Under the pieces are notes generated by a model. That model had not been told where the DNA came from, did no database searches, and was given only the letters and a program-made list of their open reading frames with translations. The translations under genes were made by a program, and so were the position numbers. From positions 2,848,001 to 2,912,000 of the forward strand of contig OZ219753.1 of assembly GCA_964291315.2 (NCBI GenBank): a stretch of 64,000 bases of DNA, given 5' to 3'. The DNA comes from Candidatus Poribacteria bacterium (GTDB lineage Bacteria; Poribacteria; WGA-4E; WGA-3G). The first letter of the stretch is position 1. Each line of letters begins with the position of its first letter. Positions 1-64,000 of this stretch are shown here, piece by piece.

Positions 1-206
1 ACCGTAATTGCCCCGTCCTCTGTGATTGTGCCTTCAACCTTGATTCTAATACCGATTTCAAGGTCGGTTGCGACGCATTCAATGGTGTTCTCTTCGGCGT
101 GAATGAGGACGTTTGAGAGAATAGGCAAGGTATTCCGTCCGCTTGCAACGCCTTGCAGTACCTGTAGTGCGTATAGGAGGTCGTCTCTTTCAAAAGTTAG
201 TTCCAT
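1..206 (-). CDS. dnaN: DNA polymerase III beta clamp, 5' part (runs off the window start)
   Basis: Not in the ORF track. Manual translation from the ATG at 206 gives MELTFERDDLLYALQVLQGVASGRNTLPILSNVLIHAEENTIECVATDLEIGI, with the typical DnaN 'LPILSNVL...ATDLE' motifs. AAGGAG RBS upstream. Confidence 0.93.
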   Translation of the reverse strand, partial: MELTFERDDLLYALQVLQGVASGRNTLPILSNVLIHAEENTIECVATDLEIGIRIKVEGTITEDGAIT

Positions 207-286
207 TCCAAGTTCTCCTTCTTCTTTTATCTATATTATGGGCGTGATTTTCTTGAAGCACAAGGTGCCTCTGGATTAAAGCTTCT

Positions 287-386
287 ATTGCTACTATTCA
301 TTCTATTAGAGAGTGCAGGAACAGTGTCAATGAACAATTGCTACTATTCATTCTATTAGAGAGTGCAGGAACAGTGTCAATGAACA
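287..386. repeat. Perfect 50-bp tandem duplication upstream of dnaN
   Basis: attgctactattcattctattagagagtgcaggaacagtgtcaatgaaca at 287-336 and 337-386. Confidence 0.95.
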
Positions 387-600
387 GAGGAATCGGCATC
401 GCATTTCATCGATAGATCGTCTGCCTGATAAAAACCTTGACAAACTCCTCTTATGTAGTATAGCATATTATTATAGATATAGCAAAAGAAATTAGAACTT
501 ACAAAACGTACGCTCATATCTACACTACAATCCTAAGTTTTCTAATCAAGATGTACACCAAAACAATTTAGCTTTAGGCACTGTGGGTCTATGAATTTCT

Positions 601-2595
601 GTGGCGAGAGATAGACACCTCGGGGTTACAAAGGTTAAATGTCATCGTTATTTTCCTATAAAAATGCAAAATACTGATTCTTATTCGTCGCGGCGCATTT
701 CGAGGCGTGCTGTGTTGCTCGGCACAGTTCTGATTATCGCTAATAGTTATTGGATAGCGTACGTAGAGATGATCTGGCATACTGCGCATCTGACGACAGT
801 TGCGATGTCGGTCAATGTAATGTTTGGCATTTTGATGATGACGTTTCTGAATATGGGGGTGCGTCGTATTTTTCCTCGTTTCGCTCTGCAGGCGCGCGAT
901 TTACTTGTGGTCTACAGTATGCTTGCTGTGGGTAGTGCGTTTTCTGGCCACGATTGTCTTCCGCGGTTGATGGGGCTTATTCCGTATGTTTTTCGGTTTG
1001 CTACGCCTGAAAACGATTGGGAGGCGTTGCTTTTTCATCATCTTCCTGAGTGGCTTGTTGTGAGCGATCCGAGGGCGGTTAACGATTTCTACGAGGGCGG
1101 TGTCAGTTTTTTTAGAGAAGGTTATGTTTCATATTGGATTGCCCCGATTCTGTCTTGGTCGGTGGTTATTTTTCTGTTAATGCTTATCTTTCTGTGTTTG
1201 ACCTCTATTCTGCGTAAACAGTGGATAGAAAATGAGAAGCTGGCTTACCCGATTATTCAAATTCCGCTTGAGATTACGACGCGCCGGGGTATTTTCAGAA
1301 ACCGTTTGCTCTGGGCAGGTTTTTCGATAGCGATGGGGATAAACCTGCTGAACGGGTTGCAGTACTTCTTTCCTGCCCTTCCGGAGGTTCCGGTCAGAAA
1401 GTATAATCTTAACATCTACTTTACGCAAAAACCGTGGAGTGCTTTGGGCAGCACGCCGTTGAGGTTTCATCCGTATCTCATCGGTTTTTCTTTTATTTTA
1501 CCGTTGGATTTGGCATTTTCGTGTACGTTTTTCTATTTTATGAAGAAGGCTCAGTTGCTATGGGGAAGTGCGGTGGGCGTATCAACCTTACAAGGGTATC
1601 CCTTTTTGGGGGAGCAGGGTGCTGGGGCACTGTTAGCGCTCCTTGCGATTGCGTGCTGGCATTCCCGGCGGCACTTTGCTTCTGTGTTGAGACAGGTGGT
1701 TTATCCGAATCGTACCGAGTCAGAAACCGAGGCGATCTCGCATCGGACTGCTGTGATAATACTTGGAGTGTGTCTGTTGCTACTTGCGGTTTTCTGTGTC
1801 CGGAGTGGTATGACGTTGTGGGCATTTGGTGTTTTTATCTGTATCTATCTATTGATTGTTGTGGGCTTAACCCGTATGCGTGCTGAGTTGGGTCCGCCGA
1901 TTCATGCCATCGGTTATTTAACGCCGCAGTATATGATAATTTCGCTGCTTGGCACGCGCCGTTTGCGTGCGGGTAATTTGACGATGCTCTCATTGTTGAA
2001 TTGGCTTAGCGGTGCGAGTTATGCCTCTTTTCGGACGCACCCGATGCCTGAGCAGTTGGAGGCGTTCAAATTGGCCGAGCGCACGGGCATTCGGAATCGG
2101 ACGATGTTTGGTGTATTGGTTGTTGCGAGTCTTGTCGGTGTATTATCGGGTTTAATTCTGTATCCGTATGCAATTTACAGAGAGGGCGTAGCAGCGGGTT
2201 CTGAGCAGATTCATGCTGGGGGTGCCGATACTTACAATTTTCTTTCCTCGTGGTTAGTGAATCCGAAGCCGACGGATTGGCTTGCGACCTCTGTGTTAGG
2301 TTTAGCGTTTGCTGCAAATGTGGGGATCATATTTCTACGGTCGCGTTTTGTGTGGTGTCCGTTGCATCCTGCTGGCTATGTTATTGGGGTTGCGCCTGGG
2401 ACAACAGATGTGATTTGGTTTCCGCTGTTTCTTGCGATGTTAACAAAGTGGGTTATCTTACGGCTTGGTGGGATTAGTGCGTATCGGAAAGCGGTGCCCT
2501 TTTTTATCGGTCTAGTGTTGGGTGAGGCGCTCATGGGGTGTTTCTGGCCGCTGCTAAGCCTTGTGTTGAGGTCGTCGGTGTATAGTTGGATATAG
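601..2595 (+). CDS. Polytopic membrane protein, DUF6785/DUF6784-like putative transporter (likely start ATG 664)
   Basis: Many hydrophobic helices. Motifs 'RKQWIENEKLAYPIIQIP', 'RMRAELGPP', 'WCPLHPAGY', 'PFFIGLVLGE'. Confidence 0.7.
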   Translation: MARDRHLGVTKVKCHRYFPIKMQNTDSYSSRRISRRAVLLGTVLIIANSYWIAYVEMIWHTAHLTTVAMSVNVMFGILMMTFLNMGVRRIFPRFALQARDLLVVYSMLAVGSAFSGHDCLPRLMGLIPYVFRFATPENDWEALLFHHLPEWLVVSDPRAVNDFYEGGVSFFREGYVSYWIAPILSWSVVIFLLMLIFLCLTSILRKQWIENEKLAYPIIQIPLEITTRRGIFRNRLLWAGFSIAMGINLLNGLQYFFPALPEVPVRKYNLNIYFTQKPWSALGSTPLRFHPYLIGFSFILPLDLAFSCTFFYFMKKAQLLWGSAVGVSTLQGYPFLGEQGAGALLALLAIACWHSRRHFASVLRQVVYPNRTESETEAISHRTAVIILGVCLLLLAVFCVRSGMTLWAFGVFICIYLLIVVGLTRMRAELGPPIHAIGYLTPQYMIISLLGTRRLRAGNLTMLSLLNWLSGASYASFRTHPMPEQLEAFKLAERTGIRNRTMFGVLVVASLVGVLSGLILYPYAIYREGVAAGSEQIHAGGADTYNFLSSWLVNPKPTDWLATSVLGLAFAANVGIIFLRSRFVWCPLHPAGYVIGVAPGTTDVIWFPLFLAMLTKWVILRLGGISAYRKAVPFFIGLVLGEALMGCFWPLLSLVLRSSVYSWI

Positions 2596-2632
2596 TTTTG
2601 TTTCTCTGTGTTGCGGTTTCGAGCGTTGCTGA

Positions 2633-4102
2633 CTAGGGTGTGCTTGAAGGGTTAAGGTTAATCTCACATGTGAGGTTACCGTGTGAACGAACCAGGAGAT
2701 GAACCCCTTCTTGTGTGAGGTAGAGTGTCTCCGGTATAATGGCATCTACAGTGCCGTGTAGGAGAACGTACGGGCCGATCTGGCGTTCGGCGATGCCGTC
2801 AGCCAATTTTTTGTGTAGTGCGTTGATCTGTGTCTCTAATGGAAAGACGAGTTTTTCTTCTAGTGCGGTTCGTAGGTTTGGGAAGATACCTTCGCCTATA
2901 TTTTCGGCCATGTCTAAGAGCAGGTTTTGGGTTGTGAGGTCATAATCGAATCCATTGACAGAGAGAGCCGTTGTGGTTGGATCGTAGATAGGGGTTCCGA
3001 TCATGTAGAGCTGTCCGTTCGCGGCTAAAGCGGGCATTTTAAATCCGATGCCTGCTGCCAGTCGGGTGCCGCTGCCGTAGATCGTTAGATTTTCGACCAG
3101 GGTATCGATTCCTTTTAGTTTGTGCTTTTTTTCGACATGGGGTTTAACAAATTTTTCAATAGCGGTGTAAGTCACATCAATGGGGGCGATGATATGGTAG
3201 CCGGATTCGAGCGAGTCCACGAACTGAATATTCGGCAGTTCGGCGCGGGGTTCTGTAAAAGCGCCGGTCTTCTTTGGGCCCTCTCCGATATTGGCGTGGA
3301 TGTAGGTTTTGATACCGAAGCTGAAGAAGAGCGTTTCTTGGTTGCTTGATAGTTTTTCTGCCAAAATTTCCAGTGGTTCTACGATGAGAGCGATCGGAGG
3401 TGTCTGTTTTATGACGATTGGTTCGTAGAGTTTTGCCCATAGGCCGGCAACGCGCGTTTTTAGATCTACCTCTGTGATATATTGGACAATGAGGTGCTCC
3501 ACCTTAGGGAGGACTTTGTCCTCTACCAATGTGTTAAGAATCCGACGCACTGAGATGTTAATCCCCTGGATTTTAATCTCTGCTTTCTGAATAAAAATGT
3601 CGGAGGTCGTTTTTGCTGTGATCTGCCAATCCGCATTGAGGGTTGGTGTGAGTGTTAACGATGCGGTTGCTGTTCCTTTAATATCTTCTCGTTTCTGGAT
3701 CACCTGTCCAAAAATTTTTTTGGAGACACGCACCCACCCCGTAAATTGAAAGGGCAGGCTTGCTGATACAGTGCCGTTTGCGGTCACCGTCATTTTGAGT
3801 GTGCTGGGATCGAGTTTGATGGCATATTCGATGGCGCCGTCTTTCCGCTTGATAGGTTCATGGAGGTAGTCTCTAATGGCTTTTTCGGTTAACTGTTTGA
3901 CTTCGTGCATGGGGAGGGCTACTCTCGCGGCGATAGTTGATGGTGTAGGAGGCGGTAGGGTCACCGGTGTGACTTCTCGCGGGGGAGCAGGAGCTTCCAC
4001 GGTAAGATCCGACTGATGGTGTATGAAGAAAAATAACGTAATTAGCGTTAAGAGAACAGCGAGGGCGATTGCGCCGACAATTAATTTTTTGTGTTGTATC
4101 AT
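2633..4102 (-). CDS. Membrane-anchored DUF4403-like protein
   Basis: N-terminal TM anchor, Pro-rich linker, beta-rich body, 'LYMIGTPIYD...FDYDL' segment. Confidence 0.6.
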   Translation of the reverse strand: MIQHKKLIVGAIALAVLLTLITLFFFIHHQSDLTVEAPAPPREVTPVTLPPPTPSTIAARVALPMHEVKQLTEKAIRDYLHEPIKRKDGAIEYAIKLDPSTLKMTVTANGTVSASLPFQFTGWVRVSKKIFGQVIQKREDIKGTATASLTLTPTLNADWQITAKTTSDIFIQKAEIKIQGINISVRRILNTLVEDKVLPKVEHLIVQYITEVDLKTRVAGLWAKLYEPIVIKQTPPIALIVEPLEILAEKLSSNQETLFFSFGIKTYIHANIGEGPKKTGAFTEPRAELPNIQFVDSLESGYHIIAPIDVTYTAIEKFVKPHVEKKHKLKGIDTLVENLTIYGSGTRLAAGIGFKMPALAANGQLYMIGTPIYDPTTTALSVNGFDYDLTTQNLLLDMAENIGEGIFPNLRTALEEKLVFPLETQINALHKKLADGIAERQIGPYVLLHGTVDAIIPETLYLTQEGVHLLVRSHGNLTCEINLNPSSTP

Positions 4103-5271
4103 GCTTGTAGCCTTGGAATTGCGTTTGAGGTTTTGTATTCCCGATTAATACGGAAAGGATGGATATCAACATCTGTCTTGCCGTTTAGGGCGATCTCACT
4201 CATAATACGGCCGACAAGGTCACAAAACTTAAAACCGTGTCCTGAAAAACCTGCGCCAATCAACACGTTGGGACAGTGTGGATGTCTGTCAATAATAAAA
4301 TCTTCATCTGGGGTTTCGGTGTAGAGACAAACTTCGGCGTGTGTTGCTTTTCCAAGTTCTGGGATTCGGGCTTGCACGTAGGCGTCTATATGAGCGATGT
4401 ACTCTGGATCGGGGGCCCGCTTGGGCATGTTAGGAGAAATGGTTTCTCCTTTTCCGTGTCGTGCAATTTTTAATCCACCGCCTTGATCAAAAGAGCCGAA
4501 GGCGGGAATACCGTAGATGAATTCTCCGTCTGGTGTTACTTCCGTGAAAACGGGGAACTGCTCCGGTTGGAAACGTTCGGCGTCTGCGGGTTGGTAATAG
4601 CAGACCTGCTGTTTTGTAACCGTAAGTGGAAGGTTTAGTTCTGCAAGGAGGGTGCTTGCCCATGCTCCTGCTGTCACCACGACTTTTCTGCCGTGAAATT
4701 GGCTATTTTCTGTTCTGACAGTGGGGATGTCTGCCTGCTTATCGATATTGGTTACGCGGGTTGTCTGTCGGAGGGTTGCGCCGTGTTGTTCTGCCAATTT
4801 CAGGTGCGTAGAAACACACTCGGTGGCATGGAGAAAGCCGGTGTCTTTCTGCCAGAGAATGTGCGTATTGTTGTGGCAGTGGAATTGTGGGAAACGTTTT
4901 GCGAGTTGCTGTGTATCCCACCATTCGGCTTCAACGCCTGCTGCGTCTAGGCTTTCTCGCGCTGCGTGTGCGTATGGATTTCCTTTTGTTCCTATCCCTA
5001 TGCTTCCTGTGATGAAAAGCAGGGCTGTCCCTGATTCGGCTTCAAGGGCGCGCCATCCGGCGTAGGCGGTTTTCATCAGTTGGGTGTAGAACGGTTTGTC
5101 GTAGAAGAATCGGATGATACGGGTTTCCCCGTGTGAGCTACCGAGCGTATGTCGGCGTTGGAACTGTTCTAAGAGGAGCACGTCTGCATCAGATTTAGCG
5201 AGGTGGTATGCGGTCGCGCTGCCCATTGCGCCGGCTCCGATAACAATGGCATCGTAGATGTGGTTGTTCAT
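4099..5271 (-). CDS. solA: N-methyl-L-tryptophan oxidase / monomeric sarcosine oxidase family
   Basis: GAGAMG FAD-binding motif, 'GSSHGETRIIR', 'CLYTETPDEDFIID', 'GFSGHGFKF'. Start placed at MNNHIY because the 10 extra upstream codons are heptamer repeats. Confidence 0.8.
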   Translation of the reverse strand: MNNHIYDAIVIGAGAMGSATAYHLAKSDADVLLLEQFQRRHTLGSSHGETRIIRFFYDKPFYTQLMKTAYAGWRALEAESGTALLFITGSIGIGTKGNPYAHAARESLDAAGVEAEWWDTQQLAKRFPQFHCHNNTHILWQKDTGFLHATECVSTHLKLAEQHGATLRQTTRVTNIDKQADIPTVRTENSQFHGRKVVVTAGAWASTLLAELNLPLTVTKQQVCYYQPADAERFQPEQFPVFTEVTPDGEFIYGIPAFGSFDQGGGLKIARHGKGETISPNMPKRAPDPEYIAHIDAYVQARIPELGKATHAEVCLYTETPDEDFIIDRHPHCPNVLIGAGFSGHGFKFCDLVGRIMSEIALNGKTDVDIHPFRINREYKTSNAIPRLQA

Positions 5272-5335
5272 AGCTGTTAGTTGTCGGTTATCCGTCATCA
5301 TTTATGGGAAAGGAGATGTTTTCGTGTCGGTCTAC

Positions 5336-6115
5336 TTACCTACTTCCCGATAATCCTAAAACAGTTGGGAACGGTTGTGGCGTGGTAGCGAAGTGCTGGT
5401 ATCGGTCTTCGCCGCGCAGTAGGATTGGTTTCCAGGGGCGTTTCAGCGAGTTGGCTTTTGCTTGTTTTACTGAGGGGTCGATATAGCGGATTGTTAAGCC
5501 GCAGCGCCGTCGGTTAGAATGATTCGGTAGGCTGCCGTGGATTGTCTGTCCGTGGTGGATAGACATTTCTCCGGCTTTCAGCACTAGGTCGACGGCGTTT
5601 TCGGCCTCGGCTTCGGTCACAGTTACCTCCTGATTGATGCTTAAGAGGTTTCCTGTGCGTTGAGATTTGCCGTGTTCTTGTATCCCGCGTTGATGGCTTC
5701 CCGGAATCACCTGCATACAACCGTTGCCGGTATCGCTGTCATCTATTGCATACCAGGCTGTAATGGCCTCTGGTGGTTCGAGACCCCAATACGTTATGTC
5801 TTGATGCCATGCGACGAATTTTTCTCTGGGTCCGTATTTGCAGAAGAAATGGGTTGCTAACAACATAACATTGGGGCCGATAAGTGTTTCAATGACTTCT
5901 AAGATTTTGGGATGTGTTGCGAGTTTCCAGATAAATGGGACATCAAAGTGCCGATCGATGAGTCCAATTTCGCATGTTTCTTTTCCGATCTCTGCTTCCA
6001 AGATGTTGTACTGTTGCCGATAATGTGTTACTTCGGTATCATCGGCAACGTGGAGTCCGGTTAGGAATCCATTTTTTTGGTAACCTTGAGCGAGGTGTAG
6101 GTTTTTCGTTTCCAT
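5336..6115 (-). CDS. Phytanoyl-CoA dioxygenase (PhyH) family Fe(II)/2OG dioxygenase
   Basis: 'WHQD' HxD motif, 'NGCMQVIPGSH', 'IHGSLPN...RR'. Confidence 0.9.
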   Translation of the reverse strand: METKNLHLAQGYQKNGFLTGLHVADDTEVTHYRQQYNILEAEIGKETCEIGLIDRHFDVPFIWKLATHPKILEVIETLIGPNVMLLATHFFCKYGPREKFVAWHQDITYWGLEPPEAITAWYAIDDSDTGNGCMQVIPGSHQRGIQEHGKSQRTGNLLSINQEVTVTEAEAENAVDLVLKAGEMSIHHGQTIHGSLPNHSNRRRCGLTIRYIDPSVKQAKANSLKRPWKPILLRGEDRYQHFATTPQPFPTVLGLSGSR

Positions 6116-6128
6116 AGGGTGGCCTCCG

Positions 6129-7016
6129 TTAGGGGAGTTTTGGAATTTTGCCCTGTTGAAACCATTGCGAATCTGCGGGTGGCGATTCGTCTGGTTTTTT
6201 CAGCGTTTCAAAGGTCTTCAAGACCGGTGCGACGGTTTCGGTCCATATTTGTTCGACTTCTGCAAAGGTTACGGGGTGTCGGTCAGAGATATCGGTTTCT
6301 GCGTAAGCGTTCAATAGCTCCTGCATTTTTTGTCCGAGCCAGGTGACTTCATCGTTGACCATGCGTTCCCCGATGCGTCTGTCTGATTCAGAGGCGTTTG
6401 CTCCCATTGCGAAGTGAGGTCCTTGTGTATCGGGGTTGGGCATTCGTGAGATGTCAACGCAGTCGGGTTCTAATGCCCATAGGAGTGAGGTTTCGACCCT
6501 CCCGGCATGGTCGCCGCTGTTGCCTTGTTGGTCGAATCCGGGCGTGTTTGCTTCAAAATCGGGGAGTCCGTAGAGTTGCATAGCGAAGTAGGGTTGAATG
6601 AGAGAGAGGAGGGTTTTGAGGTCTTGCCAGTTCGGTCCGTAGTGTCCTGTGAGGAAGAGAGCTGCGTGAAAACCGAGGGCGTCGGCTGCGCGAACGTGGT
6701 AGCAGACGTTTTTGAAGTGTTGCCAGGCGGGTATAGCTGTCAGCCAGCTTCGTACTTCGCCTACGTTCTGATAAGCCCAATTTGCATACATGCCGTGTTC
6801 GTGGATGTGCCAGTAGTCGGGTGGGGCGACGATGCCGCCGTGGGTTTCTGCCGCGCGACGAGCGATTGCGTGTGCTTTGAGTGCGTCCAAACCGACGGTA
6901 TTCTGGGGTCCGTGGGGTTCACAAAGTCCGTAAGTGAAATAGACGGCAGGGCACTGATCGAACGCTGCTTCCAATTCGTCGGGGAACATGCGTTCCCATC
7001 GTACCTCTTTTCGCAT
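6129..7016 (-). CDS. Creatininase family amidohydrolase
   Basis: 'EPHGP...GLD', 'GHYG', 'DHAGRVETS' motifs. Confidence 0.85.
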   Translation of the reverse strand: MRKEVRWERMFPDELEAAFDQCPAVYFTYGLCEPHGPQNTVGLDALKAHAIARRAAETHGGIVAPPDYWHIHEHGMYANWAYQNVGEVRSWLTAIPAWQHFKNVCYHVRAADALGFHAALFLTGHYGPNWQDLKTLLSLIQPYFAMQLYGLPDFEANTPGFDQQGNSGDHAGRVETSLLWALEPDCVDISRMPNPDTQGPHFAMGANASESDRRIGERMVNDEVTWLGQKMQELLNAYAETDISDRHPVTFAEVEQIWTETVAPVLKTFETLKKPDESPPADSQWFQQGKIPKLP

Positions 7017-7130
7017 ATCTATTCTCCGTCTGAAACCGGGTGGGTTATCAGCATTTGTTGGTTATTCATTTTGCCCTTTCAATTCTGTTTTCCGCAATTT
7101 TTAAAAGGATATTACATTTCGGTTGTTCAT

Positions 7131-8006
7131 TTATAACGTAGTGTGCGGGTTTTGCAAATTTAGAGTTCGGCAAATTTTTTTTGCCCCGGCAAGGCGTGGT
7201 TGCAATTCAAACGCCCTTTTCAAAATAGTGCGTGCTTCGGAAAGTCGATTAGTCTGCACATAGAATTCAGCTATTTTTTTGTAGGTCCTGGCGGTTTCTT
7301 GCTTGGGGAGTTTTAATGCTTGGATCTTGGTGAGTAGAATATGGTGTGTTTGATTGTATCCGTCGACACTGAAAAAGTAGAGATAGATGAATTTGAGGCG
7401 GTCTTTAACTTCTCGGGTAAAGTGTTTGAAACAGGGGCGTTTTGCTTCTGCGGACAAGAGGGATTCGTAGATCAGCATTGCTTGTTTGATTTTTTGGTGC
7501 CGCTCGGGGTCGGGTGCTGACTTTCGGTTGGAGAATCCGAGGTTCTGGTAGGCTTCGGCGATAAGGAATTCACAGTCGCGACTCTTTTCGTAGCTCAGGA
7601 AATCGTCGATGCGCCAGTTTTTGCCTGTTTCTAGGTTGTTATTACAGAATTGTTCATATAAGGAGATGCCGGTTTCGTAGTTCTGATTCAGGAGTGCTTC
7701 GAGCAGTCGTTCTAACTTGGCGTAGCTCTGGTTCAGTATGCTGAGCTTTTCGAGATAGGCTTCCCGCGCGCTTTGGTGACGTTCGAGCGTTCGTAGCTTC
7801 TGATCGTAATTCGACTTCTGTTTCTTATCGCGTAAAGTATTATATGCCGTCCATACTTCGCGAAACATGTGTTCGGCGGTTGCAATTTTCTCCGAATTTT
7901 TATCCGGGTGATAACGTTTTGCGAGTCTCCGAAAGGCGTGTTTTATTTCAGAGGCGGTAGCGTCTCGTCTGATTCCTAAGATTTGATAATGGTCTGGCAT
8001 TTGCAT
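7131..8006 (-). CDS. J-domain (DnaJ-like) protein with C-terminal TPR-like helices
   Basis: 'DHYQILGI...IKHAFRRLAKRYHPDKN' J-domain with HPD. No G/F region or Zn finger. Confidence 0.85.
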   Translation of the reverse strand: MQMPDHYQILGIRRDATASEIKHAFRRLAKRYHPDKNSEKIATAEHMFREVWTAYNTLRDKKQKSNYDQKLRTLERHQSAREAYLEKLSILNQSYAKLERLLEALLNQNYETGISLYEQFCNNNLETGKNWRIDDFLSYEKSRDCEFLIAEAYQNLGFSNRKSAPDPERHQKIKQAMLIYESLLSAEAKRPCFKHFTREVKDRLKFIYLYFFSVDGYNQTHHILLTKIQALKLPKQETARTYKKIAEFYVQTNRLSEARTILKRAFELQPRLAGAKKICRTLNLQNPHTTL

Positions 8007-8090
8007 GTCAATACGTTTGTTCTGATAGATACAGTATTTATAATTCCACAGATTTCAGAATTTGTCAAGCGGAAAATTGGAAGGCTGCGT

Positions 8091-11000
8091 CTACAGAGTG
8101 TCTCGTAAAAAACGTGCGGTATGAGATGTTTGGTTGTTCGCGACCTGTTCTGGTGTTCCGATTGCAACGACTTCGCCTCCGTTTTTGCTTCCCTCTGGTC
8201 CCAGGTCGATGATCCAGTCGGCGGATTTGATAACGTCAATGTTGTGTTCAACAGCGATAATGGTATTGCCGGTGTCGACGAGTCGGTTCAGCACTTTGAG
8301 GAGTTTCTGGATGTCATCGAAGTGGAGGCCTGTTGTGGGTTCGTCCATGATGTAGAGGGTTGATCTTTTGTGCTGTCGTGCCAGCTCTTTTGCGAGTTTC
8401 ACGCGTTGTGCCTCGCCCCCGGAAAGGGTTGTTGCTGACTGTCCGAGTTGGATGTAGCCCAATCCGACATCTGCCAACATCTGGAGTGTCCGGCAGATCG
8501 GCGAATTTTCAGTGAAGAAATTGAGTGCCTCATCTACTGTCATATCCAAGACTTCGGCAATATTTTTGCCTTTATAACGGATTTCAAGTGTTTCGTCGTT
8601 GTAGCCTGTACTGTTACATGCTTCACACGGCATCCACACGTCGGGGAGGAAATGCATCTCGACGCGGTTAAAACGTTGCCCCTCACACACATAGCACTGT
8701 CCGGCGGCGAGGTTGAAACTGAAGAATTCCATGTTAAACCCGCGTGTCTTCGCGTCGTGTTGTTCGGCAAAGAGCGCGCGGATCTTCGTGAACAGGTCGG
8801 TATAGGTTGCTGGGTTTGAACGCGGTGTTTCACCGATTGCTTTCTGGTCTACATTGATGAGGCGTTTGATATGGCTAATTCCTCGGATGCTCTTATATTC
8901 GGGTAAACCGTAGTCGTTATAGATAGGTTCGCGTTGTCCGTCAGTCGTATAGTAGCTGTAGCGTAGTTCTGCTCGTTCGGCTGTTTTGATGGATTTGCGA
9001 GTTTCAAGGGCAGGTTTTAGCGTGCCTTCAACGAGCGAGCTTTTCCCGCATCCTGATACGCCGGTTACACATGTAAGCGTTCCCAATGGAATTTTAACGT
9101 TAATGTCTTTAAGATTGTTGGTTCTTGCGCCGTATATTGCTAGTTCTTTGCCTGTCCCTTTGCGTCGTGTTTTCGGTATTGGAATTTTTACTTGGTTGGA
9201 GAGATAAGCTTGCGTCAAGGATTTAAGAGAGGTTTTTTGATTTTGCTCTTGTATTGTGGGGGGTTCCTGAGTGAAGGTATCGGGTGTACCGACGGCGGTA
9301 ATTTCGCCACCGTTTTTACCTGCGCGCGGTCCGAAGTCGATCACGTGATCGGAGGCTAGTATTGTGTCTCGGTCGTGTTCGACGACGAGGACGCTGTTAC
9401 CGATATTGCGGAGTTGTTTAAGCGCGGCGATGAGACGTTGCTGATCGCGTGGGTGTAAGCCGATGCTTGGTTCGTCGAGGATATAGGTTACGCCTGTGAG
9501 TCCTGTGCCGAGTTGGCTTGCGAGGTGGATTCTACGCATTTCGCCCCCGGAGAGTGTCGGTGCCCCGCGGTCGAGTGCGAGGTAACCGAGTCCGATATCT
9601 TCTAGAAATTGGAGTCGCGCTTGGATTTGCGCGAGGACTTCGGCTTCAAACTCAGGAGAGGTATGCAGGTGAAGTGCGGGGTGCGTGGCTCTTGAAATTG
9701 AGACACTTGTTGCGCTCTGTTGGTTTCTCTGTTTGGTTTCTACGTCCATGTCGGCGATCTGTGCTTCAATCTGCTTTAGGCGTGCGTCCAAGGATTCAAT
9801 GATCTCGGTGATTGACAACGTCATCAATTCGGCGATGGTTGTTCCTTGAAACATAACGCATCTGGGGAAAGGTTTCAGACGTGTGCCTTGACACTCGTTG
9901 CACAGATTGTAGGGTGGGTAAGTGTTTCGCCCGCGTCCATTACAGGAGTCGCAAGCCCCTATTTTGTTGTTAAAAGAGAAGTGCCGTGGTGTGAGTTGTC
10001 CGAAGTTGCTGCCACAATTAGGACACATTGCGTGTTCGCTAAAGAAGTGGCGTGCTGATTTTCTGCTGTGCTTGTTTTCCTCGATAAGCACGAACCCGCC
10101 GCTCTGGCGTAGTGCTAATTCGATTGCCTCCATAAAACGGCTCTTTTCTTCATCGACAAGTTCGACACGGTCGATGACAATAGAGATTTCGTGGTGAATG
10201 CCGCGGCTCAGTGTCGGTACTTCGTCGAGTCGGTGGATCTCACCGTCGATTTGGATGCGAACGAATCCTGCTTTTTGTAACCGTCTGAATACGTTGGTAT
10301 AGTCTTCATGTCCGTCTATACCGTAAGCGGCTTCATTGACGTTGATGTCAATAATCTTGCCTGCTGTTTCCCGTGTCTCACTTGTGGGAATAAGTATAAA
10401 GTTTGTGAGCGGTGCGAGGACATCGACTCTCTGTTTGTGTGCGATCTGAAAAATCCTGCTTGTTATTTCTTCAGCGGTCTGTGAACAGACGGGTTTGCGG
10501 CAATCTGGGCAGTGTGGTTTACCCCATTTAGCGTAAAGCGTGCGTAGTCCGTCATGTATCTCCGTGATAGTTGCCACGGTTGAGCGTGGATTTTGACCTG
10601 CGTTGGCGTGTGAGATTGCGATGGCGGGTGAGAGTCCCTCAATTTTTGAGACTTTAGGTTTCCCTTTCTGTCCTATAAATTGGCGTGCATAGGTGCTGAG
10701 CGTTTCGATGTAGCGTCGTTGGCCTTCAGCGTAAATCGTGTCGAGTGCGAGGGATGTCTTGCCAGAGCCGCTGACTCCTGTCAGTGTTGTCATTTTTCGA
10801 TGGGGGATATCGACGTTCACGTTTTTGAGGTTATTTTCTGATGCCCCTTGTACAGTGATGGTTGTGGTTCTCTGTTGTTTCTGCTCAAAGAGGGATGCGA
10901 GTTCGGGTTCAATGAGTCGTTGCTTTGCATCACGCCAGATGTCGAAGTCTCCTCGTAGTGCTTGTCCTGTGTAAGATTCGGGTATTTCGGCAACTTGTTC

Positions 11001-13904
11001 AGGCGTACCGATGGCGACGATTGAGCCTCCAGCAACGCCGCCTTCTGGTCCTAAGTCGATAAGGTAATCTGCGGAACTAATCACTTCAAGATTGTGTTCT
11101 ACGACAACCACAGTGTTGCCGTCATCTACGAGTCGGTGTAGGATTGTCAGGAGTTTATTCACGTCATCAAAATGTAATCCGGTTGTGGGTTCATCGAGGA
11201 TATAAAGCGTTTTTCCGGTTCCTCGTTTAGAGAGTTCTCTTGAAAGTTTGATGCGTTGTGCTTCGCCGCCGGAGAGTGTGGGTGCGGGTTGTCCGAGTTT
11301 AATGTAATCTAGACCGACATCGTGAAGGAGTTTCAATCCCCGGGCGATTTTGGGGATATCGGCGAAATGTGCTAGGGCGGTATCGATATCCATTTCTAGG
11401 ACTTCGGCAATGTTTTTGCCTTTATATTTGATAGCGAGGGTTTCGGTGTTGAAGCGTTTTCCGTTGCACACTTCACACTCAACCCAGACATCAGAGAGGA
11501 GTCCCATATCGACTTTTTTTGCGCCGTTGCCGCGGCATGCTTCGCATCTGCCGCCGGTGACGTTGAAGCTAAACCGTCCTGGTTTATAGCCTCTCAGCTT
11601 TGCGTCGGGCAAGCCGGCGTATAGCGACCGAATTGGATCGAAGACCTTTGTATAGGTTGCGGCATTAGACCGCGGTGTGCGTCCAATTGGTGCCATGTTA
11701 ATGTTAATAATTTTGTCGAGGATGTGGGAGACAGGCACGTTCTGTTTTTTGATGACTCCTTGGATTTTATCATGGTGCCCTGGTACTGTCTTTGCCTTCA
11801 TGAGATCTCGGGCGAGAGCGCTGTAAAGGATGTCGTGAATTAAGGAGCTCTTTCCGGAACCGCTCACCCCTGTCACGCAGCAGAGCGTGCCGATGGGTAT
11901 TTTAGGGTTGATTCCTTTGAGGTTGTTTTGGCGTGCGTTATAGACTTGTATCCACTTTTCTCCTGTTGAACGGCGTGTTTCTGGTTGCACGATCGTTTTG
12001 TCGCCTCGAAGGTATTGTGCGGTGAGCGTATTGCTCTCTTTCATGAATTGGGCAGGGGTTCCCATGTCGGTCACTTTTCCGCCCTTAATACCTGCTCCGG
12101 GCCCGAAATCGACTATCCAGTCGGCTACGAGCATTGTCGCTTCGTCATGTTCGACGACGATGACGGTGTTTCCTTGGTTGCGGAGGTTTATGAGGGTTGT
12201 GAGGAGTCCTGCGTGGTCCCGAGGGTGTAGTCCGATGCTTGGTTCATCGAGAACGTAGGTGACATCGCGTAGTCCTGCTCCTACCTGACTGGCGAGTCGG
12301 ATGCGTTGTGCTTCGCCGCCGGAGAGGGTTGGTGCGGACCGCGCCAGGGTTAGGTAGCCTAGTCCGACCTTTATGAGGAATCCGAGTCTGCCGCGGATCT
12401 CCTTAAGGAGCTCTTGGGCGATGAATGTCTCGTGTTCGGGGAGCGACAAGGTTTCGAAAAATTCGGAGGCGCATTGGATAGACATCTCTAGAATATCGGT
12501 TATAGGTGCATTATTGAGCGTCACCGCTTTGATCCAGGCGTTCAGTCGGGTTCCCTCACAGGATCGGCAGGGCATTTTTACAAAATAGTCAGGAAACTGC
12601 TCTTCGTCGTTTTCATCGTTGTTTTCGGCGCGGTGTTTTTGTTCTGCAGCGGGTATGATACCGCGAAACTGGATACGGTGTCGTCGTTTTCGCTTTTGGG
12701 ATGTGCTTGTCTGTGGTGTGATGATTGTAAGGATGTCGTCGCCTGTGCCGTATAGAATTGCCTGCTGTTGTTCGGTAGTGAGGTCTTTCCACGGTGTTGT
12801 GACATCGAATTCGAGGTGTTTTGCGAGTGCTTCTGTTAGCGATTTTTCGGTGACACGGTTTCGTTTATTTAGGGGTCCCCACAGACGGATGGCTCCTTTC
12901 ATAATGGAGCGTGTATTGTCTGAGATAATTAGCTCCGGTAAAATTCCCATTCGTGTGCCTAAGCCACTGCAATCGTTACACATTCCATCGGGGTTGTTGA
13001 AGGAGAAGTGTCGGGGTTCGGGCTTCACGTAACTAACCTGACAGGCTGAACAGCTGTAGTGTTCACTAAACAGTAAGTCATTTTCTGCGGGCATGAATGT
13101 GGCGTTCCGATTTTCGGTTGGAACGATATGGACGAGCATACTGCCGTTTCCGTGCAACAGTGCGGCGTTTACGGCTTCGGTGATGCGAGGCTCAATGTCG
13201 TCTTTAATGATAATCCGATCGATGATAATGTCGATATCGTGGCGTTGGTTGCGACTGAGGACGAAGCCTGGGTGCAGTTCATGTATTTCGCTATCGATGC
13301 GTAAACGTGCAACGCCGGCATTTCTTAAATCCTCAATTTCTTTTTCGTGTGCGCCGCGGGATCTTCGCGCAAAGGGGGCTAAGATGACAAATCTTGTGCG
13401 TTTCGGGTAGTTAAGCAGGGTTTTGACAATGTCTGAGGTTGTTTGTGAGCCGACTTCTCCGCCGCATGTAGGGCAGTGGAATTGTCCCACGCGGGCGTAG
13501 AGGACGCGCAGGTAGTCATAGATCTCGGTTACTGTTGCAACTGTGGAACGTGGGTTGTGTCCTGTTGAGCCTTGATTAATAGCAATAGAGGGAGATAAAC
13601 CAATAATTTCGTCTACATCAGGCTTCCTGAGTTGCCCCAGAAATTGCCGTGCATAGGCCGATAGAGATTCTATATAGCGGCGCTGTCCTTCCGCGTAGAC
13701 GGTGTCAATTGCCAGTGAAGACTTGCCGGAACCGCTAACGCCCGTAAAGACGATGAGCTTATCTTTTGGAAGTTGGATGTCGATGTTTCTGAGGTTGTGT
13801 TCTCGCGCACCTTGTACATGAATTGACTCTTCTGTCATCGCAGAGCTCCCAATGGTTGTTTGAGTTGCAGGTTTTTGTGCGTGTGCCTGTATTTTTTCGC
13901 GCAT
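8091..13904 (-). CDS. uvrA: Excinuclease ABC subunit A, double-length (two fused UvrA units; likely start 13838)
   Basis: Four Walker A motifs (GVSGSGKS x2, [16 protein letters not shown]), four LSGGE signatures, CxxC Zn modules, 'YAEGQRRY' twice. Confidence 0.95.
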
Positions 13905-13907
13905 CTG

Positions 13908-14840
13908 TTATATGTCCATGAAGCCGCCTAGTTCTTTAAGTTTACGAGCGTCTCTGCGCCAGTCGGCTTTGACTGTTACGTAGATTTCTAGAAAGACGCG
14001 GGCATCTAAGAATTTTTCAATATCCATGCGAGCGAGTTGCCCGATCCGTTTTACCAACCTTCCGTTTTTACCGATAATAATCTGCTTCTGTGTCTGTCGT
14101 TCTGCGTAAACTACGGCGCGGATATAGATAATTTCACTAGATTTATTGGTTTGGCGTTTCTCGAATTCTTCGATGACGACAGCGGAGGCGTATGGAATTT
14201 CGCGTTTCGTCAGGAGCATAATTTTCTCACGAACGGTTTCTGCGATAAAAAAGCGTTCGGGGAGATCGCTGATTTGTTCTTCTGGGAAGTAAAGAGGACC
14301 TAGTGGCAGGTAGTTGCGTATCTGTTCAAGGAGGAGTGGAACCCCGTCGGTTGTTAGTGCGGAAATAGGTATCATTTGTGCGAATTCAAATTTCTGATTG
14401 TAATCTTCAAAGATAGGGAGTAGGGTTGGTTTTGAAACGAGATCCACCTTATTCAACACAAGGATCGCTGTGGACTGGATACGGTGGAGACGTTTTAAAA
14501 TTCTGGCTTCCATTTGGGTATCAGGATGGGCAACGTCAACGACAAAAAGGACGACATCGGCGTTTTCCAAAGCGTTATAGGCTGTGCGAACCATCTCGCT
14601 CTGCAAACGGTATTTCGGGTTCATTAATCCCGGCGTATCAACAAAAATGATTTGATAGGTATCCGCGGTGACAATTCCACGGATCTGATTTCGAGTTGTC
14701 TGGGGTTTCGGGGTGACGATGGCTAATTTCTGACCTAAAAAGGCGTTGAGTAAGGTCGATTTGCCGACGTTGGGGGCACCGATGATGCTAGCGTAACCGG
14801 ATTTAAAATTTTGGGTTTCGTGCATAATTTTTGATGGCAA
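13908..14840 (-). CDS. era: GTPase Era
   Basis: GAPNVGKST, 'KPQTTR', DTPG, NKVD, C-terminal KH domain 'IIIGKNG'. Confidence 0.96.
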   Translation of the reverse strand: MPSKIMHETQNFKSGYASIIGAPNVGKSTLLNAFLGQKLAIVTPKPQTTRNQIRGIVTADTYQIIFVDTPGLMNPKYRLQSEMVRTAYNALENADVVLFVVDVAHPDTQMEARILKRLHRIQSTAILVLNKVDLVSKPTLLPIFEDYNQKFEFAQMIPISALTTDGVPLLLEQIRNYLPLGPLYFPEEQISDLPERFFIAETVREKIMLLTKREIPYASAVVIEEFEKRQTNKSSEIIYIRAVVYAERQTQKQIIIGKNGRLVKRIGQLARMDIEKFLDARVFLEIYVTVKADWRRDARKLKELGGFMDI

Positions 14841-14888
14841 AGTTGCTTTGCGATATTGCGATATGTTGAGGCAGTGATTTCGATATCT

Positions 14889-14917
14889 ATTATATCATTT
14901 CTGCTTGTGAAAGTCAA
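14889..14917 (-). promoter_or_regulatory. Sigma70-type promoter for era-uvrA
   Basis: TTGACT-N17-TATAAT on the minus strand. Confidence 0.7.
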
Positions 14918-15014
14918 AGGCAATGCTGAAAAATTCAGGAGACGTATCGAGGTGTCCGTCATTTTCAGTGAGCGGTTCCTCTTTGGCGTTTCTTATAATA
15001 AATATATTTCAGTG

Positions 15015-15629
15015 TTAGGTGTTTTGTTCCTCAATTTGATGCAATGCCTCACTGATGTAGCGTCGGATCCATTCGCTATTAGTGGTTTCGGCCAATGTGT
15101 TGAGTGCGGAAACGGCTTGCGGGTTGCCGATTCGACCTAGAGCGACGACGGCGGCAGAACAGACAGCTCTGTCGGGGTCTGTTATGCTATTTATGAGCGT
15201 GTCTATTATCTGAATAGGTGGCGTTGAGAATCTGTCTTCACTGAGTCCTAGTTGGCCGAGGGCAACGACGGCTGCGCATCTCATATCGGCTTCTTCGTCT
15301 TGTATGAAGGGAATGAGGACCTCAGCGGTAGTGGTATCGCCGATCTTTCCAAGCGAGGAAATAGCGAAACGGCGGACATTTGTGCTGTTATCGTTTAGAG
15401 CGTTGATGAGCGGGGCGACGGCATGGATATCGCCAACCCCTCCTAACCCTTCGGCAGCGTATGCCCGCATTTCTGCGGATTCCGAGCGCAGCTTTCGCAG
15501 CAATAGATGTGTCGGGATATATCGCCAATTCCGGACGGGTCCGTCTTGATGCAGCAGCCCCTTAATGAATTTGTGTGCCTTTTGCTTTAGAGACAAACTT
15601 GAGGCGGAGTCTACAGTTTCGGGGAGCAT
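15015..15629 (-). CDS. HEAT/PBS-lyase repeat protein
   Basis: Repeated 'RxxAxxxLGxIGD' units. Confidence 0.85.
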   Translation of the reverse strand: MLPETVDSASSLSLKQKAHKFIKGLLHQDGPVRNWRYIPTHLLLRKLRSESAEMRAYAAEGLGGVGDIHAVAPLINALNDNSTNVRRFAISSLGKIGDTTTAEVLIPFIQDEEADMRCAAVVALGQLGLSEDRFSTPPIQIIDTLINSITDPDRAVCSAAVVALGRIGNPQAVSALNTLAETTNSEWIRRYISEALHQIEEQNT

Positions 15630-15842
15630 GGGTCACCTCTATTGTGTTATGGCATTGGAAGTTCGATCCAAATACAGTGGATACTCAGTAACGTCTGCTT
15701 TTTGATGTGCAAGATCGGGCATTAATCAGTCGCTTATATGCGTTGTGTCTACCGATTTTGTGAGTTTCTCGGAATACCTCCAAAAATGATTATACCATAG
15801 ACTCTATCTGAATAACAATCTTTTAACTCAGATTTTCCAGTG

Positions 15843-17036
15843 TTAAAGTTTGCTACCTAATTCGTTGGCGATGGTATAGACGTCTTTATCGCCGCGTCCA
15901 GAGAGGCAAACGACAATAATCTTATTCTTTCCTAGTCTAGGGGCGAGCTTTCGCAAATAGGCGATGGCATGTGCGGATTCTAACGCTGGAATGATGCCTT
16001 CTGTCTCTGATAGCAATTGGAATCCTTCTACTGCTTCGGCATCGGTAATTGGGACGTATTCCGCTCGCCGGCTTTCGCGGTAATAACTGTGTTCGGGTCC
16101 GACCCCTGGGTAGTCTAATCCTGCTGAGATTGAGTGGGCGGGTGTTATTTGGCCGTCTTCTTCTTGCAAGAGGTAGCACTTCGCGCCGTGAAAGACACCG
16201 ATGCTACCGGCAGTGAGAGGTGCGGCGTGTCGTCGGCTCCGGATACTTTCGCCGGCGGCTTCTACGCCAATGAGTTGAACGGATTTATCGGCATAGAAAG
16301 GGTGGAACATGCCCAATGAGTTGCTCCCGCCGCCGACACAGGCGATGACGGAATCTGGGAGGGTTCCCTCTTGTTTTAATATCTGTGTTCTCGCCTCTTC
16401 GCCGATAACAGATTGGAAGTCTCGGACGATCATTGGATAGGGATGTGCGCCGACAACTGAGCCGAGGAGCAGGTAGGTTGTGCGGACGTTCGTGACCCAG
16501 TCTCGGAAACAGGCGTTAATTGCGTCTTTGAGCGTGCGGGATCCGGAATTAACGGGCACGACTTTGGTACCCATTAATTGCATTCGGAAGACATTGAGTG
16601 CTTGGCGCTCTATATCTTCTTCACCCATATAGACCTCGCATTCCATATCAAACTTGGCGGCGACGGTAGCGGTTGCGACGCCGTGTTGCCCCGCTCCTGT
16701 TTCTGCGATGATCCGTTTTTTGCCCATCCAGCGTGCAAGGAGAATTTGGCCGATCGCGCTGTTAATTTTATGAGCGCCTGTGTGATTCAGGTCTTCGCGT
16801 TTGAGATATATTTTGGCACCGCCGAGGGTTTCTGTCAAATGTTGGGCATAATAGAGGGGGTTGGGTCGCCCGACATACTCACGGAGGTAGTACCGGAACT
16901 CTTTTTGGAAATCGCGGTTATCTTTCATGTCCGCGTATGCTTCTTCTAGTTCTAAAAGGGCGGGCATGAGTGTTTCGGGGACGTATCTGCCTCCGAATTG
17001 TCCAAAATGTCCTGTTGCGTCAGGGAGTTGTTGCAT
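15843..17036 (-). CDS. trpB: Tryptophan synthase beta chain
   Basis: '[15 protein letters not shown]' PLP lysine, 'AETGAGQHG', 'GGGSN', '[11 protein letters not shown]', 'LSGRGDKD'. Confidence 0.97.
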
Positions 17037-17073
17037 GTGATTTCTCCAATTGCTATTATCGGTTATAGCGTGT

Positions 17074-18090
17074 CTATAAGGTTGTTTTGATAAGTGATTT
17101 TGCTCGCAGGTTCGGCTGTTCTAGAACTGATGGGTTCACAACAGATTTGGGCAATCTACCTGTTAGCACTTGTGCGACACATGTAGCTGCAGTGACCTCC
17201 AGCTCAAGAATTGATTCTTGTGAGATAAAAGCTGCGTGTGGTGTAACGACGACGTTCTCAAGGGTAAGTAGTGTTTCGTTTTTTTCGGGTGGTTCTGTTT
17301 CCAGTACATCTAGCCCGGCGCCTGCGATCTCAGCGTTGCGGAGTGCGATAACGAGTGCTGTGGTGTCTACGATGCCGCCGCGGGCGGTGTTAATTAAGTA
17401 GGCTGTTGGTTTCATTGCTTGAAACTCAGCGTGACTGAACATATGTTGCGTCTCTGAGGTGAGTGGGGCATGGATTGTGATAAAATCAGAGGTTGCGAGG
17501 AGTTCTGGAAATGAAACTTTTTGTGCCCCGTGTTGCTGAATGAATGCGGGGTTGGTGCGTGGCGAATAGATATTGACTGTGAGTCCAAATCCTTTTGCTT
17601 TCGGCAGAATTGCTTGTGCGATCTGTCCAAATCCGATGACCCCGAGCGTTTTGCCCCGGAGTCTATAGATCGCTGGTTGGGTGTTTTGTTCCCATATACC
17701 GGCTCTAATCGCCTGATTGAAGCGTGGGATTTTTCGGGCACATGCGAGTAAAAGTGCCATGGCGTGGTCAGAGACTTCATCAATACAATAGGCGGGGACG
17801 TTTGTGACCAGGATGCCGTGTTGTGTAGCAGCCTCCACGTTGATGTTGTCAATCCCGGTGCCGTAGCGTCCAATAATTTGGCAGTTTTCAGCGGCGGCAA
17901 TCACGGTGGCGTGGATGGGTTTCCAACATGTGAGCATGCCGTGCATCAGGGGTGCGAAGGTGAGGAGTTCTGCCTCGTCGCCTGTCTCCGCTGCGATCAG
18001 CTCGGCTCCGATTTCGGCTAGTACAGTGCGTTCTGGTTCTATGGAGGGCCAAGCGTAATCGGTGATGAGAATTTTCCAGTCATTTTGCAT
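17074..18090 (-). CDS. D-2-hydroxyacid dehydrogenase (CtBP/SerA-like)
   Basis: GFGQIA, 'INTARGG', 'LDVLETEP', 'TPHAAF'. Confidence 0.88.
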
Positions 18091-18109
18091 GTTTTTATTT
18101 TTGTGATGT

Positions 18110-19492
18110 TTACGAGAAAATCTTACCCGGGTTCATTAAGTTCTGTGGGTCTAGAGCGTGTTTGATAGAGCGCATTAAGTCGACTGCCTCTCCGTGCTCT
18201 TTCTGTAATGCGTTCCGTTTCCCGATCCCGACTCCGTGTTCGCCGGTGCAGGTGCCCTCCATTTCTAGGGCGATGTCTACAATTTGTTGACTGAGGCGTT
18301 GGGCTTCTGCTAATTCGTCGGTATTATCGGGTTGGAGTGCAAAGATGACGTGAAAATTCCCGTCTCCGGCGTGTCCGAGCATCGTGGTTGGAAGGTCGGT
18401 GTGTACAAGTAGTGCCTTCGTTTTAGCGATACACTCAGCGAGTCGGGTGATTGGAACGCAGGCATCGGTGACGTAGCCGGCGGAGCCCGGGCGGCGATCG
18501 AGTGCTGCGTAGTAGCTATCGTATCGGGCTTGCCAGAGTCTTTTACGATCCTTTTCGCCGGTTGCCCATCGGAAGTCTCTGCTGCCATGTGTTGCTGCGA
18601 TTTTACCTGCAATCTCCGAACACTCCGCAACTGTGTTCTCGGATCCGTGAAATTCAAGAAACAGCGTCGGTGCGACTTCATAAGTTACCCCTGCGTATCT
18701 GTTGACGGCATCCATTTGAAGTTCATCTAACAGTTCTATTCGGGCAATACCGGTGCCGGTGTCCATCAAGTTGATAACGGTATTTACTGCGGCTGCTACG
18801 TTTGGAAAAGCACAGACGGCTGCAGCAACTGCTTCCGGCAGCCGTGTTAGCTTGAGCGTGATTTCGGTAATGATTCCCAATGTTCCTTCTGAACCGATAA
18901 AGAGTCGTGTGAGGTCGTAACCTGCAGCGGATTTTCGTGCTCGGCTTCCGGTATGGACGATAGTGCCTTCAGCCGTGGCGATCCTCAGGCCGAGAACGTT
19001 ATCGAGCATCGTGCCGTATCGAACAGCGCTTGTACCGGAGGCGCGTGTTGCGGCCATTCCCCCTAACGAGGCATCAGCACCGGGATCAACGGAGAAGTGG
19101 AGTTGTGTTCCTATTTCTGCAAGGTGCATGTTTAATTGCAGACGCGTCACACCGGACTGGACGGTCGCATCCTTGTCGTTCTGATTGACGCGGAGAATAC
19201 GGTTCATTTCGCTAAGAGCAATGCAAAGCGTGTCTTCAGTTGCAACAACGGCGCCTTCGACACCGGTTCCGGTGCCGTAAGGGACGATGGGCATTTTGTA
19301 TTTTGCGCAGATTTTGACAATTTCTGCGACTTCATCGTTGGTTTTCGGAAAAGCAACTGCGTTTGGCAGCGCGCCGCGATGGTATGAGGCATCACCTGCA
19401 TGTGCGTCTCGGATAGCACTGTCTGTGCTGAAACGGGCGCCGAGCAAGCCGCGGAATTCTTTATGTGCGTGTTTGAGGTTATGGTGGCTCAT
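18110..19492 (-). CDS. FAD-linked oxidase, D-lactate dehydrogenase (cytochrome)/GlcD family
   Basis: 'DPGADASLGGM', 'GYDLTRLFIGSEGTLG', 'GHAGDGNFH', 'GEHGVG', 'MNPGK'. Confidence 0.9.
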   Translation of the reverse strand: MSHHNLKHAHKEFRGLLGARFSTDSAIRDAHAGDASYHRGALPNAVAFPKTNDEVAEIVKICAKYKMPIVPYGTGTGVEGAVVATEDTLCIALSEMNRILRVNQNDKDATVQSGVTRLQLNMHLAEIGTQLHFSVDPGADASLGGMAATRASGTSAVRYGTMLDNVLGLRIATAEGTIVHTGSRARKSAAGYDLTRLFIGSEGTLGIITEITLKLTRLPEAVAAAVCAFPNVAAAVNTVINLMDTGTGIARIELLDELQMDAVNRYAGVTYEVAPTLFLEFHGSENTVAECSEIAGKIAATHGSRDFRWATGEKDRKRLWQARYDSYYAALDRRPGSAGYVTDACVPITRLAECIAKTKALLVHTDLPTTMLGHAGDGNFHVIFALQPDNTDELAEAQRLSQQIVDIALEMEGTCTGEHGVGIGKRNALQKEHGEAVDLMRSIKHALDPQNLMNPGKIFS

Positions 19493-19597
19493 ATTATGGG
19501 TATTTTAGCACAATTTCTGGTTGATAACAAGATGAAAAAGAGGCGATGTTGGGGCGCGTGATTTATTGCAGGGTACAGCTCACACAAATAGAGGGAT

Positions 19598-22500
19598 TTA
19601 CACTGCGGCTGAATCTGAGTCTTGGAAGATCGGGGAAAGGTAGATGGGATCGGCGGGGTTACGGAAGAGAATGTGCCATTTTTCTGCGAATTCTTTTTTA
19701 TCTATGCCCTCTCTGCGGCGGAGAACCTGAAAGTCTGTTCTTGAGATGACAAAGGAATCCATTTGGACGTGTTCGCCGCGGAAACGTTCGTAAGAGAGGT
19801 TGCGCAGTCTTTTAAAAAGGGTAAGTTTTGAGTTATGTTGGTTGATGGCCTCATGCACCATGCCATGTGGTTCTATGAAGACGATGCGTTGTTTGACTCC
19901 TTGCAGGATCCAAAGAATAAAATCGGGATAGAATCCTTCGTTTTCATAAAAGCCGACTCCTTTGCCGCGGCTCTGGTTGCGTAACAAGTAAATTTCTTTC
20001 TGGGGAGTTTTTTGGTTGTATCGATAAAGGTATCTATTCAAATCTTCTATGAAATCTCTTTCGCTGTCTTCCAAAGCAGGTGGAGTAGTACGCCACAAGT
20101 TGTTTCCCATACCTGGGTTTAGAAGGGAACGGTAAAGATGCTCTTCGTTAGTTAAAAGTGGTTGATAGAGATGTTTTTCACTATAAACATTTGGGAGGTC
20201 GGTGAGTTCATCTCCATACATCCCTTCATTTTCCACAAGTCCTTTAATTTTGGAGTCAACTTCCTGTGCTTCGCTTCTCGGAACATGAACAATCCAATCA
20301 GGAAAATTGTTCTCATCCTCGGGGGTTTTACCTAAATGGTGTAATCGAATCCTCTCATCGTTCCAGCGTTTTTGAATGATGCTGTAGTATTTATCGATGT
20401 ATTTTCGGAGGAGCGTGAGGACTAATTCCTCTAAACGTCCAAGTTCTACTACTGATTTCGGTAAGACTTCGGATTCATCCGTGACAGTAAGTTGGTAGAC
20501 AGGGTCATTCGGATTGAGGATCTCTCGGAGGATAGTAATATCAAAAATGAGATTATGGTATCCTCTTTCGTGTTTGTAGGCAATAAGTTTCAGGTAAATT
20601 TTTTCCCAATCTACAAGTGCTAAGCTTGGTTCTGGAATGCAACGCGGGATTGATCCTTCAGCGCGTTCAGTGTGGATACCACGTTGTGAGCTGCTTCCCA
20701 CGATGTCAACCCTTTGAGTTGTGTGGGTGATAATTGTGTCTTTGAGAACTTTAAGGGGTTCGCATCGTCCTTTTGCCCCTTCGTGGTAAGGGAGAGCTTT
20801 CGGCAGAAAGAGTCCTTTATCAATGTAGTCGTCCTTTCGTCTGATTTGAATTGTCAGTTGGACAGGTTCTTCGTATGATACGCCCTCACGCAGGAGGTAA
20901 TCTCGGAATTGCGTCATGAAGTTGGCGCGGACGGCAAAGATGTTTAACGTTTCCAATAGCGATATGTGCGGTGGGTGTTTCCCGTCGAGAGCGGTGCTGC
21001 GTTTAAGACTCCTGTGTCTGCCACGGAGGCGGACCCCTCTTCCGAAGAGCTGGATAATTTGAGAACCTTCTTGTCTGCCGATATTGAGGAGTCCCATCGT
21101 AGTGACGCGCCAGCTGTCCCAGCCCTCAATAAACTTTTTTGCGCCGATCAGTATATTTATTGGGCTGTCGGGGGCGTTGATGTCAGCGAAAAGACTTTCG
21201 GTCAGCGCGTCTTCTGATTCGATGATGACTCCTGCGGCATCCGTATCAACGAGTTTTTTGAAGGCAGCGGTATCTCCGATGTAGATAAGCCCAAACTTGT
21301 GTGTGCCGTGTGTTGTTTTCAGAGCGATCTCGCCCCGTGCGTTTTGAACATCTTGCAAGTGCAAGGTCCCGCTGTGGTTGGTATGGAAGACCTCTTTGAG
21401 GATGCCGCGATAGATGTGTTCAGCGGTTTCGCTGAACGTTTTGAGGTAATTGAGCCGGGCGTGGAAGATATCCGTTCCCGTCTCGTCGGATAACCCGGAA
21501 TTGCCGTTGAGAATTCTCTCAATGTTGCGGATTGTCCAGTTTTCGTGATTCTTTAGGAAACGGTGCAGAAAACGGATGACGTTCAGAACGTCTGAGCGAC
21601 TGCGCCCGCCCTCTGTGTAGACGACATTGCCTGAGACTCTGCTGCCCACGAACGCCCATAAGGGTGCGTCTAATTCATAAGTGCGGACAGCTTCAGTGTT
21701 CTCTTTGAAATATCGGCGTTGTTCGTAGAAGGTGAGGAGGTTGGCTAAAAGGAGCAGCTCGGTTTGTGTGCCTTCGTCGTGTTTAACGTTGAGGATACGG
21801 AAGTTTTTGCCGTATCCGTCTTCATAAAAATACCTGTAGGAGTAGTCAAAGGCGATGGCTTTTCCGTATTCGTCGACGAGGGCGGGGTTTTTGGCTGCTG
21901 CGAGTGCTTGGCCGAAGGTCGCGCTATATTCGAAGGTAAAGCCTGTTTTCCCCAGTTTATCGCGGATGTCGCGCCAGACTTCGCCGCCGCTGCCTTTATG
22001 TCCTTCATCTACGAAGATGAGGTTGTTGCCTTCAAACGCCTCAACTTCGACGCTTTCGCCTTCGCCTGTTTTCTCTTCTACTAATTTTGTGATTTCGATG
22101 ACCTGCAAGGTATCCCGGTTATTTGAGAACCGTCCGCCTTCAGCTTTAAAGCGTTCGCCTCGGATGTCGGAGTTGGCAAGTTCGCGGAGGTGCTGTTCGC
22201 TCAATCCTTCGTTGGGTGTGATAAGGACGACGTGGTCTAACTTTTCTCGGCAATAGTGAAGGAACTGATGGTAGTTGATGTGCATGATGAGGGTTTTGCC
22301 GGCACCAGTCGCCATCCAGAAGGCGAGTTTCTCGAGATCAACGGCTGCGAATTCTGTATCGGTTGGGTCGCCGGGGGCCCTCGCCTCGTTGCGCTGTTGG
22401 ACAAAAACGTTGAGTTGGTGCAAGAGTTGTTCGGGTCTATTGAACTTCCAATCTAAGAAAATTTCTGTGTAGAGCAGTGCGAGGTATTGAAAATAGCGGA

Positions 22501-22780
22501 GGACAATCGGCTCTGAACGTGTGTCGTTTATAGCGGAGAGGTGTCGTTTGATGTTGGCATCGTAAGTGGGGAGGGCTTGTTCAACAATTGAATCTGGTAC
22601 AGCACACGTCATAAGCAGCTCGCAGACGGCGGAACGTCCATTTGCGTTGAAACCCTCGTCGATGTCTTTCACGGCGTTGAGGAGGTGCCGCGTGCTCTTA
22701 TATTGGAAGTGGCTGTTGAGCCATGCGTGTAGGGTAAGATGGGCGCTAAGTGCGCGGTGTGGTGTGTTTCTTCTGGGCAT
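19598..22780 (-). CDS. res: Type III restriction endonuclease Res subunit
   Basis: 'WMATGAGKT', 'DEGH', 'EYSATF', 'EGWD', 'QLFGRGVR', C-terminal 'FYPDFILW...FIEPHG' nuclease. Lies directly downstream of mod. Confidence 0.9.
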   Translation of the reverse strand: MPRRNTPHRALSAHLTLHAWLNSHFQYKSTRHLLNAVKDIDEGFNANGRSAVCELLMTCAVPDSIVEQALPTYDANIKRHLSAINDTRSEPIVLRYFQYLALLYTEIFLDWKFNRPEQLLHQLNVFVQQRNEARAPGDPTDTEFAAVDLEKLAFWMATGAGKTLIMHINYHQFLHYCREKLDHVVLITPNEGLSEQHLRELANSDIRGERFKAEGGRFSNNRDTLQVIEITKLVEEKTGEGESVEVEAFEGNNLIFVDEGHKGSGGEVWRDIRDKLGKTGFTFEYSATFGQALAAAKNPALVDEYGKAIAFDYSYRYFYEDGYGKNFRILNVKHDEGTQTELLLLANLLTFYEQRRYFKENTEAVRTYELDAPLWAFVGSRVSGNVVYTEGGRSRSDVLNVIRFLHRFLKNHENWTIRNIERILNGNSGLSDETGTDIFHARLNYLKTFSETAEHIYRGILKEVFHTNHSGTLHLQDVQNARGEIALKTTHGTHKFGLIYIGDTAAFKKLVDTDAAGVIIESEDALTESLFADINAPDSPINILIGAKKFIEGWDSWRVTTMGLLNIGRQEGSQIIQLFGRGVRLRGRHRSLKRSTALDGKHPPHISLLETLNIFAVRANFMTQFRDYLLREGVSYEEPVQLTIQIRRKDDYIDKGLFLPKALPYHEGAKGRCEPLKVLKDTIITHTTQRVDIVGSSSQRGIHTERAEGSIPRCIPEPSLALVDWEKIYLKLIAYKHERGYHNLIFDITILREILNPNDPVYQLTVTDESEVLPKSVVELGRLEELVLTLLRKYIDKYYSIIQKRWNDERIRLHHLGKTPEDENNFPDWIVHVPRSEAQEVDSKIKGLVENEGMYGDELTDLPNVYSEKHLYQPLLTNEEHLYRSLLNPGMGNNLWRTTPPALEDSERDFIEDLNRYLYRYNQKTPQKEIYLLRNQSRGKGVGFYENEGFYPDFILWILQGVKQRIVFIEPHGMVHEAINQHNSKLTLFKRLRNLSYERFRGEHVQMDSFVISRTDFQVLRRREGIDKKEFAEKWHILFRNPADPIYLSPIFQDSDSAAV

Positions 22781-22797
22781 AGCAGCTCGTTTCGGAT

Positions 22798-25700
22798 TTA
22801 GTGTGAAAACATCAACTGTTTAAAGAGCGGGTCCAAGGGTTCAGCGCCGCGAACTATACTGTCGGTGTTGACGTAGACCTTGTCTGCCCCGTCGGTGAAT
22901 TTCTGCTGCGTAATGAAGCGGCAGTCTTGCTCCCAATCGTGTTCACGCCAGTCTTTGGTGGCACGCCAGATAACGGTTACGTTTTTCTGTTTGAGGGTGC
23001 CGCGGTAGATGAGGTAACGTCTATTGTTTTGGTCGTAAACGCATTGACGTGTTTGCACCGAGAGCCCCAGCAGATAGTTAAAGGTTTCAGGCAGGTCTAC
23101 CAGCTCGGTTGACAACTGCAGACCGTTGGCGATGTTGAGCTGATACTCGAATGGGTTTTGGAGCTGATCGATGTTCAAGAGCGTAGGACTTTCACGGGTT
23201 TCGTTGCCCAACAGGTAGCCAAGCAGCGGCTCCTTGAAAAGCGGATTATTGTGTGCTGTGAATTGGATGTTATTGAGGGCATCCTCATAAGATTCGATGC
23301 GTTGATATTTTATGATCTGGGAGAGGTGAGTTTCACGAGTGACAGGTTTGGCGTTCTTCCACTTTTCGGCATAGATGGCTTTTTTGAGGCGCGGTTTGAG
23401 GACTGTGTGAAAATGATGCCCCATTTCAATGAGGATGTATTTGCGTCTGCCGCCGTCTTGACGGTTGAGGTTGATGGTGGCGTGGGCAGTAGTGCCGCTG
23501 CCTGCGAAGTAGTCTAATACGGTATCCTTTTTGCCAAGAGAAGAGACGCGAAGGCAATCCTCAATGAGATAAATTGACTTAGGAAACAGAAAGGCAAGAG
23601 CATCACCCAGCATGTTTGTTAGAAAACGGGTTCCATGTGCCGTTGCTGAATATTCTTTATTGTTCCACCATGTTGTTGGTAAGGTGCCTTCTTCGTTTAA
23701 ATATCTTTTAAAACGAATCCTGATATTACCATACACATCCGCTGTAGCCGACAATTCAGATAAGGAGAGTTTTTCTTGCAAAGTTTCGACACCATATCCC
23801 CATGTCATCTCTTCTCCACTTGAATTTATTGGCCAAATATCTTGTTCACCAAATTGAGTCGATTCTAATAATTCCCATCGCCGGGAAACCTCATTCCACC
23901 TCATCTGCGGTATTCTAATCTGGTCGTCTTCGACAAAAAGTGGATAGAATAAACGTGGACTTGCTTCTCTATGTGTATTAGGGCCCCCAGATTTCCTGAG
24001 AGGTCTCCATTCAAATTTGCCTTGCTTATCGACCTCAGAATACTTCTCAAGTTGTTTTTCTGTCCATTCAACGCGGCCGACTTGTGAGGCGTCAGATATA
24101 CCGAAAAACATAGCGTATTCATGGGCAGGGGCAAAGCCCGTGGGTCTTTTGCGACCTCCGGGGTTAGAGCAGACTGCTACAATCGCTAATTCATTTTCTT
24201 TGTTAAGAAAGTTCTGGAGCAGATACCGTAGATGGGTGGATTCTACATCATCAATAGAGGCACAGAGGATGCCGTCGGCTGCTAACAATTCGCGTGAAAC
24301 TGAAATCCGATCTGCCATTAGCGAGATCCATGATGAATCTTTATAATTGTTTTTATACAGAATTGCAGAAGCAGCAGTATTATAGGGTGGGTCAATGTAG
24401 ATAGTTTTTAGAGATTCGCGATATTTCTCGGTCAGAAGGTTTAACCCTTGGAAGTTCTCACCGTGAATGAGTATGCCATCGGTTTGGGTGTCCAAATTGT
24501 CAAAATGTGCCAAGAGACGATCCGTGAAGTCAGGATCGAAGTGACAGGTATCTATGACGAGATTCGGATTTTCTTTGAGGAAGTTAACAGAGAGCGGCTC
24601 TGTGTAATCTGTATCAATACAGCTGTTGTCTATTTCGTGAATAGAAAACAGCGCTTTCCACTCCTTAAGTTGGGCGAGGTTTTGTGCAATTTCGGGGTAG
24701 AATTCTTCCGGCACCCGGTCGAGGGTGAGACAGTAGTCGGTGGAGAGGACAAATTTCTTTTTCAGCCAGAGTGTTTTTTGGAATTCTTCAATGTGGGAGA
24801 GAAAATCGATAATTTGAAGGGCGATGTCGTGAACGAGTTTTGCGGTTTCAAAGTAATTATTACTATAAGTTAATTTACCCCCCCCTTCAATCTTAACGTC
24901 CGTTAACATTAGGTTGGCCAACGGAAGCACTTCGTTTTTGATATAGACATCGAGTTCGCGGTTGAGGAACTGCTTGAGGTCTTTATGGATGAAGAAATCG
25001 GCTGTATTTCGGCGGGTATAGGCGCGAAGGTGTTTTTTGAGGGTGGTCTCGCCGCCTGTTTGACGCTCAAGTGCAGATAGGGCCTTATAGTGCTTCGTCA
25101 GTTTTTCAATGATTTTGAATTCAGCGGTGTCAATAATCTTGTCCTGTTGCTTCTGACCGCCATGGTGTTTCTTTTCTGCATCGGTGAGAGGCCGGTATTC
25201 AATGGGGATGCAGATGTGATCGGTTTCTGACGAGTAGGTTGTTTCGGCAGGCAGCGGAACGAAAAATCGTTTTGTTCCTTGGACGTTATCCTTTTCAATA
25301 TTTGCCTCGCGGAGGTCGAAGGTAACCGTGATTCCTTGTGATTTAAAGCTATAAGCGGCGAAGTACTCGCCACTTTTGACGTAGTACTGGTCTCGGTTTG
25401 CCCAGTGGAGATATACCTCTTCTCCGTTGTAGGGAACGGCGTAACGTTGGGTTTGGGAATAGCGTCTACGCGGAATGAAGTCGCCATTTTCGTAGTAACG
25501 AGAGAAAAAGGTATAGAGGTGGTTGGACACTGCGGCTTCGCGTTGTTCTCGGTTTTGCGGGGAACCGTGCTGTTTTTTTGCCGCGAGGTAGTCTTGGATG
25601 AGCGGGCGTTCTGTGTAGGCTTCATTGATGAGGTTACCGTCAGCATCTAGTATTTCTTCTCCGAGGTTATTGCCGAGTTCTCGGACTCGGTTTTCAAGTT

Positions 25701-25905
25701 GACGGATGTGTTCATGTGCGGAGTCTGCTTCGGTGTTGGCATCAAGTTCATCGTTGATAATGCGCGGCAATTCCTCGTTGATGAAGGCTTGGATCTGGTT
25801 GCGCCGGTAGTTGATGATGCGGTAGATGCCGAAGTCCAGATCTGCGGTGTCTGCGCGAAACAGCTTCTGAAGTAGGGTTTGCAGTTTTTGTAAGGATGCT
25901 GACAT
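22798..25905 (-). CDS. mod: Type III DNA adenine methyltransferase Mod subunit
   Basis: 'IYIDPPYN' motif IV, 'FPKS', 'LDYFAGSGTT' motif I (beta order), long N-terminus 'LDFGIYRIIN'. Confidence 0.92.
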   Translation of the reverse strand: MSASLQKLQTLLQKLFRADTADLDFGIYRIINYRRNQIQAFINEELPRIINDELDANTEADSAHEHIRQLENRVRELGNNLGEEILDADGNLINEAYTERPLIQDYLAAKKQHGSPQNREQREAAVSNHLYTFFSRYYENGDFIPRRRYSQTQRYAVPYNGEEVYLHWANRDQYYVKSGEYFAAYSFKSQGITVTFDLREANIEKDNVQGTKRFFVPLPAETTYSSETDHICIPIEYRPLTDAEKKHHGGQKQQDKIIDTAEFKIIEKLTKHYKALSALERQTGGETTLKKHLRAYTRRNTADFFIHKDLKQFLNRELDVYIKNEVLPLANLMLTDVKIEGGGKLTYSNNYFETAKLVHDIALQIIDFLSHIEEFQKTLWLKKKFVLSTDYCLTLDRVPEEFYPEIAQNLAQLKEWKALFSIHEIDNSCIDTDYTEPLSVNFLKENPNLVIDTCHFDPDFTDRLLAHFDNLDTQTDGILIHGENFQGLNLLTEKYRESLKTIYIDPPYNTAASAILYKNNYKDSSWISLMADRISVSRELLAADGILCASIDDVESTHLRYLLQNFLNKENELAIVAVCSNPGGRKRPTGFAPAHEYAMFFGISDASQVGRVEWTEKQLEKYSEVDKQGKFEWRPLRKSGGPNTHREASPRLFYPLFVEDDQIRIPQMRWNEVSRRWELLESTQFGEQDIWPINSSGEEMTWGYGVETLQEKLSLSELSATADVYGNIRIRFKRYLNEEGTLPTTWWNNKEYSATAHGTRFLTNMLGDALAFLFPKSIYLIEDCLRVSSLGKKDTVLDYFAGSGTTAHATINLNRQDGGRRKYILIEMGHHFHTVLKPRLKKAIYAEKWKNAKPVTRETHLSQIIKYQRIESYEDALNNIQFTAHNNPLFKEPLLGYLLGNETRESPTLLNIDQLQNPFEYQLNIANGLQLSTELVDLPETFNYLLGLSVQTRQCVYDQNNRRYLIYRGTLKQKNVTVIWRATKDWREHDWEQDCRFITQQKFTDGADKVYVNTDSIVRGAEPLDPLFKQLMFSH
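24878..24885 (-). repeat. G8 homopolymer inside mod (codes GGG of IEGGGK)
   Basis: C8 on the + strand, in frame in this assembly. Confidence 0.9.
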
Positions 25906-25942
25906 ATTTAACCTGATTATAGCGGATTTTGATTTCTTTATA

Positions 25943-25971
25943 ATTATAGCAAATTTTAATAGCTATATCAA
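25943..25971 (-). promoter_or_regulatory. Sigma70-type promoter for mod-res
   Basis: TTGATA-N17-TATAAT with an extended TG. Confidence 0.6.
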
Positions 25972-25997
25972 GAAAATCACACTTTTATTTCGGGCAT

Positions 25998-27125
25998 CTA
26001 ATTTCTAAAGAGGTTCAGGTATTTTTCTAAGACAAAGAGGCGGTTGCGTGAGTATCCTGTAATTTCCTTTAGTATGCCGAGTTCTGTTAAAGACTTTAGG
26101 AGCCGGTTTGCGGTTGGATAGTTTATGTTTAATTCGTCCACAACCCAATTTACCTTAACAATCGGTTGGGAGTACATAAAACGCAACAATTTTTGAGCGT
26201 TTTCCGCCCGAGCGCCTAGGGTGAAAATTTCTGTATCATATTCTTGGCGAAGTGCAGTAATAGATTTGAAAGTCTCTCGTGTGCGTTTTGCAGCATCAGC
26301 GATTCCATTTAAGAAAAATACGATCCACTGTTCTATATTATTCAATTTACGAACTCTAGTAAGTGAATCGTAGTATGCATCTTTATGTCTCTGAAAAAAG
26401 GTAGATATATAAAGCCCTGGCCTTTCAAGTATCTTTGCGCCAATGAGTTGTAAGACAATTAGCAACCTGCCGGCCCTGCCGTTTCCATCCAAAAAAGGGT
26501 GGATGGTTTCAAACTGGTAATGCGTAATAGCGATTTTGATAAGAGGCGGCAGTTGTAGCGACGGATTGTGCCAAAATTTTTCCAAATCGCTTAAAAGATC
26601 AGGAACCTCTTCTGGAGATGCGGGGACAAAGAAGGCATCAGAAAGCGTTGAACCGCCAATCCAATTTTGGCTTCTGCGAATTTCGCCAGGGGCTTTGTGT
26701 TTGCCGCGAACGCCCGAGAGTAATATCTTGTGTGCCTCCTTTACAAGTCGCATGCACAGTGGAAGTTCAGACAATTTAGCTATCGCGAAGTGCATCGCTT
26801 CAATATAGTTTCGAACCTCCCGCCTATCCTCTCGTCTGATTGGGGGAACGTCGGCTTGTGGTAGGACAACTTCATCAAGTTCAGTTCTTGTACCTTCGAG
26901 CAAGTTTGAATCTCGAGCTTCTTTTTTGATAGTCATTTGAATGAAGAAATCAACATCCGGTATAAGTTCTGCGTAAGCGTTTAATTCTCCTAAGAGGTGC
27001 ATTGCCTCTGCCATCAAAACGTTTATCTGTGGATTTTTCCAAGCAAAATGACGATTCACGAAGAAGGGTGTAAAGCTCTTGTATTTTTGTTGCTGCTTGT
27101 ATTCACCCGCTACGAATTTTGTCAT
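25998..27125 (-). CDS. Fic family protein with C-terminal HTH
   Basis: HPFLDGNGRAGR Fic motif, 'SNLLEG' inhibitory-type motif, C-terminal wHTH 'YPTANRLLKSL...GILKEITGYSRNR'. Start at MTKF follows a GGGGAAAA RBS. Confidence 0.9.
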   Translation of the reverse strand: MTKFVAGEYKQQQKYKSFTPFFVNRHFAWKNPQINVLMAEAMHLLGELNAYAELIPDVDFFIQMTIKKEARDSNLLEGTRTELDEVVLPQADVPPIRREDRREVRNYIEAMHFAIAKLSELPLCMRLVKEAHKILLSGVRGKHKAPGEIRRSQNWIGGSTLSDAFFVPASPEEVPDLLSDLEKFWHNPSLQLPPLIKIAITHYQFETIHPFLDGNGRAGRLLIVLQLIGAKILERPGLYISTFFQRHKDAYYDSLTRVRKLNNIEQWIVFFLNGIADAAKRTRETFKSITALRQEYDTEIFTLGARAENAQKLLRFMYSQPIVKVNWVVDELNINYPTANRLLKSLTELGILKEITGYSRNRLFVLEKYLNLFRN

Positions 27126-27142
27126 ATTATCGTTTTCCCCTA

Positions 27143-27233
27143 TTTTTGACAATATAGAATTCCATATTATCATTTTTGGGCGTTTTTGACAATATAGAAT
27201 TCCATATTATCATTTTTGGGTGTTTTTGATAAT
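27143..27233. repeat. 40-bp-period tandem repeat carrying 24-bp imperfect palindromes (candidate operators)
   Basis: tttttgacaatatagaattccatattatcatttttggg at 27143-27180 and 27183-27220, plus a partial third copy from 27223. Confidence 0.9.
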
Positions 27234-27248
27234 GGCAAGTGCCGGAAA

Positions 27249-28235
27249 TTATGATGTTGGTGCTACTGTATTTCGAACTTCGTTAACAACGGTGTCCGGT
27301 TCAATGCTTTCGCCTTGTCCCTCGAAGTTAAGCAGAATGCGGTGCCGGAGCGCCGGGAGCAGCACGGTATCAATATCGGTGAAAGCGACGTTGTAGCGTT
27401 CATCGAGGAGGGCATTAATTTTAGCGGTGAGGACTATGGCTTGCACGCTCCGAATACCGGCACCGAGGTGGACGTAGCGTTTCACGATCTCGGGTGCGGT
27501 CTCAGAATCGGGATGTGTGGCGCGGACGAGCCGGACGATGTGGCGTTCTACATGCTCGGCGATGATGACCTGTGGGACAAGTCGGCGCATCTCGTTTAGT
27601 GTTTCTGCATCCGTCACCTTATCTATTGTGATATGAGCGCCGGAGGTGGTCCGGCGTAGGATTTCCACAATTTCATCTTCATTTGGGAAGTCGATGAGGA
27701 GTTTAAACAGAAACCGATCGAGTTGCGCCTCTGGCAGCGGGTAGGTGCCCTCCATCTCCAACGGATTTTGTGTGGCTAAAACGCAGAAGGGTTCTTCTAG
27801 CCCGTGGCTGGTTCGTCCGACAGTGACTGTATGTTCTTGCATGGCTTCCAAGAGTGCGGATTGTGTGCGCGGTGTTGCGCGGTTGATCTCGTCAGCTAGG
27901 ATGAGTTGGGAGAAAATGGGACCTTCTTGAAATTCAAACTGTCTTCTGCCGTGTTCATCTTCGACGAGGAGTGTTGTGCCGGTAATGTCGGATGGCATCA
28001 TATCCGGGGTGAATTGGATCCGCTTGAAGGAGAGGTCAAGTGCTTCACTGAGCGTGTAGATAAGCTGCGTTTTGCCCAAGCCGGGGATACCTTCAAGGAG
28101 CGCATGCCCCTTCGCAAGTAGGCAGAAGAGTACCCCCTCAATAATTGCGTCTTGACCGACTATACGTTTTTGGACTTCGGCTTTGACGCTGTAAAAAGTT
28201 TCTCGGAACTGCTGGGTCTGGGTCTCTACGTTCAT
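27249..28235 (-). CDS. MoxR family AAA+ ATPase
   Basis: GIPGLGKT, 'RIQFTPDMMPSD', 'LADEINRATPRTQSALLEAMQE', 'EGTYPLPEAQLDRF'. Confidence 0.95.
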   Translation of the reverse strand: MNVETQTQQFRETFYSVKAEVQKRIVGQDAIIEGVLFCLLAKGHALLEGIPGLGKTQLIYTLSEALDLSFKRIQFTPDMMPSDITGTTLLVEDEHGRRQFEFQEGPIFSQLILADEINRATPRTQSALLEAMQEHTVTVGRTSHGLEEPFCVLATQNPLEMEGTYPLPEAQLDRFLFKLLIDFPNEDEIVEILRRTTSGAHITIDKVTDAETLNEMRRLVPQVIIAEHVERHIVRLVRATHPDSETAPEIVKRYVHLGAGIRSVQAIVLTAKINALLDERYNVAFTDIDTVLLPALRHRILLNFEGQGESIEPDTVVNEVRNTVAPTS

Positions 28236-28281
28236 AGTGTTTCAAGGCACTTGGAGCCTGCCTATTGAAGATCGAGAAATC

Positions 28282-29331
28282 CTACCAATTATCTCTCGTG
28301 ACGTAGAGGGTTCGGTTTTGCATCGGAAGCGAGACACGCTTGCCGCCCAGTCGATGGGATTCAATCATGCCCATGAGCATCTCTTGACTGCGTCGGGCAA
28401 GGTGGACGGGCCCTTTCGTCTCGCGGTCTTCGTCGAGGGCTTCGGCAATGTCAGTGATTCCCATGAGCGTGCCGGTGGCGCGGGAAGTCTCTGGAAACGG
28501 CGCTTCTTCGAAGAAGGTTCCACTCTTTTTTCGAAATTGGATGTCCCTGCTGTTATTTTGCACACGGATCTTACCGCCGGTGCCGCAGACCTCATGTTCT
28601 GGGCCGGTACCTGCGGTATTATAGCCGTGGACCCCGTTGGAAAAACGGATGTAACCCGAGGCGATTCCGGGGTCGACGTTGAGGCGGTTGCCGTCCCAGT
28701 CTGAATCTTTGCATAGGATCGTGCCTTGAACGAAGTCTACCTCTGGATCGCCCGCGAGGAAAAGAAGCATGTCGGCGGCATGCGTCAAGCCCCAGAGAGC
28801 GGAGCTCACCCCGTATTGGGCGATGGTACATTGGACATCACCGATTTCGCCTGCTTCCACGAGTTCACGGACTCTCCGATAGAGTGGCATGTAGCGGCGC
28901 TGCGTGCCGTAGTTGAATTTGACCCCGTGTTTTTGAACGATATCTACCATGGTGTCCGCTTCTTCCATAGAGCAACAGAGCGGTTTCTCACAATAGATAC
29001 CTTTGACGTTGTTTTCGGCGGCAAAGACGGTGATGTCGGCGTGTGGCCCGGGTCGCGTGGCGATACAGACGATGTCGGGTTTCTCTTTTTGGATCATCTC
29101 TTCATAATCGGTATAAGCGCGCTCCGCGCCGTAGCGTTGGCGGATGGTCTCGGCTTTTTCGGCGAAGACATCGGAGACGGCGACAAGGTTGGTCCGTTCA
29201 CAGGCAACGGCAGCGGCAGCGTGTGAGAACGGTTGCCAAATAAAGCTATCGGGCCTGTCTGCGACTTCGTCGTCTATGGTTGCACCCATTCGTCCGCATC
29301 CGATGAGGCAGGTTTTGTATGTACGTGGCAT
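28282..29331 (-). CDS. Gfo/Idh/MocA oxidoreductase
   Basis: GCGRMG, 'CEKP'. Confidence 0.88.
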   Translation of the reverse strand: MPRTYKTCLIGCGRMGATIDDEVADRPDSFIWQPFSHAAAAVACERTNLVAVSDVFAEKAETIRQRYGAERAYTDYEEMIQKEKPDIVCIATRPGPHADITVFAAENNVKGIYCEKPLCCSMEEADTMVDIVQKHGVKFNYGTQRRYMPLYRRVRELVEAGEIGDVQCTIAQYGVSSALWGLTHAADMLLFLAGDPEVDFVQGTILCKDSDWDGNRLNVDPGIASGYIRFSNGVHGYNTAGTGPEHEVCGTGGKIRVQNNSRDIQFRKKSGTFFEEAPFPETSRATGTLMGITDIAEALDEDRETKGPVHLARRSQEMLMGMIESHRLGGKRVSLPMQNRTLYVTRDNW

Positions 29332-29464
29332 GGTTTTCTCCGGTAAACATAGGTAGTGATAAGGTTGAAGGTTAGGCACAAGATTCTTGAGCGATCAGCT
29401 ATCTGTGTCCAAAATTTTTTAATATGTTATAAGGATCCGAAGTCCTTGTCAAGTCTATGCAGAA

Positions 29465-30919
29465 TCATTCGCCGGTGTAGAGTTTCCCAAAATAAGGTCG
29501 GAAGCCTGCGGGTCCGGGGTATCCGTTCCAATAGGTTGGGTTGGCGGGGAATGGTTCTTCGCCGCCGCTGCGGAGCCATGCCATTAGTGCTGGATCGGTG
29601 CCGCGGTGTTCTATTTCATCGAGAGCGTCGGCGTGCAGTTTGGCAACAATATCGGGATGTTCGCTCGCGATGTCCTCCAATTCGCCGAGTCGGACGAGTC
29701 TTGAATTTTGAGGTTTTATGCCGACTTCTAAGCTCCATTCACGATTAAAAACGGTGAACAGGTTGATGTTCGGGTTTTGTGTGGCGTTTGCCCATCGCTC
29801 GATGCTTCCGCCTGAGAGCGCGAGTTCCCTTTTCCCGGATGCCCGGTTGCGTGCAGGCGTTAATATATCATGTCCTTCGATGCTGTCAGGATGCTCTGCC
29901 CCTAAGAGATTGAGGATTGTCGGGAAGAAATCTTGGGGTTGAACGATAACATTACTTCTGCCTGTGTCTGCTTCGGGGAGCCGGATAAAGAGTGGCACAT
30001 GTGCTTCCTGTTGACGAACGGGCTGTGCTTTGCCAAATCTGCCGCGTTCCCCTACGTTTGTGCCGTGGTCAGCAGTAAAGATGACGGCGGTATTTTTGTC
30101 AAGTCCGGTAGTTTCAAGTGCGTCAAGGAATTGCCCGAAACAGTGGTCCATCCATGTTGTTTTCGCGGCGTATTGTGCTTTGATGTGTTGTTTGGCTTCG
30201 GTTGAGAGGTTTGCATTCCCTCTGGCTCCAAGGCTGCGCGGATCAACACGTCCGTCGTAACCTGGACGGGTGTCGTATTTTTTCATGAATTCAGGCGGAG
30301 AATCCCAGGGTTCATGGGGATCGAAGCAGTCTACCCAGAGGAAAAAGTTGTCCCGTTTGGCGTTGTCTTTGAGGAATTGTGCGGCGGTGTTAAAGAGTCT
30401 TGCACAGTTCCAATCTTCTGGTTTTTTGCGATGTCGGTTGGCGCGTGCGTAGCTCCGGAGCATGCCTGATTCAGCTGCTTTGTCATCGATGCAATCAAAG
30501 AGTGGTTGCCGGTTCCAGTTGTCGGGCCATGTTACGGTATCGGAGATCCAATCTCTGTCGACTTCTGCCCCGCGAACGAATGTCCATGCGTGAAAGGGCC
30601 AGTCGAAATTATGTCCACCGTTGACGAGATGCGGTGTATCGTGAATGAGCTGTGTGGCGTAACCGTTCTCTGCAAGCGTCGATGGTAACGTTTTGCGTTC
30701 GTGCCGGAGTGGTTTCCATGGATGGATTGGTGCGCCGTATTGTCCGGTGATGACGTCTGTTCGATAAGGGATGGTTGGGAAACTGGCGCAGAAAGTGTAG
30801 TCGAATGCTAGGGCTGTGGAGGCGAATCGGTCGATGTTGGGTGTTTCTATCCAATCATTTCCGTTTGCCCCGATGTAGTCGTAGCGGAGTGTATCAATAA
30901 CGATATAGGCGATGTTCAT
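29465..30919 (-). CDS. Sulfatase-like hydrolase with Thr at the usual Cys/Ser position
   Basis: 'IDTLRYD', 'ASFPTIPYR', 'FDPHEPWD', 'ADHG'. Confidence 0.85.
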   Translation of the reverse strand: MNIAYIVIDTLRYDYIGANGNDWIETPNIDRFASTALAFDYTFCASFPTIPYRTDVITGQYGAPIHPWKPLRHERKTLPSTLAENGYATQLIHDTPHLVNGGHNFDWPFHAWTFVRGAEVDRDWISDTVTWPDNWNRQPLFDCIDDKAAESGMLRSYARANRHRKKPEDWNCARLFNTAAQFLKDNAKRDNFFLWVDCFDPHEPWDSPPEFMKKYDTRPGYDGRVDPRSLGARGNANLSTEAKQHIKAQYAAKTTWMDHCFGQFLDALETTGLDKNTAVIFTADHGTNVGERGRFGKAQPVRQQEAHVPLFIRLPEADTGRSNVIVQPQDFFPTILNLLGAEHPDSIEGHDILTPARNRASGKRELALSGGSIERWANATQNPNINLFTVFNREWSLEVGIKPQNSRLVRLGELEDIASEHPDIVAKLHADALDEIEHRGTDPALMAWLRSGGEEPFPANPTYWNGYPGPAGFRPYFGKLYTGE

Positions 30920-30964
30920 TTTTATTGTTCCTTTATTACGGTATGGCAGCGCATGCGTGTGAGT

Positions 30965-31711
30965 TTACCATTTCGGAATTGCACCGAGCAGGAGTTTCTG
31001 TTGCGGTGTGCCTTCTTCTCGGAGTTTTGTGACGCGCGGGCCATCGAAGGGTTCCCTAGATTTCATCCATGCATTTTGATAGCACATGAGACAGACGCGT
31101 CGGTGTTGTGATGACGTATTGGCAGCTCCTCGGTGCCACGTCCATCCATCGAACATGACTGCTTGCCCTGGGGATACGAGGATCCGTTTCTCGTCTGGAA
31201 GTTCTACGGGACTCGGCGGTGGACGGAACGGGGCCCTATGGCTCCCGGGCTGGATGACAGTGGGGCCGGTATCATTGGTGATCTCGTCGAGGTAGTATCC
31301 GCAGTTAATCTGTGCGGGGAGACTGCCGTAAGGCGTTCCGTGTGGTGCTACGGGCCACGGTCCATCGCGATGCCAATTCTGGTCAGTCGTTCCGGGTTCA
31401 GTGATACGCGCCGTCGCGCTGTGCAGCTGTATGCAGGTGCCGAGGATGGCCTCTATTCGTCTGAGAACGGTTGGATTGTCGAGTAAAAACGCGAACCGTT
31501 TGTCTTCTTCAAGCAGTTCCCCGATGAATTGGCTTTTATTGTTGCGTTCGTAGCTTTCATCGAGTGCTTCGCGCAGCGATTCGATCTGCTGGGGTGTTAC
31601 TGCGTTATCGATGATGAGATACCCCCAATTCAGGAAGAAGTTGACCTCCTGTTGCAGCGCGGGGTCCGATTCAACGTTGAGCGTTGCGGGGACGACGCTT
31701 GGATTAACCAT
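30965..31711 (-). CDS. PhyH family dioxygenase
   Basis: 'WHRD', 'PGSH', 'WHRGAAN...RR'. Confidence 0.85.
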   Translation of the reverse strand: MVNPSVVPATLNVESDPALQQEVNFFLNWGYLIIDNAVTPQQIESLREALDESYERNNKSQFIGELLEEDKRFAFLLDNPTVLRRIEAILGTCIQLHSATARITEPGTTDQNWHRDGPWPVAPHGTPYGSLPAQINCGYYLDEITNDTGPTVIQPGSHRAPFRPPPSPVELPDEKRILVSPGQAVMFDGWTWHRGAANTSSQHRRVCLMCYQNAWMKSREPFDGPRVTKLREEGTPQQKLLLGAIPKW

Positions 31712-31714
31712 CGC

Positions 31715-32539
31715 TCATTTCTCCTTTATTGCTTGTCGGTCGGCGGCCGCCCATTCCGTCCATCGTTCTTCATCGGAGTGCAGGAAGCCGGAGTTGCATC
31801 GAGGCTGAAGGTTTTCATCTACCCCCAGAAGTCGCATGTGTTGATGGTTATTGGCGGCTTTTGCGGTTTCTAGCAACTCCTGTGTGTGTGTGCCGGTGTG
31901 ATGGTCGGTGTGTTTCAGCCATGTCAGATTATAATAGATACTGAAGAAATAGCGTAACTTTCCAGAGGTATTCGGTGTGCCGGAGTGAATGAGTCCATTA
32001 TGTGTAATAATGACATCCCCGGCTTTCATGTGGATAAGTGCTTCACCCGGATGGGGCTTGTCGCGTTCTGTATCTGCCATGGTAATCGGCTTGCGGTGTG
32101 ATCCGACAAGCACGCGTAGGGGCCCGGACTCGTCTGTCAGGTCTTGCAGATAGGAGATAGCATTAATGGCGTTTGGACGGTGATATGCGTCGGTATATGG
32201 AACGTGTGCCCACCGGTCACGATGCCATCCTGAGACTCTGCCGGCGGCTTTTCCTTTTTCAATTGACGGAAACGCGGCGAGTGTGAGGTTGTCTAATTGC
32301 ACGAAGGGTCCCATCACCCTTTCTAGAAACGCAAGGAGTACCGGGTGTGAGACGGCGGGCCACATCAGATCGGGCGCGAGTTCGAGCGTATTGCCGAACC
32401 AGGTTTGTCCGTTGTTGGCTGCCGAGAGTTCAGCGTGCTTTTCTCGCCAACTTTGCATCTGTAGTTCGTCAAATAGACTCTCGACAATTGTAAACCCATC
32501 TTGTTTATACGTTTCAAAACGTTCGTTTAATGTTGGCAT
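31715..32539 (-). CDS. PhyH family dioxygenase
   Basis: 'WHRD', 'GPLRVLVGSH', 'HSGTPN...R'. Confidence 0.85.
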   Translation of the reverse strand: MPTLNERFETYKQDGFTIVESLFDELQMQSWREKHAELSAANNGQTWFGNTLELAPDLMWPAVSHPVLLAFLERVMGPFVQLDNLTLAAFPSIEKGKAAGRVSGWHRDRWAHVPYTDAYHRPNAINAISYLQDLTDESGPLRVLVGSHRKPITMADTERDKPHPGEALIHMKAGDVIITHNGLIHSGTPNTSGKLRYFFSIYYNLTWLKHTDHHTGTHTQELLETAKAANNHQHMRLLGVDENLQPRCNSGFLHSDEERWTEWAAADRQAIKEK

Positions 32540-32560
32540 ATTCGTGTTCCTACAGATTGA

Positions 32561-33535
32561 TTAGCGTAGTCCACTTAGGATTATTTCGCAGAGTTCCATA
32601 GTTTTAACAGCCTCATCCAGGTTGGCAGCTGGGAACGAAACAGGTGTATTGGATTTGATACAATCGAGAAAATACCTGTTCTGTTCAGCGGTACCACTAG
32701 TGCCTGCGTCGGTGAGTTTGTGTTGGTTGCCGTCGCAGAAAATGGTGCCTTGGGAGACCCCCTCAAGATAGGCGGAGATGTCCCTACCGTGGATTTCGTA
32801 TCGTTCGAGGCGGGCATTGGTTGTGTAGTTGGCGGTGTGTTGGGCGACGCAACCGTTGTCAAAGAGGATCAGTGCAGCGTGAACATCCTTGTAATTAGAG
32901 ATTGTCCGTTGGACAACGCTATGGACCTCTTGCACTTCGGCTTCGGCAATGGCGCGGATGGTGTCGAGTGCATGTATCGGGGTTTCCAGAAACATGTTGT
33001 CCATTAGGTGTTCAGGGAATCTGCCGCCTTGTGCCAATTGCGTGATGCTCTTATGAAATTCTCCTACGATCTGTGTGACGGGTCCGCGTTTGGTGACGTG
33101 TCGTTTCGCCTCAACAATAATCGGGTGGAAGCGGCGGTTCCAACCTACCATTCCTTTTGCTCCTGTCCGTTTTGCTGTATCGCGCAAACCGGCCGTTTCT
33201 GCAACGTTCATACCGGGGGGTTTTTCTAAGAGCGTGTGGATCCCTTGTTCAAAGCAAGGAAGTGCTGCTGCCCCGTTGAGATGGGCAGGTGTAGCCACAA
33301 AGATAGCATCTAAGGTCTCACTGTCCAGTAGTGCTTCAATGCTCTCGTAGCGAGCTGAAACGTTGAACATATCCGCGGCGTTGTTTCGTGCTTCTTCAAT
33401 CGGATCACAGACAGCAACAAGGGTTGTATCGTCAAATCCTGCTAGGATTTTCATGTGTCCCTTGCCTCTACTCCCACAACCGATAACAGCAACTTGTAGT
33501 TTTGACATATTTTTTCCTTTCATCGAATGAGGCAT
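32561..33535 (-). CDS. Gfo/Idh/MocA oxidoreductase
   Basis: GCGSRG, 'LEKPP', 'GWNRRFHP'. Confidence 0.88.
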   Translation of the reverse strand: MPHSMKGKNMSKLQVAVIGCGSRGKGHMKILAGFDDTTLVAVCDPIEEARNNAADMFNVSARYESIEALLDSETLDAIFVATPAHLNGAAALPCFEQGIHTLLEKPPGMNVAETAGLRDTAKRTGAKGMVGWNRRFHPIIVEAKRHVTKRGPVTQIVGEFHKSITQLAQGGRFPEHLMDNMFLETPIHALDTIRAIAEAEVQEVHSVVQRTISNYKDVHAALILFDNGCVAQHTANYTTNARLERYEIHGRDISAYLEGVSQGTIFCDGNQHKLTDAGTSGTAEQNRYFLDCIKSNTPVSFPAANLDEAVKTMELCEIILSGLR

Positions 33536-33789
33536 TGAGATATGTGCATTTAGTCTTGTACTCTCCGTCTAGAACCGATGCTGGTGTTATTCAGGGCAGA
33601 TTCTCTAATTTTTTGCATGTTAGCATGGATGCAAAAGTGTGTCAATGGAAAAGTAGTGGTGGCAGGTGCATTTATTTTTTCGATAATTTTGTTGTTTTGC
33701 GCGAGCATTCCATTTTTATAGTAGCCAGTTGCGACTCGAGACTCTTATTGACGGTTGGACACTGACTGCCCATTGGTTAAAAAACATGC

Positions 33790-33818
33790 TTGCTATTTTC
33801 TCCTCTTTCGTGTATAAT
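33790..33818 (+). promoter_or_regulatory. Sigma70-type promoter for the glnD-like gene
   Basis: TTGCTA-N17-TATAAT. Confidence 0.65.
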
Positions 33819-33878
33819 GAGATCTGGGTTTTAATTTTTGATAGGAACTCCGCAACAGAGATAGATTGCTAACAGAAA

Positions 33879-36590
33879 ATGACTACAACAATAGAGAAAC
33901 GGCTCAGCAGTTATACATCAGACTTGGAAGTGTCTCTCGAGGATCTGCAGAAGCAGTTGGTGGCCTTCATTCAAGATGAACGCGAACACCTGAAAACTCG
34001 TATTCTAGAGGGCGAAAGTGGGTTTGAGGCTTGCAAAATTCACACACAGATGTGGGACACGGTTATTCAAAAGGTTTATGAGGTGGCCTCCTTTCAGATT
34101 CTGGATGAATACCGGAAACAGATTGAGGTCCTAAAGATGCTGCCGAACCTTAACGCGAACGACTTAGAGAGCGGATTGGCGGATTGGTGTCCGGATATCG
34201 CCCTCTACGGCGTTGGGAGTTATGGCAGAAATGAGCTCTGCTATTTTTCGGATGTAGACGTTGTCTACACCTCTTCTGTAGATTTAGAAGATATTTACGA
34301 TGAGAGTACCCTTGAACTGATCCGATGGTTCTACGACTTTTTTGACGGGCTTCACTCGGTGATTCCGGGATTCGAATTCAGTTTTATCTATCGACCGCTT
34401 GCGGATATAGCGAAGTGGAACTATCAAGATATGACGGCATTGATTGATATGCGGTTTATTGCGGGTGATCCGGCCTTGACAGAGCAGTTCCGGAAAGCGG
34501 TGAGCTCCGAAAAGTCAGATATTTCTCTTGTGCTGGATCTCTTGAAGTCAAAAGCTGCTTCCTTCAAGGCTGCCGAAGACACAATTTATCTTAATCAACC
34601 CAACTTGAAAACTGGGCGCGGTGGGCTACGAACGCTTCAATATGCGCTCTGGATATGTGGACTTCCAGACTTTACACCTATTCCGGATCTCTATGAACGG
34701 TACGGTGATGAGCAGCTCATCTTGTCTCTTGATTTCATGTTTAAGGTCCGCAATCTCCTGCATGTGCTCGCCAATGGTCCCTATGATGATTTGACGTATC
34801 ACCCCGAAAAAGGGGATACACTACAGGCACAGATCGCTCGGGTTCTTGGATTTGCAGGTGAAAGCGATGAAGAACGTTACGCGTTTATGACAGAATTTTA
34901 TGCCAAGGCGAAGTATCTACATTTCAAAGCTGAACTTCTAATACGCAAGATGTTGGCTAATGGGATTCCTATCTCGGATGTGCTTGCAGTAAGGACTGAT
35001 CTCCTGTATTGCATCGATAATAATTTTGGTGAACTTAATGCAGATGAGCTTTTTATCCTCTTCGCCTACTTCCAGCAGTACGATTTTGAAATTGATGCGT
35101 CTCTTGCTACATTTATCTCTCGTTACGTTCAAGCGTTTGATTGGCGTTCTTTCCAAAATCGGATGGTGGAATTGATAAGTGTACCTGGAGATGTTGAGAA
35201 GACCTTGACTCGTCTACATCGGCTTAATATTTTGTCTCACCTCGGTGAAGGTGGTATTCTTTTTGAAAAAGCGATGCTGACACGAAGCGAGCGGAGCTTG
35301 GATCCGTATACGGTTGGGAAACATACCCTGGTTGCAATTGGGCATCTTGATGAGATCCGTAAAACGGAGCCAAGCCAGCCGTTTGGTGGTGCCCGTTTTA
35401 GTTCCCCGGCATCGGCATCGCCGACTTCTGAGTTGGAGGATCTGAATACGGCGTTTCGTTCGCTTTCGGATCCGACGCCGCTCTACATGGCGCTTTTCCT
35501 GCACGATATAGATAAACCTGATCCGACGCATCCGGTGACGGGGGCCGAAAAAGCGGAACGTATCGCGCCCGAATTTGGGTTCAATTCAAAACAGACGGAT
35601 GAGATATGCTTTCTCATTCGAGAGCATTTGACGATGATAAATTTAGCGCGCTATCATCATTGGGATGAGAGCACTATTTCCGAATTCTGTAAAGAAGTTA
35701 AGTCTCTGGAGCGTTTAACGGGGCTCTATCTGCTCACTTATTGTGATTCTAAGGCGAACGGTTTGCAAAATTTCAGTCATGTCGCTAAACATAACTTGAA
35801 GAGTTTATACGAGGCGGCGCGAACCCGCTTTGTGGGGCAAGAGGAAAAACAGTGGGGTGTCTTTGCCCCCGTTGAGGAATTTCAGCGGTTCCTGCACTAC
35901 ATGCCGGTTTCGTATCGTATTAGTGTTACTCCTGAAGAGATAGCGATGCATATAAAGATGACGGGCCAAATTGAAACTGGTCCTGTAGCGTCAGACGGGA
36001 TGCCGAGTCCCGGGGTCATTCAATTTGTTGATCGTCCTGGATTTACTGAGTTACATCTGTGTAGTTCGAGCGGCATCGGGAAATTACACACAGTGAGTGG
36101 TCTGTTCTTTGCTAACGGCATAGATGTCCGAGATGCGCGCGTCTACACCAAACAGGACACAAACGTTGAGCTTGAAATCTATCGTCTCGTTCATCAGCCG
36201 CCACATCATAGGGGAGAACCGATGCCCCTTGACGAAGAACTCAAACGGGATTTGGATTTTGATATCCGCAGTCTATTGGCAGAAGAAGTGACGCTCAGCG
36301 AGATTTTTGATAGGCATTACGCGAACATAAACGAGACATGGCAGGTTGATGAGGTCAGAGTTGAAACTGCGCGTAGCTACACGGAAATTGTCGTTCTCGG
36401 TAAAGAAAAGATGGGATTTCTGCACTATTTCAGTGGTATCCTTGCGAATCTTGGTTTGAACGTTGAGATGTGTAAGTGCTCGGGCTTAGGCGGGCAGGCG
36501 GTCGATCGGTTCTATGTGCAATCGGTGGCTGATCCGAAGGCGGTGTACGCTGATATTATGGCGGCCTTGGCGGCTAAAAGCGAAAAGTAG
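33879..36590 (+). CDS. glnD: GlnD-like [protein-PII] uridylyltransferase/uridylyl-removing enzyme
   Basis: NTase 'GSYGRNEL...SDVD', 'PNLKTGRGGLR', HD domain 'YTVGKH...LHDIDK', two C-terminal ACT-like domains. Confidence 0.78.
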   Translation: MTTTIEKRLSSYTSDLEVSLEDLQKQLVAFIQDEREHLKTRILEGESGFEACKIHTQMWDTVIQKVYEVASFQILDEYRKQIEVLKMLPNLNANDLESGLADWCPDIALYGVGSYGRNELCYFSDVDVVYTSSVDLEDIYDESTLELIRWFYDFFDGLHSVIPGFEFSFIYRPLADIAKWNYQDMTALIDMRFIAGDPALTEQFRKAVSSEKSDISLVLDLLKSKAASFKAAEDTIYLNQPNLKTGRGGLRTLQYALWICGLPDFTPIPDLYERYGDEQLILSLDFMFKVRNLLHVLANGPYDDLTYHPEKGDTLQAQIARVLGFAGESDEERYAFMTEFYAKAKYLHFKAELLIRKMLANGIPISDVLAVRTDLLYCIDNNFGELNADELFILFAYFQQYDFEIDASLATFISRYVQAFDWRSFQNRMVELISVPGDVEKTLTRLHRLNILSHLGEGGILFEKAMLTRSERSLDPYTVGKHTLVAIGHLDEIRKTEPSQPFGGARFSSPASASPTSELEDLNTAFRSLSDPTPLYMALFLHDIDKPDPTHPVTGAEKAERIAPEFGFNSKQTDEICFLIREHLTMINLARYHHWDESTISEFCKEVKSLERLTGLYLLTYCDSKANGLQNFSHVAKHNLKSLYEAARTRFVGQEEKQWGVFAPVEEFQRFLHYMPVSYRISVTPEEIAMHIKMTGQIETGPVASDGMPSPGVIQFVDRPGFTELHLCSSSGIGKLHTVSGLFFANGIDVRDARVYTKQDTNVELEIYRLVHQPPHHRGEPMPLDEELKRDLDFDIRSLLAEEVTLSEIFDRHYANINETWQVDEVRVETARSYTEIVVLGKEKMGFLHYFSGILANLGLNVEMCKCSGLGGQAVDRFYVQSVADPKAVYADIMAALAAKSEK

Positions 36591-36611
36591 TTTTGAGTAG
36601 AGGGGAGAGAT

Positions 36612-37370
36612 ATGAAGCAGCGTGTACTCATCACGGGTGCTGCTGGCACAGTCGGCAGTGTGCTCTGGCGGGCATGGGAACGCCAAGGGGATTATACGTT
36701 AACACTCACGGATATTACCCCTATTTCTGGGGCCAATTCGCGCGTGGCAATAGCAGATATTCGAGACTATGCCGGAATGAAACAGTTGTGCCGTGATCAA
36801 GATGTGTTGGTGCATCTCGCTTACCTCCGTCAAGACTCGCTCGGGAAACATCCGGGTGATGTCAGCGACATCGGTGCGTCTATGACGTTGTTTGAGGCGG
36901 CGCGTGAGCAAGGTGTCCAAAAAATTGTATATGCTAGCACAAATCACGTTTCGGGATGGAACGAACGTTTAAATTCGCCGCCTCGGTTCTCTACCGGTGA
37001 TCAGTTTCGTCCGGATAGTTGGTATGGGGCGATGAAGGGGATGGCTGAGATTGCTGGACGCTATCTTGTTGATGCGCACGCCATGCGGTTCATCAGCATC
37101 CGCATTGGGACTTTTAACGGCACCTATGAACCGAGCGGAATCCGCCACTGTAGCACACTCCTAACCCCGCGAGATTGTGTACAACTCTTCAAGCTAGCTG
37201 TAGATTACGATGGCCCCCTTAAATACTTGATCACTTATGGGCGTTCTGCAAATTCCGACGGTTATCAGCAGAGCTATCTTGATATAAGCTGCGCGGTTGA
37301 GGTGTTGGGGTATCAACCCCAGGATAATTTGGTTAAAACACATCTTCACAAATTTCTTGCGGAATCTTAA
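36612..37370 (+). CDS. NAD-dependent epimerase/dehydratase (uronate dehydrogenase-like)
   Basis: TGAAGTVG, 'ASTNH', YGAMK, 'IRIG'. Confidence 0.85.
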   Translation: MKQRVLITGAAGTVGSVLWRAWERQGDYTLTLTDITPISGANSRVAIADIRDYAGMKQLCRDQDVLVHLAYLRQDSLGKHPGDVSDIGASMTLFEAAREQGVQKIVYASTNHVSGWNERLNSPPRFSTGDQFRPDSWYGAMKGMAEIAGRYLVDAHAMRFISIRIGTFNGTYEPSGIRHCSTLLTPRDCVQLFKLAVDYDGPLKYLITYGRSANSDGYQQSYLDISCAVEVLGYQPQDNLVKTHLHKFLAES

Positions 37371-37392
37371 GGGTTTATCCGTTAGGTGATCT

Positions 37393-38097
37393 ATGCGTGA
37401 AAATCCGGACTACAACGACGTCTATTATCAGAACACAACTTCTCGTTCCGAGATAATTGACATTGTGACTCAACGGGTTGTTCCACTCAGTGACGCAGCT
37501 GCGCCTATTGAGTGGGAGGTGCTTTTCGAGAATCCACATCCGGTGGAAATAGAGATCGGATTCGGTAAGGGACGTTTTCTGCTTGAGGCTTCGAAACGGC
37601 ATCCGGGGGTTAACTATGTCGGGGTCGAGCGTGCGCAGAAGTACGTAGAATTGACACGGAAACGGTTTGAAAGGCACATGCAGCATTTCGGTATTGATAG
37701 AGGGTCGGGAACGTTCTCAAACGTAAGGCTTGCTTGGACAGATGCGAGCTACTTTGTGACGCGATATGTGCCGGCGGCATCTGTACAGACGTATCATATC
37801 TATTTTCCGGATCCGTGGCCCAAAAAACGGCAGCGCAAGCGGCGAATCTTTCGGAATTGGGATTTTCTGTCTGCTTTAACAGCAACCCTCAAGCCCGATG
37901 ACGGTAGACTCTACATTGCGACAGATTATGAAGCGTATTTCTGCGAGATCCAAGAGCGGCTTTCACAGGTGAATGCCTTGTGCTATGTTGGCGAAAATAT
38001 GGGACCAGATGCGGATATCGTGACGAATTTTGAGATGAAGTACACTTTGGAAGGTAGAAAGATTTATCGGGCGGTATACAAGCCCACTTTAGTTTAG
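37393..38097 (+). CDS. trmB: tRNA (guanine-N7)-methyltransferase
   Basis: 'EIGFGKG', 'FPDPWPKKR', 'ATD', 'TNFEMK'. Confidence 0.93.
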   Translation: MRENPDYNDVYYQNTTSRSEIIDIVTQRVVPLSDAAAPIEWEVLFENPHPVEIEIGFGKGRFLLEASKRHPGVNYVGVERAQKYVELTRKRFERHMQHFGIDRGSGTFSNVRLAWTDASYFVTRYVPAASVQTYHIYFPDPWPKKRQRKRRIFRNWDFLSALTATLKPDDGRLYIATDYEAYFCEIQERLSQVNALCYVGENMGPDADIVTNFEMKYTLEGRKIYRAVYKPTLV

Positions 38098-38225
38098 TAC
38101 CGAGTGCGAGCTAGAAGGAATTATGGAAACTACTGCGGCACACGTCCTCTTTATGGGTGAGGTATTTGCCAAAAGTGAATGCTGTGGTCTGAATATGCTG
38201 TGGAGCATTTCAGCGGAGAAAAAAG

Positions 38226-40064
38226 ATGAAATCAGAACAATTCGGTAATATGTCTCGTGAATTGTGGCAATCTCTGCCGAATGTGCCGGGGGTTTATCTG
38301 ATGAAAGCCTCGGATGGTACGGTTCTCTATGTTGGGAAAGCCGTCCGTTTGCGTGCTCGTGTCCGTTCGTATTTTCGAGAGAAATCCGTGCATCCGTTAA
38401 CCTTGCAGATGATGCGGTATGTCACAGAGATCGATTACACTGTCACGGAGACTGAAGTTGAGGCTCTCATTTTAGAGAATAATCTCATTAAGGCGCATCA
38501 GCCTCGTTACAACGTAAAACTCAAGGATGATAAGCGCTACCCCTATTTGCAGGTAACCGTCAATGAACCGTTTCCACGTATCCGGATTACTCGCAGAGCT
38601 GAAAACGACGGGACCCGGTATTTTGGTCCATTCGTTCATGTGCGCGCGATCCGGCAGACCCTCAAACAGTTGACTAAGCTATTTCCTATTCGTACCTGCG
38701 CGCTGCCCCTCAAGGACATCGGTAATAGGTATCGGGTCTGCTTAGACTACCACATTGGACGTTGTCCTGGTCCGTGTGCCGATAAAATACCTGTCTCAGA
38801 TTACGGGCAGATAGTTCGGAAGGTGTGTCAGTTTTTAAGTGGAAATACAGATGGTGTTGTTAAGGAGTTGACCGCGCAAATGGAGGCTGCTGCTGCGGCT
38901 CTGAACTTTGAAACAGCGGCGAAATATCGGGATACACTTAAAGCCATTCAACAGGCGATTACGACACAGAGTTTGGATACTGTTTCCGGGGCGGATGAGG
39001 ATATTATCGGCATTGCTGCTCGCGCTGACATTGCATGTGTGCAGCTCCTACGGGTGCGAGATGGCAAACTTCTTGAACGTGAGCACTACTATCTCAACGA
39101 TGCGGATCCAGGGGCTCTAGCGGCGGCGTTAAATGCGTTTGTACCGCAATATTATCAGGACGCTGTTTTCGTTCCCAAAGCTGTTGTTTTACCGATGCCT
39201 ATTGAAGGAGCAGAACTGATTGAAGATTGGCTTAGCGAAAAGCGGGGGAACCGTGTTGGGCTGCATGTGCCACGGGCGGGTCGGCTGAGAAAATTACAGG
39301 TTTTGGCCTCAAAAAATGCGGAGGTTCTTCTGACTCAACGGGAGCAGAACGTGGTTTATAGCGGTGGGATTGATCCTGCCCTCGTTGAACTTCGGGAGCT
39401 GATGGGGTTGGATCGGCCCGTTAGACGAATTGAGGCGTTTGATATTTCAAATCTTGGCGATAGGTTCGCTGTGGGTTCGATGGTGGTTCTGGAAGATGGA
39501 AAACCGGCGTCATCGGAGTATCGCCGATTTAAGATCCGGACGGTTGCAGGCCAGAACGATTTCGCGATGATGCAAGAGGTTATCACCCGGCGCTTCCGGC
39601 GTGCGGTTGCCAATGATGAAAAGTTTAACAAACTGCCGGACTTAATCTTAATCGACGGTGGGAAGGGGCAGCTGAGTGCGGCGCAGAAAGCGATGCAGAC
39701 TTTCGCTACTGCTCGTCTGCCTGATATTCCGATGATTGCCCTTGCGAAGCGGGTCGAAGAGATTTTTGTTCCTGATAAGCCGGTGTCGATTGTGTTGCGG
39801 AAAGATAACCCAACTCTACACCTGATTCAGCGGTTACGAGATGAGGCGCACCGATTTGCGGTTACCTATCACCGGCGACTCCGACAGAAGTCGCTGAGTG
39901 CATCCGTGCTTGACGAGATTCCGAATCTCGGTCCGAAGCGGAAGCAGGCGCTGCTCAAGCGTTTTGGTTCGATAGAGGCGATTCGGGAGGCAAGCTTGGA
40001 CAGCTTGCTCTCTGTGAAAGGCATACCTCGCGGCGTTGCGGAGAATATCCGAAAGCATCTGTGA
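38226..40064 (+). CDS. uvrC: Excinuclease ABC subunit C
   Basis: GIY-YIG 'PGVYLM...LYVGKA', 'LKDDKRYPY', 'EAFDISN', 'IDGGKGQL', 'RDEAHRFA', HhH. Confidence 0.97.
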   Translation: MKSEQFGNMSRELWQSLPNVPGVYLMKASDGTVLYVGKAVRLRARVRSYFREKSVHPLTLQMMRYVTEIDYTVTETEVEALILENNLIKAHQPRYNVKLKDDKRYPYLQVTVNEPFPRIRITRRAENDGTRYFGPFVHVRAIRQTLKQLTKLFPIRTCALPLKDIGNRYRVCLDYHIGRCPGPCADKIPVSDYGQIVRKVCQFLSGNTDGVVKELTAQMEAAAAALNFETAAKYRDTLKAIQQAITTQSLDTVSGADEDIIGIAARADIACVQLLRVRDGKLLEREHYYLNDADPGALAAALNAFVPQYYQDAVFVPKAVVLPMPIEGAELIEDWLSEKRGNRVGLHVPRAGRLRKLQVLASKNAEVLLTQREQNVVYSGGIDPALVELRELMGLDRPVRRIEAFDISNLGDRFAVGSMVVLEDGKPASSEYRRFKIRTVAGQNDFAMMQEVITRRFRRAVANDEKFNKLPDLILIDGGKGQLSAAQKAMQTFATARLPDIPMIALAKRVEEIFVPDKPVSIVLRKDNPTLHLIQRLRDEAHRFAVTYHRRLRQKSLSASVLDEIPNLGPKRKQALLKRFGSIEAIREASLDSLLSVKGIPRGVAENIRKHL

Positions 40065-40187
40065 ACAGTCTTGAAGTTTTCTCCCGGGCTGCACGAATTT
40101 GCACAATTTATTTTACCGGCTGCCCCAGTTTGTGCATGAACAACGCTGATATCGGCAAATTATTGCACTTGTCTAGCCTTTCTAGAT

Positions 40188-40202
40188 TGGCACGCTATTT
40201 GC
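40188..40202 (+). promoter_or_regulatory. Sigma54 (RpoN) -24/-12 promoter
   Basis: TGGCACG-ctat-TTGC is an exact fit to TGGCACG-N4-TTGC. (T/G)GCA-N6-TGCA sites lie upstream at 40090-40103 and 40154-40167. Confidence 0.8.
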
Positions 40203-40213
40203 TATGTTGTGAA

Positions 40214-40297
40214 TGTCAAAGCTGGCGCGGCTGCGAAACCCTCAAAGGGGGATCAGTCTTAATTTTAGGTATTTTAAGTACTAACGCGAGCTTGATA
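40214..40297 (+). ncRNA. Putative structured small RNA or leader of unknown family
   Basis: Begins at the expected sigma54 +1. The 5' arm tgtcaaagctggcgcg can pair with the 3' arm cgcgagcttgata and encloses two hairpins (folded by eye). Confidence 0.45.
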
Positions 40298-40370
40298 ATT
40301 ATGTTGAGTCGGTTGAGGTATGCAGTTACGAAGACAGAAACGCTCTTTTTGAAAAGGAGATTTTACAAAC

Positions 40371-41402
40371 ATGAGAACCATGAAGCGAAGATATCTCTAT
40401 ACTATAGGCACCCTCGCTGTCGTCGTTACCCTCGGTCTCATCGGCTGGCGCCTGCTGCAACCCACGGCGCCGCAACCGCGTGTCGTATACAAACCTGCCC
40501 ACACCGAAACGGGCGCGATCCCGACATCGCAACGGACAGACGACCCGGCGACGGCGGCGGCCCCCACAGAAACGCAGACCCCCACGGACAGACAGCAAGC
40601 CGATCGCGATCAAGCCATCGAGAGAGCCATGAAGACCCCCGCGTATCGCGAATATGAGAGAAAGCAACGCGAAAAGATCCCCGGATTTAATATGAGTTTA
40701 TGGTGGGACTTTCTTGAATCGCAAGGCATCCCCCACTCGGGGCGTCTGCTCCAGGAAACCTACTTCCGTGAAGAATTCCCGACCGGTGAATACGAGGATT
40801 ATGAGCCGATGATGCGCAAACGACTCGCGGCACTCTTCGTGGCAGCTGATCTCCCGAAAGAACCTTCGCACATCTCCGCGGTGCGCCTCGATACCATCCA
40901 AGTCGTCAGCCAATTCCGAAATGAATCTTGGGCAAATACGATCTGGATGCGTGGATATTTCAATGGATACGATGGCGATATGGCCTGGGCGAACGAGATC
41001 CGGAATAATGCCGCCAGCATCCTCGCCGCGCCCGCCGACACCGCAAGCGACACGGAGACACTGGCAACGCACGCCACGTCTACGACCCGTCCGACGGGAT
41101 CAGCCGAAACACCCGTGGAAACGCAACCGACGCGCGACGATGCCCAAACCGCTTTTGAAACGTTAGATCTGGCACTTCCAGCGTTGGAACAGCAACTCAC
41201 CGAACACGGGGTGCCAGAAATATCCAATGTCCTCAACGCGTCGGCGTTGAAAACTGAGATGAGTCAACGTTTTTCACCCGATCGTTTCAACACAGCATTG
41301 CAGACCTTGAACCGATATGGACCCGAAGCCGGACTCCGCAGGCTCAAGGCATCCGACCCCGAGGTGGCTACATACCTCGAAACGCACCTCAAACAACAAT
41401 AG
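40371..41402 (+). CDS. Hypothetical membrane-anchored or secreted protein
   Basis: AAGGAG RBS, N-terminal TM, T/P/A-rich linkers, C-terminal 'YGPEAGLRRLKASDPEV'. Confidence 0.75.
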   Translation: MRTMKRRYLYTIGTLAVVVTLGLIGWRLLQPTAPQPRVVYKPAHTETGAIPTSQRTDDPATAAAPTETQTPTDRQQADRDQAIERAMKTPAYREYERKQREKIPGFNMSLWWDFLESQGIPHSGRLLQETYFREEFPTGEYEDYEPMMRKRLAALFVAADLPKEPSHISAVRLDTIQVVSQFRNESWANTIWMRGYFNGYDGDMAWANEIRNNAASILAAPADTASDTETLATHATSTTRPTGSAETPVETQPTRDDAQTAFETLDLALPALEQQLTEHGVPEISNVLNASALKTEMSQRFSPDRFNTALQTLNRYGPEAGLRRLKASDPEVATYLETHLKQQ

Positions 41403-41415
41403 GAGACCCCAGAAA

Positions 41416-42258
41416 ATGTCAGATAAACACCGCTCCTACACCGCTTATCTCAATGCTGCCCTCTGTCTACTCATTTGGATCCCCGGGTTCGCCGTGGCAA
41501 GCGATCTCAAGATATACACGCACGAGAAGAGAGACCCCACGCCGCTTGAGAAAACCTACTTCGAAACACTGAAAAAGCAGTTCCCCGGCGAGGTGCTCGA
41601 TGCGAACTTAGAAACGCTACACCTGCTTTCCGATAGTGAGGAATATGTTCAATTTCTCACAGAAAAGTACCCCGAACATGCACCCTTTACAACCTTCCAA
41701 GGGTTCTTTTACACCGTGCTGCCCCCGAAAACACGCTACTTCCCCTTCTTCAAGCAACAATTCGGGGTCGAAAAAATCGAAGAGATAGACACCGATGAAC
41801 TGTTCCTCGCACATGCCTATGCGTCAAGCAGCTGGGTCACTCGGGGCTATAACCGGGGCGGGGATAAATTTCCCGTTCCCACCCGTTTCGGTATCCAACT
41901 CCTGATCACGACACCCCAGGGCAGAGAAATGCTGGAACGGCGCCTCGGTATTGAGCGACATCGGAAAACCGACATAGACGACATGGGCCGCATCCTTCGC
42001 ACTTTCGAAACGCTGCTCCAATTAGGTGGGAGACAACTCGAAGAGGATGTCCGCTGGATAAAAACCCTTTTTGAAGAGCATGGTCCCTCTGAAGGGATGC
42101 TCTGGTTAGCCGTTCAAGACCCGCGGCTCCTCGAGCTTATCCTCTACACCTTTTCAACCGATAAAACGTTTCTAAAATCTGTTTTTGACCCGCTTGAGAT
42201 GTACCTTGACAGACCACGATCCAAACGCCGCTCCCCAGAAAAGCCGAACGCAAACTGA
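41416..42258 (+). CDS. Hypothetical secreted protein
   Basis: AGGAG RBS overlaps the upstream stop, signal-peptide-like N-terminus, C-terminal 'HGPSEGMLWLAVQDPRL'. Confidence 0.75.
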   Translation: MSDKHRSYTAYLNAALCLLIWIPGFAVASDLKIYTHEKRDPTPLEKTYFETLKKQFPGEVLDANLETLHLLSDSEEYVQFLTEKYPEHAPFTTFQGFFYTVLPPKTRYFPFFKQQFGVEKIEEIDTDELFLAHAYASSSWVTRGYNRGGDKFPVPTRFGIQLLITTPQGREMLERRLGIERHRKTDIDDMGRILRTFETLLQLGGRQLEEDVRWIKTLFEEHGPSEGMLWLAVQDPRLLELILYTFSTDKTFLKSVFDPLEMYLDRPRSKRRSPEKPNAN

Positions 42259-42438
42259 CACCCGAAAGAAGATTGCGACCGGTGTCGTTGTATCTGAGAG
42301 AAGAGGGGAACAATTTTCGCGCGAGCTTGATAATTATTGGGTTCACCTTTAGAATAAAGAGAAACGCGAGTACACCGTAATAGATTTTGCTTACAAGAGA
42401 AGAGCAGAAGCGGTGTACAAGTTCATTGCACAAACTAA

Positions 42439-42475
42439 GAGGGTTAGGGGACAGAAGAATCGCCCCACCCTTTTT
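42439..42475 (+). terminator. Putative intrinsic terminator
   Basis: agggt-tagggg ... cccc-accct stem followed by a T run. Confidence 0.5.
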
Positions 42476-42507
42476 CCAAACTCACGTTAAGTACTACAAA
42501 ATAGAAA

Positions 42508-45120
42508 ATGCAAGAAAGAAACATCAAGATAGCGGCCGTCTTAATCATCGTTTTGAGTGTTGCCGCGTTGCACATAAAACTCTATCGGTTTTCCGAAGTG
42601 ACACACGATGGGGCGTTACAGGTGTTGGTCTGCTTAGGTCGTGTTGTTGCTATAGATACAAGTGAGGAAGCGGACCAGGTACTGTCTTTCCGAATTATTT
42701 CTGGACAGTTTCGCGGTAAAACGGTTAAAGTGAACAATGTTTGGACGGGTCGCGCCTTTGGGGACCGCGTGCTTCGGAAGAATGATGTATTATTTCTGGA
42801 TATTCCGCTCCGTGATCCGGCAAATCCGAGGGTTGATACTGTTTCACTGCGGGAATATTTCCGCACGCCGTTTTTACTTTATCTTGCAGGGGCATTGGGT
42901 ATTCTGATGATACTTGTTGCTGGTATGAAGGGGGTTCGTGCTATTTTAACCCTCTTTGTTACTTCGCTGACTGTGCTGTATGTGCTGGTACCACTCACTG
43001 TTGCGGGTTACAATCCGATTGCGGTTGCCCTCTTGATTGCTGCCTTTCTGACGTTTGCGACTTTTCTTCTCATTACGGGGCTTAGTTTCAAATTGATCTC
43101 GGGTGTACTTGGCACTCTTGGTGGTTTAGCCGCTGTTGGAGTCTTATCTGTTTTAAGTCAACAGGCGATGGCATTGACTGGATTGGCCCAAGAGTTTGGT
43201 TTTTTGGAACTCGGTATTGCGTTGTGGCGGACATCTGCTTCACACGGTTGGAATTTTACGGGGATTCTTTCTGCGGGCATCATCTTAGGTGCTGTTGGGG
43301 CGATGATGGACGTGAGCATGTCTATTTCTTCAAGTGTGCATGAAGTCAAGCAGGTGAATCCGAACATCACGGTGCGTCAAGCGATCCGCGCTGGATTGAA
43401 TGTCGGTCGCGACATTATGGGGACGATGGCAGATACCCTCATTTTTGCGTATCTTGGTGCGCACATGATGACGATGCTTCTGCCGCGCATTGAGTTTCCG
43501 GAAGTGGGTATCCTCTATCCTTTCTTACGGCTGGTTAACGATGAAGCGACTGCAGTTGCGATTATTCAAGCGGTTGTCGGTACGATCGGCTTGGTACTCA
43601 CTGTCCCGATTGCTGCGGGTATTGCGGGTTTCCTGACGCAATACACGAAGGTTGACACATCCGAGATTCATGAGGATTTGCCCTCGGAAGAAGAATTAGA
43701 GGAGCTTTTCCGTGCTGATCCACCTCGCAGCAAGGCTCGAATCGCTGTGCCTATCGCTATGGCAGTTATCCTAACTGCGACAGTCTTTGTTTATTATCGC
43801 ACGCATGAGCTCTCTGCAACGATCTCTGAGCAGCGTGATGCTCAAGGAAAGCCGATCAATACGTCAGAATATGCAAAGGGCAAGGTGATTCGACTGCTTG
43901 AATCGAACGGTAATTTCCTTTTTGATATTGACAGTCGTGCTGTGAGCGAGTTGGATGCTGGTATCGTGCCAGAGGTTTTGCGTGCGGAATTCAAACGTCA
44001 TGATATTCTATTTTCTGATGCGGTAAAGGTATCGGTTAAACCGTGGAAGGACAGTCGTTGGTTGCTCTCAGATGAGACGTACGAGCAGACCTATAGTGTC
44101 CGAGCCCTGGAAGAATCGGGGAAAAGCGTCCTCAAAGTTTACGAGTCGAAGAGCGAGCATCATATTCTTGAGGTCGAGATGCTGAGTGGGATATATAAAG
44201 GTAGACGGTTGGTGTTACGGAACATTGTGAATCACAATATGCCGTTGTTGAGCATTCCTGCGGAGCCCGGGGACGTTATTCTCTGTCGTGTCGCGGGAGA
44301 GCCGGAGCAGATTGGGCTTGTGAACATCGTTCAAGATTACAGCAGAGACCGGTTCCTAATTTGGATGGTAGGAGGGATGCTTCTCCTGATTATCTTTGTT
44401 GGTAGGATTGAGGGGATTCGGACGGCTTGTGCGATGTTAATTTCTGCCCTGGTGATTTACTTTTTCATGTTGCCGCTCATCTCGGAGGGAGCAAATGCGG
44501 TGTTCATTGTAACGCTGACTTCCGGTGTTGTGGCCTTTGTGTCTCTGGTGTTTGTTATTGGCCCGAGTCGGAAGACGTTTTCAGCGGTGCTTGGAACGAT
44601 GGGTGGGATTTTGGTTGCGGGTTTAATCGTCCTACTTGCACAGCAGCATCTCCATTTTTCAGGGTTGGAGAACGCGATCTCGGCTGATATTGTGGAGGCG
44701 ACCCGTACACCGCCGTTCGATTTTGTGCAAATCCTTTTGGCTGGGATGCTAATGGGGGTTTTAGGGGTTGCTGTTGACGGGGCAATTGAGGTGGCATCTA
44801 GCATGGAAGAGATTCGAAAAGCGAACCCGAAGATGCCGACGTGGCGATTGATTGCCTCGGGTCTTAACGTCGGGACGGACATTCTGGGCACGATGGTGAA
44901 TACGTTGGTTTTCGCCTATCTGGGTGTGGAGTTGCTTTTGGTTGTTACCGTTACAGCGCCGAATCTGGATTTTTTCAAATCCCCGCCGGTTCAGCTGCTG
45001 AGTATTGGTGTTGTATCTGCGGAGATCGTCCGGCTGCTTGCCGGAACACTCGGGCTTGTCTTGGCGATACCTATTACCGCCATGATTTGTGCGTTCTGGA
45101 ATCCAAAACAGGGGACGTAA
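42508..45120 (+). CDS. Tandem YibE/F family membrane protein with an inserted soluble domain
   Basis: Two copies of 'GAxxD...SIxSS...GLNVGxDIxGTMxxTLxFAYLG...GTxGLVLxxPI'. Confidence 0.85.
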   Translation: MQERNIKIAAVLIIVLSVAALHIKLYRFSEVTHDGALQVLVCLGRVVAIDTSEEADQVLSFRIISGQFRGKTVKVNNVWTGRAFGDRVLRKNDVLFLDIPLRDPANPRVDTVSLREYFRTPFLLYLAGALGILMILVAGMKGVRAILTLFVTSLTVLYVLVPLTVAGYNPIAVALLIAAFLTFATFLLITGLSFKLISGVLGTLGGLAAVGVLSVLSQQAMALTGLAQEFGFLELGIALWRTSASHGWNFTGILSAGIILGAVGAMMDVSMSISSSVHEVKQVNPNITVRQAIRAGLNVGRDIMGTMADTLIFAYLGAHMMTMLLPRIEFPEVGILYPFLRLVNDEATAVAIIQAVVGTIGLVLTVPIAAGIAGFLTQYTKVDTSEIHEDLPSEEELEELFRADPPRSKARIAVPIAMAVILTATVFVYYRTHELSATISEQRDAQGKPINTSEYAKGKVIRLLESNGNFLFDIDSRAVSELDAGIVPEVLRAEFKRHDILFSDAVKVSVKPWKDSRWLLSDETYEQTYSVRALEESGKSVLKVYESKSEHHILEVEMLSGIYKGRRLVLRNIVNHNMPLLSIPAEPGDVILCRVAGEPEQIGLVNIVQDYSRDRFLIWMVGGMLLLIIFVGRIEGIRTACAMLISALVIYFFMLPLISEGANAVFIVTLTSGVVAFVSLVFVIGPSRKTFSAVLGTMGGILVAGLIVLLAQQHLHFSGLENAISADIVEATRTPPFDFVQILLAGMLMGVLGVAVDGAIEVASSMEEIRKANPKMPTWRLIASGLNVGTDILGTMVNTLVFAYLGVELLLVVTVTAPNLDFFKSPPVQLLSIGVVSAEIVRLLAGTLGLVLAIPITAMICAFWNPKQGT

Positions 45121-45170
45121 AGGCGACGGTTTCGGAACCGCTGGCGTTCTGTAAATTTTGACTCAGACAA

Positions 45171-45881
45171 TTACTGCGGGCACCACGCCATCACCGTGCC
45201 GAAGCTTGCAAACATACTGTTTTCGCCGCTTGTTAGGATACGCGACCCTTGGACAACGATTCGGGTGTCTCGACTCGTGATTTTGTAGCTGACGGGTGCA
45301 TCTTTGACAATCAAGGGGTCTCCGTTTTCGTTCTTGAGTTTGTCAAGTCGGTAATGCACGGAACGGTGCGCGGGCACCTCGAATTCACAGGAAACGTTCT
45401 CCAGCGCGGTATCCTCATAGAGTACGTCTAAGAGACAGTGTGTTTCTCTGTCAGCGGTATTAGAGATGCATATAGATTCATGCGAAAAATATCCGCCGCC
45501 GTGTGCTTCCCACGTTTGCTCTTTTGGTGTTAAAGCCGCCATATAGCCGTCTGGAATAATCCAGAGATAGGCCCCGTCTCCGTCTGAACTATAGCATTTG
45601 AGTGCCTGCGCGATTGCTTCTGGATGTTTGTGTATCTCTTCGCGGTCGATAACAAAAAACCGGGGGTATAAGTTAATACCGGGCACAGAGGTTTTCTGTT
45701 TTAATTCGCCTTGGACGGTAACACACAAACAAGTAACGGAGAGCATATCAATGCGGCTGATGCCGTGTGAAGCGAGCCAATCCCCGAACGTATTGTTGAG
45801 CAGCTCCGTCAGTGTACCTAGGTGTACAAGCCCGGCTTCTCTATAATTATCAACTGTTTTCATTACGGTGTCAAATGTCAT
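45171..45881 (-). CDS. Sensory rhodopsin transducer (ASRT)-like domain with an N-terminal extension
   Basis: C-terminal half 'WIIPDGY...SHESICISNT...VPAHRSVHYRLD...IVVQGSR' matches the ASRT pattern from memory. Confidence 0.65.
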   Translation of the reverse strand: MTFDTVMKTVDNYREAGLVHLGTLTELLNNTFGDWLASHGISRIDMLSVTCLCVTVQGELKQKTSVPGINLYPRFFVIDREEIHKHPEAIAQALKCYSSDGDGAYLWIIPDGYMAALTPKEQTWEAHGGGYFSHESICISNTADRETHCLLDVLYEDTALENVSCEFEVPAHRSVHYRLDKLKNENGDPLIVKDAPVSYKITSRDTRIVVQGSRILTSGENSMFASFGTVMAWCPQ

Positions 45882-45894
45882 AATTTCCCTCGTT

Positions 45895-46254
45895 TTAGAC
45901 CATCCAGCGTTCTCCTATTCCGAGGAGCGTCATCAATGCTTTTAAAAGCACGCTTTCGGCAGCGCTTCCAGTGAATTGTCGGTGTGTATCGATATAAGTT
46001 CCGTAGTCGGCTGCCCATTCACGAAAGCAGGCGTGGTATTCCCAACCTTCGGTGGTTCGGTGTAAAACCGCTCTGTCGGGCCAAGGCAATTTCCGTGCTA
46101 AGAGCGCTTGGAGTTGTTCAGAGGTTGGTATCCACAAGCTTTTTAAGTTTTCTGCATCAGGTCGAAGTGCCTGAATTTGTGGATGCTTACATCTCTCTAT
46201 GTATGCTTGGGGGTGCCCCTGTTTTTCGGGGTGATCTATCTGTTTGTGAGACAT
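45895..46254 (-). CDS. Hypothetical protein
   Basis: 119-aa ORF in an operon-like arrangement. Confidence 0.6.
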   Translation of the reverse strand: MSHKQIDHPEKQGHPQAYIERCKHPQIQALRPDAENLKSLWIPTSEQLQALLARKLPWPDRAVLHRTTEGWEYHACFREWAADYGTYIDTHRQFTGSAAESVLLKALMTLLGIGERWMV

Positions 46255-46285
46255 AACGTATTACTGAATTTCAAATCCTTACTTT

Positions 46286-46624
46286 TCAGTATGTTTCCCT
46301 TTCCGCATTCTGCTCACTGATGTCCGTTTCTTTGGCGGCTGCAGAGATCACAGGATTCAAGATCGAGTGGTACATTACCCAATAGATAGCTGCCGTAATT
46401 ACGCCACCAACGAGCGTCGCTAAACACCATATCTTAGGACCTCCTATCGTCAGCAGCTGTCTGCGATCTAAGCGGGATGCCTCTCGGTAAACCGCTCTGG
46501 CAAAAACGATATGTATGAGAGCAGTCAAGACCGAAATCCCTATTGCCAAGACGATGCTTGTTGGGGACAACGCCGCCAAAAAACTGAATAGCTCTTCAGG
46601 GTTTGAATATGTGATATTAGGCAT
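46286..46624 (-). CDS. Small two-TM membrane protein
   Basis: Two hydrophobic segments, GGAGG RBS. Confidence 0.65.
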   Translation of the reverse strand: MPNITYSNPEELFSFLAALSPTSIVLAIGISVLTALIHIVFARAVYREASRLDRRQLLTIGGPKIWCLATLVGGVITAAIYWVMYHSILNPVISAAAKETDISEQNAERETY

Positions 46625-46790
46625 TTTTCATGCCTCCTTGTGTCAAGATATTCGTCTTAAGCCTATCGTAGCGCGTGCATATTTTGATGTCAATGTTTTT
46701 TATCGACAGGCAGCCGCATTTAGGTCTCAGATAATTTCAGATAGGCTGTCAGTTTGCTATGTCTGTAGAAAACGCAGCAGCCGAATTTGC

Positions 46791-46819
46791 TTGCAATTTC
46801 AGCCTGATCCATGTATAAT
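46791..46819 (+). promoter_or_regulatory. Sigma70-type promoter for the R-M gene
   Basis: TTGCAA-N17-TATAAT. Confidence 0.65.
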
Positions 46820-46859
46820 CTGTTTTGCTTTGCATCCTGAGAACATACGGAGGAAATAG

Positions 46860-49800
46860 ATGCCCCATCTCAACATCAAGCCTACGCATAAACCTATTAA
46901 AACTTACTATGTAGAACTTGAAAAATACGCACAACTCGGTGAGCAAAACGAAGGCATCGTCCGTGCAGCCTTCCAACACCTGCTCCAACACTACTGCCAC
47001 CAAGCCAAACTTACACTGCTCTGCGAAAAAACACACTACACATCCGAGAAAAAACGCATAATACCAGACGGGGAAGTCGTGGACACCTACGGACTACCGC
47101 ACGGCTACTGGGAGGCAAAAGATACACACGATGACCTGCTCCTCGAGGCTGCCAAGAAGTTTGACGCGGGCTACCCGTCCAAGAACATCGTCGTGCAGTC
47201 GCCCACACGTGCCCTGCTCTATCAGGACGGGCAGCTGCAGCTCGATGCTGACATCACTGATCCGCGCAACCTCGTTCAGGTGCTCCAAACCTTCTTTGCG
47301 TATCAGGAGGCAAACATCGCCGCGTGGCACACCGCTGTCGCTGATTTCAAGGCAGCCGTGCCCGCACTCGGAGCGAAGTTAGCGGCTCTCATCAAAACAG
47401 AACGTCAAAACAACGCACACTTTCGAGAAGCGTTCACCGATTTTCACCAGCAGTGCTGTGCCTGTATTAACCCGAGTCTCTCGATTGCTGCTGTGGAGGA
47501 GATGCTAATCCAACATCTCCTCACCGAACGGATCTTCGCGACAGTCTTCAAGAACCGGGATTTCACCCGCCGCAACATTATCGCCAGGGACATAGAGACG
47601 GTGATTGACGTGCTGACAGAGCATGCCCTCAACCGCGACCAATTTCTTCAGAGTTTAGACCCGTTCTACGCGGCGATAGAGAGCACCGCTGCGACCCTCA
47701 CAGCGTTCTCACAGAAGCAGCACTTCCTCAACACCGTCTACGAGCAGTTCTTTCAAGGGTTCTCTGTCAAGGTTGCTGACACGCACGGCATCGTCTACAC
47801 GCCGCAGCCGATCGTGGATTTCATGGTCAACAGCGTTGAGCATATCCTACAGACCGAGTTTGATCGTTCGCTATCGGATAGCGGCGTGCATATCATAGAC
47901 CCGTTTGTCGGCACGGGCAACTTCATCGTGCGTTTGATGCAGGTCCTGGATCCGATCTCTCTGGAGCGAAAATACACCGCCGATCCGCCCGAACTCCAAT
48001 GTAACGAGGTGATGTTGTTGCCGTATTACATTGCGAGTCTGAATATTGAGCATCAGTTTTACACTGCGATGCGCCGGTATGCGGCTTATGAGGGCATCTG
48101 TCTTGTAGACACGTTTGAGGTATCGGAGGCTCGGCAGATGGCGCTGTTCGCGCCGGGGAACACGGAGCGGGTTGAGCGGCAGAAGCGGACACCGATGTTC
48201 GTGGTGATCGGCAATCCGCCCTATAACGCTGGGCAGAAGCGTGAGAGCGACAACAACAAGAATAGGAAGCATCCGATCGTAGATGCGAGAGTTGCGGAGA
48301 CGTATGTCAAAGACTCCGCAGCAGGGCTACGGAACAAACTCTACGATCCGTATGTGAAGGCGATCCGGTGGGCCTCGGATAGGATTGGAGCGGAGGGTGT
48401 CGTGGCTCTGGTAACGAATAACAGTTTTCTAGACGGGATTGCGTTTGACGGTATGCGGAAGCACCTTGCGGAAGATTTCGATGCGCTTTACGTTCTCGAC
48501 TTAGGCGGGGATGTGCAGAGCGGATTAAAGGTCTCAAGTGCCAACGTGTTCGGGATCCGCGTAGGGGTGAGTATCAATCTGTTCGTGAAAAACAGAGAAC
48601 GTTCATCAGGGCAACCGCGTATCTTTTACTATCGCACAGATGAGTTATGGGATAAAGAGCAGAAGTTCGAGTTCTTGGATAAATGCCGGCATGCAGGTGG
48701 GGTTGCGTGGCAGTCCATTGAACCCGATGCGCGGCATGCATGGCTGACCGAAGGTCTGGACCCGGCGTTTGAGACCTTCGTTCCGATGGGCACCAAGGCA
48801 GCAAAAGCCTCTGCAGGAGAGACAGAGGGTGTGCTTTTCAAGACTTACAGTCTCGGTATCAGTACTAATCGTGATGCGTGGGCCTATAATTTCAACCGAG
48901 ACGCACTCACTGAAAATATAAGTCGGATGATTGAAAATTACAACGCAGAAGTCGCGCGCTGGACACAACGAACAAATAGAGAGGTGCCCGTTGATAATTT
49001 TGTGGTCTATGACGATACAAAAATCAAGTGGAGTTCTGGTTTGAAAGGGAAGTTAAAGAACGGGCAAATGGCTGAATCTTTAGAGACAAAAGTTCGGACC
49101 TCTCTCTATCGTCCGTTTACGAAACCTAACCTCTACTTCGACAGAACTATGAACGATAGGGTGTCCCTATTTCCATCTATTTTCCCGACACCAGAGACGG
49201 AAGCAGAGAATCGGGCCATTTGCGTCAGCGGTATTGGAAGCAAAAAAAACTTTCAAGCCTTAGTTGCAGATATGATTCCTTCTGTTGATTTTCTCGAGAA
49301 AACCCAATGTTTCCCCTTCTATATCTACGACGAAGACGGCTCAAATCGCCGCGAAAATATCACCGATTGGGCACTAGCACATTTCCGATCTCACTACAAA
49401 GACGGCACCATCAGCAAGTGGGACATCTTCCACTATACCTATGGGCTCCTGCATCATCCAGATTATCGAGGGAAATATGAGGCGAACCTCAAACGCGATC
49501 TGCCGCATATCCCCTTCGCCACAGATTTCTGGGCGGTCGCTACCGCAGGCGCACAACTCGCAGAGCTCCACGCTAACTACGAATCTCAACCCGAATACGA
49601 ACATCTCAGGTTGATTCAGAACCCCGAGGTGCCGCTCAACTGGCGCGTGGAGAAGATGAAACTCTCCAAAGACAGAACACAGTTGACATATAACGACTTC
49701 TTGACACTTGCCGACATCCCGCCCGAAGTGTTTGCGTATCGGTTAGGCACTCGTTCGGCGTTGGAGTGGGTGATAGATCAGTATCGCGCCAAAAGGGACA

Positions 49801-49937
49801 AGTGGAGTGGGCTGGTCAGCGATCCGAATTGTGCGGAGGTGCCGCGCTATATTGTGGAGTTAATTGGCAAGGTAATTACGGTGAGTTTAGAGACGGTGGC
49901 AATCGTTGAGAAGCTGACTGAATTGGAAATTCGTTAA
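46860..49937 (+). CDS. Single-chain restriction-modification enzyme (Type IIG/ISP-like, no helicase)
   Basis: N-terminal 'IPDG...WEAK' PD-(D/E)xK, 'GIVYTP', 'IDPFVGTGNF', 'GNPPY', ISP-type C-terminus 'YRPFTK...YRGKYEANLKRDLPHIP'. Confidence 0.88.
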   Translation: MPHLNIKPTHKPIKTYYVELEKYAQLGEQNEGIVRAAFQHLLQHYCHQAKLTLLCEKTHYTSEKKRIIPDGEVVDTYGLPHGYWEAKDTHDDLLLEAAKKFDAGYPSKNIVVQSPTRALLYQDGQLQLDADITDPRNLVQVLQTFFAYQEANIAAWHTAVADFKAAVPALGAKLAALIKTERQNNAHFREAFTDFHQQCCACINPSLSIAAVEEMLIQHLLTERIFATVFKNRDFTRRNIIARDIETVIDVLTEHALNRDQFLQSLDPFYAAIESTAATLTAFSQKQHFLNTVYEQFFQGFSVKVADTHGIVYTPQPIVDFMVNSVEHILQTEFDRSLSDSGVHIIDPFVGTGNFIVRLMQVLDPISLERKYTADPPELQCNEVMLLPYYIASLNIEHQFYTAMRRYAAYEGICLVDTFEVSEARQMALFAPGNTERVERQKRTPMFVVIGNPPYNAGQKRESDNNKNRKHPIVDARVAETYVKDSAAGLRNKLYDPYVKAIRWASDRIGAEGVVALVTNNSFLDGIAFDGMRKHLAEDFDALYVLDLGGDVQSGLKVSSANVFGIRVGVSINLFVKNRERSSGQPRIFYYRTDELWDKEQKFEFLDKCRHAGGVAWQSIEPDARHAWLTEGLDPAFETFVPMGTKAAKASAGETEGVLFKTYSLGISTNRDAWAYNFNRDALTENISRMIENYNAEVARWTQRTNREVPVDNFVVYDDTKIKWSSGLKGKLKNGQMAESLETKVRTSLYRPFTKPNLYFDRTMNDRVSLFPSIFPTPETEAENRAICVSGIGSKKNFQALVADMIPSVDFLEKTQCFPFYIYDEDGSNRRENITDWALAHFRSHYKDGTISKWDIFHYTYGLLHHPDYRGKYEANLKRDLPHIPFATDFWAVATAGAQLAELHANYESQPEYEHLRLIQNPEVPLNWRVEKMKLSKDRTQLTYNDFLTLADIPPEVFAYRLGTRSALEWVIDQYRAKRDKWSGLVSDPNCAEVPRYIVELIGKVITVSLETVAIVEKLTELEIR

Positions 49938-49952
49938 AATAGGAGGGTTAAG

Positions 49953-51134
49953 ATGAAAATAAAAGAGATTCAACGTGAGTTGCGGGAATTAGGATTCGAC
50001 GCTTGGCTCTTATACGATTTCCGCGGGATAAATCCGATTGCCCAGAACGTGGCGGGTCTAGCAGAAGCCCATATCACACGTAGATGGTTCTGTCTCATTT
50101 CCATGGAAGGTGAACTGCGGTGGCTTGTCCATAAGATTGAAGCGTCCAACTTCCTTGGTGTCCCCGGACAGACAACATACTATGCTGGGTGGCAGGAGCT
50201 TAACCAAAAGATGCAATCTTTACTTTTTGGCATCAAAGCTGTTGCAATGGAGTATTCAGCAGGTGCTGCGATTCCGTATATTTCACGCGTAGATGCTGGT
50301 ACAGTGGAATGGATACGTTCGTTTGGTGTTGAGGTGCAAACGTCTGCGGAGTTAGCGCAGCGGATAGAGGCTCGTTTGAGCGATGAACAGGCGGTTGGGC
50401 ATCAAACTGCTGCGCGTTTGGTGTTAGAGGCGAAAGATTATGCGTTTGCATGGGTCGGTTCCGAGCTGAAGGGTGGGAACATAATCACAGAATATGACGT
50501 TCAGCAGGAGATTCTCGGTCAGTTTGCTGCGATGGATCTCGTCACCGATCATCCGCCCATTGTTGCAGTGAACGCTAGGAGCAGCGATCCGCATTATGCT
50601 CCTACTGCAACGGAGACGCAAAAGATTAAGGTAGGCGACTTCATTTTAATAGATCTGTGGGCGAAGCAGAAGTCGCCGGATGCTATTTTCGCGGATACGA
50701 CCTGGGTGGCTTATGTTGGGGAGACTGTTCCTTCACGCTATTCTAAAGTTTTCGAGGTTGTTAAGGAAGCGCGGGATAGAGCTGTGCAGTTCATCCGTGG
50801 GAGGTGGAGTGTCGGTGAATCGATTTACGGTTATGAGGTAGACGACTGTGTTCGGGAGTATATCACTAGAGAAGGTTATGGGGAGTTCTTTATTCATCGC
50901 ACTGGACACAGTATCGGTACTGCGATCCACGGGAATGGTGTTAATTTGGACAATTTGGAGACGCGGGATATGCGTGCTTTAATTCCGGGTGTCTGTTTCT
51001 CAATTGAACCTGGCATCTATCTCAGCGATTTCGGCGTTCGGACAGAGATTGACGTTTTTTTAGCCGGTCTAGGGAAAGACGGCGTAAAAGTGACAACCGC
51101 GCCTGTTCAAAATCAGGTATTGCCGCTGCTGTGA
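49953..51134 (+). CDS. M24 family (Xaa-Pro) metallopeptidase
   Basis: 'HRTGHSIG', 'FSIEPGIY', 'GVRTE'. Confidence 0.9.
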   Translation: MKIKEIQRELRELGFDAWLLYDFRGINPIAQNVAGLAEAHITRRWFCLISMEGELRWLVHKIEASNFLGVPGQTTYYAGWQELNQKMQSLLFGIKAVAMEYSAGAAIPYISRVDAGTVEWIRSFGVEVQTSAELAQRIEARLSDEQAVGHQTAARLVLEAKDYAFAWVGSELKGGNIITEYDVQQEILGQFAAMDLVTDHPPIVAVNARSSDPHYAPTATETQKIKVGDFILIDLWAKQKSPDAIFADTTWVAYVGETVPSRYSKVFEVVKEARDRAVQFIRGRWSVGESIYGYEVDDCVREYITREGYGEFFIHRTGHSIGTAIHGNGVNLDNLETRDMRALIPGVCFSIEPGIYLSDFGVRTEIDVFLAGLGKDGVKVTTAPVQNQVLPLL

Positions 51135-51873
51135 TCTGATAGTTTCGTTTTTTGAGGTCGCTGAGGATATGCGTAAGGTAGATGCGTGCATTCAGTATCC
51201 ATTGTTCTGCGTACGCTGATGCGAGTAAGGGGAGTGCTGCGGTTAAACGGTGAGAGTCAAGTAGCCATTGCTCGGCGTACGCCGTGTAGTCGGCATCCAC
51301 TAGTCCGTTGCTGCCTAGGGAATAGACGACATAACGTTTGTCATCTCGGACTTCCATTCTTGGCTTGAGTCGTGTGTCGACGGATAAAGATTCTGCTCCA
51401 TCGATTTCGAGCACCCAGAAGAAATAGTCTTCGTTATGGGCGAGGTACCCGATTTCTACGTCAAGCCGGTGTTTGGTCTCAGTGTGTATAGGGATAACCA
51501 CCATGTCGCGTTTGCGTAAAACCGGGTAGATAGCCGCGAAGAAAATCTGTTCATATCCGAGCGGTTGTTGTGCGTAGGTGAGCGTATCTAAGAGGGTTTG
51601 TTGTTGTTCAAAGGTCTGTAGTTCTAAGCAGCTTTTTGCGAAGACTTCATCACGTACAGCTTGCATTTCAGTAGGTGAGTTTGGGTCAAGTGGCTGGAGT
51701 TGGCGTGTCAGCTTCAGGATCCGGCGATGTTTGGGTGTCATGCGCCAAAGGCACCACTGCCATAAGGTTTGCCATGTTTCTATCTTTAGCGATTGGTTAA
51801 GCAGTGCTTTTACAGCAATAAAAAGACGTTGAAATATGTTTTCAGATGAGAAGTTACGTTGTTGAATCGCCAC
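51022..51873 (-). CDS. Hypothetical protein, possibly a degenerate DUF559/Vsr-like nuclease
   Basis: 'HRLDV...VLEIDG' segment. The 3' end overlaps the M24 gene. Confidence 0.45.
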   Translation of the reverse strand: MAIQQRNFSSENIFQRLFIAVKALLNQSLKIETWQTLWQWCLWRMTPKHRRILKLTRQLQPLDPNSPTEMQAVRDEVFAKSCLELQTFEQQQTLLDTLTYAQQPLGYEQIFFAAIYPVLRKRDMVVIPIHTETKHRLDVEIGYLAHNEDYFFWVLEIDGAESLSVDTRLKPRMEVRDDKRYVVYSLGSNGLVDADYTAYAEQWLLDSHRLTAALPLLASAYAEQWILNARIYLTHILSDLKKRNYQITAAAIPDFEQARLSLLRRLSLDRLKKRQSLSERRNR

Positions 51874-51909
51874 GTTTTTTTGATGTCCGTAAGTTGTGTT
51901 GGAAAAAAT

Positions 51910-51938
51910 TTGACTTATCTCTGCAGGCCTGATATAAT
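51910..51938 (+). promoter_or_regulatory. Sigma70 promoter of tRNA-Leu
   Basis: TTGACT-N17-TATAAT. Confidence 0.8.
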
Positions 51939-51962
51939 AATAGCATTAACATTAAGAAAAGA

Positions 51963-52047
51963 GCCGGAGTGGTGAAATTGGTAGACGCACTGGATTCAAA
52001 ATCCAGCGGGCCCTGGGTCCATGTCGGTTCGAGTCCGACCTCCGGCA
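51963..52047 (+). tRNA. tRNA-Leu(CAA), CCA not encoded
   Basis: GCCGGAG/CTCCGGC acceptor stem, anticodon arm ctgga-ttCAAaa-tccag, long variable arm, GTTCGAG T-loop. Confidence 0.97.
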
Positions 52048-52050
52048 TGT

Positions 52051-52082
52051 GGCGATGGTTTCTGGAGATCCATCGCCTTTTC
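52051..52082 (+). terminator. Intrinsic terminator after tRNA-Leu
   Basis: ggcgatgg...ccatcgcc stem followed by TTTT. Confidence 0.8.
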
Positions 52083-52103
52083 TGTGTCTTGCTATCTCGG
52101 AAA

Positions 52104-52895
52104 TTAGATTGCAACGATTCTGCGCATCCGTTTTGCAAGATCTATTTGTGTTGCCCGGTCTCCGCCGACTTCATGGATGAGGTAGCCGTCGTAACCAATT
52201 GCGCGGAAGGCCTCCATGACAGCTGGCCAGTCTGTATCTCCATCTAATAGATTAACAAATTGGTGGTTGCCGCGTGAGAAATCTTTGAAGTGGACGCGTT
52301 TGATACGATGCGTGAGTTCCCGGATCCAATGTTCTGGATAACCGTAGGCCATCATATTTGCGGTATCGAGATAGCAGCCTACCCAGTCGCTGCCTATTTC
52401 ATCAATAATATCTTTCATCTCTTTTGGGCTCAGCAAGAATTTGTTCCAGACGTTTTCGAGCCCGATAGCGACTTGATGTGTTTCCGCCGAAGGTGCGAGC
52501 TCTCTCAGGATGCTGACGAGATTGTCCCAAACTTGTTGGTAGGTACCTTCGACGGTAAGCTGCCCGGGGTGCAATAAAATTCCGCCGGTGCCGAGCGCGG
52601 CAGCGACCTCTAGTCCGCGGGCGAGGGAAGCTACGCCTTTTTCGCGCTCGGCTGCCTCTAAGCTTAATAAATTGCCTCGGTCGGCGTAACCTGCGGTAAT
52701 GCTGCTGATTTCGATACCTGCGTCCGCGCATTTAGTGGCGATGCCGCGGAGTTCCGTATCGCTCATATTAATGTCTGTATCGTTTCCTTCACTAAAAGTG
52801 AGCTCCACGGCATCATAGCCAGCGTCCTGACAGAGGGAAATCGTATCATTCAGAGACATGCCGCCGAGGATAATTTGGGTAACACCTATCTTCAT
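52104..52895 (-). CDS. Sugar phosphate isomerase/epimerase (xylose isomerase-like TIM barrel)
   Basis: 'LENVWNKFLLSP', 'LDTAN', 'VHFKD', 'GYDGYLIHE'. Start at MKIG after an AAGGAG RBS. Confidence 0.88.
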   Translation of the reverse strand: MKIGVTQIILGGMSLNDTISLCQDAGYDAVELTFSEGNDTDINMSDTELRGIATKCADAGIEISSITAGYADRGNLLSLEAAEREKGVASLARGLEVAAALGTGGILLHPGQLTVEGTYQQVWDNLVSILRELAPSAETHQVAIGLENVWNKFLLSPKEMKDIIDEIGSDWVGCYLDTANMMAYGYPEHWIRELTHRIKRVHFKDFSRGNHQFVNLLDGDTDWPAVMEAFRAIGYDGYLIHEVGGDRATQIDLAKRMRRIVAI

Positions 52896-53150
52896 TATTT
52901 CTCCTTTTCGATGTGAAATTGCAAGGTTGTCAGAGATTGTGTACAGAAGGGTGGAGTTTGGAGCCATTGGGGACGCCGGATAGCGACATAGTAAACGTCG
53001 TTAAACACGGTGTCAATAAGGATTTGGGAAAGGGCTGCTGAATTATCCAAAAACTGCTCGAGTCCCTTGTCTTCCGTATCACAGTCTAGACAGATTTGTA
53101 AGTTTTGTCCGATGTCAGTTTGGTCGAGTCGTGGTCCTGTTTTTGCCCTC

Positions 53151-54443
53151 TTAGGAAGATACCAAAAATTGGGAAACTGATTTGAGGTGACGACTGGGAA
53201 CACATGCTTTGACATGGATAGCTTCCGCTGCGTATTCGGTCTTTAGCACGGTGCCATGGGTGTAGAGTAGATCAAGCGCTTTTCCGTCTGTGTAGGGAAT
53301 GCTGAAAGAGAAGTTACTGCCGCGTTCACCGCATTGGTGTGCTAAAGCGTCTATGAGGTTTTCAATGCCGTCGCCGCGTTGGGCGGAGATAGGCAGGGCA
53401 TCTGGATAGCGGCTGCGCAAAATTTGCAGCCCCTCTTCGTTTTTGAGTCTGTCAATTTTATTGAAGATCATAAGCATTGGGATCTCAGTAGCGTGCAATT
53501 CTTCAAGCACTACATTTACTGCTGCTATCTGTGATTCTGCTTCTGGATGACTTACATCAACGACATGCATCAGAAGATCTGCGTCGGAAACCTCTTCGAG
53601 GGTTGCTTTGAATGCTGCGACGAGTTGGTGTGGCAATTTCTTGATAAATCCGACAGTATCGCTCAGCAGAATCTGCTGTTTTTGTGGCAGATTCACTCGT
53701 CGTGTGGTGGAGTCTAATGTGGCGAATAGTTTATCTTCAGCCAAGACAGTTTCGCCTGTCAAAACGTTAAAAAGCGTTGATTTTCCTGCGTTTGTATATC
53801 CGACAAGAGAGACTTTGACTTTGTCAGCGCGGTTGAGTCGTTGCACGTGACGTTGCTTTTCGACAGACTTAAGTGCTTTTCTAACGTGTCCGATATTTCG
53901 TCGCACCCAACGTTTGTCCATTTCAAGCTGCGTTTCACCGGGCCCCCGGAGGTGTCTACTGCCTCCTCCGCCTGTTGCGAGTCGTGAGAGATGTGTCCAC
54001 ATGCGCGTCAGGCGGGGGAGTGCGTATTCGAGCTGTGCCAAGGCTACTTGAAGTCGTGCTTCTTTCGTCAATGCCCGTTGTGCAAAAACTTGGAGGATAA
54101 GGCCTGTTCGATCAATTACGGTGACATCAAACGTTCTCTCAAGGTTGCGGTTTTGTCCTGGGGACAACTCTTCGTCAAAAATAATTGCGTCGACGTTGAA
54201 TTCTTCAATGAGCGGTTTGAGTTCTTCAACTTTTCCTTCTCCGATAAAGTAGGTCGGGTTTGGTATATTCCGCTGTTGTATTGTGGCGGAGGCGACTTCA
54301 ATGCCGGCAGTTTCTGCGAGTTGTTGAAGCTCTTGCAGTGATTCCTCGGTTTCATGTATCAGGTTATCTCGGAGTTTTATGCCCACTAAAATTGCCCGTG
54401 TAGGTGGATTCGGGACACGGGTGTCGTAAAATTCTTGCATCAA
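53151..54443 (-). CDS. hflX: GTPase HflX
   Basis: 'GPGETQLE', GYTNAGKST, 'LFATLD', DTVGF, NKID. Confidence 0.96.
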   Translation of the reverse strand: MMQEFYDTRVPNPPTRAILVGIKLRDNLIHETEESLQELQQLAETAGIEVASATIQQRNIPNPTYFIGEGKVEELKPLIEEFNVDAIIFDEELSPGQNRNLERTFDVTVIDRTGLILQVFAQRALTKEARLQVALAQLEYALPRLTRMWTHLSRLATGGGGSRHLRGPGETQLEMDKRWVRRNIGHVRKALKSVEKQRHVQRLNRADKVKVSLVGYTNAGKSTLFNVLTGETVLAEDKLFATLDSTTRRVNLPQKQQILLSDTVGFIKKLPHQLVAAFKATLEEVSDADLLMHVVDVSHPEAESQIAAVNVVLEELHATEIPMLMIFNKIDRLKNEEGLQILRSRYPDALPISAQRGDGIENLIDALAHQCGERGSNFSFSIPYTDGKALDLLYTHGTVLKTEYAAEAIHVKACVPSRHLKSVSQFLVSS

Positions 54444-54597
54444 AGGACTCCTTATCTTCCTCTAAAGGGAAACCGAAGCACAGCATCTTGGTTTACCTAG
54501 TAGGGCCATATTTATACTATAGTTTATCAAATCTATTGGATATTTTCAAGTGAAACCCCGCCTTAACAAAAAACTTCAGCTTTTCTGACGTTTTTTC

Positions 54598-54626
54598 TTG
54601 TATCTAAACTAATTTTGTGCTATACT
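54598..54626 (+). promoter_or_regulatory. Sigma70-type promoter for smpB
   Basis: TTGTAT-N17-TATACT with an extended TG. Confidence 0.55.
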
Positions 54627-54637
54627 TTAATAGTATC

Positions 54638-55096
54638 ATGAAAAGCGCTAAAGATTCTACATCTCCATTGATCACAACAAATAGGAAGGCGCGATATGAC
54701 TATCATTTGCGCGATCGATATGAAGCCGGTATTGCTTTACAAGGCACTGAAGTGAAAGCTATTCGTGCAGGGCGACTGAACCTGAGTGATAGTTATGCCC
54801 AGGTGTCAGATGGAGAGATTTTCCTGATTGATGCTCATATTGGTCCCTATGAACATGGGAATATTGCCAATCATGAGCCGAAACGGAAACGAAAGTTGTT
54901 GTTGCATCGGCGGGAAATCACTAAACTTGAGCGTTCGATTCGTTCCAAAGGAATGACCATTGTTCCAACGAGAGCGTATTTCAGCAATGGTAAAGTGAAA
55001 TTAGAGTTAGCTGTTGCGATGGGTAAACGGCTTTACGATAAACGTGATAAGATTGAACGTAAAGCGACTGCAAGTGAGTTGCGTTCATATAATTGA
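54638..55096 (+). CDS. smpB: SsrA-binding protein
   Basis: 'NRKARYDY...EAGIALQGTEVK', 'RKRKLLLH', 'GKRLYDKR'. Confidence 0.97.
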   Translation: MKSAKDSTSPLITTNRKARYDYHLRDRYEAGIALQGTEVKAIRAGRLNLSDSYAQVSDGEIFLIDAHIGPYEHGNIANHEPKRKRKLLLHRREITKLERSIRSKGMTIVPTRAYFSNGKVKLELAVAMGKRLYDKRDKIERKATASELRSYN

Positions 55097-55171
55097 TGGT
55101 TTCCATTATAAGAGAATCTAATGCGTAGTAGAATCCTATTGTTACAATTTCTGACCATCTATTTCCTATCC

Positions 55172-55525
55172 GGGGGTGTAAAGGTTTCGACGAAGGTGAA
55201 TGAAATATAGGTTGCATGTCGAGGTCTCCGCAGGCCTCGTTAAACAGGCGGAACACTTATAATTGCTGATCAAGAATTAGCACTAGCTGCTTAATAACGC
55301 GGCTACGCTTGGCAGTCTTGTCGCTCGTCAGGCCTGCTAAAGCGTCGCAATACGGGCTAGTTGCTTGTTTTTTCTCAAGGAACAGGCGGCGAATCTGCTT
55401 TTGAGATAGTCTATTCTGAATCTTGCATGGGAGAGTCTGATAGATGAATCTAAAAACCTGTGATAAGCATGTAGTAGCCTCTATTGAAACGTCTTCGGAC
55501 GCGGGTTCGATTCCCGCCACCTCCA
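55172..55525 (+). ncRNA. ssrA: tmRNA; tag (A)ADQELALAA** at 55265-55297
   Basis: 5' GGGGGTG...TTCGAC, 3' GGGTTCGATTCCCGCCACCTCCA, tag ORF ending LAA-stop-stop, adjacent to smpB. Confidence 0.97.
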
Positions 55526-55576
55526 TTTCATGCGGCTGTCCTGTTTTTGTCCGTAATACATTGATGCTAAAGTGAT

Positions 55577-55957
55577 ATGGCTGAGTTCATTAACACGCCT
55601 CCTCACATTCAGAAGCTGGTGCGATTGCATCTATGCAGAGATGAACATATCCGCTTATGTGTTCTGGGGCGTTCGAATTTGCTGCGCCCGGATTTTGTGT
55701 TTATCACAACGCACCGGGTGTTGGTGTTAGATGAACGATATATGGGCAGTCTTGCTGTCTCTTATACAAATGTGCGATGTAATATTCTATTCACGGAGAT
55801 TTGTGATGTTAAATTAGTTAGACATTTCAAACACCGGCTTCTCTGCCAAGCGCGGCTTGAAATCAGTGTGGTGCGTAATGTGTATTGGATTGATAACATC
55901 AGTTTCCGTTCAGCCCAGTCTGCCTACGCTTGCATCGTTCAACATTTTGCGCTGTAG
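55577..55957 (+). CDS. Bacterial PH-domain-like protein
   Basis: 'FVFITTHRVLVLD' pattern, 126 aa. Confidence 0.55.
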   Translation: MAEFINTPPHIQKLVRLHLCRDEHIRLCVLGRSNLLRPDFVFITTHRVLVLDERYMGSLAVSYTNVRCNILFTEICDVKLVRHFKHRLLCQARLEISVVRNVYWIDNISFRSAQSAYACIVQHFAL

Positions 55958-56212
55958 GAAATATCTTTGATTGATTAGGAAATTACCTAAGTTGATGATG
56001 CATGTTTGACGGTTTTGATCCAACGAGCATGTTAGATGCTTCAATTTTGTGACCGTGACCGGGATTTTTGTCAACCTACAATATCAAATTAGTTTCAAAC
56101 GGGACACTTTTCAGCAGAGATGTTTCCCTAAAGTGATGATTCGGTTTTAACGGACTTTCCGTTACCACCGGTTATTGAGTAGAACTCAACGTACAAAATA
56201 GCGAGGAATGCT

Positions 56213-56908
56213 ATGAGAGAATTCTTGAATTATCTTATAGTTTCGTATAATGTCTGGTTTACGGCACCGTTGACGATTGTGTTCCTATTATCGATTTTTC
56301 GACTTGTCACCGGGGCAATGGACTTCGGTGATGCGGATGTAGATGCCGATATAGACCCAGACGTGGATGTAGATATGGATGCGGGAGCGGACGTAGCCCT
56401 CGACTCGGCCCTAGAGACTGCTACTGAAGTAAGGGGTCCTTCTTTTGGCGATATTTTTGGTTTCTTGAACGTTGGTAGAGTGCCTTTGATGATTGTGCTG
56501 ATGTCGCTGTTGGGAACGTGGGGAATTGCGGGCCTGATTGCGAACGCTGTGTTTAATGTTCCTGAGAACCTGCAGTTGGTTTGGCTATCGTATGTCGTTG
56601 CGTTTTTATGTAGTTTCTTAGGCACTCGGTATATCTCTATTGCGCTTTCGCGGTTGTTTCCAGAGAGTGAAAAAGCGATTAGTGATGTGCAGTTGCTCGG
56701 TCTAAGGGGTCGTGTCATTAGCGGACAGATTACGCCGACTTTCGGGACGGCAAGGGTGCAAGTTCCCGATGGGCCTGAATTAACCGTCAGTTGCCGTGTG
56801 AAATCGGATGAATCCCCGCCTATCAAAGGCGATATTGTTGTTCTGATAGAGTATGATCGCGCCAAACGAATTTTTGATGTCCAAAAAAGTAAAATAGAGT
56901 CGCGCTAA
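56213..56908 (+). CDS. YqiJ/NfeD-like membrane protein with OB fold
   Basis: Asp-rich loop, 'GRVPL', C-terminal OB fold, upstream of flotillin. Confidence 0.8.
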   Translation: MREFLNYLIVSYNVWFTAPLTIVFLLSIFRLVTGAMDFGDADVDADIDPDVDVDMDAGADVALDSALETATEVRGPSFGDIFGFLNVGRVPLMIVLMSLLGTWGIAGLIANAVFNVPENLQLVWLSYVVAFLCSFLGTRYISIALSRLFPESEKAISDVQLLGLRGRVISGQITPTFGTARVQVPDGPELTVSCRVKSDESPPIKGDIVVLIEYDRAKRIFDVQKSKIESR

Positions 56909-56943
56909 TTGCGTGATTTTTTTCCATACTAAGGAGAACTGAA

Positions 56944-58803
56944 ATGAATGCTAACTTATTCATCACAATTGTCGGTAGTGTGTTTGCCTTGATGGTCATT
57001 TTTCTGTTAGTCTACCGTTCTTTCTACAAAAAAGCCCCTGCTGATTCGGCGTTGGTTGTCTCTGGTGGACGCAAAAAGCGGGTGGTCTTTGGTGGAACCC
57101 TCATCAATCCACTGACCAACACTAGCCAACTCATTTCCTTAAATACGCTCCAATTGCCTGTTGAACGAACAGGACAGGGTGCGCTTATCACGAAGGATAG
57201 TTTGCGTGTAGATTTGGAAGCGCAATTTTATGTCAAAATTGAGCCAAACGAGCAGGATGTGCTCAAGGCTGTGGCGAGTCTAGGGGATAAAACTTTAACT
57301 CCGGCTGAAGTGAACAAGCTCCTTGAAGGTAAGCTTGTGGGTGTTCTTCGCAGTGTTGCTGCCACGATGGATCTCCAAGAGTTACATGAGAAACGTCAGC
57401 AGTTTTCGGATCAGGTTCAGGAGGCGTGTCGGGATGATCTCGAACAGAACGGTTTTAAATTAGAGAGCGTTGCTGTCACGAATCTTGACCAGACACCCCT
57501 TGAGGCGCTTGATGAGAACAACCGGTTTGATGTTGTTGCAATTCAGACGATTAAACAGGAGGTTGAAGATCGGCAGACGGAGACTGCTCGAATTGAACAT
57601 GCAAACCAGGTAAAACGTGAGGAGGATCGGCTCAAAGCTGAGTTGGCAATTAAACAGCGTGAAGAAGAGACGGAAACGCAGGCGTTAGAAGTTGCGAAAC
57701 GTCTTGAGTTCGCGCAAGAAGAGCAGCGTAAAGCGATTGCCACGAACAAAGCCGAGCAGGAACGTGAAATTGAGTCGCATAAGTTTGAACAGGAACAAGC
57801 GATTCAGGAAGCGCGGATTAAACAAGAAGAAGCGGTGAAGTCTACGGAAATTTTGCAAAAACAGCGGCTTGATACTGCCCGGATTGAACAAGAACGTCAG
57901 GTGCAGGAAACCGAGATTTCACAAAAGCAGGCAGTCGAGATTGCTCGTGTTCAGCAGGAACAGACGATTGAAGAAGCAGAAATCCAACGTAGTCTCACTG
58001 TTGAAAAATCTAAGATTGAGCAGAAACGTGCTGTTGAGGAGGCAGGTATTGCCAGCAGGATTGTTCTCGTTGAGAAAGAGCGGCAGGAAAAAGAGGCGGA
58101 AGCTGAGAATGCGATTCAGGTTTCAATGAAGGAAAAAGAACGTGAGGCAGCATTGATTGAACTCTTAGGCGTTTCTGCCCAGAAAGCCAAAGCCGAATCG
58201 GGTGTGTTAACAGCAGAGGCTGTTGAGGAAGCGGAACGCCAGAGCAAAATTGCGCTTATCCGAGCAGAGCAAGAGGCGGATGAGGAACGAATTGCTAAGG
58301 AGCGAGCTGCTGATGCAGAAGCGTATGCTGTTGTTGAAGCTGCCAAAGCAGAACTTCAAGCTGCTGAGGTCAAGGCACAAGCACAAACAGTCCTTGCAGA
58401 GGCGTTGCTCGTTGAAGCGAGGGCAAAAGCCGAGGGCGAAGAGGCATCTATTGCTGCGAAAAATCAGGCAGATTCCAAAGTTCTCGTCAGCGATGCTATA
58501 TTGGCACTGGTTGAATCCCTCCCGGAAGTCACTAGCGAATTGATGAAGCCAGCCGAGCACATTGAAAGCATCCGCGTGTTGGACCTCGGAAACGGTGGTA
58601 ATGGTAAGGGCAGCAATGGAATGAACCGAATTTTGGGTTCAATCGTAAACGCCGGGGCAGCACTGCCGTTATTTAAGGAGCTTGTCAATTTTAGCGGTGT
58701 AGATACGGAAAAAATTGCACAGACTGTTCGGGATTATACTTCCAGATTGGCAGTGGATACTAAAGTAGAGTCGACGGGAGTAGAATCAACGGATACTGAT
58801 TAA
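56944..58803 (+). CDS. Flotillin (SPFH) family protein, YqiK/FloT-like
   Basis: N-terminal TM, 'LITKDSLRVD', SPFH domain, long E/A/Q coiled coil, 'KPAEHIESIRV'. Confidence 0.92.
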   Translation: MNANLFITIVGSVFALMVIFLLVYRSFYKKAPADSALVVSGGRKKRVVFGGTLINPLTNTSQLISLNTLQLPVERTGQGALITKDSLRVDLEAQFYVKIEPNEQDVLKAVASLGDKTLTPAEVNKLLEGKLVGVLRSVAATMDLQELHEKRQQFSDQVQEACRDDLEQNGFKLESVAVTNLDQTPLEALDENNRFDVVAIQTIKQEVEDRQTETARIEHANQVKREEDRLKAELAIKQREEETETQALEVAKRLEFAQEEQRKAIATNKAEQEREIESHKFEQEQAIQEARIKQEEAVKSTEILQKQRLDTARIEQERQVQETEISQKQAVEIARVQQEQTIEEAEIQRSLTVEKSKIEQKRAVEEAGIASRIVLVEKERQEKEAEAENAIQVSMKEKEREAALIELLGVSAQKAKAESGVLTAEAVEEAERQSKIALIRAEQEADEERIAKERAADAEAYAVVEAAKAELQAAEVKAQAQTVLAEALLVEARAKAEGEEASIAAKNQADSKVLVSDAILALVESLPEVTSELMKPAEHIESIRVLDLGNGGNGKGSNGMNRILGSIVNAGAALPLFKELVNFSGVDTEKIAQTVRDYTSRLAVDTKVESTGVESTDTD

Positions 58804-58809
58804 GGATTT

Positions 58810-58910
58810 TCAGTTCTCAGTTAAGAGGTACCTGTGTAACAACTCGTTGATCCTCCGAGGCCTTCACGTTTGGATGGATTGTTAAAAATAGCCTCTTAAC
58901 TGATGGCTGA
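58810..58910. repeat. ~100-bp intergenic inverted repeat (REP/MITE-like)
   Basis: tcagttaagagg (58817-58828) pairs with cctcttaactga (58892-58903), with further inner pairing and heptamer-like flanks. Confidence 0.7.
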
Positions 58911-58935
58911 TAATTGTTTGTGAAAGGAGCTACAG

Positions 58936-59445
58936 ATGGATAAAGAGAAACAGACGCGCATTGAGGTCAAAGTTAACTTTCTTTCAATTGATCGAAGTAC
59001 AGGGTCACCGATAGTTGTGCTGAAAGAAAAAGACAACGGTTCAAATCGGATACTGCTGATTTGGATTGGTGAATCCGAAGCGGCATCTATTCAGATGCAT
59101 TTGGAAAAGATGGTACTTCCGCGCCCTATGACTCATGATTTGCTCAAGATTATGATTGAAACGCTTGGTGCTGAGGTAATGAGTATTTGCGTGGCTGAAT
59201 TTGAGGATCCTACTTTCTATGCCCAACTAATATTGCGAGTCGACGGTAACGAAATTGAGATTGATTGTCGTCCCAGTGATGCGATTGCCCTTGCACTCCG
59301 CTGTGAGGTGCCTATCTACGTTGCCGAAAAAGTACTAATGGAGCAAGGCTTTTCTGAACAAGAGCTCAGCAGAGGCAGAGAGAATGATCCGAAAGAGGTG
59401 CTTGAGAACTTAGATGACGATACACTAAAGCAATATACGGTTTAG
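58936..59445 (+). CDS. Bifunctional nuclease family (DUF151)
   Basis: 'LLIWIGESEA', 'RPMTHDL', 'IDCRPSDAIALA'. Confidence 0.93.
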   Translation: MDKEKQTRIEVKVNFLSIDRSTGSPIVVLKEKDNGSNRILLIWIGESEAASIQMHLEKMVLPRPMTHDLLKIMIETLGAEVMSICVAEFEDPTFYAQLILRVDGNEIEIDCRPSDAIALALRCEVPIYVAEKVLMEQGFSEQELSRGRENDPKEVLENLDDDTLKQYTV

Positions 59446-59595
59446 GGCAGATTGTAAGCATAACGTGTTGTGTTCAGTCAGGTTGTGTTATCATGGAAAA
59501 ACTAGGGCATGAGCTTATGATTCAAAACAGAGCTGGTATTGATACTATAAGCAAACCTGGGTTTGGAACCGACTAAGTAAGGGTGCGTAAACGTC

Positions 59596-60513
59596 ATGGA
59601 CAATTCGTTTGGGAAAAACCACGTTGTTCTTCATGAAAGCTGCACGACTGCGTTGGATAGAGACAATTTTGCCTCCGAAATAGATCTTTCCCTCCTCGAT
59701 CCCCCGTTTAATCAGGATAAGGCGTATAACGCATGGGATGATAATCTGCCGCCGGAGCAGTATTGGGCATGGATGCGTGATATTTGTGCAAAAGTCTATA
59801 GATTAACTTCGGATGGTGGTTCTATCTATTTCATGCAGCGTGAAAAAAACACGGAATTTGTTTTACAATGCTTGCGCGATGCCGGATGGACTTTTCAGAA
59901 CCTAATTATCTGGAAAAAGAAAACCTCGGCAGTGCCCGGCATGAAGCGTTTTGGTAAGCACTACCAGGTCATCGCATTTGCAACGAAGGGAAGAACGCCT
60001 CGTGTTTTTCATCGTTTGCGTATTGACCCGCCGCTCCCCACAAACTACAAGCACGCCCGGAAAAACGGCATGTTCGTTACCGACGTTTGGGACGATATTC
60101 GTGAGTTGACTTCGGGCTATTTCGCGGGTGATGAGGCGTTGCGAGATGCTGATGGAAATCGCTTACACAAACAGCAAACACCGATTCAGCTCCTTCTCCG
60201 AATCATCCTATCCTCGACAAATTCCGATGATGTCGTCTTGGATCCGTTTGCAGGTTCAGGGACAACACTGGTTGTGGCAGAACAATTGGGCCGACAATCA
60301 ATAGGGATTGAGCTTGACCTAGACAACCTTGCCTTGATTCAACATAGGCTTGCTAAATTGAGGGAATCAGATGATGTCTCGCGGTTTTTCAAGGATTACG
60401 CGTGTACTCCAGACTTGGAATTAATTTGGGGAAAGCGTGAATTCGACCTAACATCTGTTTCTTCTGATGAACCTAATGCCAATCAAATGGCTTTTTTTGA
60501 GTCAAAGCAATAA
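59596..60513 (+). CDS. Site-specific amino-DNA methyltransferase (beta class, N4/N6)
   Basis: 'DPPFN' motif IV before 'LDPFAGSGTT' motif I. Confidence 0.9.
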   Translation: MDNSFGKNHVVLHESCTTALDRDNFASEIDLSLLDPPFNQDKAYNAWDDNLPPEQYWAWMRDICAKVYRLTSDGGSIYFMQREKNTEFVLQCLRDAGWTFQNLIIWKKKTSAVPGMKRFGKHYQVIAFATKGRTPRVFHRLRIDPPLPTNYKHARKNGMFVTDVWDDIRELTSGYFAGDEALRDADGNRLHKQQTPIQLLLRIILSSTNSDDVVLDPFAGSGTTLVVAEQLGRQSIGIELDLDNLALIQHRLAKLRESDDVSRFFKDYACTPDLELIWGKREFDLTSVSSDEPNANQMAFFESKQ

Positions 60514-60791
60514 ATGACTTACTCAATTTATCACTTTTTTGCTGACTTGTGTAAGAAAAAAGAGAGCTTCTTCTCAGAGAATAAACTTGAGGACTTTCCG
60601 TTTGATGAACAGATGTTTTCTTGTATCAACGACAAGAGAGGTTTGTTTCCCGATTTGGCCATTAAACTCAATAAGGGCGATGAACGGTTTACTGGTGGAG
60701 AATTAATTGAGCTTAAGGATAGCAAAACCTACTCGGTAGCTTCCTTTAATTCAACAATTCCGACAGGCGAAAAGGATATTAAGCTGTTAAC
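60514..60791 (+). pseudogene. Truncated restriction endonuclease (5' fragment)
   Basis: Coupled to the MTase (TAAATG), 'FPDLAI...IELKDSK' PD-(D/E)xK motif, runs into unrelated antisense sequence after ~92 codons. Confidence 0.65.
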
Positions 60792-60869
60792 AGACTCGAT
60801 GGCTCCAGGACAGGGTTCGCCTTTAAAATAGAGCGTGCCATCTATGTCAATGAAAAAAGCCTTTGGGCG
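60786..60869 (-). pseudogene. N-terminal remnant of a HAD-IIA (NagD/LHPP-like) hydrolase
   Basis: Not in the ORF track. Minus-strand translation RPKAFFIDIDGTLYFKGEPCPGAIESVN has DxDGT motif I plus 'PGA'. No in-frame start codon. Confidence 0.7.
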
Positions 60870-60901
60870 TGTTGAGTCCGTCTTCTGTCTTCTATCATGT
60901 G

Positions 60902-62095
60902 TTAGGGCTGGACGACTTTATAGTGTTCGACTTGTCCGTTTTGAATTATCTGGATTGCGAGGCTTTTGACAGGATAGCGATTTTCATCGTAATGCGAAAT
61001 AGACGTAGCTCCTTTGTAACCGTTGACACTTGCGAACGCATCACGAACTGCCATAACGTCGAGCGAAGCCGCGGTTTCTATTGCTTGCGCTAAAAGTCGT
61101 ATTGCATCGTAGCCGGATGCAGCTATACCGTCAGGTGGGCCTCCGAATAACGTATTGTAGGCTGTTACGAATTCTTGAACATCAGCGTCTTGCGTCACGA
61201 CAGAAAAATTTGTCGGGTAGTAGCTACCGTCCAAAACAGTATTATCCTCTAAAATGCTAAGAAAACGTTCTCTGTCGTCCCAGGCGCTCCCTCCGAGAAA
61301 GGTTGCTGTGATACCTATCTGGCGTGCTTCATTTATCAAGGATGGTATTTCGGGTTGGAAACCAGGTGCAAAAATAACGTCGGGATTGCCCTTATGAATC
61401 TCTGTGAGCAGTTGGGTAAAGGTAGTATCCCCCGCAGAATAGGAACCGTTGTAGGTAATCTCTCCGTTCTTTTCCTGAAAGGCTGTCTCAAATGCTTGCA
61501 CAAGGTCAGTAGAATAGACATCGTCGGCCTCATAAATTGTCGCAGCCGTTTTGGCTCCGAGTTCTTCAGCGTTCATTGCAAAACTTGCCATCACTTTCCC
61601 TTGAAACGGGTTCGGAACGGTAATCAGAAAGATGTGATCTCCTGCTGTGGGTACATTTGCGCTGCTGGAGCCGGGAAGCATGAGTCGCTGTGCCTGTTGG
61701 GCGATTGGGGCGACTTCAACGGCGTTAGTAGAATAGACGGGTCCTAGTAGTGCGAACACGTTTTCTATATCAATGAGTTCTTGTGCGGCACGAACACTTG
61801 CCTGCGGTGTTGGTGGTTCACTCTGCACGGGTTGATTATTTCGGTTGATAAGGGCGACTTGCATACCGAGTACACCGCCTTTACTATTAATTTGGGCGCG
61901 AGCGGTTTCAGCTCCCTGGCTGAAGGTTGTAAAGGTGTTCGCTGGTTGAATCACACCGATTTTTAAAGTCATTTCGTTGCGGGTAGTGATAGGATTGGGT
62001 TGGATTCTCTGATTCACCCGCTCACATCCGGATAAGGCTGTAACAGTGAGAGCAAGTAAAGTAAGGGCGCGAAAAATAAAAGCCTTCAAGTTCAT
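60902..62095 (-). CDS. ABC transporter substrate-binding lipoprotein (LivJ/K-like)
   Basis: Lipobox LSGC, 'INSKGGVLG', 'LLGPVYS', 'GYDA'. Start at MNLK after an AAGGAG RBS. Confidence 0.88.
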   Translation of the reverse strand: MNLKAFIFRALTLLALTVTALSGCERVNQRIQPNPITTRNEMTLKIGVIQPANTFTTFSQGAETARAQINSKGGVLGMQVALINRNNQPVQSEPPTPQASVRAAQELIDIENVFALLGPVYSTNAVEVAPIAQQAQRLMLPGSSSANVPTAGDHIFLITVPNPFQGKVMASFAMNAEELGAKTAATIYEADDVYSTDLVQAFETAFQEKNGEITYNGSYSAGDTTFTQLLTEIHKGNPDVIFAPGFQPEIPSLINEARQIGITATFLGGSAWDDRERFLSILEDNTVLDGSYYPTNFSVVTQDADVQEFVTAYNTLFGGPPDGIAASGYDAIRLLAQAIETAASLDVMAVRDAFASVNGYKGATSISHYDENRYPVKSLAIQIIQNGQVEHYKVVQP

Positions 62096-62349
62096 AACCG
62101 GATGCTTCTCCTTTTGGTAAAAATGCTTGAAAAATATTTGGATTCTTGGTAACTTCTTATCTATATTCGGAAACTTCTTGAAGAGTAACACACTCGCCTG
62201 ATTTTGTCAAGTTTCTACAACATATCCTCAGAATACCTTATCTGTTATTAGGTGTGTGTTAAAATTATCAGAAACCTTTTTTGAGGATGGTACAACAGAG
62301 TGGAAACCCAATGCTTTAAAAAATTTGAACGGCACAAAGGAGCCTTCTC

Positions 62350-63408
62350 ATGGAACTTGGTTTTTTTACGATGCCTTTGCATCCACCTGGTAGCGACACC
62401 ACTAAAACGCTCGATCACGATATAGAGCAGATGGTGATTCTCGACGAGTTGGGTTATAAAGAAGCTTATGTTGGAGAGCATTTTACGTTTACGTGGGAGA
62501 ATATTCCATCTCCAGACCTCTTTATTGCAAAAGCGGCCGCGATGACAGAAAACATCGTCTTCGGTACAGGCATTACTTGTATGCCGATACACAATCCTGC
62601 TGTTGTGGCGCATCGCATCGCCCAGCTGGATCACCAAACACATGGACGCTTTCACTGGGGGGTTGGTTCAAGCTCTACGCCGAGCGATGCAGAGATGTTC
62701 ATGGTAGAAGGCGACAGACGGCGGTCGACTCGAGAGGGAATTGATGCTGTCCTCAAGATTTGGATGGATCCGGAGCCCGGACATTATAAGAGCGATTTTT
62801 GGGAGTTTAAAATCCCTGAAGGCCGTCCGGACATTGTGAGTGTCCACATGAAACCGTATCAGAAACCGCATCCACCGATTGCTGTGGCGGGTTCATCGCC
62901 GAAGTCCGACACGCTCATTCTTGCTGGTGAACGTGGCTGGATTCCGATGAGCATCAATCTTGCCCATGTTTCTGTTATCAAGACCCATTGGGATGCTGTT
63001 GAAGAGGGCGCGGAGAAAAGCGGTTTATCGCCGTCTCGTTCAACGTGGCGTATTGCCCGCGAGGTCTACGTTGCAGATACCACCGAGCAGGCGCGTAAAG
63101 AAGCACTTGAAGGCACGCTTGGGCGTGATTTTAGGGATTATTGGTTTAACTTGTTTAGCCCCGGAAACTTCAAGCCCGATCCGGATATGAACAGTGCGGA
63201 CATGCGGCTTGAGCATTTATTAGATACCTTGTGGATCGTTGGGAGCCCTGATCATGTCACGAATCGGTTGCGTGAACTCTACGACGAGGTTGGCGGTTTT
63301 GGTGTCTTACTCGCCATGGGACACGAATGGGAACCCAAAGAGCAGTGGTTAAATTCAATGACGCTTCTCAAGAATGAGGTAATGCCGCGACTTGCCGATT
63401 TGAGTTAG
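62350..63408 (+). CDS. LLM-class (luciferase-like) flavin-dependent monooxygenase
   Basis: 'GEHF', 'AQLDHQTHGRF', 'PYQKPHPPI', 'VGSPD', 'VGGFG'. Confidence 0.9.
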   Translation: MELGFFTMPLHPPGSDTTKTLDHDIEQMVILDELGYKEAYVGEHFTFTWENIPSPDLFIAKAAAMTENIVFGTGITCMPIHNPAVVAHRIAQLDHQTHGRFHWGVGSSSTPSDAEMFMVEGDRRRSTREGIDAVLKIWMDPEPGHYKSDFWEFKIPEGRPDIVSVHMKPYQKPHPPIAVAGSSPKSDTLILAGERGWIPMSINLAHVSVIKTHWDAVEEGAEKSGLSPSRSTWRIAREVYVADTTEQARKEALEGTLGRDFRDYWFNLFSPGNFKPDPDMNSADMRLEHLLDTLWIVGSPDHVTNRLRELYDEVGGFGVLLAMGHEWEPKEQWLNSMTLLKNEVMPRLADLS

Positions 63409-63463
63409 CACTTGAATCGTGCACACCGCAGTGGGAAAAAATGTACTAGAATATTCTTGAGGT

Positions 63464-63994
63464 TTAGTTGTTTTCTGCCCCCTCGTTGATCCAATCGATG
63501 AAGAGTTGGACTTGATCAGCATCAAGCGGTGGCGGAATAGGAGGCATGCCTCCACCATCAATACGCTTGACAACAAGGCTGCCTTTACCGTTCCCAGCTT
63601 CGAAGGCTGCGACACCGTTCGCACCGTTTTTGAAAGTGTTGTATCCGGTGAGGTCAAGCCCACGCGCCGGCCCCGGCATCGCATGGCACCCCGGAATAGC
63701 GCAGCGCTCAGTAAGAATCGGCTGAATATCGTCCTTGAAAGAAACCTTTTGTTCCTCAACAACAGGCTCCTCTTCCTCTACCACCGGGGTAATCTCAGGT
63801 TCTATAGGAGTGGCAGGCGGTGTTGTTGCGGGTTGAAGCACATCGGTTACCCTTGAGGGGTCTTCCGTGGTGTCGCCTTCGTCTCCGCAACTTGAAATGA
63901 AGATAGCAGCAAGAAAAAGGCTTATGGCGAAAACAGGAATGGAGAGGGCTTGAGCCTGTCGTTTACGTGGAAGGTTCGAAACTGAATCAATCAC
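63464..63994 (-). CDS. Lipoprotein with planctomycete-type cytochrome c domain (start may lie beyond the window)
   Basis: Lipobox ISSC, 'VSFKDDIQPIL', CAIPGCH, 'MPP', 'WINEGA'. Confidence 0.8.
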   Translation of the reverse strand: MIDSVSNLPRKRQAQALSIPVFAISLFLAAIFISSCGDEGDTTEDPSRVTDVLQPATTPPATPIEPEITPVVEEEEPVVEEQKVSFKDDIQPILTERCAIPGCHAMPGPARGLDLTGYNTFKNGANGVAAFEAGNGKGSLVVKRIDGGGMPPIPPPLDADQVQLFIDWINEGAENN

Positions 63995-64000
63995 AATACA

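Follow-up and report, generated by a model that had tools for sequence, protein, structure and literature searches.

A predicted sigma-54 promoter of a YibE/F-like gene in Candidatus Poribacteria, with a leader probably split by a species-specific MITE-like element

Promoters recognised by sigma-54 (RpoN) carry a GG at -24 and a GC at -12 in fixed spacing (TGGCAC-N5-TTGCW), with activator sites expected some 70–150 nt upstream. The binding sites of NtrC in enteric bacteria are built from half-sites of the TGCAC...GTGCA type, which stand one base further apart than those of the candidate sites described here, and for this reason we do not present the latter as NtrC sites. To our knowledge sigma-54 control has not been described for any YibE/F-like gene, and our literature searches on sigma-54 in Poribacteria and on YibE/F returned nothing relevant, just as a search on miniature inverted-repeat elements (MITEs) in Poribacteria found nothing.

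The locus lies between uvrC and a gene for a YibE/F-like membrane protein, within a stretch of 64 kb of Candidatus Poribacteria DNA that was analysed as a whole and is called the window below. A preliminary description had read it as a sigma-54 promoter driving a novel RNA of ~85 nt with a three-way junction. Our comparison with related genomes leads to a different picture, to which we give a probability of about 0.85: a sigma-54 promoter with a leader split by a species-specific MITE that carries a two-ORF insert, where the junction is the fold of a chimeric leader and no conserved RNA gene. The promoter and its two neighbouring genes comprise the following features.

38226-40064, plus strand: uvrC (Pfam UvrC_RNaseH_dom, UVR, GIY-YIG, HHH)
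40090-40105, plus strand: predicted upstream activator site 1, TGCAC-N6-GCACA, 98 nt upstream of TGGCA
40121-40136, plus strand: predicted upstream activator site 2, TGCCC-N6-GTGCA, 67 nt upstream of TGGCA
40188-40203, plus strand: predicted sigma-54 -24/-12 element TGGCACGCTATTTGCT, an exact match to TGGCAC-N5-TTGCW
40214, plus strand: predicted transcription start, 12 nt past the C of the -12 GC
42508-45120, plus strand: YibE/F-like membrane protein gene, 870 aa (Pfam YibE_F, 398.7 bits)

The exact -24/-12 element named in the preliminary description could be confirmed and is the sole match to TGGCAC-N5-TTGCW in the window, where shuffled sequence gives 0.09 matches on average. Across the 4.4-Mb genome the motif occurs exactly 23 times, while about six chance matches per genome would be expected by extrapolation from the window shuffles. 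Many of the 23 show the extended form TTGGCACG-N4-TTGCTAT, as at our locus, and many have an ORF start 36–106 nt downstream. The presence of rpoN, on which the earlier reading depended, was verified (Sigma54_DBD with 191.2 bits in an open frame of 678 aa, G000:C4:3240534-3241004), and the Sigma54_activat domain has 11 genomic matches, eight of them with at least 208 bits and none inside the window. The start at 40214 was placed by what we take to be the usual sigma-54 geometry, and both promoter activity and start site are predictions from the DNA. A promoter scan of the plus strand from 39900 to 40600 found no sigma-70-like promoter.

For the comparison with relatives, the 306-nt intergenic DNA was too divergent for a BLAST search (which in 40 relatives gave no orthologous match and one marginal repeat match), and the orthologous regions were reached via the YibE/F-like protein. 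Its orthologues are found in 57 of 60 genus genomes and are 84–91% identical over the first 297 residues. At all 29 genus loci examined the YibE/F-like gene directly follows the 3' end of uvrC, with a gap of 187–1377 nt (mostly 190–310) compared to 2443 nt here, and all 29 carry TGGCAY-N5-TTGCW in between. The element stands at most 450 nt from the ATG in 23 of them and further upstream, behind inserted genes, in the other six; by eye from the DNA these inserted genes appear to be Uma2-like or PD40-like. Out of 80 loci returned from the wider Poribacteria, 78 have the full 600 nt upstream of the gene, and within this distance 55 show the promoter pattern and 60 the upstream-site pattern TGC[AC]C-N6-GNGCA, including lineages with a YibE/F-like protein only 72–80% identical. 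The promoter pattern is missing from 23 of the 78 loci, for which only these 600 nt were covered.

An alignment of 16 sequences revealed what is conserved in front of the gene. Of its 24 invariant columns, 23 fall within the two upstream sites (site 1 TGC.C...G..C, site 2 TGC.C...G.GCA) and the -24/-12 element (TGGCA and TTGC), the last one being a T a few bases upstream of TGGCA, and the DNA between them varies freely. Site 1 stands 98–99 nt upstream of TGGCA in the relatives, while the distance of site 2 (67 nt) is identical in all of them; in the present genome the right half of site 1 is degenerate, two positions off the GTGCA/GGGCA of the relatives. Earlier, two sites of the loose form (T/G)GCA-N6-TGCA had been proposed, a pattern that is not enriched in the window (7 found, 4.6 expected). 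One of them, at 40090-40103, stands as the conserved site 1, but the other at 40154-40167 is not conserved in relatives. The conserved site 2 was absent from that earlier list. The exact motif, the presence of rpoN and of activator genes and the conservation of the element together with its two upstream sites support a genuine and widely conserved sigma-54 promoter at 40188-40203 with two predicted upstream activator sites, and as far as sequence comparison can tell it ancestrally drives the YibE/F-like gene directly after uvrC throughout Candidatus Poribacteria. The sigma-54 promoter of the preliminary description is thereby upheld, and so is its alternative suggestion of a leader, in the sense that the stretch is predicted to be the 5' leader of the transcript from this promoter.

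A further suggestion had been nitrogen regulation, as a glnD-like gene is located about 4 kb upstream of the promoter. This gene (33879-36590) indeed encodes GlnD_UR_UTase and HD domains, but three unrelated genes, namely an epimerase-family gene, a Methyltransf_4 gene and uvrC, lie between it and the promoter. The predicted target of the promoter is the YibE/F-like gene, and this pair of sites (at -99 and -67) recurs at just one further promoter of the genome, found ahead of a DUF4159 protein (G000:C4:2342225). Among the genes of the locus we found neither a nitrogen-assimilation gene under the promoter nor an operon with the glnD-like gene, and the idea of nitrogen regulation is not borne out.

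The gap between uvrC and the YibE/F-like gene is widened in the present genome by a composite insertion with the following parts.

40275-40281, plus strand: left target-site duplication TAAGTAC, identical to 42488-42494
40282-40302, plus strand: outer MITE head (terminal repeat) TAACGCGAGCTTGATAATTAT, also the 3' strand of the closing stem of the proposed junction
40303-42319, plus strand: 2,017-bp insert inside the MITE head, with two ORFs
40371-41402, plus strand: inserted ORF of 343 aa, in the 2,017-bp insert
41317-42258, plus strand: inserted ORF of 313 aa, in the 2,017-bp insert
42317-42487, plus strand: inner head (2 mismatches), MITE body and tail ...CCAAACTCACGT, a complete MITE
42327-42355, plus strand: sigma-70-like TTGATA-17-TAGAAT inside the MITE, 10 of 12 consensus positions
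42488-42494, plus strand: right target-site duplication TAAGTAC, directly after the MITE tail

The likeness of the outer head to other copies stops at base 21, and the insert that follows has the 18-bp sequence CGCGAGCTTGATAATTAT on either side as a direct repeat (40285-40302 and 42320-42337). The bases just before each 18-bp copy differ. No flanking duplication is seen when the inner head is paired with the tail, while the outer head and the tail ending at 42487 are bordered by the same seven bases, and from this shared TAAGTAC it follows that a single insertion extends from 40282 to 42487. After removal of MITE and insert with one TAAGTAC kept, the leader becomes colinear with those of the relatives across the junction (here ...TTTTAAGTAC directly followed by TACAAAATAGAAAATG, in the relative L019 ...TCTTAAATCCTACAAAATATAAAATA), and the ancestral distance from promoter to ATG would be 91 nt. 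The complete MITE at 42317-42487 folds with a z of -3.81. The insert differs from its surroundings, with a GC content of 0.55–0.61 over 40300-41350 and a GC skew that is negative through most of 40300-42400 and positive in the flanks. A close DNA copy of it was not found at any other place in the genome, no gene of its kind lies between uvrC and the YibE/F-like gene at the loci of the 29 relatives, and searches of Pfam, NCBIfam and Atlas returned no family for its two ORFs. No sigma-70-like site precedes these two ORFs on the plus strand.

Contigs from three of four runs (X1 record 3, X2 record 10 and X4 record 27) run from the end of uvrC through the intergenic region and the head into the beginning of the first ORF, so the arrangement is not an artefact of one assembly, even if the best match may be the source sample. 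One of the bridging contigs has ~4% other letters, which indicates that a diverged strain has the same arrangement. A joint between 40302 and 42320 in the X3 data was considered as an insert-free allele and is better read as another copy of the MITE: one of its sides spans no more than 21 letters, and the sequence of its loose end at 40282 is similar to the flank of another repeat copy, at G000:C4:92625.

To characterise the repeat, we searched for the 21-mer at 40282-40302 and obtained 60 genomic copies with up to three mismatches, three of them identical, and 91 with up to four. With at most two mismatches the present genome contains 38 copies, and across 60 other congeneric species the count ranges from 0 to 6, being zero in 56. 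A search of the intergenic DNA within the present genome yielded nine further matches, all to the part at 40266-40309. In the other copies the head runs into a common body with one to several hairpin modules and the copies end in ...TTCAAACTCACGT, which repeats the head imperfectly in inverted orientation; when the consensus head ACGCGAGCTTGA is compared with the reverse-complemented tail ACGTGAGTTTGA, 10 of 12 bases agree, and 11 of 13 once one more base is included. The 26 complete copies measure 104–292 bp, and ten of them are flanked by perfect duplications of 5–6 bp starting with TA, which is the case for only 9 of 650 mismatched flank pairs. At ten loci that contain MITE copies, Rfam reported tRNAs nearby and weak matches overlapping these tRNAs, and no family for the element. 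By these sequence features the repeat is a MITE-like element that has expanded in the present species.

With the repeat in hand, the proposed RNA can be weighed against the chimeric leader. Taken as a rival reading, that proposal would have the promoter drive a novel, self-contained sRNA or riboswitch-like leader of ~85 nt with a three-way junction under selection as a structure. All of the helices named for it (tgtca/tgata, agct/agct, cgcg/cgcg, gctg/cagt, ccct/aggg and cttaa/ttaag) are present as written, and the minimum-energy fold of 40213-40300 is a three-way junction with -26.3 kcal/mol, which for these 88 nt, picked for their fold, corresponds to a z of -2.53 (shuffle mean -19.0, 4 of 200 shuffles folding as well). 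The junction also remains in the minimum-energy fold of 40214-40360, but there z drops to -0.24, and the leader without the MITE (40214-40281) folds no better than shuffles (z +0.32). The proposal is not supported, as the closing helix requires the terminal repeat of the dispersed MITE-like element as its 3' strand, and this repeat is missing from the locus in all 29 genus relatives; as the MITE burst is species-specific, the structure must be very young. In an alignment with eight relatives, eight of the 13 closing pairs (the inner ones, agct/agct and cgcg/cgcg) have letters in the present genome only, and the five outer pairs are A/T-rich DNA that pairs in a minority of the rows. The inner helix of arm 1 pairs in 40.6% of the alignment cells, the whole junction in 67.6% of the cells of the leader alignment compared to 64.1% in shuffles, and no covariation supports its helices, since partners slid by +3 columns score higher than the structure in the eight-relative alignment. 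Of the checks that had been proposed together with the RNA, covariation across relatives of the uvrC-yibE/F region gave no support for the junction, and the Rfam search found no match in the stretch: ranked by E-value, 39900-40500 gave two chance-level matches, both inside uvrC, and at gathering thresholds nothing was detected in the window but one tmRNA and one tRNA, neither of them within the stretch. A scan of the plus strand from 39900 to 40600 detected no terminator-like site. The junction under selection is thus already largely refuted by comparison and we give it next to no credence, the fold being in all probability that of a chimeric leader in one genome. A more recent selection could be imagined, in which the MITE insertion was retained as its terminal repeat pairs with the leader and thereby creates a novel fold that regulates the inserted ORFs from their 5' UTR. 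The junction would then be expected as the predicted minimum-energy fold, which it is, and the pairing between MITE head and upstream flank (-17.3 kcal/mol) ranks first among the 60 copies, with the next at -11.2, and is matched by only 0.6% of 3000 random genomic 75-mers, a rank that would equally suit a selected junction. Nevertheless, about 0.4 such strong pairings are to be expected across 60 copies, and therefore we treat this one as chance. The closing helix joins the 5' strand of an older leader hairpin (AGCUGGCGCG, AGCU..CGCG) to the MITE head (CGCGAGCU), and as AGCU and CGCG are each self-complementary, sharing both tetramers is sufficient for pairing; both are already present in leaders of relatives without the MITE. 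Chance being plausible, the pairing is probably fortuitous and its retention by selection very unlikely.

The older hairpin itself deserves separate consideration, and it has left a remnant in the present genome.

40221-40257, plus strand: leader hairpin remnant, GCUGG...UCAGU with CCCUC-AAA-GGGGG inside, then CUUAAUUUU (model R1, 61.8 bits)

The closest relatives and the present genome have the stretch GCTGRCGCG...GTCAGCCTTAATTTTTGG in common, and it might be that this hairpin (GCUGRCGCG...GUGUGUCAGC), followed by CUUAAUUUUU, is a functional RNA element of a subclade of the genus that is decaying here. It could attenuate the sigma-54 transcript or end it prematurely, or else stabilise it as a 5' stem-loop, and any of these roles would be compatible with the promoter and split leader preferred here. 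RNAalifold on seven leaders predicts one 13-pair hairpin with a U-rich run within 2–3 nt, the stems in five of six relatives reach -13.2 to -17.5 kcal/mol (z -0.9 to -3.0), and the inner stem differs in sequence among relatives and stays paired. At the same place the relative G007 (L020) has a different perfect hairpin with the same starting GCUGGCG. Of the 65 genus genomes, eight contain a single match each to a covariance model of this hairpin; seven of these matches are at the coordinates of the uvrC-YibE/F intergenic region, and the eighth (G078) was read directly there. Against a function stand the weak covariation, with a single pair altered on both sides and 62 of 500 shuffles attaining the observed score of 0.212 as well, the interrupted U-run and the fact that the model did not find the hairpin in the other 57 genomes. 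G017 (L015) has lost it by deletion, G016 (L018, z +1.42) and the present genome (z +0.66) have it in decayed form, and the terminator scan did not call the decayed stem here; in distant Poribacteria the ~56 nt from TGGCA to ATG leave no room for it. A functional hairpin is possible but on balance rather unlikely. Inspection of the relatives' leaders by eye for a conserved leader peptide showed a short ORF in L016 that is not kept in L017. As for the promoter, one could argue that the -24/-12 match is a chance motif without promoter function, as a handful of chance matches per genome is obtained by extrapolating the window shuffles. Such a motif would hardly be retained at all 29 genus loci and at 55 of the 78 wider ones amid varying DNA, nor would it be accompanied by paired upstream sites at fixed spacing in a genome with rpoN and activator genes, and we regard a chance motif as extremely unlikely.

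On this basis we propose that the MITE inserted ~60 nt downstream of the predicted start and duplicated TAAGTAC, in the present genome alone among those examined. The 2,017-bp piece presumably entered the MITE head afterwards or came with the MITE. RpoN holoenzyme would bind 40188-40203, an activator at 40090-40136 would open the complex, and transcription starting near 40214 would run through the chimeric leader into the two inserted ORFs. The promoter would now face these ORFs first, with the YibE/F-like gene 2.3 kb away and perhaps reached by read-through or served by the sigma-70-like site inside the MITE. We also considered that the two-ORF piece integrated as a circle into the MITE terminal repeat, used as attachment site, which would leave the 18-bp core as direct repeat on both sides, with differing bases in front of each copy as a single crossover would predict. 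If true, MITE ends in this symbiont would be landing pads for gene cassettes without an integrase, and two unknown genes would have been placed under a conserved sigma-54 promoter. However, paralogues of the first ORF are generally not beside MITE heads (among 13 matches checked, three sites show one weak head-like match each within 6 kb and the others none), and this makes the circle a doubtful explanation.

The candidate for a new RNA class is therefore removed and replaced by an ordinary, well-documented case of a sigma-54 promoter. Species-specific MITE repeats and the neighbouring DNA can together yield a convincing multi-branch fold, and the reading of a single genome cannot separate such a fold from an RNA gene. 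What is gained instead is the phylum-wide footprint of the putative enhancer sites of a sigma-54 promoter in uncultured sponge symbionts, in front of a membrane protein of unknown role, together with a testable regulon lead, as the paired sites also precede the DUF4159 gene. The leader between promoter and gene appears to be a recurrent landing place for foreign DNA, with a MITE and two ORFs here and inserted genes in 6 of 29 relatives.

In comparison with known systems, the locus resembles NtrC-family sigma-54 promoters in the canonical spacing of -24 GG and -12 GC, in two dyad-like TGCAC...GTGCA sites centred ~85 and ~115 nt upstream of the predicted start, which are about three helical turns apart, and in the presence of rpoN and AAA+ activator genes in the genome. 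It differs from them in its predicted target, a YibE/F-like membrane-protein gene, and in that no activator gene is encoded in the window. With intrinsic terminators and attenuators seven relatives share the 13-pair hairpin and U-rich run inside a 5' leader, but this run is not continuous, a competing anti-terminator pairing was not identified, and most of the genus, with the present genome among them, lacks the hairpin or has it in decayed form. The repeat is like bacterial MITEs in its short, non-coding copies with imperfect terminal inverted repeats and TA-starting target duplications, in its tens of copies found almost entirely in one species and in its strong single-strand folding. It differs in the modular interior of one to several hairpin units and, for the copy at this locus, in the 2-kb two-ORF insert that has the 18-bp repeat of the element's own head on both sides.

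Insertions have landed repeatedly in the leader that separates the YibE/F-like gene from its conserved sigma-54 promoter. Six of the 29 relatives carry a gene at this position (loci L024, L026, L032, L030, L037 and L042). Judged by eye from the DNA, three of these genes are PD40/TolB-like and the other three resemble Uma2, and a remnant of the 3' end of the Uma2-like gene, likewise read by eye, is still present at L028. The genome studied here holds a two-gene insert within the 21-bp terminal repeat (head) of a MITE-like repeat (MITE) in this leader. It is listed here together with the RNA genes found elsewhere in the window.

Window 40303-42319: 2,017-bp piece holding ORFs of 343 and 313 aa; it lies within the MITE head, 18 bp of which flank it as a direct repeat
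Window 51963-52047: tRNA gene
Window 55172-55528: tmRNA gene (189 bits)

Neither insert ORF was assigned to a family in Pfam, NCBIfam or Atlas. The family of the first ORF (343 aa) is multi-copy, with 14 matches in this genome, and it has matches in 50 of 60 genomes of the genus. The 2,017-bp piece may have entered the MITE head by crossover with a circle, by site-specific integration or by repair synthesis. In the contigs of four public runs window 40459-42320 is represented by very many short contigs with abundant variant letters (698 matched contigs in run X2); its flanks are found in single contigs of about 0.9-1.2 kb, and near-identical variants of both insert genes may be common in these samples.

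Elsewhere in the genome, several MITE copies begin a few bases past strong sigma-70-like promoters (TTGACA...TATAAT) and others directly 3' of stop codons. The MITE's TA-starting targets may favour -10-like sequences, and by sequence match TTGATA within the head can serve as a -35 box. Copies also adjoin tRNA clusters, and a head-like 21-mer, CAACGCAACCTTGATAATTAT, with three mismatches lies 3' of each gene copy's stop codon in tandem gene arrays, in which the C-terminal coding DNA appears rich in alanine and charged residues.

G000:C4:655306, 2193010, 2222947 and 2932185, C3:222481 and C4:490310: examples of MITE copies starting after a sigma-70-like promoter or a stop codon
G000:C4 about 518 kb (L011): MITE beside a cluster of five tRNAs, L011 1873-2509
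G000:C4 about 408 kb (L012): MITE beside a cluster of three tRNAs, L012 1711-1961
G000:C4:1331230-1334888 and 2368675-2369605: tandem gene arrays with CAACGCAACCTTGATAATTAT

The YibE/F-like protein itself (window 42508-45120) contains an internal duplication: here and in relatives alike, residues 46-297 align at 25% identity with another part of the same reading frame, some 1.6 kb further downstream; the Pfam call is limited to the C-terminal residues 617-863.

The promoter of this gene has a counterpart elsewhere in the genome.

G000:C4:2342126-2342240 (L137 227-341): second predicted sigma-54 promoter, TGGCACGGAAATTGCA, where the site TGCCCGTTTTTGTGCA occurs twice in identical form, at -99 and -67

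A 492-aa DUF4159 protein begins 69 nt downstream of this predicted promoter. The site layout matches that of the promoter of the YibE/F-like gene, and the two genes probably have one activator in common.

Follow-up and report, generated by a model that had tools for sequence, protein, structure and literature searches.

A transposase-free cassette with IS982-family ends carrying two exported-protein genes between uvrC and a YibE/F-like gene in a poribacterial sponge symbiont

Within the window, the 64,000-nt stretch of a Candidatus Poribacteria genome that was analysed as a whole, two genes lie between uvrC and the gene for a YibE/F-like membrane protein and are bracketed by two exact copies of an 18-mer, CGCGAGCTTGATAATTAT (Table 1). 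The first gene (ORF1) encodes a protein with an N-terminal membrane anchor and a Pro/Thr-rich linker, and the second (ORF2) an all-helical protein with a signal-peptide-like N-terminus. Ahead of both lies a promoter predicted from the sigma54 consensus. The initial annotation had read this arrangement as a cassette captured at the 3' end of a structured RNA, behind the sigma54 promoter, by a possibly undescribed, integron-like system. The exact 18-bp direct repeat from which it started is real, with exactly two copies in the window, both in the same orientation, and two or more matches in 0 of 100 shuffles.

Table 1. Features of the uvrC-yibE locus, in window coordinates
Feature	Position	Strand	Size or content	Basis or remark
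uvrC, left neighbour	38226..40064	+	612-aa ORF	name assigned from the translation
Predicted sigma54-type promoter TTGGCACGCTATTTGCT	40187..40203	+	GG and GC 12 nt apart	read from sequence
Left target-site duplication copy TAAGTACTA	40275..40283	.	9 bp	sequence and flank-match scan of end pairs
Mobile unit, IS982-family, non-autonomous	40284-42487		2,204 bp	outer left inverted repeat, cargo and complete MITE as right end
Outer left inverted repeat ACGCGAGCTTGATAATTAT	40284..40302	+	19 bp	contains 18-mer copy 1; no MITE body after it
18-mer copy 1	40285-40302	+	18 bp	
Cargo	40303..42319	+	2,017 bp, ORF1 and ORF2	ORF translations
ORF1	40371-41402	+	343 aa	
ORF2	41416-42258	+	280 aa	
Complete MITE	42320..42487	+	168 bp	opens with 18-mer copy 2
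18-mer copy 2	42320-42337	+	18 bp	
Putative sigma70-like promoter (TTGATA, 17 nt, TAGAAT)	42327..42355	+	10/12 consensus	inside MITE, faces YibE/F-like gene
Right inverted repeat	42473..42487	-	+ strand reads TTTCCAAACTCACGT	reverse complement ACGTGAGTTTGGAAA
Right target-site duplication copy TAAGTACTA	42488..42496	.	9 bp	sequence, end-pair scan and relatives' alignment
YibE/F-like membrane protein gene	42508..45120	+	870 aa, two YibE_F domains	Pfam PF07907, E 1.2e-119

Scans of ORF1 and ORF2 against Pfam and NCBIfam found nothing significant and no transposase or recombinase domain, confirming that the interior lacks a recombinase; the sole domain match in the cargo was HTH_62 (E 0.099; 13 bits, cut-off 27). 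The cargo proteins had no match in the protein atlas, and the confident structure model of ORF2 (pLDDT 83.6) had no fold match in the PDB (best E 0.23, TM at most 0.18). The reversed strand composition reported for the interior was reproduced, with a GC skew of -0.03 to -0.20 within the insert and +0.1 to +0.28 in the flanks (coding-strand skew of the cargo -0.13), and the cargo has a GC content of 54.4% where the genome has 47-48%. Two exported-protein genes are indeed bracketed by the repeat, but they are not orphans, as ORF2 relatives occur in 32 of the 41 genus genomes searched and at least five further ORF1/ORF2-like pairs, 36-44% identical, are found in the same genome. The cargo is an exported-protein gene pair from a family expanded in this sponge-symbiont genus.

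Genome-wide, the 18-mer proved to be no locus-specific site and belongs to a dispersed MITE family, with 6 exact copies and 47 at two or fewer mismatches (0 for the reversed control). Most of these copies (37 of 47) run on into a conserved body of ~100-180 bp, the near and far ends of which are reverse complements of each other. An nhmmer profile of the family gave 135 matches in the genome, 32 of them full-length and 134 intergenic and scattered, and the MITE behind ORF2, aligned with 21 other complete copies, spans positions 2-181 of the 181 in this profile (E 2.9e-28). Its RNA fold has an energy of -48 kcal/mol (z -3.83). TAA precedes 50 of 71 family matches, as counted by hand from the match table, and relative to downstream genes 64 MITEs are co-oriented and 29 opposed. 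The sigma70-like site within the MITE may act as a promoter, judging by its consensus match. Rfam, searched at E<=10 on 39900-42700 and six other copies and at the gathering threshold on the window, had no match to the repeat or the MITE. A reading of the 18-mer motif as a promoter or 5' leader, with TATAAT-like flanks ahead of it, was dropped, since the right end is its reverse complement and target duplications were found. In this IS982-family group of MITEs the 18-mer is the left terminal inverted repeat, and it appears as an 18-bp 'direct repeat' because this left repeat is present twice, once as a working outer end and once as the now-internal end of a complete MITE.

The parent element was found in relatives, which carry an IS of ~1,009-1,025 bp with the ends ACGTGAGTTTGATAA and ACGTGAGTTTGAAAA and a 298-aa transposase; five of the seven copies examined have exact 7-8-bp duplications. 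It encodes an IS982-family DDE transposase, the 298-aa ORF between matching ends in one relative (G062) scoring 253.1 bits against NF033520 IS982 (cut-off 130) and 211 bits against PF13612. The outer left inverted repeat of the unit matches the left end of this IS, ACGTGAGTTTGATAA, and its right inverted repeat the right end, ACGTGAGTTTGAAAA. Members of the IS982 family have AC ends and direct repeats of variable length (PMC7335449). The unit likewise has IS982-like terminal inverted repeats with 5'-AC ends, reading ACGCGAGCTTGATAA on the left and ACGTGAGTTTGGAAA on the right as the reverse complement, and a short target-site duplication, perfect over 9/9 positions, in its flanks.

A C-terminal piece of the transposase had a match in 37 of 61 genus genomes. 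No intact IS982 transposase was found in the assembly analysed here, which holds six fragments, all below the cut-off, so that the enzyme is inferred. At 95.2% completeness, this assembly is also the smallest of the genus, and DNA may be missing from it. Self-BLAST of the genome found no near-identical IS copies, and searches with PF00872 and PF01610 gave no match. Three candidates for an autonomous element, namely a 910-aa ORF beside palindromic repeat pairs, the multi-copy 2.6-3.1-kb repeat C1:164938-168075 and the end pairs 750-1,600 bp apart, were rejected as host genes by or between MITEs; the content of the three comprised a secreted protein, a methyltransferase/restriction enzyme and non-coding DNA.

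The two 18-mers had been taken for the borders of the insert, but the true borders lie just outside copy 1 and 150 bp past copy 2. The left end is one of 10 'solo' ends among the 47 18-mer matches, and before the inner 18-mer the usual first base A of the MITE is replaced by G at 42319. Across the genome, 67 convergent end pairs lie no more than 12 kb apart, and in seven of these the flanks match over 8 or 9 bp with no more than one mismatch, against one in a shifted control. The seven are five MITEs of 104-184 bp, one 618-bp non-coding element and the 2,204-bp unit described here. The homologous 9-mer TAAATCCTA occurs once in each of the two relatives checked (G022 and G017), and the left and right window flanks, when aligned to G022, overlap by precisely 9 nt. 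Terminal inverted repeats together with a 9-bp target duplication characterise DDE transposition rather than site-specific recombination. We are highly confident on two points, the identity of the 18-mer as an IS982-type end and the presence of ends of this type, with a target duplication, on both sides of the insert.

Comparison of the locus across related genomes found the site empty wherever both sides were anchored. Among 21 same-genus loci examined, both flanks could be anchored in 20, and in all 20 uvrC directly adjoins the YibE/F-like gene, with an intergenic region of 187-862 bp that contains neither ORF1 nor ORF2 nor the 18-mer. The 3' end of uvrC is 80-85% identical to that of relatives. 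The two genes are therefore supported as a lineage-specific insertion. The spacer itself varies among species, some of which have a Uma2/DUF820 gene there, and these variable inserts are without the 18-mer. The motif TTGGCATnnTATTTGC(A/T/G) is present in the intergenic region of all 20 relatives, and in 16 its distance to the start codon is 44-186 nt; the predicted sigma54 promoter is the conserved native promoter of the YibE/F-like gene and not that of an RNA gene. The proposal that the cassette sits behind a sigma54 promoter consequently stands as regards position and strand, the insert lying downstream on the same strand, but the promoter belongs to the neighbouring gene, whose 5' leader is split by the insertion. 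Similarly, the left repeat does form the 3' strand of a stem in the minimum-energy fold of 40206-40310, but the RNA gene it was taken to indicate was not recovered: this fold is matched by 13 of 200 shuffles (z -1.67), Rfam and ARAGORN detected no RNA gene at 40200-40310, and the 3' strand of the stem is transposon DNA that is absent from relatives.

Read evidence came from Logan contigs of four public runs in one study; such contigs drop rare variants. Contigs from these runs span the left border (X2, X3, X5) as well as the right one (X2, X3, X5), and some carry ~4-6% other letters, indicating that the junctions are not an artefact of this assembly alone. No contig joined 40283 to 42488, as in an empty site, or crossed a circle junction, which has no bearing on excision because rare variants are dropped from contigs. 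Contig joints of 40302 to 42320 and of 42345 to 42470, with 21-nt sides, derive from other MITE copies; the loose end of the former is the flank of another MITE copy, and no contig represents a plain-MITE state at the site.

The 2,204-bp unit is single-copy in the genome, and no donor site was found. The best cargo paralogue in the genome has 40% identity, leaving aside a 285-bp fragment that is 79% identical at the nucleotide level; an ORF2-like fragment at C2:118261-118543 has no repeats nearby. A search for related ORF2 loci in genome and metagenome contigs found nothing, as did an exact scan of the metagenome contigs for the outer-junction 25-mer. None of the ORF2 relatives across the genus (65 genomes) exceeds 59% identity, and closer relatives, at 92% and 85% identity, are located on one or more ENA contigs of 71,094 bp. 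Followed by synteny, the surroundings of the best relatives (G002 and G077) correspond to a contig junction of this assembly and gave no footprint. A second cargo unit was found in another species (G071), where 1,892 bp with ends of the same IS982 MITE family carry two lipoprotein genes and are flanked by a 6-bp duplication. Its site is empty in four other genomes (G042, G001, G013 and G010), one of which, G001, has a 90%-identical copy of the unit at a different locus.

The best reading of these data is that the unit is a transposase-free cassette moved in trans, comparable to mobile insertion cassettes or else to a composite that joins a MITE to a solo left end. Since the insert encodes no enzyme of its own, it was presumably moved in trans, as the initial annotation had supposed, and the empty sites, together with the second unit at two loci in other species, provide indirect support for its probable mobilisation by a cognate transposase. 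In this mechanism, a copy since lost, or left out of the assembly, would have provided an IS982-family DDE transposase in trans. The enzyme would recognise the outer left inverted repeat and the right inverted repeat of the MITE and move all DNA between them in one step. The unit would thereby have entered the AT-rich leader 5' of the sigma54-dependent YibE/F-like gene, where 9 bp of the target, TAAGTACTA, were duplicated, and the cargo may now be read from the sigma54 promoter. That the 2,204-bp unit transposed as a whole we regard as probable, counting in favour the repeat family, the parent IS, the target duplications, the empty sites and the contigs across both borders, together with the 10 solo left ends among the 47 18-mer matches and the precedent within the genus of the G071/G001 cargo unit. 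Counted against it are the lack of an intact transposase in the assembly, the single copy with no donor site found, the 9-bp duplication, one longer than the 7-8 bp of other copies, the atypical inner junction, with G instead of A before the 18-mer and TC instead of TA as its flank, and the identity of the two 18-mers when only 6 of the 47 family copies are exact. The last two observations fit a duplication during capture better than two independent MITE insertions.

Such a duplication is central to an alternative that is unlikely but deserves serious weight, in which a MITE inserted first and made the 9-bp duplication, and 2,017 bp were later joined just inside its left inverted repeat, for example by template switching in repair or replication with 18 nt of the repeat copied again, the whole unit never having transposed. 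The duplicated stretch corresponds exactly to element positions 2-19 and its copies are identical, the terminal A and usual TA flank are missing at the inner junction, where there is CGCG microhomology, and no second copy of the whole unit is known, all as this history would have it. It is opposed by the absence from the genome of a donor copy for the cargo, as the 40% paralogue and the short fragment attest, by the plain-MITE state being found in no contig, and by the fact that whole cargo units with ends of the same family do move in the genus. A bolder and distinctly speculative idea is that the identical 18-nt duplication is a gene-capture scar in a MITE, making the unit a bacterial counterpart of plant Pack-MULEs and Pack-MITEs, with IS982-derived ends shuttling exported-protein genes genus-wide into resident leaders and borrowing their promoters. 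If so, the two independent cargo units and the co-orientation of MITEs with downstream genes (64 versus 29) would reflect one system reshuffling the cell-surface repertoire.

Homologous recombination between dispersed MITEs, with the cargo imported from another locus or strain and the repeats serving as short patches of homology, is highly improbable: the 135 MITE-related stretches would offer homology and the GC content of the cargo exceeds that of the genome, but the left homology would be 19 bp only, and recombination does not produce a 9-bp duplication where relatives have a single copy of the target, except if a MITE had inserted beforehand, in which case this explanation becomes a variant of the MITE-first history. 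The reading of the 18-mer as the core site of a trans-acting site-specific recombinase, exchanging cassettes where a structured RNA gene behind the sigma54 promoter has its 3' end, could appeal to an exact direct repeat around genes with no enzyme inside and to the variable uvrC-yibE spacer with its occasional Uma2/DUF820 gene, but it is already contradicted and has next to no chance of being right, given that the genome has no PF00589 or PF00239 match, that Rfam has no match and the fold is unremarkable, that in 20/20 relatives the promoter and its leader are those of the YibE/F-like gene, that the variable inserts of relatives lack the 18-mer, that inverted repeats and a target duplication form the true borders, and that IS982 ends account for the 18-mer, which is a MITE inverted repeat and not an att site or regenerated RNA 3' end.

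Searches for tyrosine and serine recombinases covered the whole genome, and the PF00589 control was positive in 14 of 14 genomes; a tyrosine recombinase that is missing from this assembly is present in 30 of 30 relatives. Accordingly, no integron IntI with an adjoining attI was found, nor any integrase in the island or nearby. What follows ORF2 is a MITE of the dispersed family, a single unit and not an attC array, and where an RNA gene with a duplicated 3' end would be expected, relatives have the leader of the YibE/F-like gene. Integron cassettes resemble the unit in consisting of promoterless genes behind a resident promoter with no enzyme inside the cassette, but the unit has no IntI and no attC-like imperfect palindrome or array, and its borders are inverted repeats with a target duplication.

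Mobile insertion cassettes, reportedly including MIC231 of Bacillus cereus, offer a closer likeness. MIC231 and the qnrS2 'MICE' of Aeromonas plasmids share with the unit IS-derived inverted repeats around transposase-free passengers and a cognate IS acting in trans. The unit differs in its parent, which is IS982 and not IS231, in having a whole MITE as its right end and in its second, internal left repeat, and its cargo is a symbiont-specific exported protein pair in place of a resistance or peptidase gene. Composite transposons, in which DNA is moved by two ends that belong to different copies of an element, are also comparable; relative to these and to MITE-flanked units, the left copy is here cut to 19 bp and there are no resistance genes or integron. 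PMC5444012 mentions such composite and MITE-flanked units (the integron mobilization unit and MITE-flanked integrons), describes a MITE inside a mobile insertion cassette and separates these cassettes (MICs) from MITEs by passenger coding sequences without a transposase, which is what the unit contains. According to PMC3129680, MICs, MITEs and solo inverted repeats derive from IS elements and can be activated by a related transposase.

Two published IS982 cases bear directly on the unit. The PluTI unit of Photorhabdus luminescens is also multi-gene with short perfect direct repeats derived from IS982 ends; its 16-bp repeats, first thought to be possible site-specific recombination sites, were traced to IS982-family ends in PMC2875022, where composite, aberrant or non-autonomous transposition is proposed. 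The PluTI repeats lie in two decayed IS982 copies, with no empty site or target duplication available (PMC2875022), whereas borders, a 9-bp duplication and 20 empty sites are seen for the present unit, whose ends are a solo repeat and a MITE. The ~240-bp MITE of Cardinium, derived from ISCca4 of the IS982 family, is likewise a lineage-specific burst of short elements sharing the inverted repeats of an IS982 parent, but it is geneless and has its intact parent in the same genome (PMC9769881); here there are transposase fragments only, and a single derivative has a gene cargo of 2 kb. Trans-mobilised cassettes with IS ends as their borders have thus already been described (PMC3129680, PMC5444012, PMC2875022), and the unit represents a documented mechanism rather than a new integration system.

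For annotation, this example shows that short perfect direct repeats around 'cassettes' need a genome-wide check before they are read as att sites. It also documents the borders, the target duplication, the empty sites and the parent IS of an IS982-derived cassette, all of which were lacking for PluTI, the closest published case. Cassettes with MITE ends can apparently land between a sigma54 promoter and its gene, and may rewire the expression of both. In sponge symbionts, miniature transposon ends that exceed 100 copies in one species can move genes for host-specific secreted proteins.

The initial annotation had described an exact 18-bp direct repeat, CGCGAGCTTGATAATTAT, and this was confirmed at 40285-40302 and 42320-42337, the only two copies in the window, each reading along the + strand; in 100 shuffled windows, two or more matches never occurred. 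The second copy opens a complete miniature inverted-repeat element (MITE; 42320-42487, profile positions 2-181, E 2.9e-28), and the first is a solo end, the sequence past 40302 not being MITE body. The unit begins with the A at 40284, directly preceded by TAAGTACTA (40275-40283), and TAAGTACTA is repeated at 42488-42496, directly right of the T at 42487. In the related genome G022, the left flank (40186-40283) aligns to spacer positions 127-233 and the right flank (42488-42507) to 225-244; the overlap is exactly 9 nt, a 9-mer that is single-copy in G022 and G017. The stretch 40284-42487 is thus inserted DNA, bounded by inverted repeats and flanked by a target duplication of 9 bp. Across the window's own genome (G000), a census of all convergent end pairs within 12 kb recovered an 8- or 9-bp flank match (≤1 mismatch) at 7 of 67 pairs, versus one in a shifted control. 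These seven comprised five 104-184-bp MITEs, one 618-bp non-coding element and the 2,204-bp unit studied here, the sole gene carrier among them. Both borders were crossed by contigs of four public runs from one study, some of them variants in which ~4-6% of the letters differ, and thus the junctions occur beyond the G000 assembly.

The flanks of the unit were matched in all 24 same-genus genomes searched, and 21 of these loci were examined. At 20 of them uvrC and the YibE/F-like gene, left and right neighbours of the unit, were both anchored and lay 187-862 bp apart, with ORF1, ORF2 and the 18-mer absent between them in every case, providing the empty sites that the initial annotation had proposed to look for. 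Some relatives carry a 190-aa ORF in this spacer, Uma2/DUF820-like by reading of its translation, which lies downstream of the sigma54 promoter in G009 (L041) and, truncated, in G014 (L045), lies upstream of it in G023 (L043), and survives as 3' end remnants in G008 and G018; no repeats bounding it were found.

Genome-wide (4.40 Mb, 4 contigs), the 18-mer occurred six times exactly and 47 times at ≤2 mismatches, with no copy of the reversed 18-mer control, and 71 times at ≤3 mismatches. Aligned copies with flanks are preceded by A, mostly as TA-A; the body 3' of the 18-mer is conserved (tgggttcatctttggataaagagag, followed by one to three hairpin modules of type GCACAGACTGACAGTCTATGCTACAAG), and the far end, ttttttCAAACTCACGT, is the reverse complement of the start. 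These features define the family as a miniature inverted-repeat element. With a profile made from 21 complete copies, 135 stretches were detected (32 full-length at 104-184 bp, 38 left, 23 right and 42 internal parts), 134 of them intergenic on a rough ORF map, and Rfam contained no family matching the repeat or the MITE. With ≤2 mismatches, a 19-mer variant has 46 copies in G000 versus 0-3 per genome in 40 other genus genomes, an amplification confined to the window's species among the genus genomes compared. Next to full, left and right parts, the following gene is co-oriented 64 times versus opposed 29 times. This orientation pattern and the presence of a TTGATA-17-TAGAAT-like site at the left end suggest that the MITEs may supply promoters or structured 5' leaders. 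Solo left ends made up 10 of the 47 matches, six being copies within tandem gene arrays. In two tandem arrays, whose genes encode 256-277 aa each, a diverged solo 18-mer, CGCAACCTTGATAATTAT, precedes every gene by 87 nt; the solo end was duplicated along with the genes. Palindromes of 45-46 bp, a minimal form with two inverted repeats head to head, precede by ~50 bp the members of a multi-copy gene family that encodes secreted proteins of ~910 aa.

Coordinates of the cargo genes, RNA genes and repeat-associated loci (C, contig; L, locus extracted from a relative)
Feature	Location	Strand	Description or source
ORF1	window 40371-41402	+	343 aa; N-terminal hydrophobic anchor, then Pro/Thr-rich stretch
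ORF2	window 41416-42258	+	280 aa; signal-peptide-like start
tRNA-Leu(CAA)	window 51963-52047		Rfam/ARAGORN
tmRNA	window 55172-55528		Rfam/ARAGORN
Head-to-head palindromes	G000 C4:689192-689237, C1:547951-547996, C4:1161139-1161184, C4:1752204-1752248		
Tandem arrays with solo 18-mer	G000 C4:1331230-1334905 and C4:2368675-2369622		
Second cargo unit	L068 585-2476 = G071:C1:4431184-4433075; G001:C43:241391-243221		

Between degenerate repeat copies, G000 retains 71 codons from the C-terminal part of a DDE transposase gene. Used as a query, it matched 37 of 61 genus genomes at up to 18 places per genome, and many of the matches in relatives lie in open frames of ~300-320 aa. At seven loci examined in relatives the parent insertion sequence (IS) is ~1,009-1,025 bp long, with ACGTGAGTTTGATAA as the end upstream of the gene and ACGTGAGTTTGAAAA, written as reverse complement, as the downstream end; exact flank duplications of 7-8 bp were seen at five of these loci. 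The 298-aa transposase scored 253.1 bits against NF033520, the NCBIfam model named 'IS982 family transposase', well over its cut-off of 130, and reached 211 bits against PF13612. The passages of PMC7335449 on the IS982 family describe elements of ~1 kb with AC-ended inverted repeats, variable-length direct repeats and a DDE enzyme, a picture that the parent element fits. The 18-mer thus corresponds to positions 2-19 in the left inverted repeat of a MITE derived from IS982; the genome-wide search suggested for a novel capture system returned IS982-type MITE ends. No intact IS982 transposase was found in the G000 assembly, its six fragments all falling below the cut-off.

The cassette had been placed behind a sigma54 promoter, and ORF1 and ORF2 do lie downstream of, and on the same strand as, TTGGCACGCTATTTGCT (40187-40203), which matches the sigma54 consensus; the YibE/F-like gene is now 2.2 kb further away. 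The same motif is kept in the spacers of all 20 relatives and, in 16 of them, precedes the start codon of the YibE/F-like gene by 44-186 nt; the promoter is therefore this gene's own. Positions 40204-40283 are the leader of this gene, split by the insertion 11 nt before the start codon. The RNA-like stem said to include the left repeat is present in the minimum-energy fold, but that fold does not stand out, with a z of -1.67 and equally good folds in 13 of 200 shuffles, and one strand of the stem is transposon DNA missing from relatives. Insertion at the 3' end of a structured RNA gene was not borne out, with no RNA gene found at the site by Rfam or ARAGORN; the sole RNA genes that these tools report in the window, a tRNA and a tmRNA, are both far from the unit. 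Within the MITE, a sigma70-like site (TTGATA, 17 nt, TAGAAT; 42327-42355; 10/12 consensus) faces the YibE/F-like gene. Judged from motif positions, ORF1 and ORF2 may be expressed from the sigma54 promoter and the YibE/F-like gene from the sigma70-like site of the MITE.

Other parts of the initial description held, including two exported-protein genes between the repeats, a reversed strand composition (GC skew negative in the cargo interior, positive in the flanks) and an interior free of recombinases: ORF1 and ORF2 had no significant Pfam or NCBIfam match and no recombinase or transposase domain. The genes are not orphans as claimed, with ORF2 relatives in 32 of 41 genus genomes searched and no fewer than five further pairs of ORF1-like and ORF2-like genes in G000 (36-44% identity). 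The nearest ORF2 relatives among 65 genus genomes (58-59% identity, G002 and G077) both contain an in-frame stop and occupy another locus without repeats; a wider protein search recovered closer relatives, 92% and 85% identical, encoded on ENA contig(s) with a length of 71,094 bp. ORF2 (41416-42255) is a member of a conserved secreted all-helical protein family, whose alignment of 18 sequences has 38 invariant columns. Its AlphaFold model is confident and all-helical (pLDDT 83.6, pTM 0.76) and, because Foldseek returned no fold match in the PDB (best E 0.23), the predicted fold may be undescribed. Among contigs of the public runs X2-X5, the outer junction and the window's own allele are at flank depth. 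Summed contig depth over the cargo (40385-42324), which is not copy number, reaches 7-70x flank in X2, X3 and X5, the excess consisting of short contigs with many differences from the window sequence. In those samples a close ORF1-ORF2 variant thus seems to outnumber this chromosome region by far. A 77-nt contig at 3x flank depth spans the cargo/inner-repeat junction, and the cargo plus MITE could be present elsewhere in those communities.

Transposition of the whole unit in trans is the best-supported reading of the locus, and we consider it reasonably probable. An IS982-family transposase would use the outer left repeat and the MITE's right repeat as a pair of ends and would insert the entire 2.2-kb unit into the AT-rich YibE/F-like leader. 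A second cargo unit was found in G071 (1,892 bp), carrying two tandem ~190-aa lipoprotein genes between ends of the IS982-MITE family with a 6-bp duplication; its site is empty in G042, G001, G013, G010 and others, and a 90%-identical copy occupies a different locus in G001. Each end of the G071 unit is doubled (an outer repeat beside an inner repeat-like end), and the G001 copy has the inner ends only.

A more doubtful alternative is that the MITE came first and the cargo was later captured inside it, duplicating the repeat. The inner junction is atypical (G for the terminal A, with a flank ending TC, not TA) and contains CGCG microhomology, and both 18-mers are identical, though just 6 of 47 family copies are exact; these features fit capture duplication better than two independent insertions. 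That site-specific recombination brought in the cargo is very unlikely. Neither a tyrosine nor a serine recombinase turned up in the G000 genome, and the insertion site is without an RNA gene. PF00589 (tyrosine) and PF00239 (serine recombinase) had no match in the 4.4-Mb assembly, whereas PF00589 matched at least once in all 30 relatives searched, exactly once in most same-genus genomes (probably a Xer-type enzyme), making G000 the sole PF00589-negative genome among 31. This absence is either a real loss or a region missing from the assembly: with a completeness of 95.2%, the smallest size in the genus and, alone among the genomes searched, no PF00589 match, the assembly may be missing some DNA, which touches every 'absent from genome' result.

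Movement of a whole unit by its outer ends would liken the locus to mobile insertion cassettes and composite transposons, in which, according to the passages on them in PMC3129680 and PMC5444012, IS ends move DNA in trans. Among published systems the nearest is PluTI of Photorhabdus, presented in the relevant passages of PMC2875022 as a four-gene block between perfect 16-bp direct repeats. These repeats were at first thought to be recombination sites and were later recognized as ends of IS982-family elements, and the authors propose composite or non-autonomous transposition. That study had neither an empty site nor a target duplication; for the unit at 40284-42487 both are available. Bursts of IS982-derived MITEs are also described, Cardinium being one example (PMC9769881); literature queries, which did not name this symbiont group, found no paper on IS982-derived elements in it. 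The undescribed integron-like system first proposed for this locus is unsupported; the unit is best read as an IS-end-bounded cassette moved in trans, a new member of a type already known.
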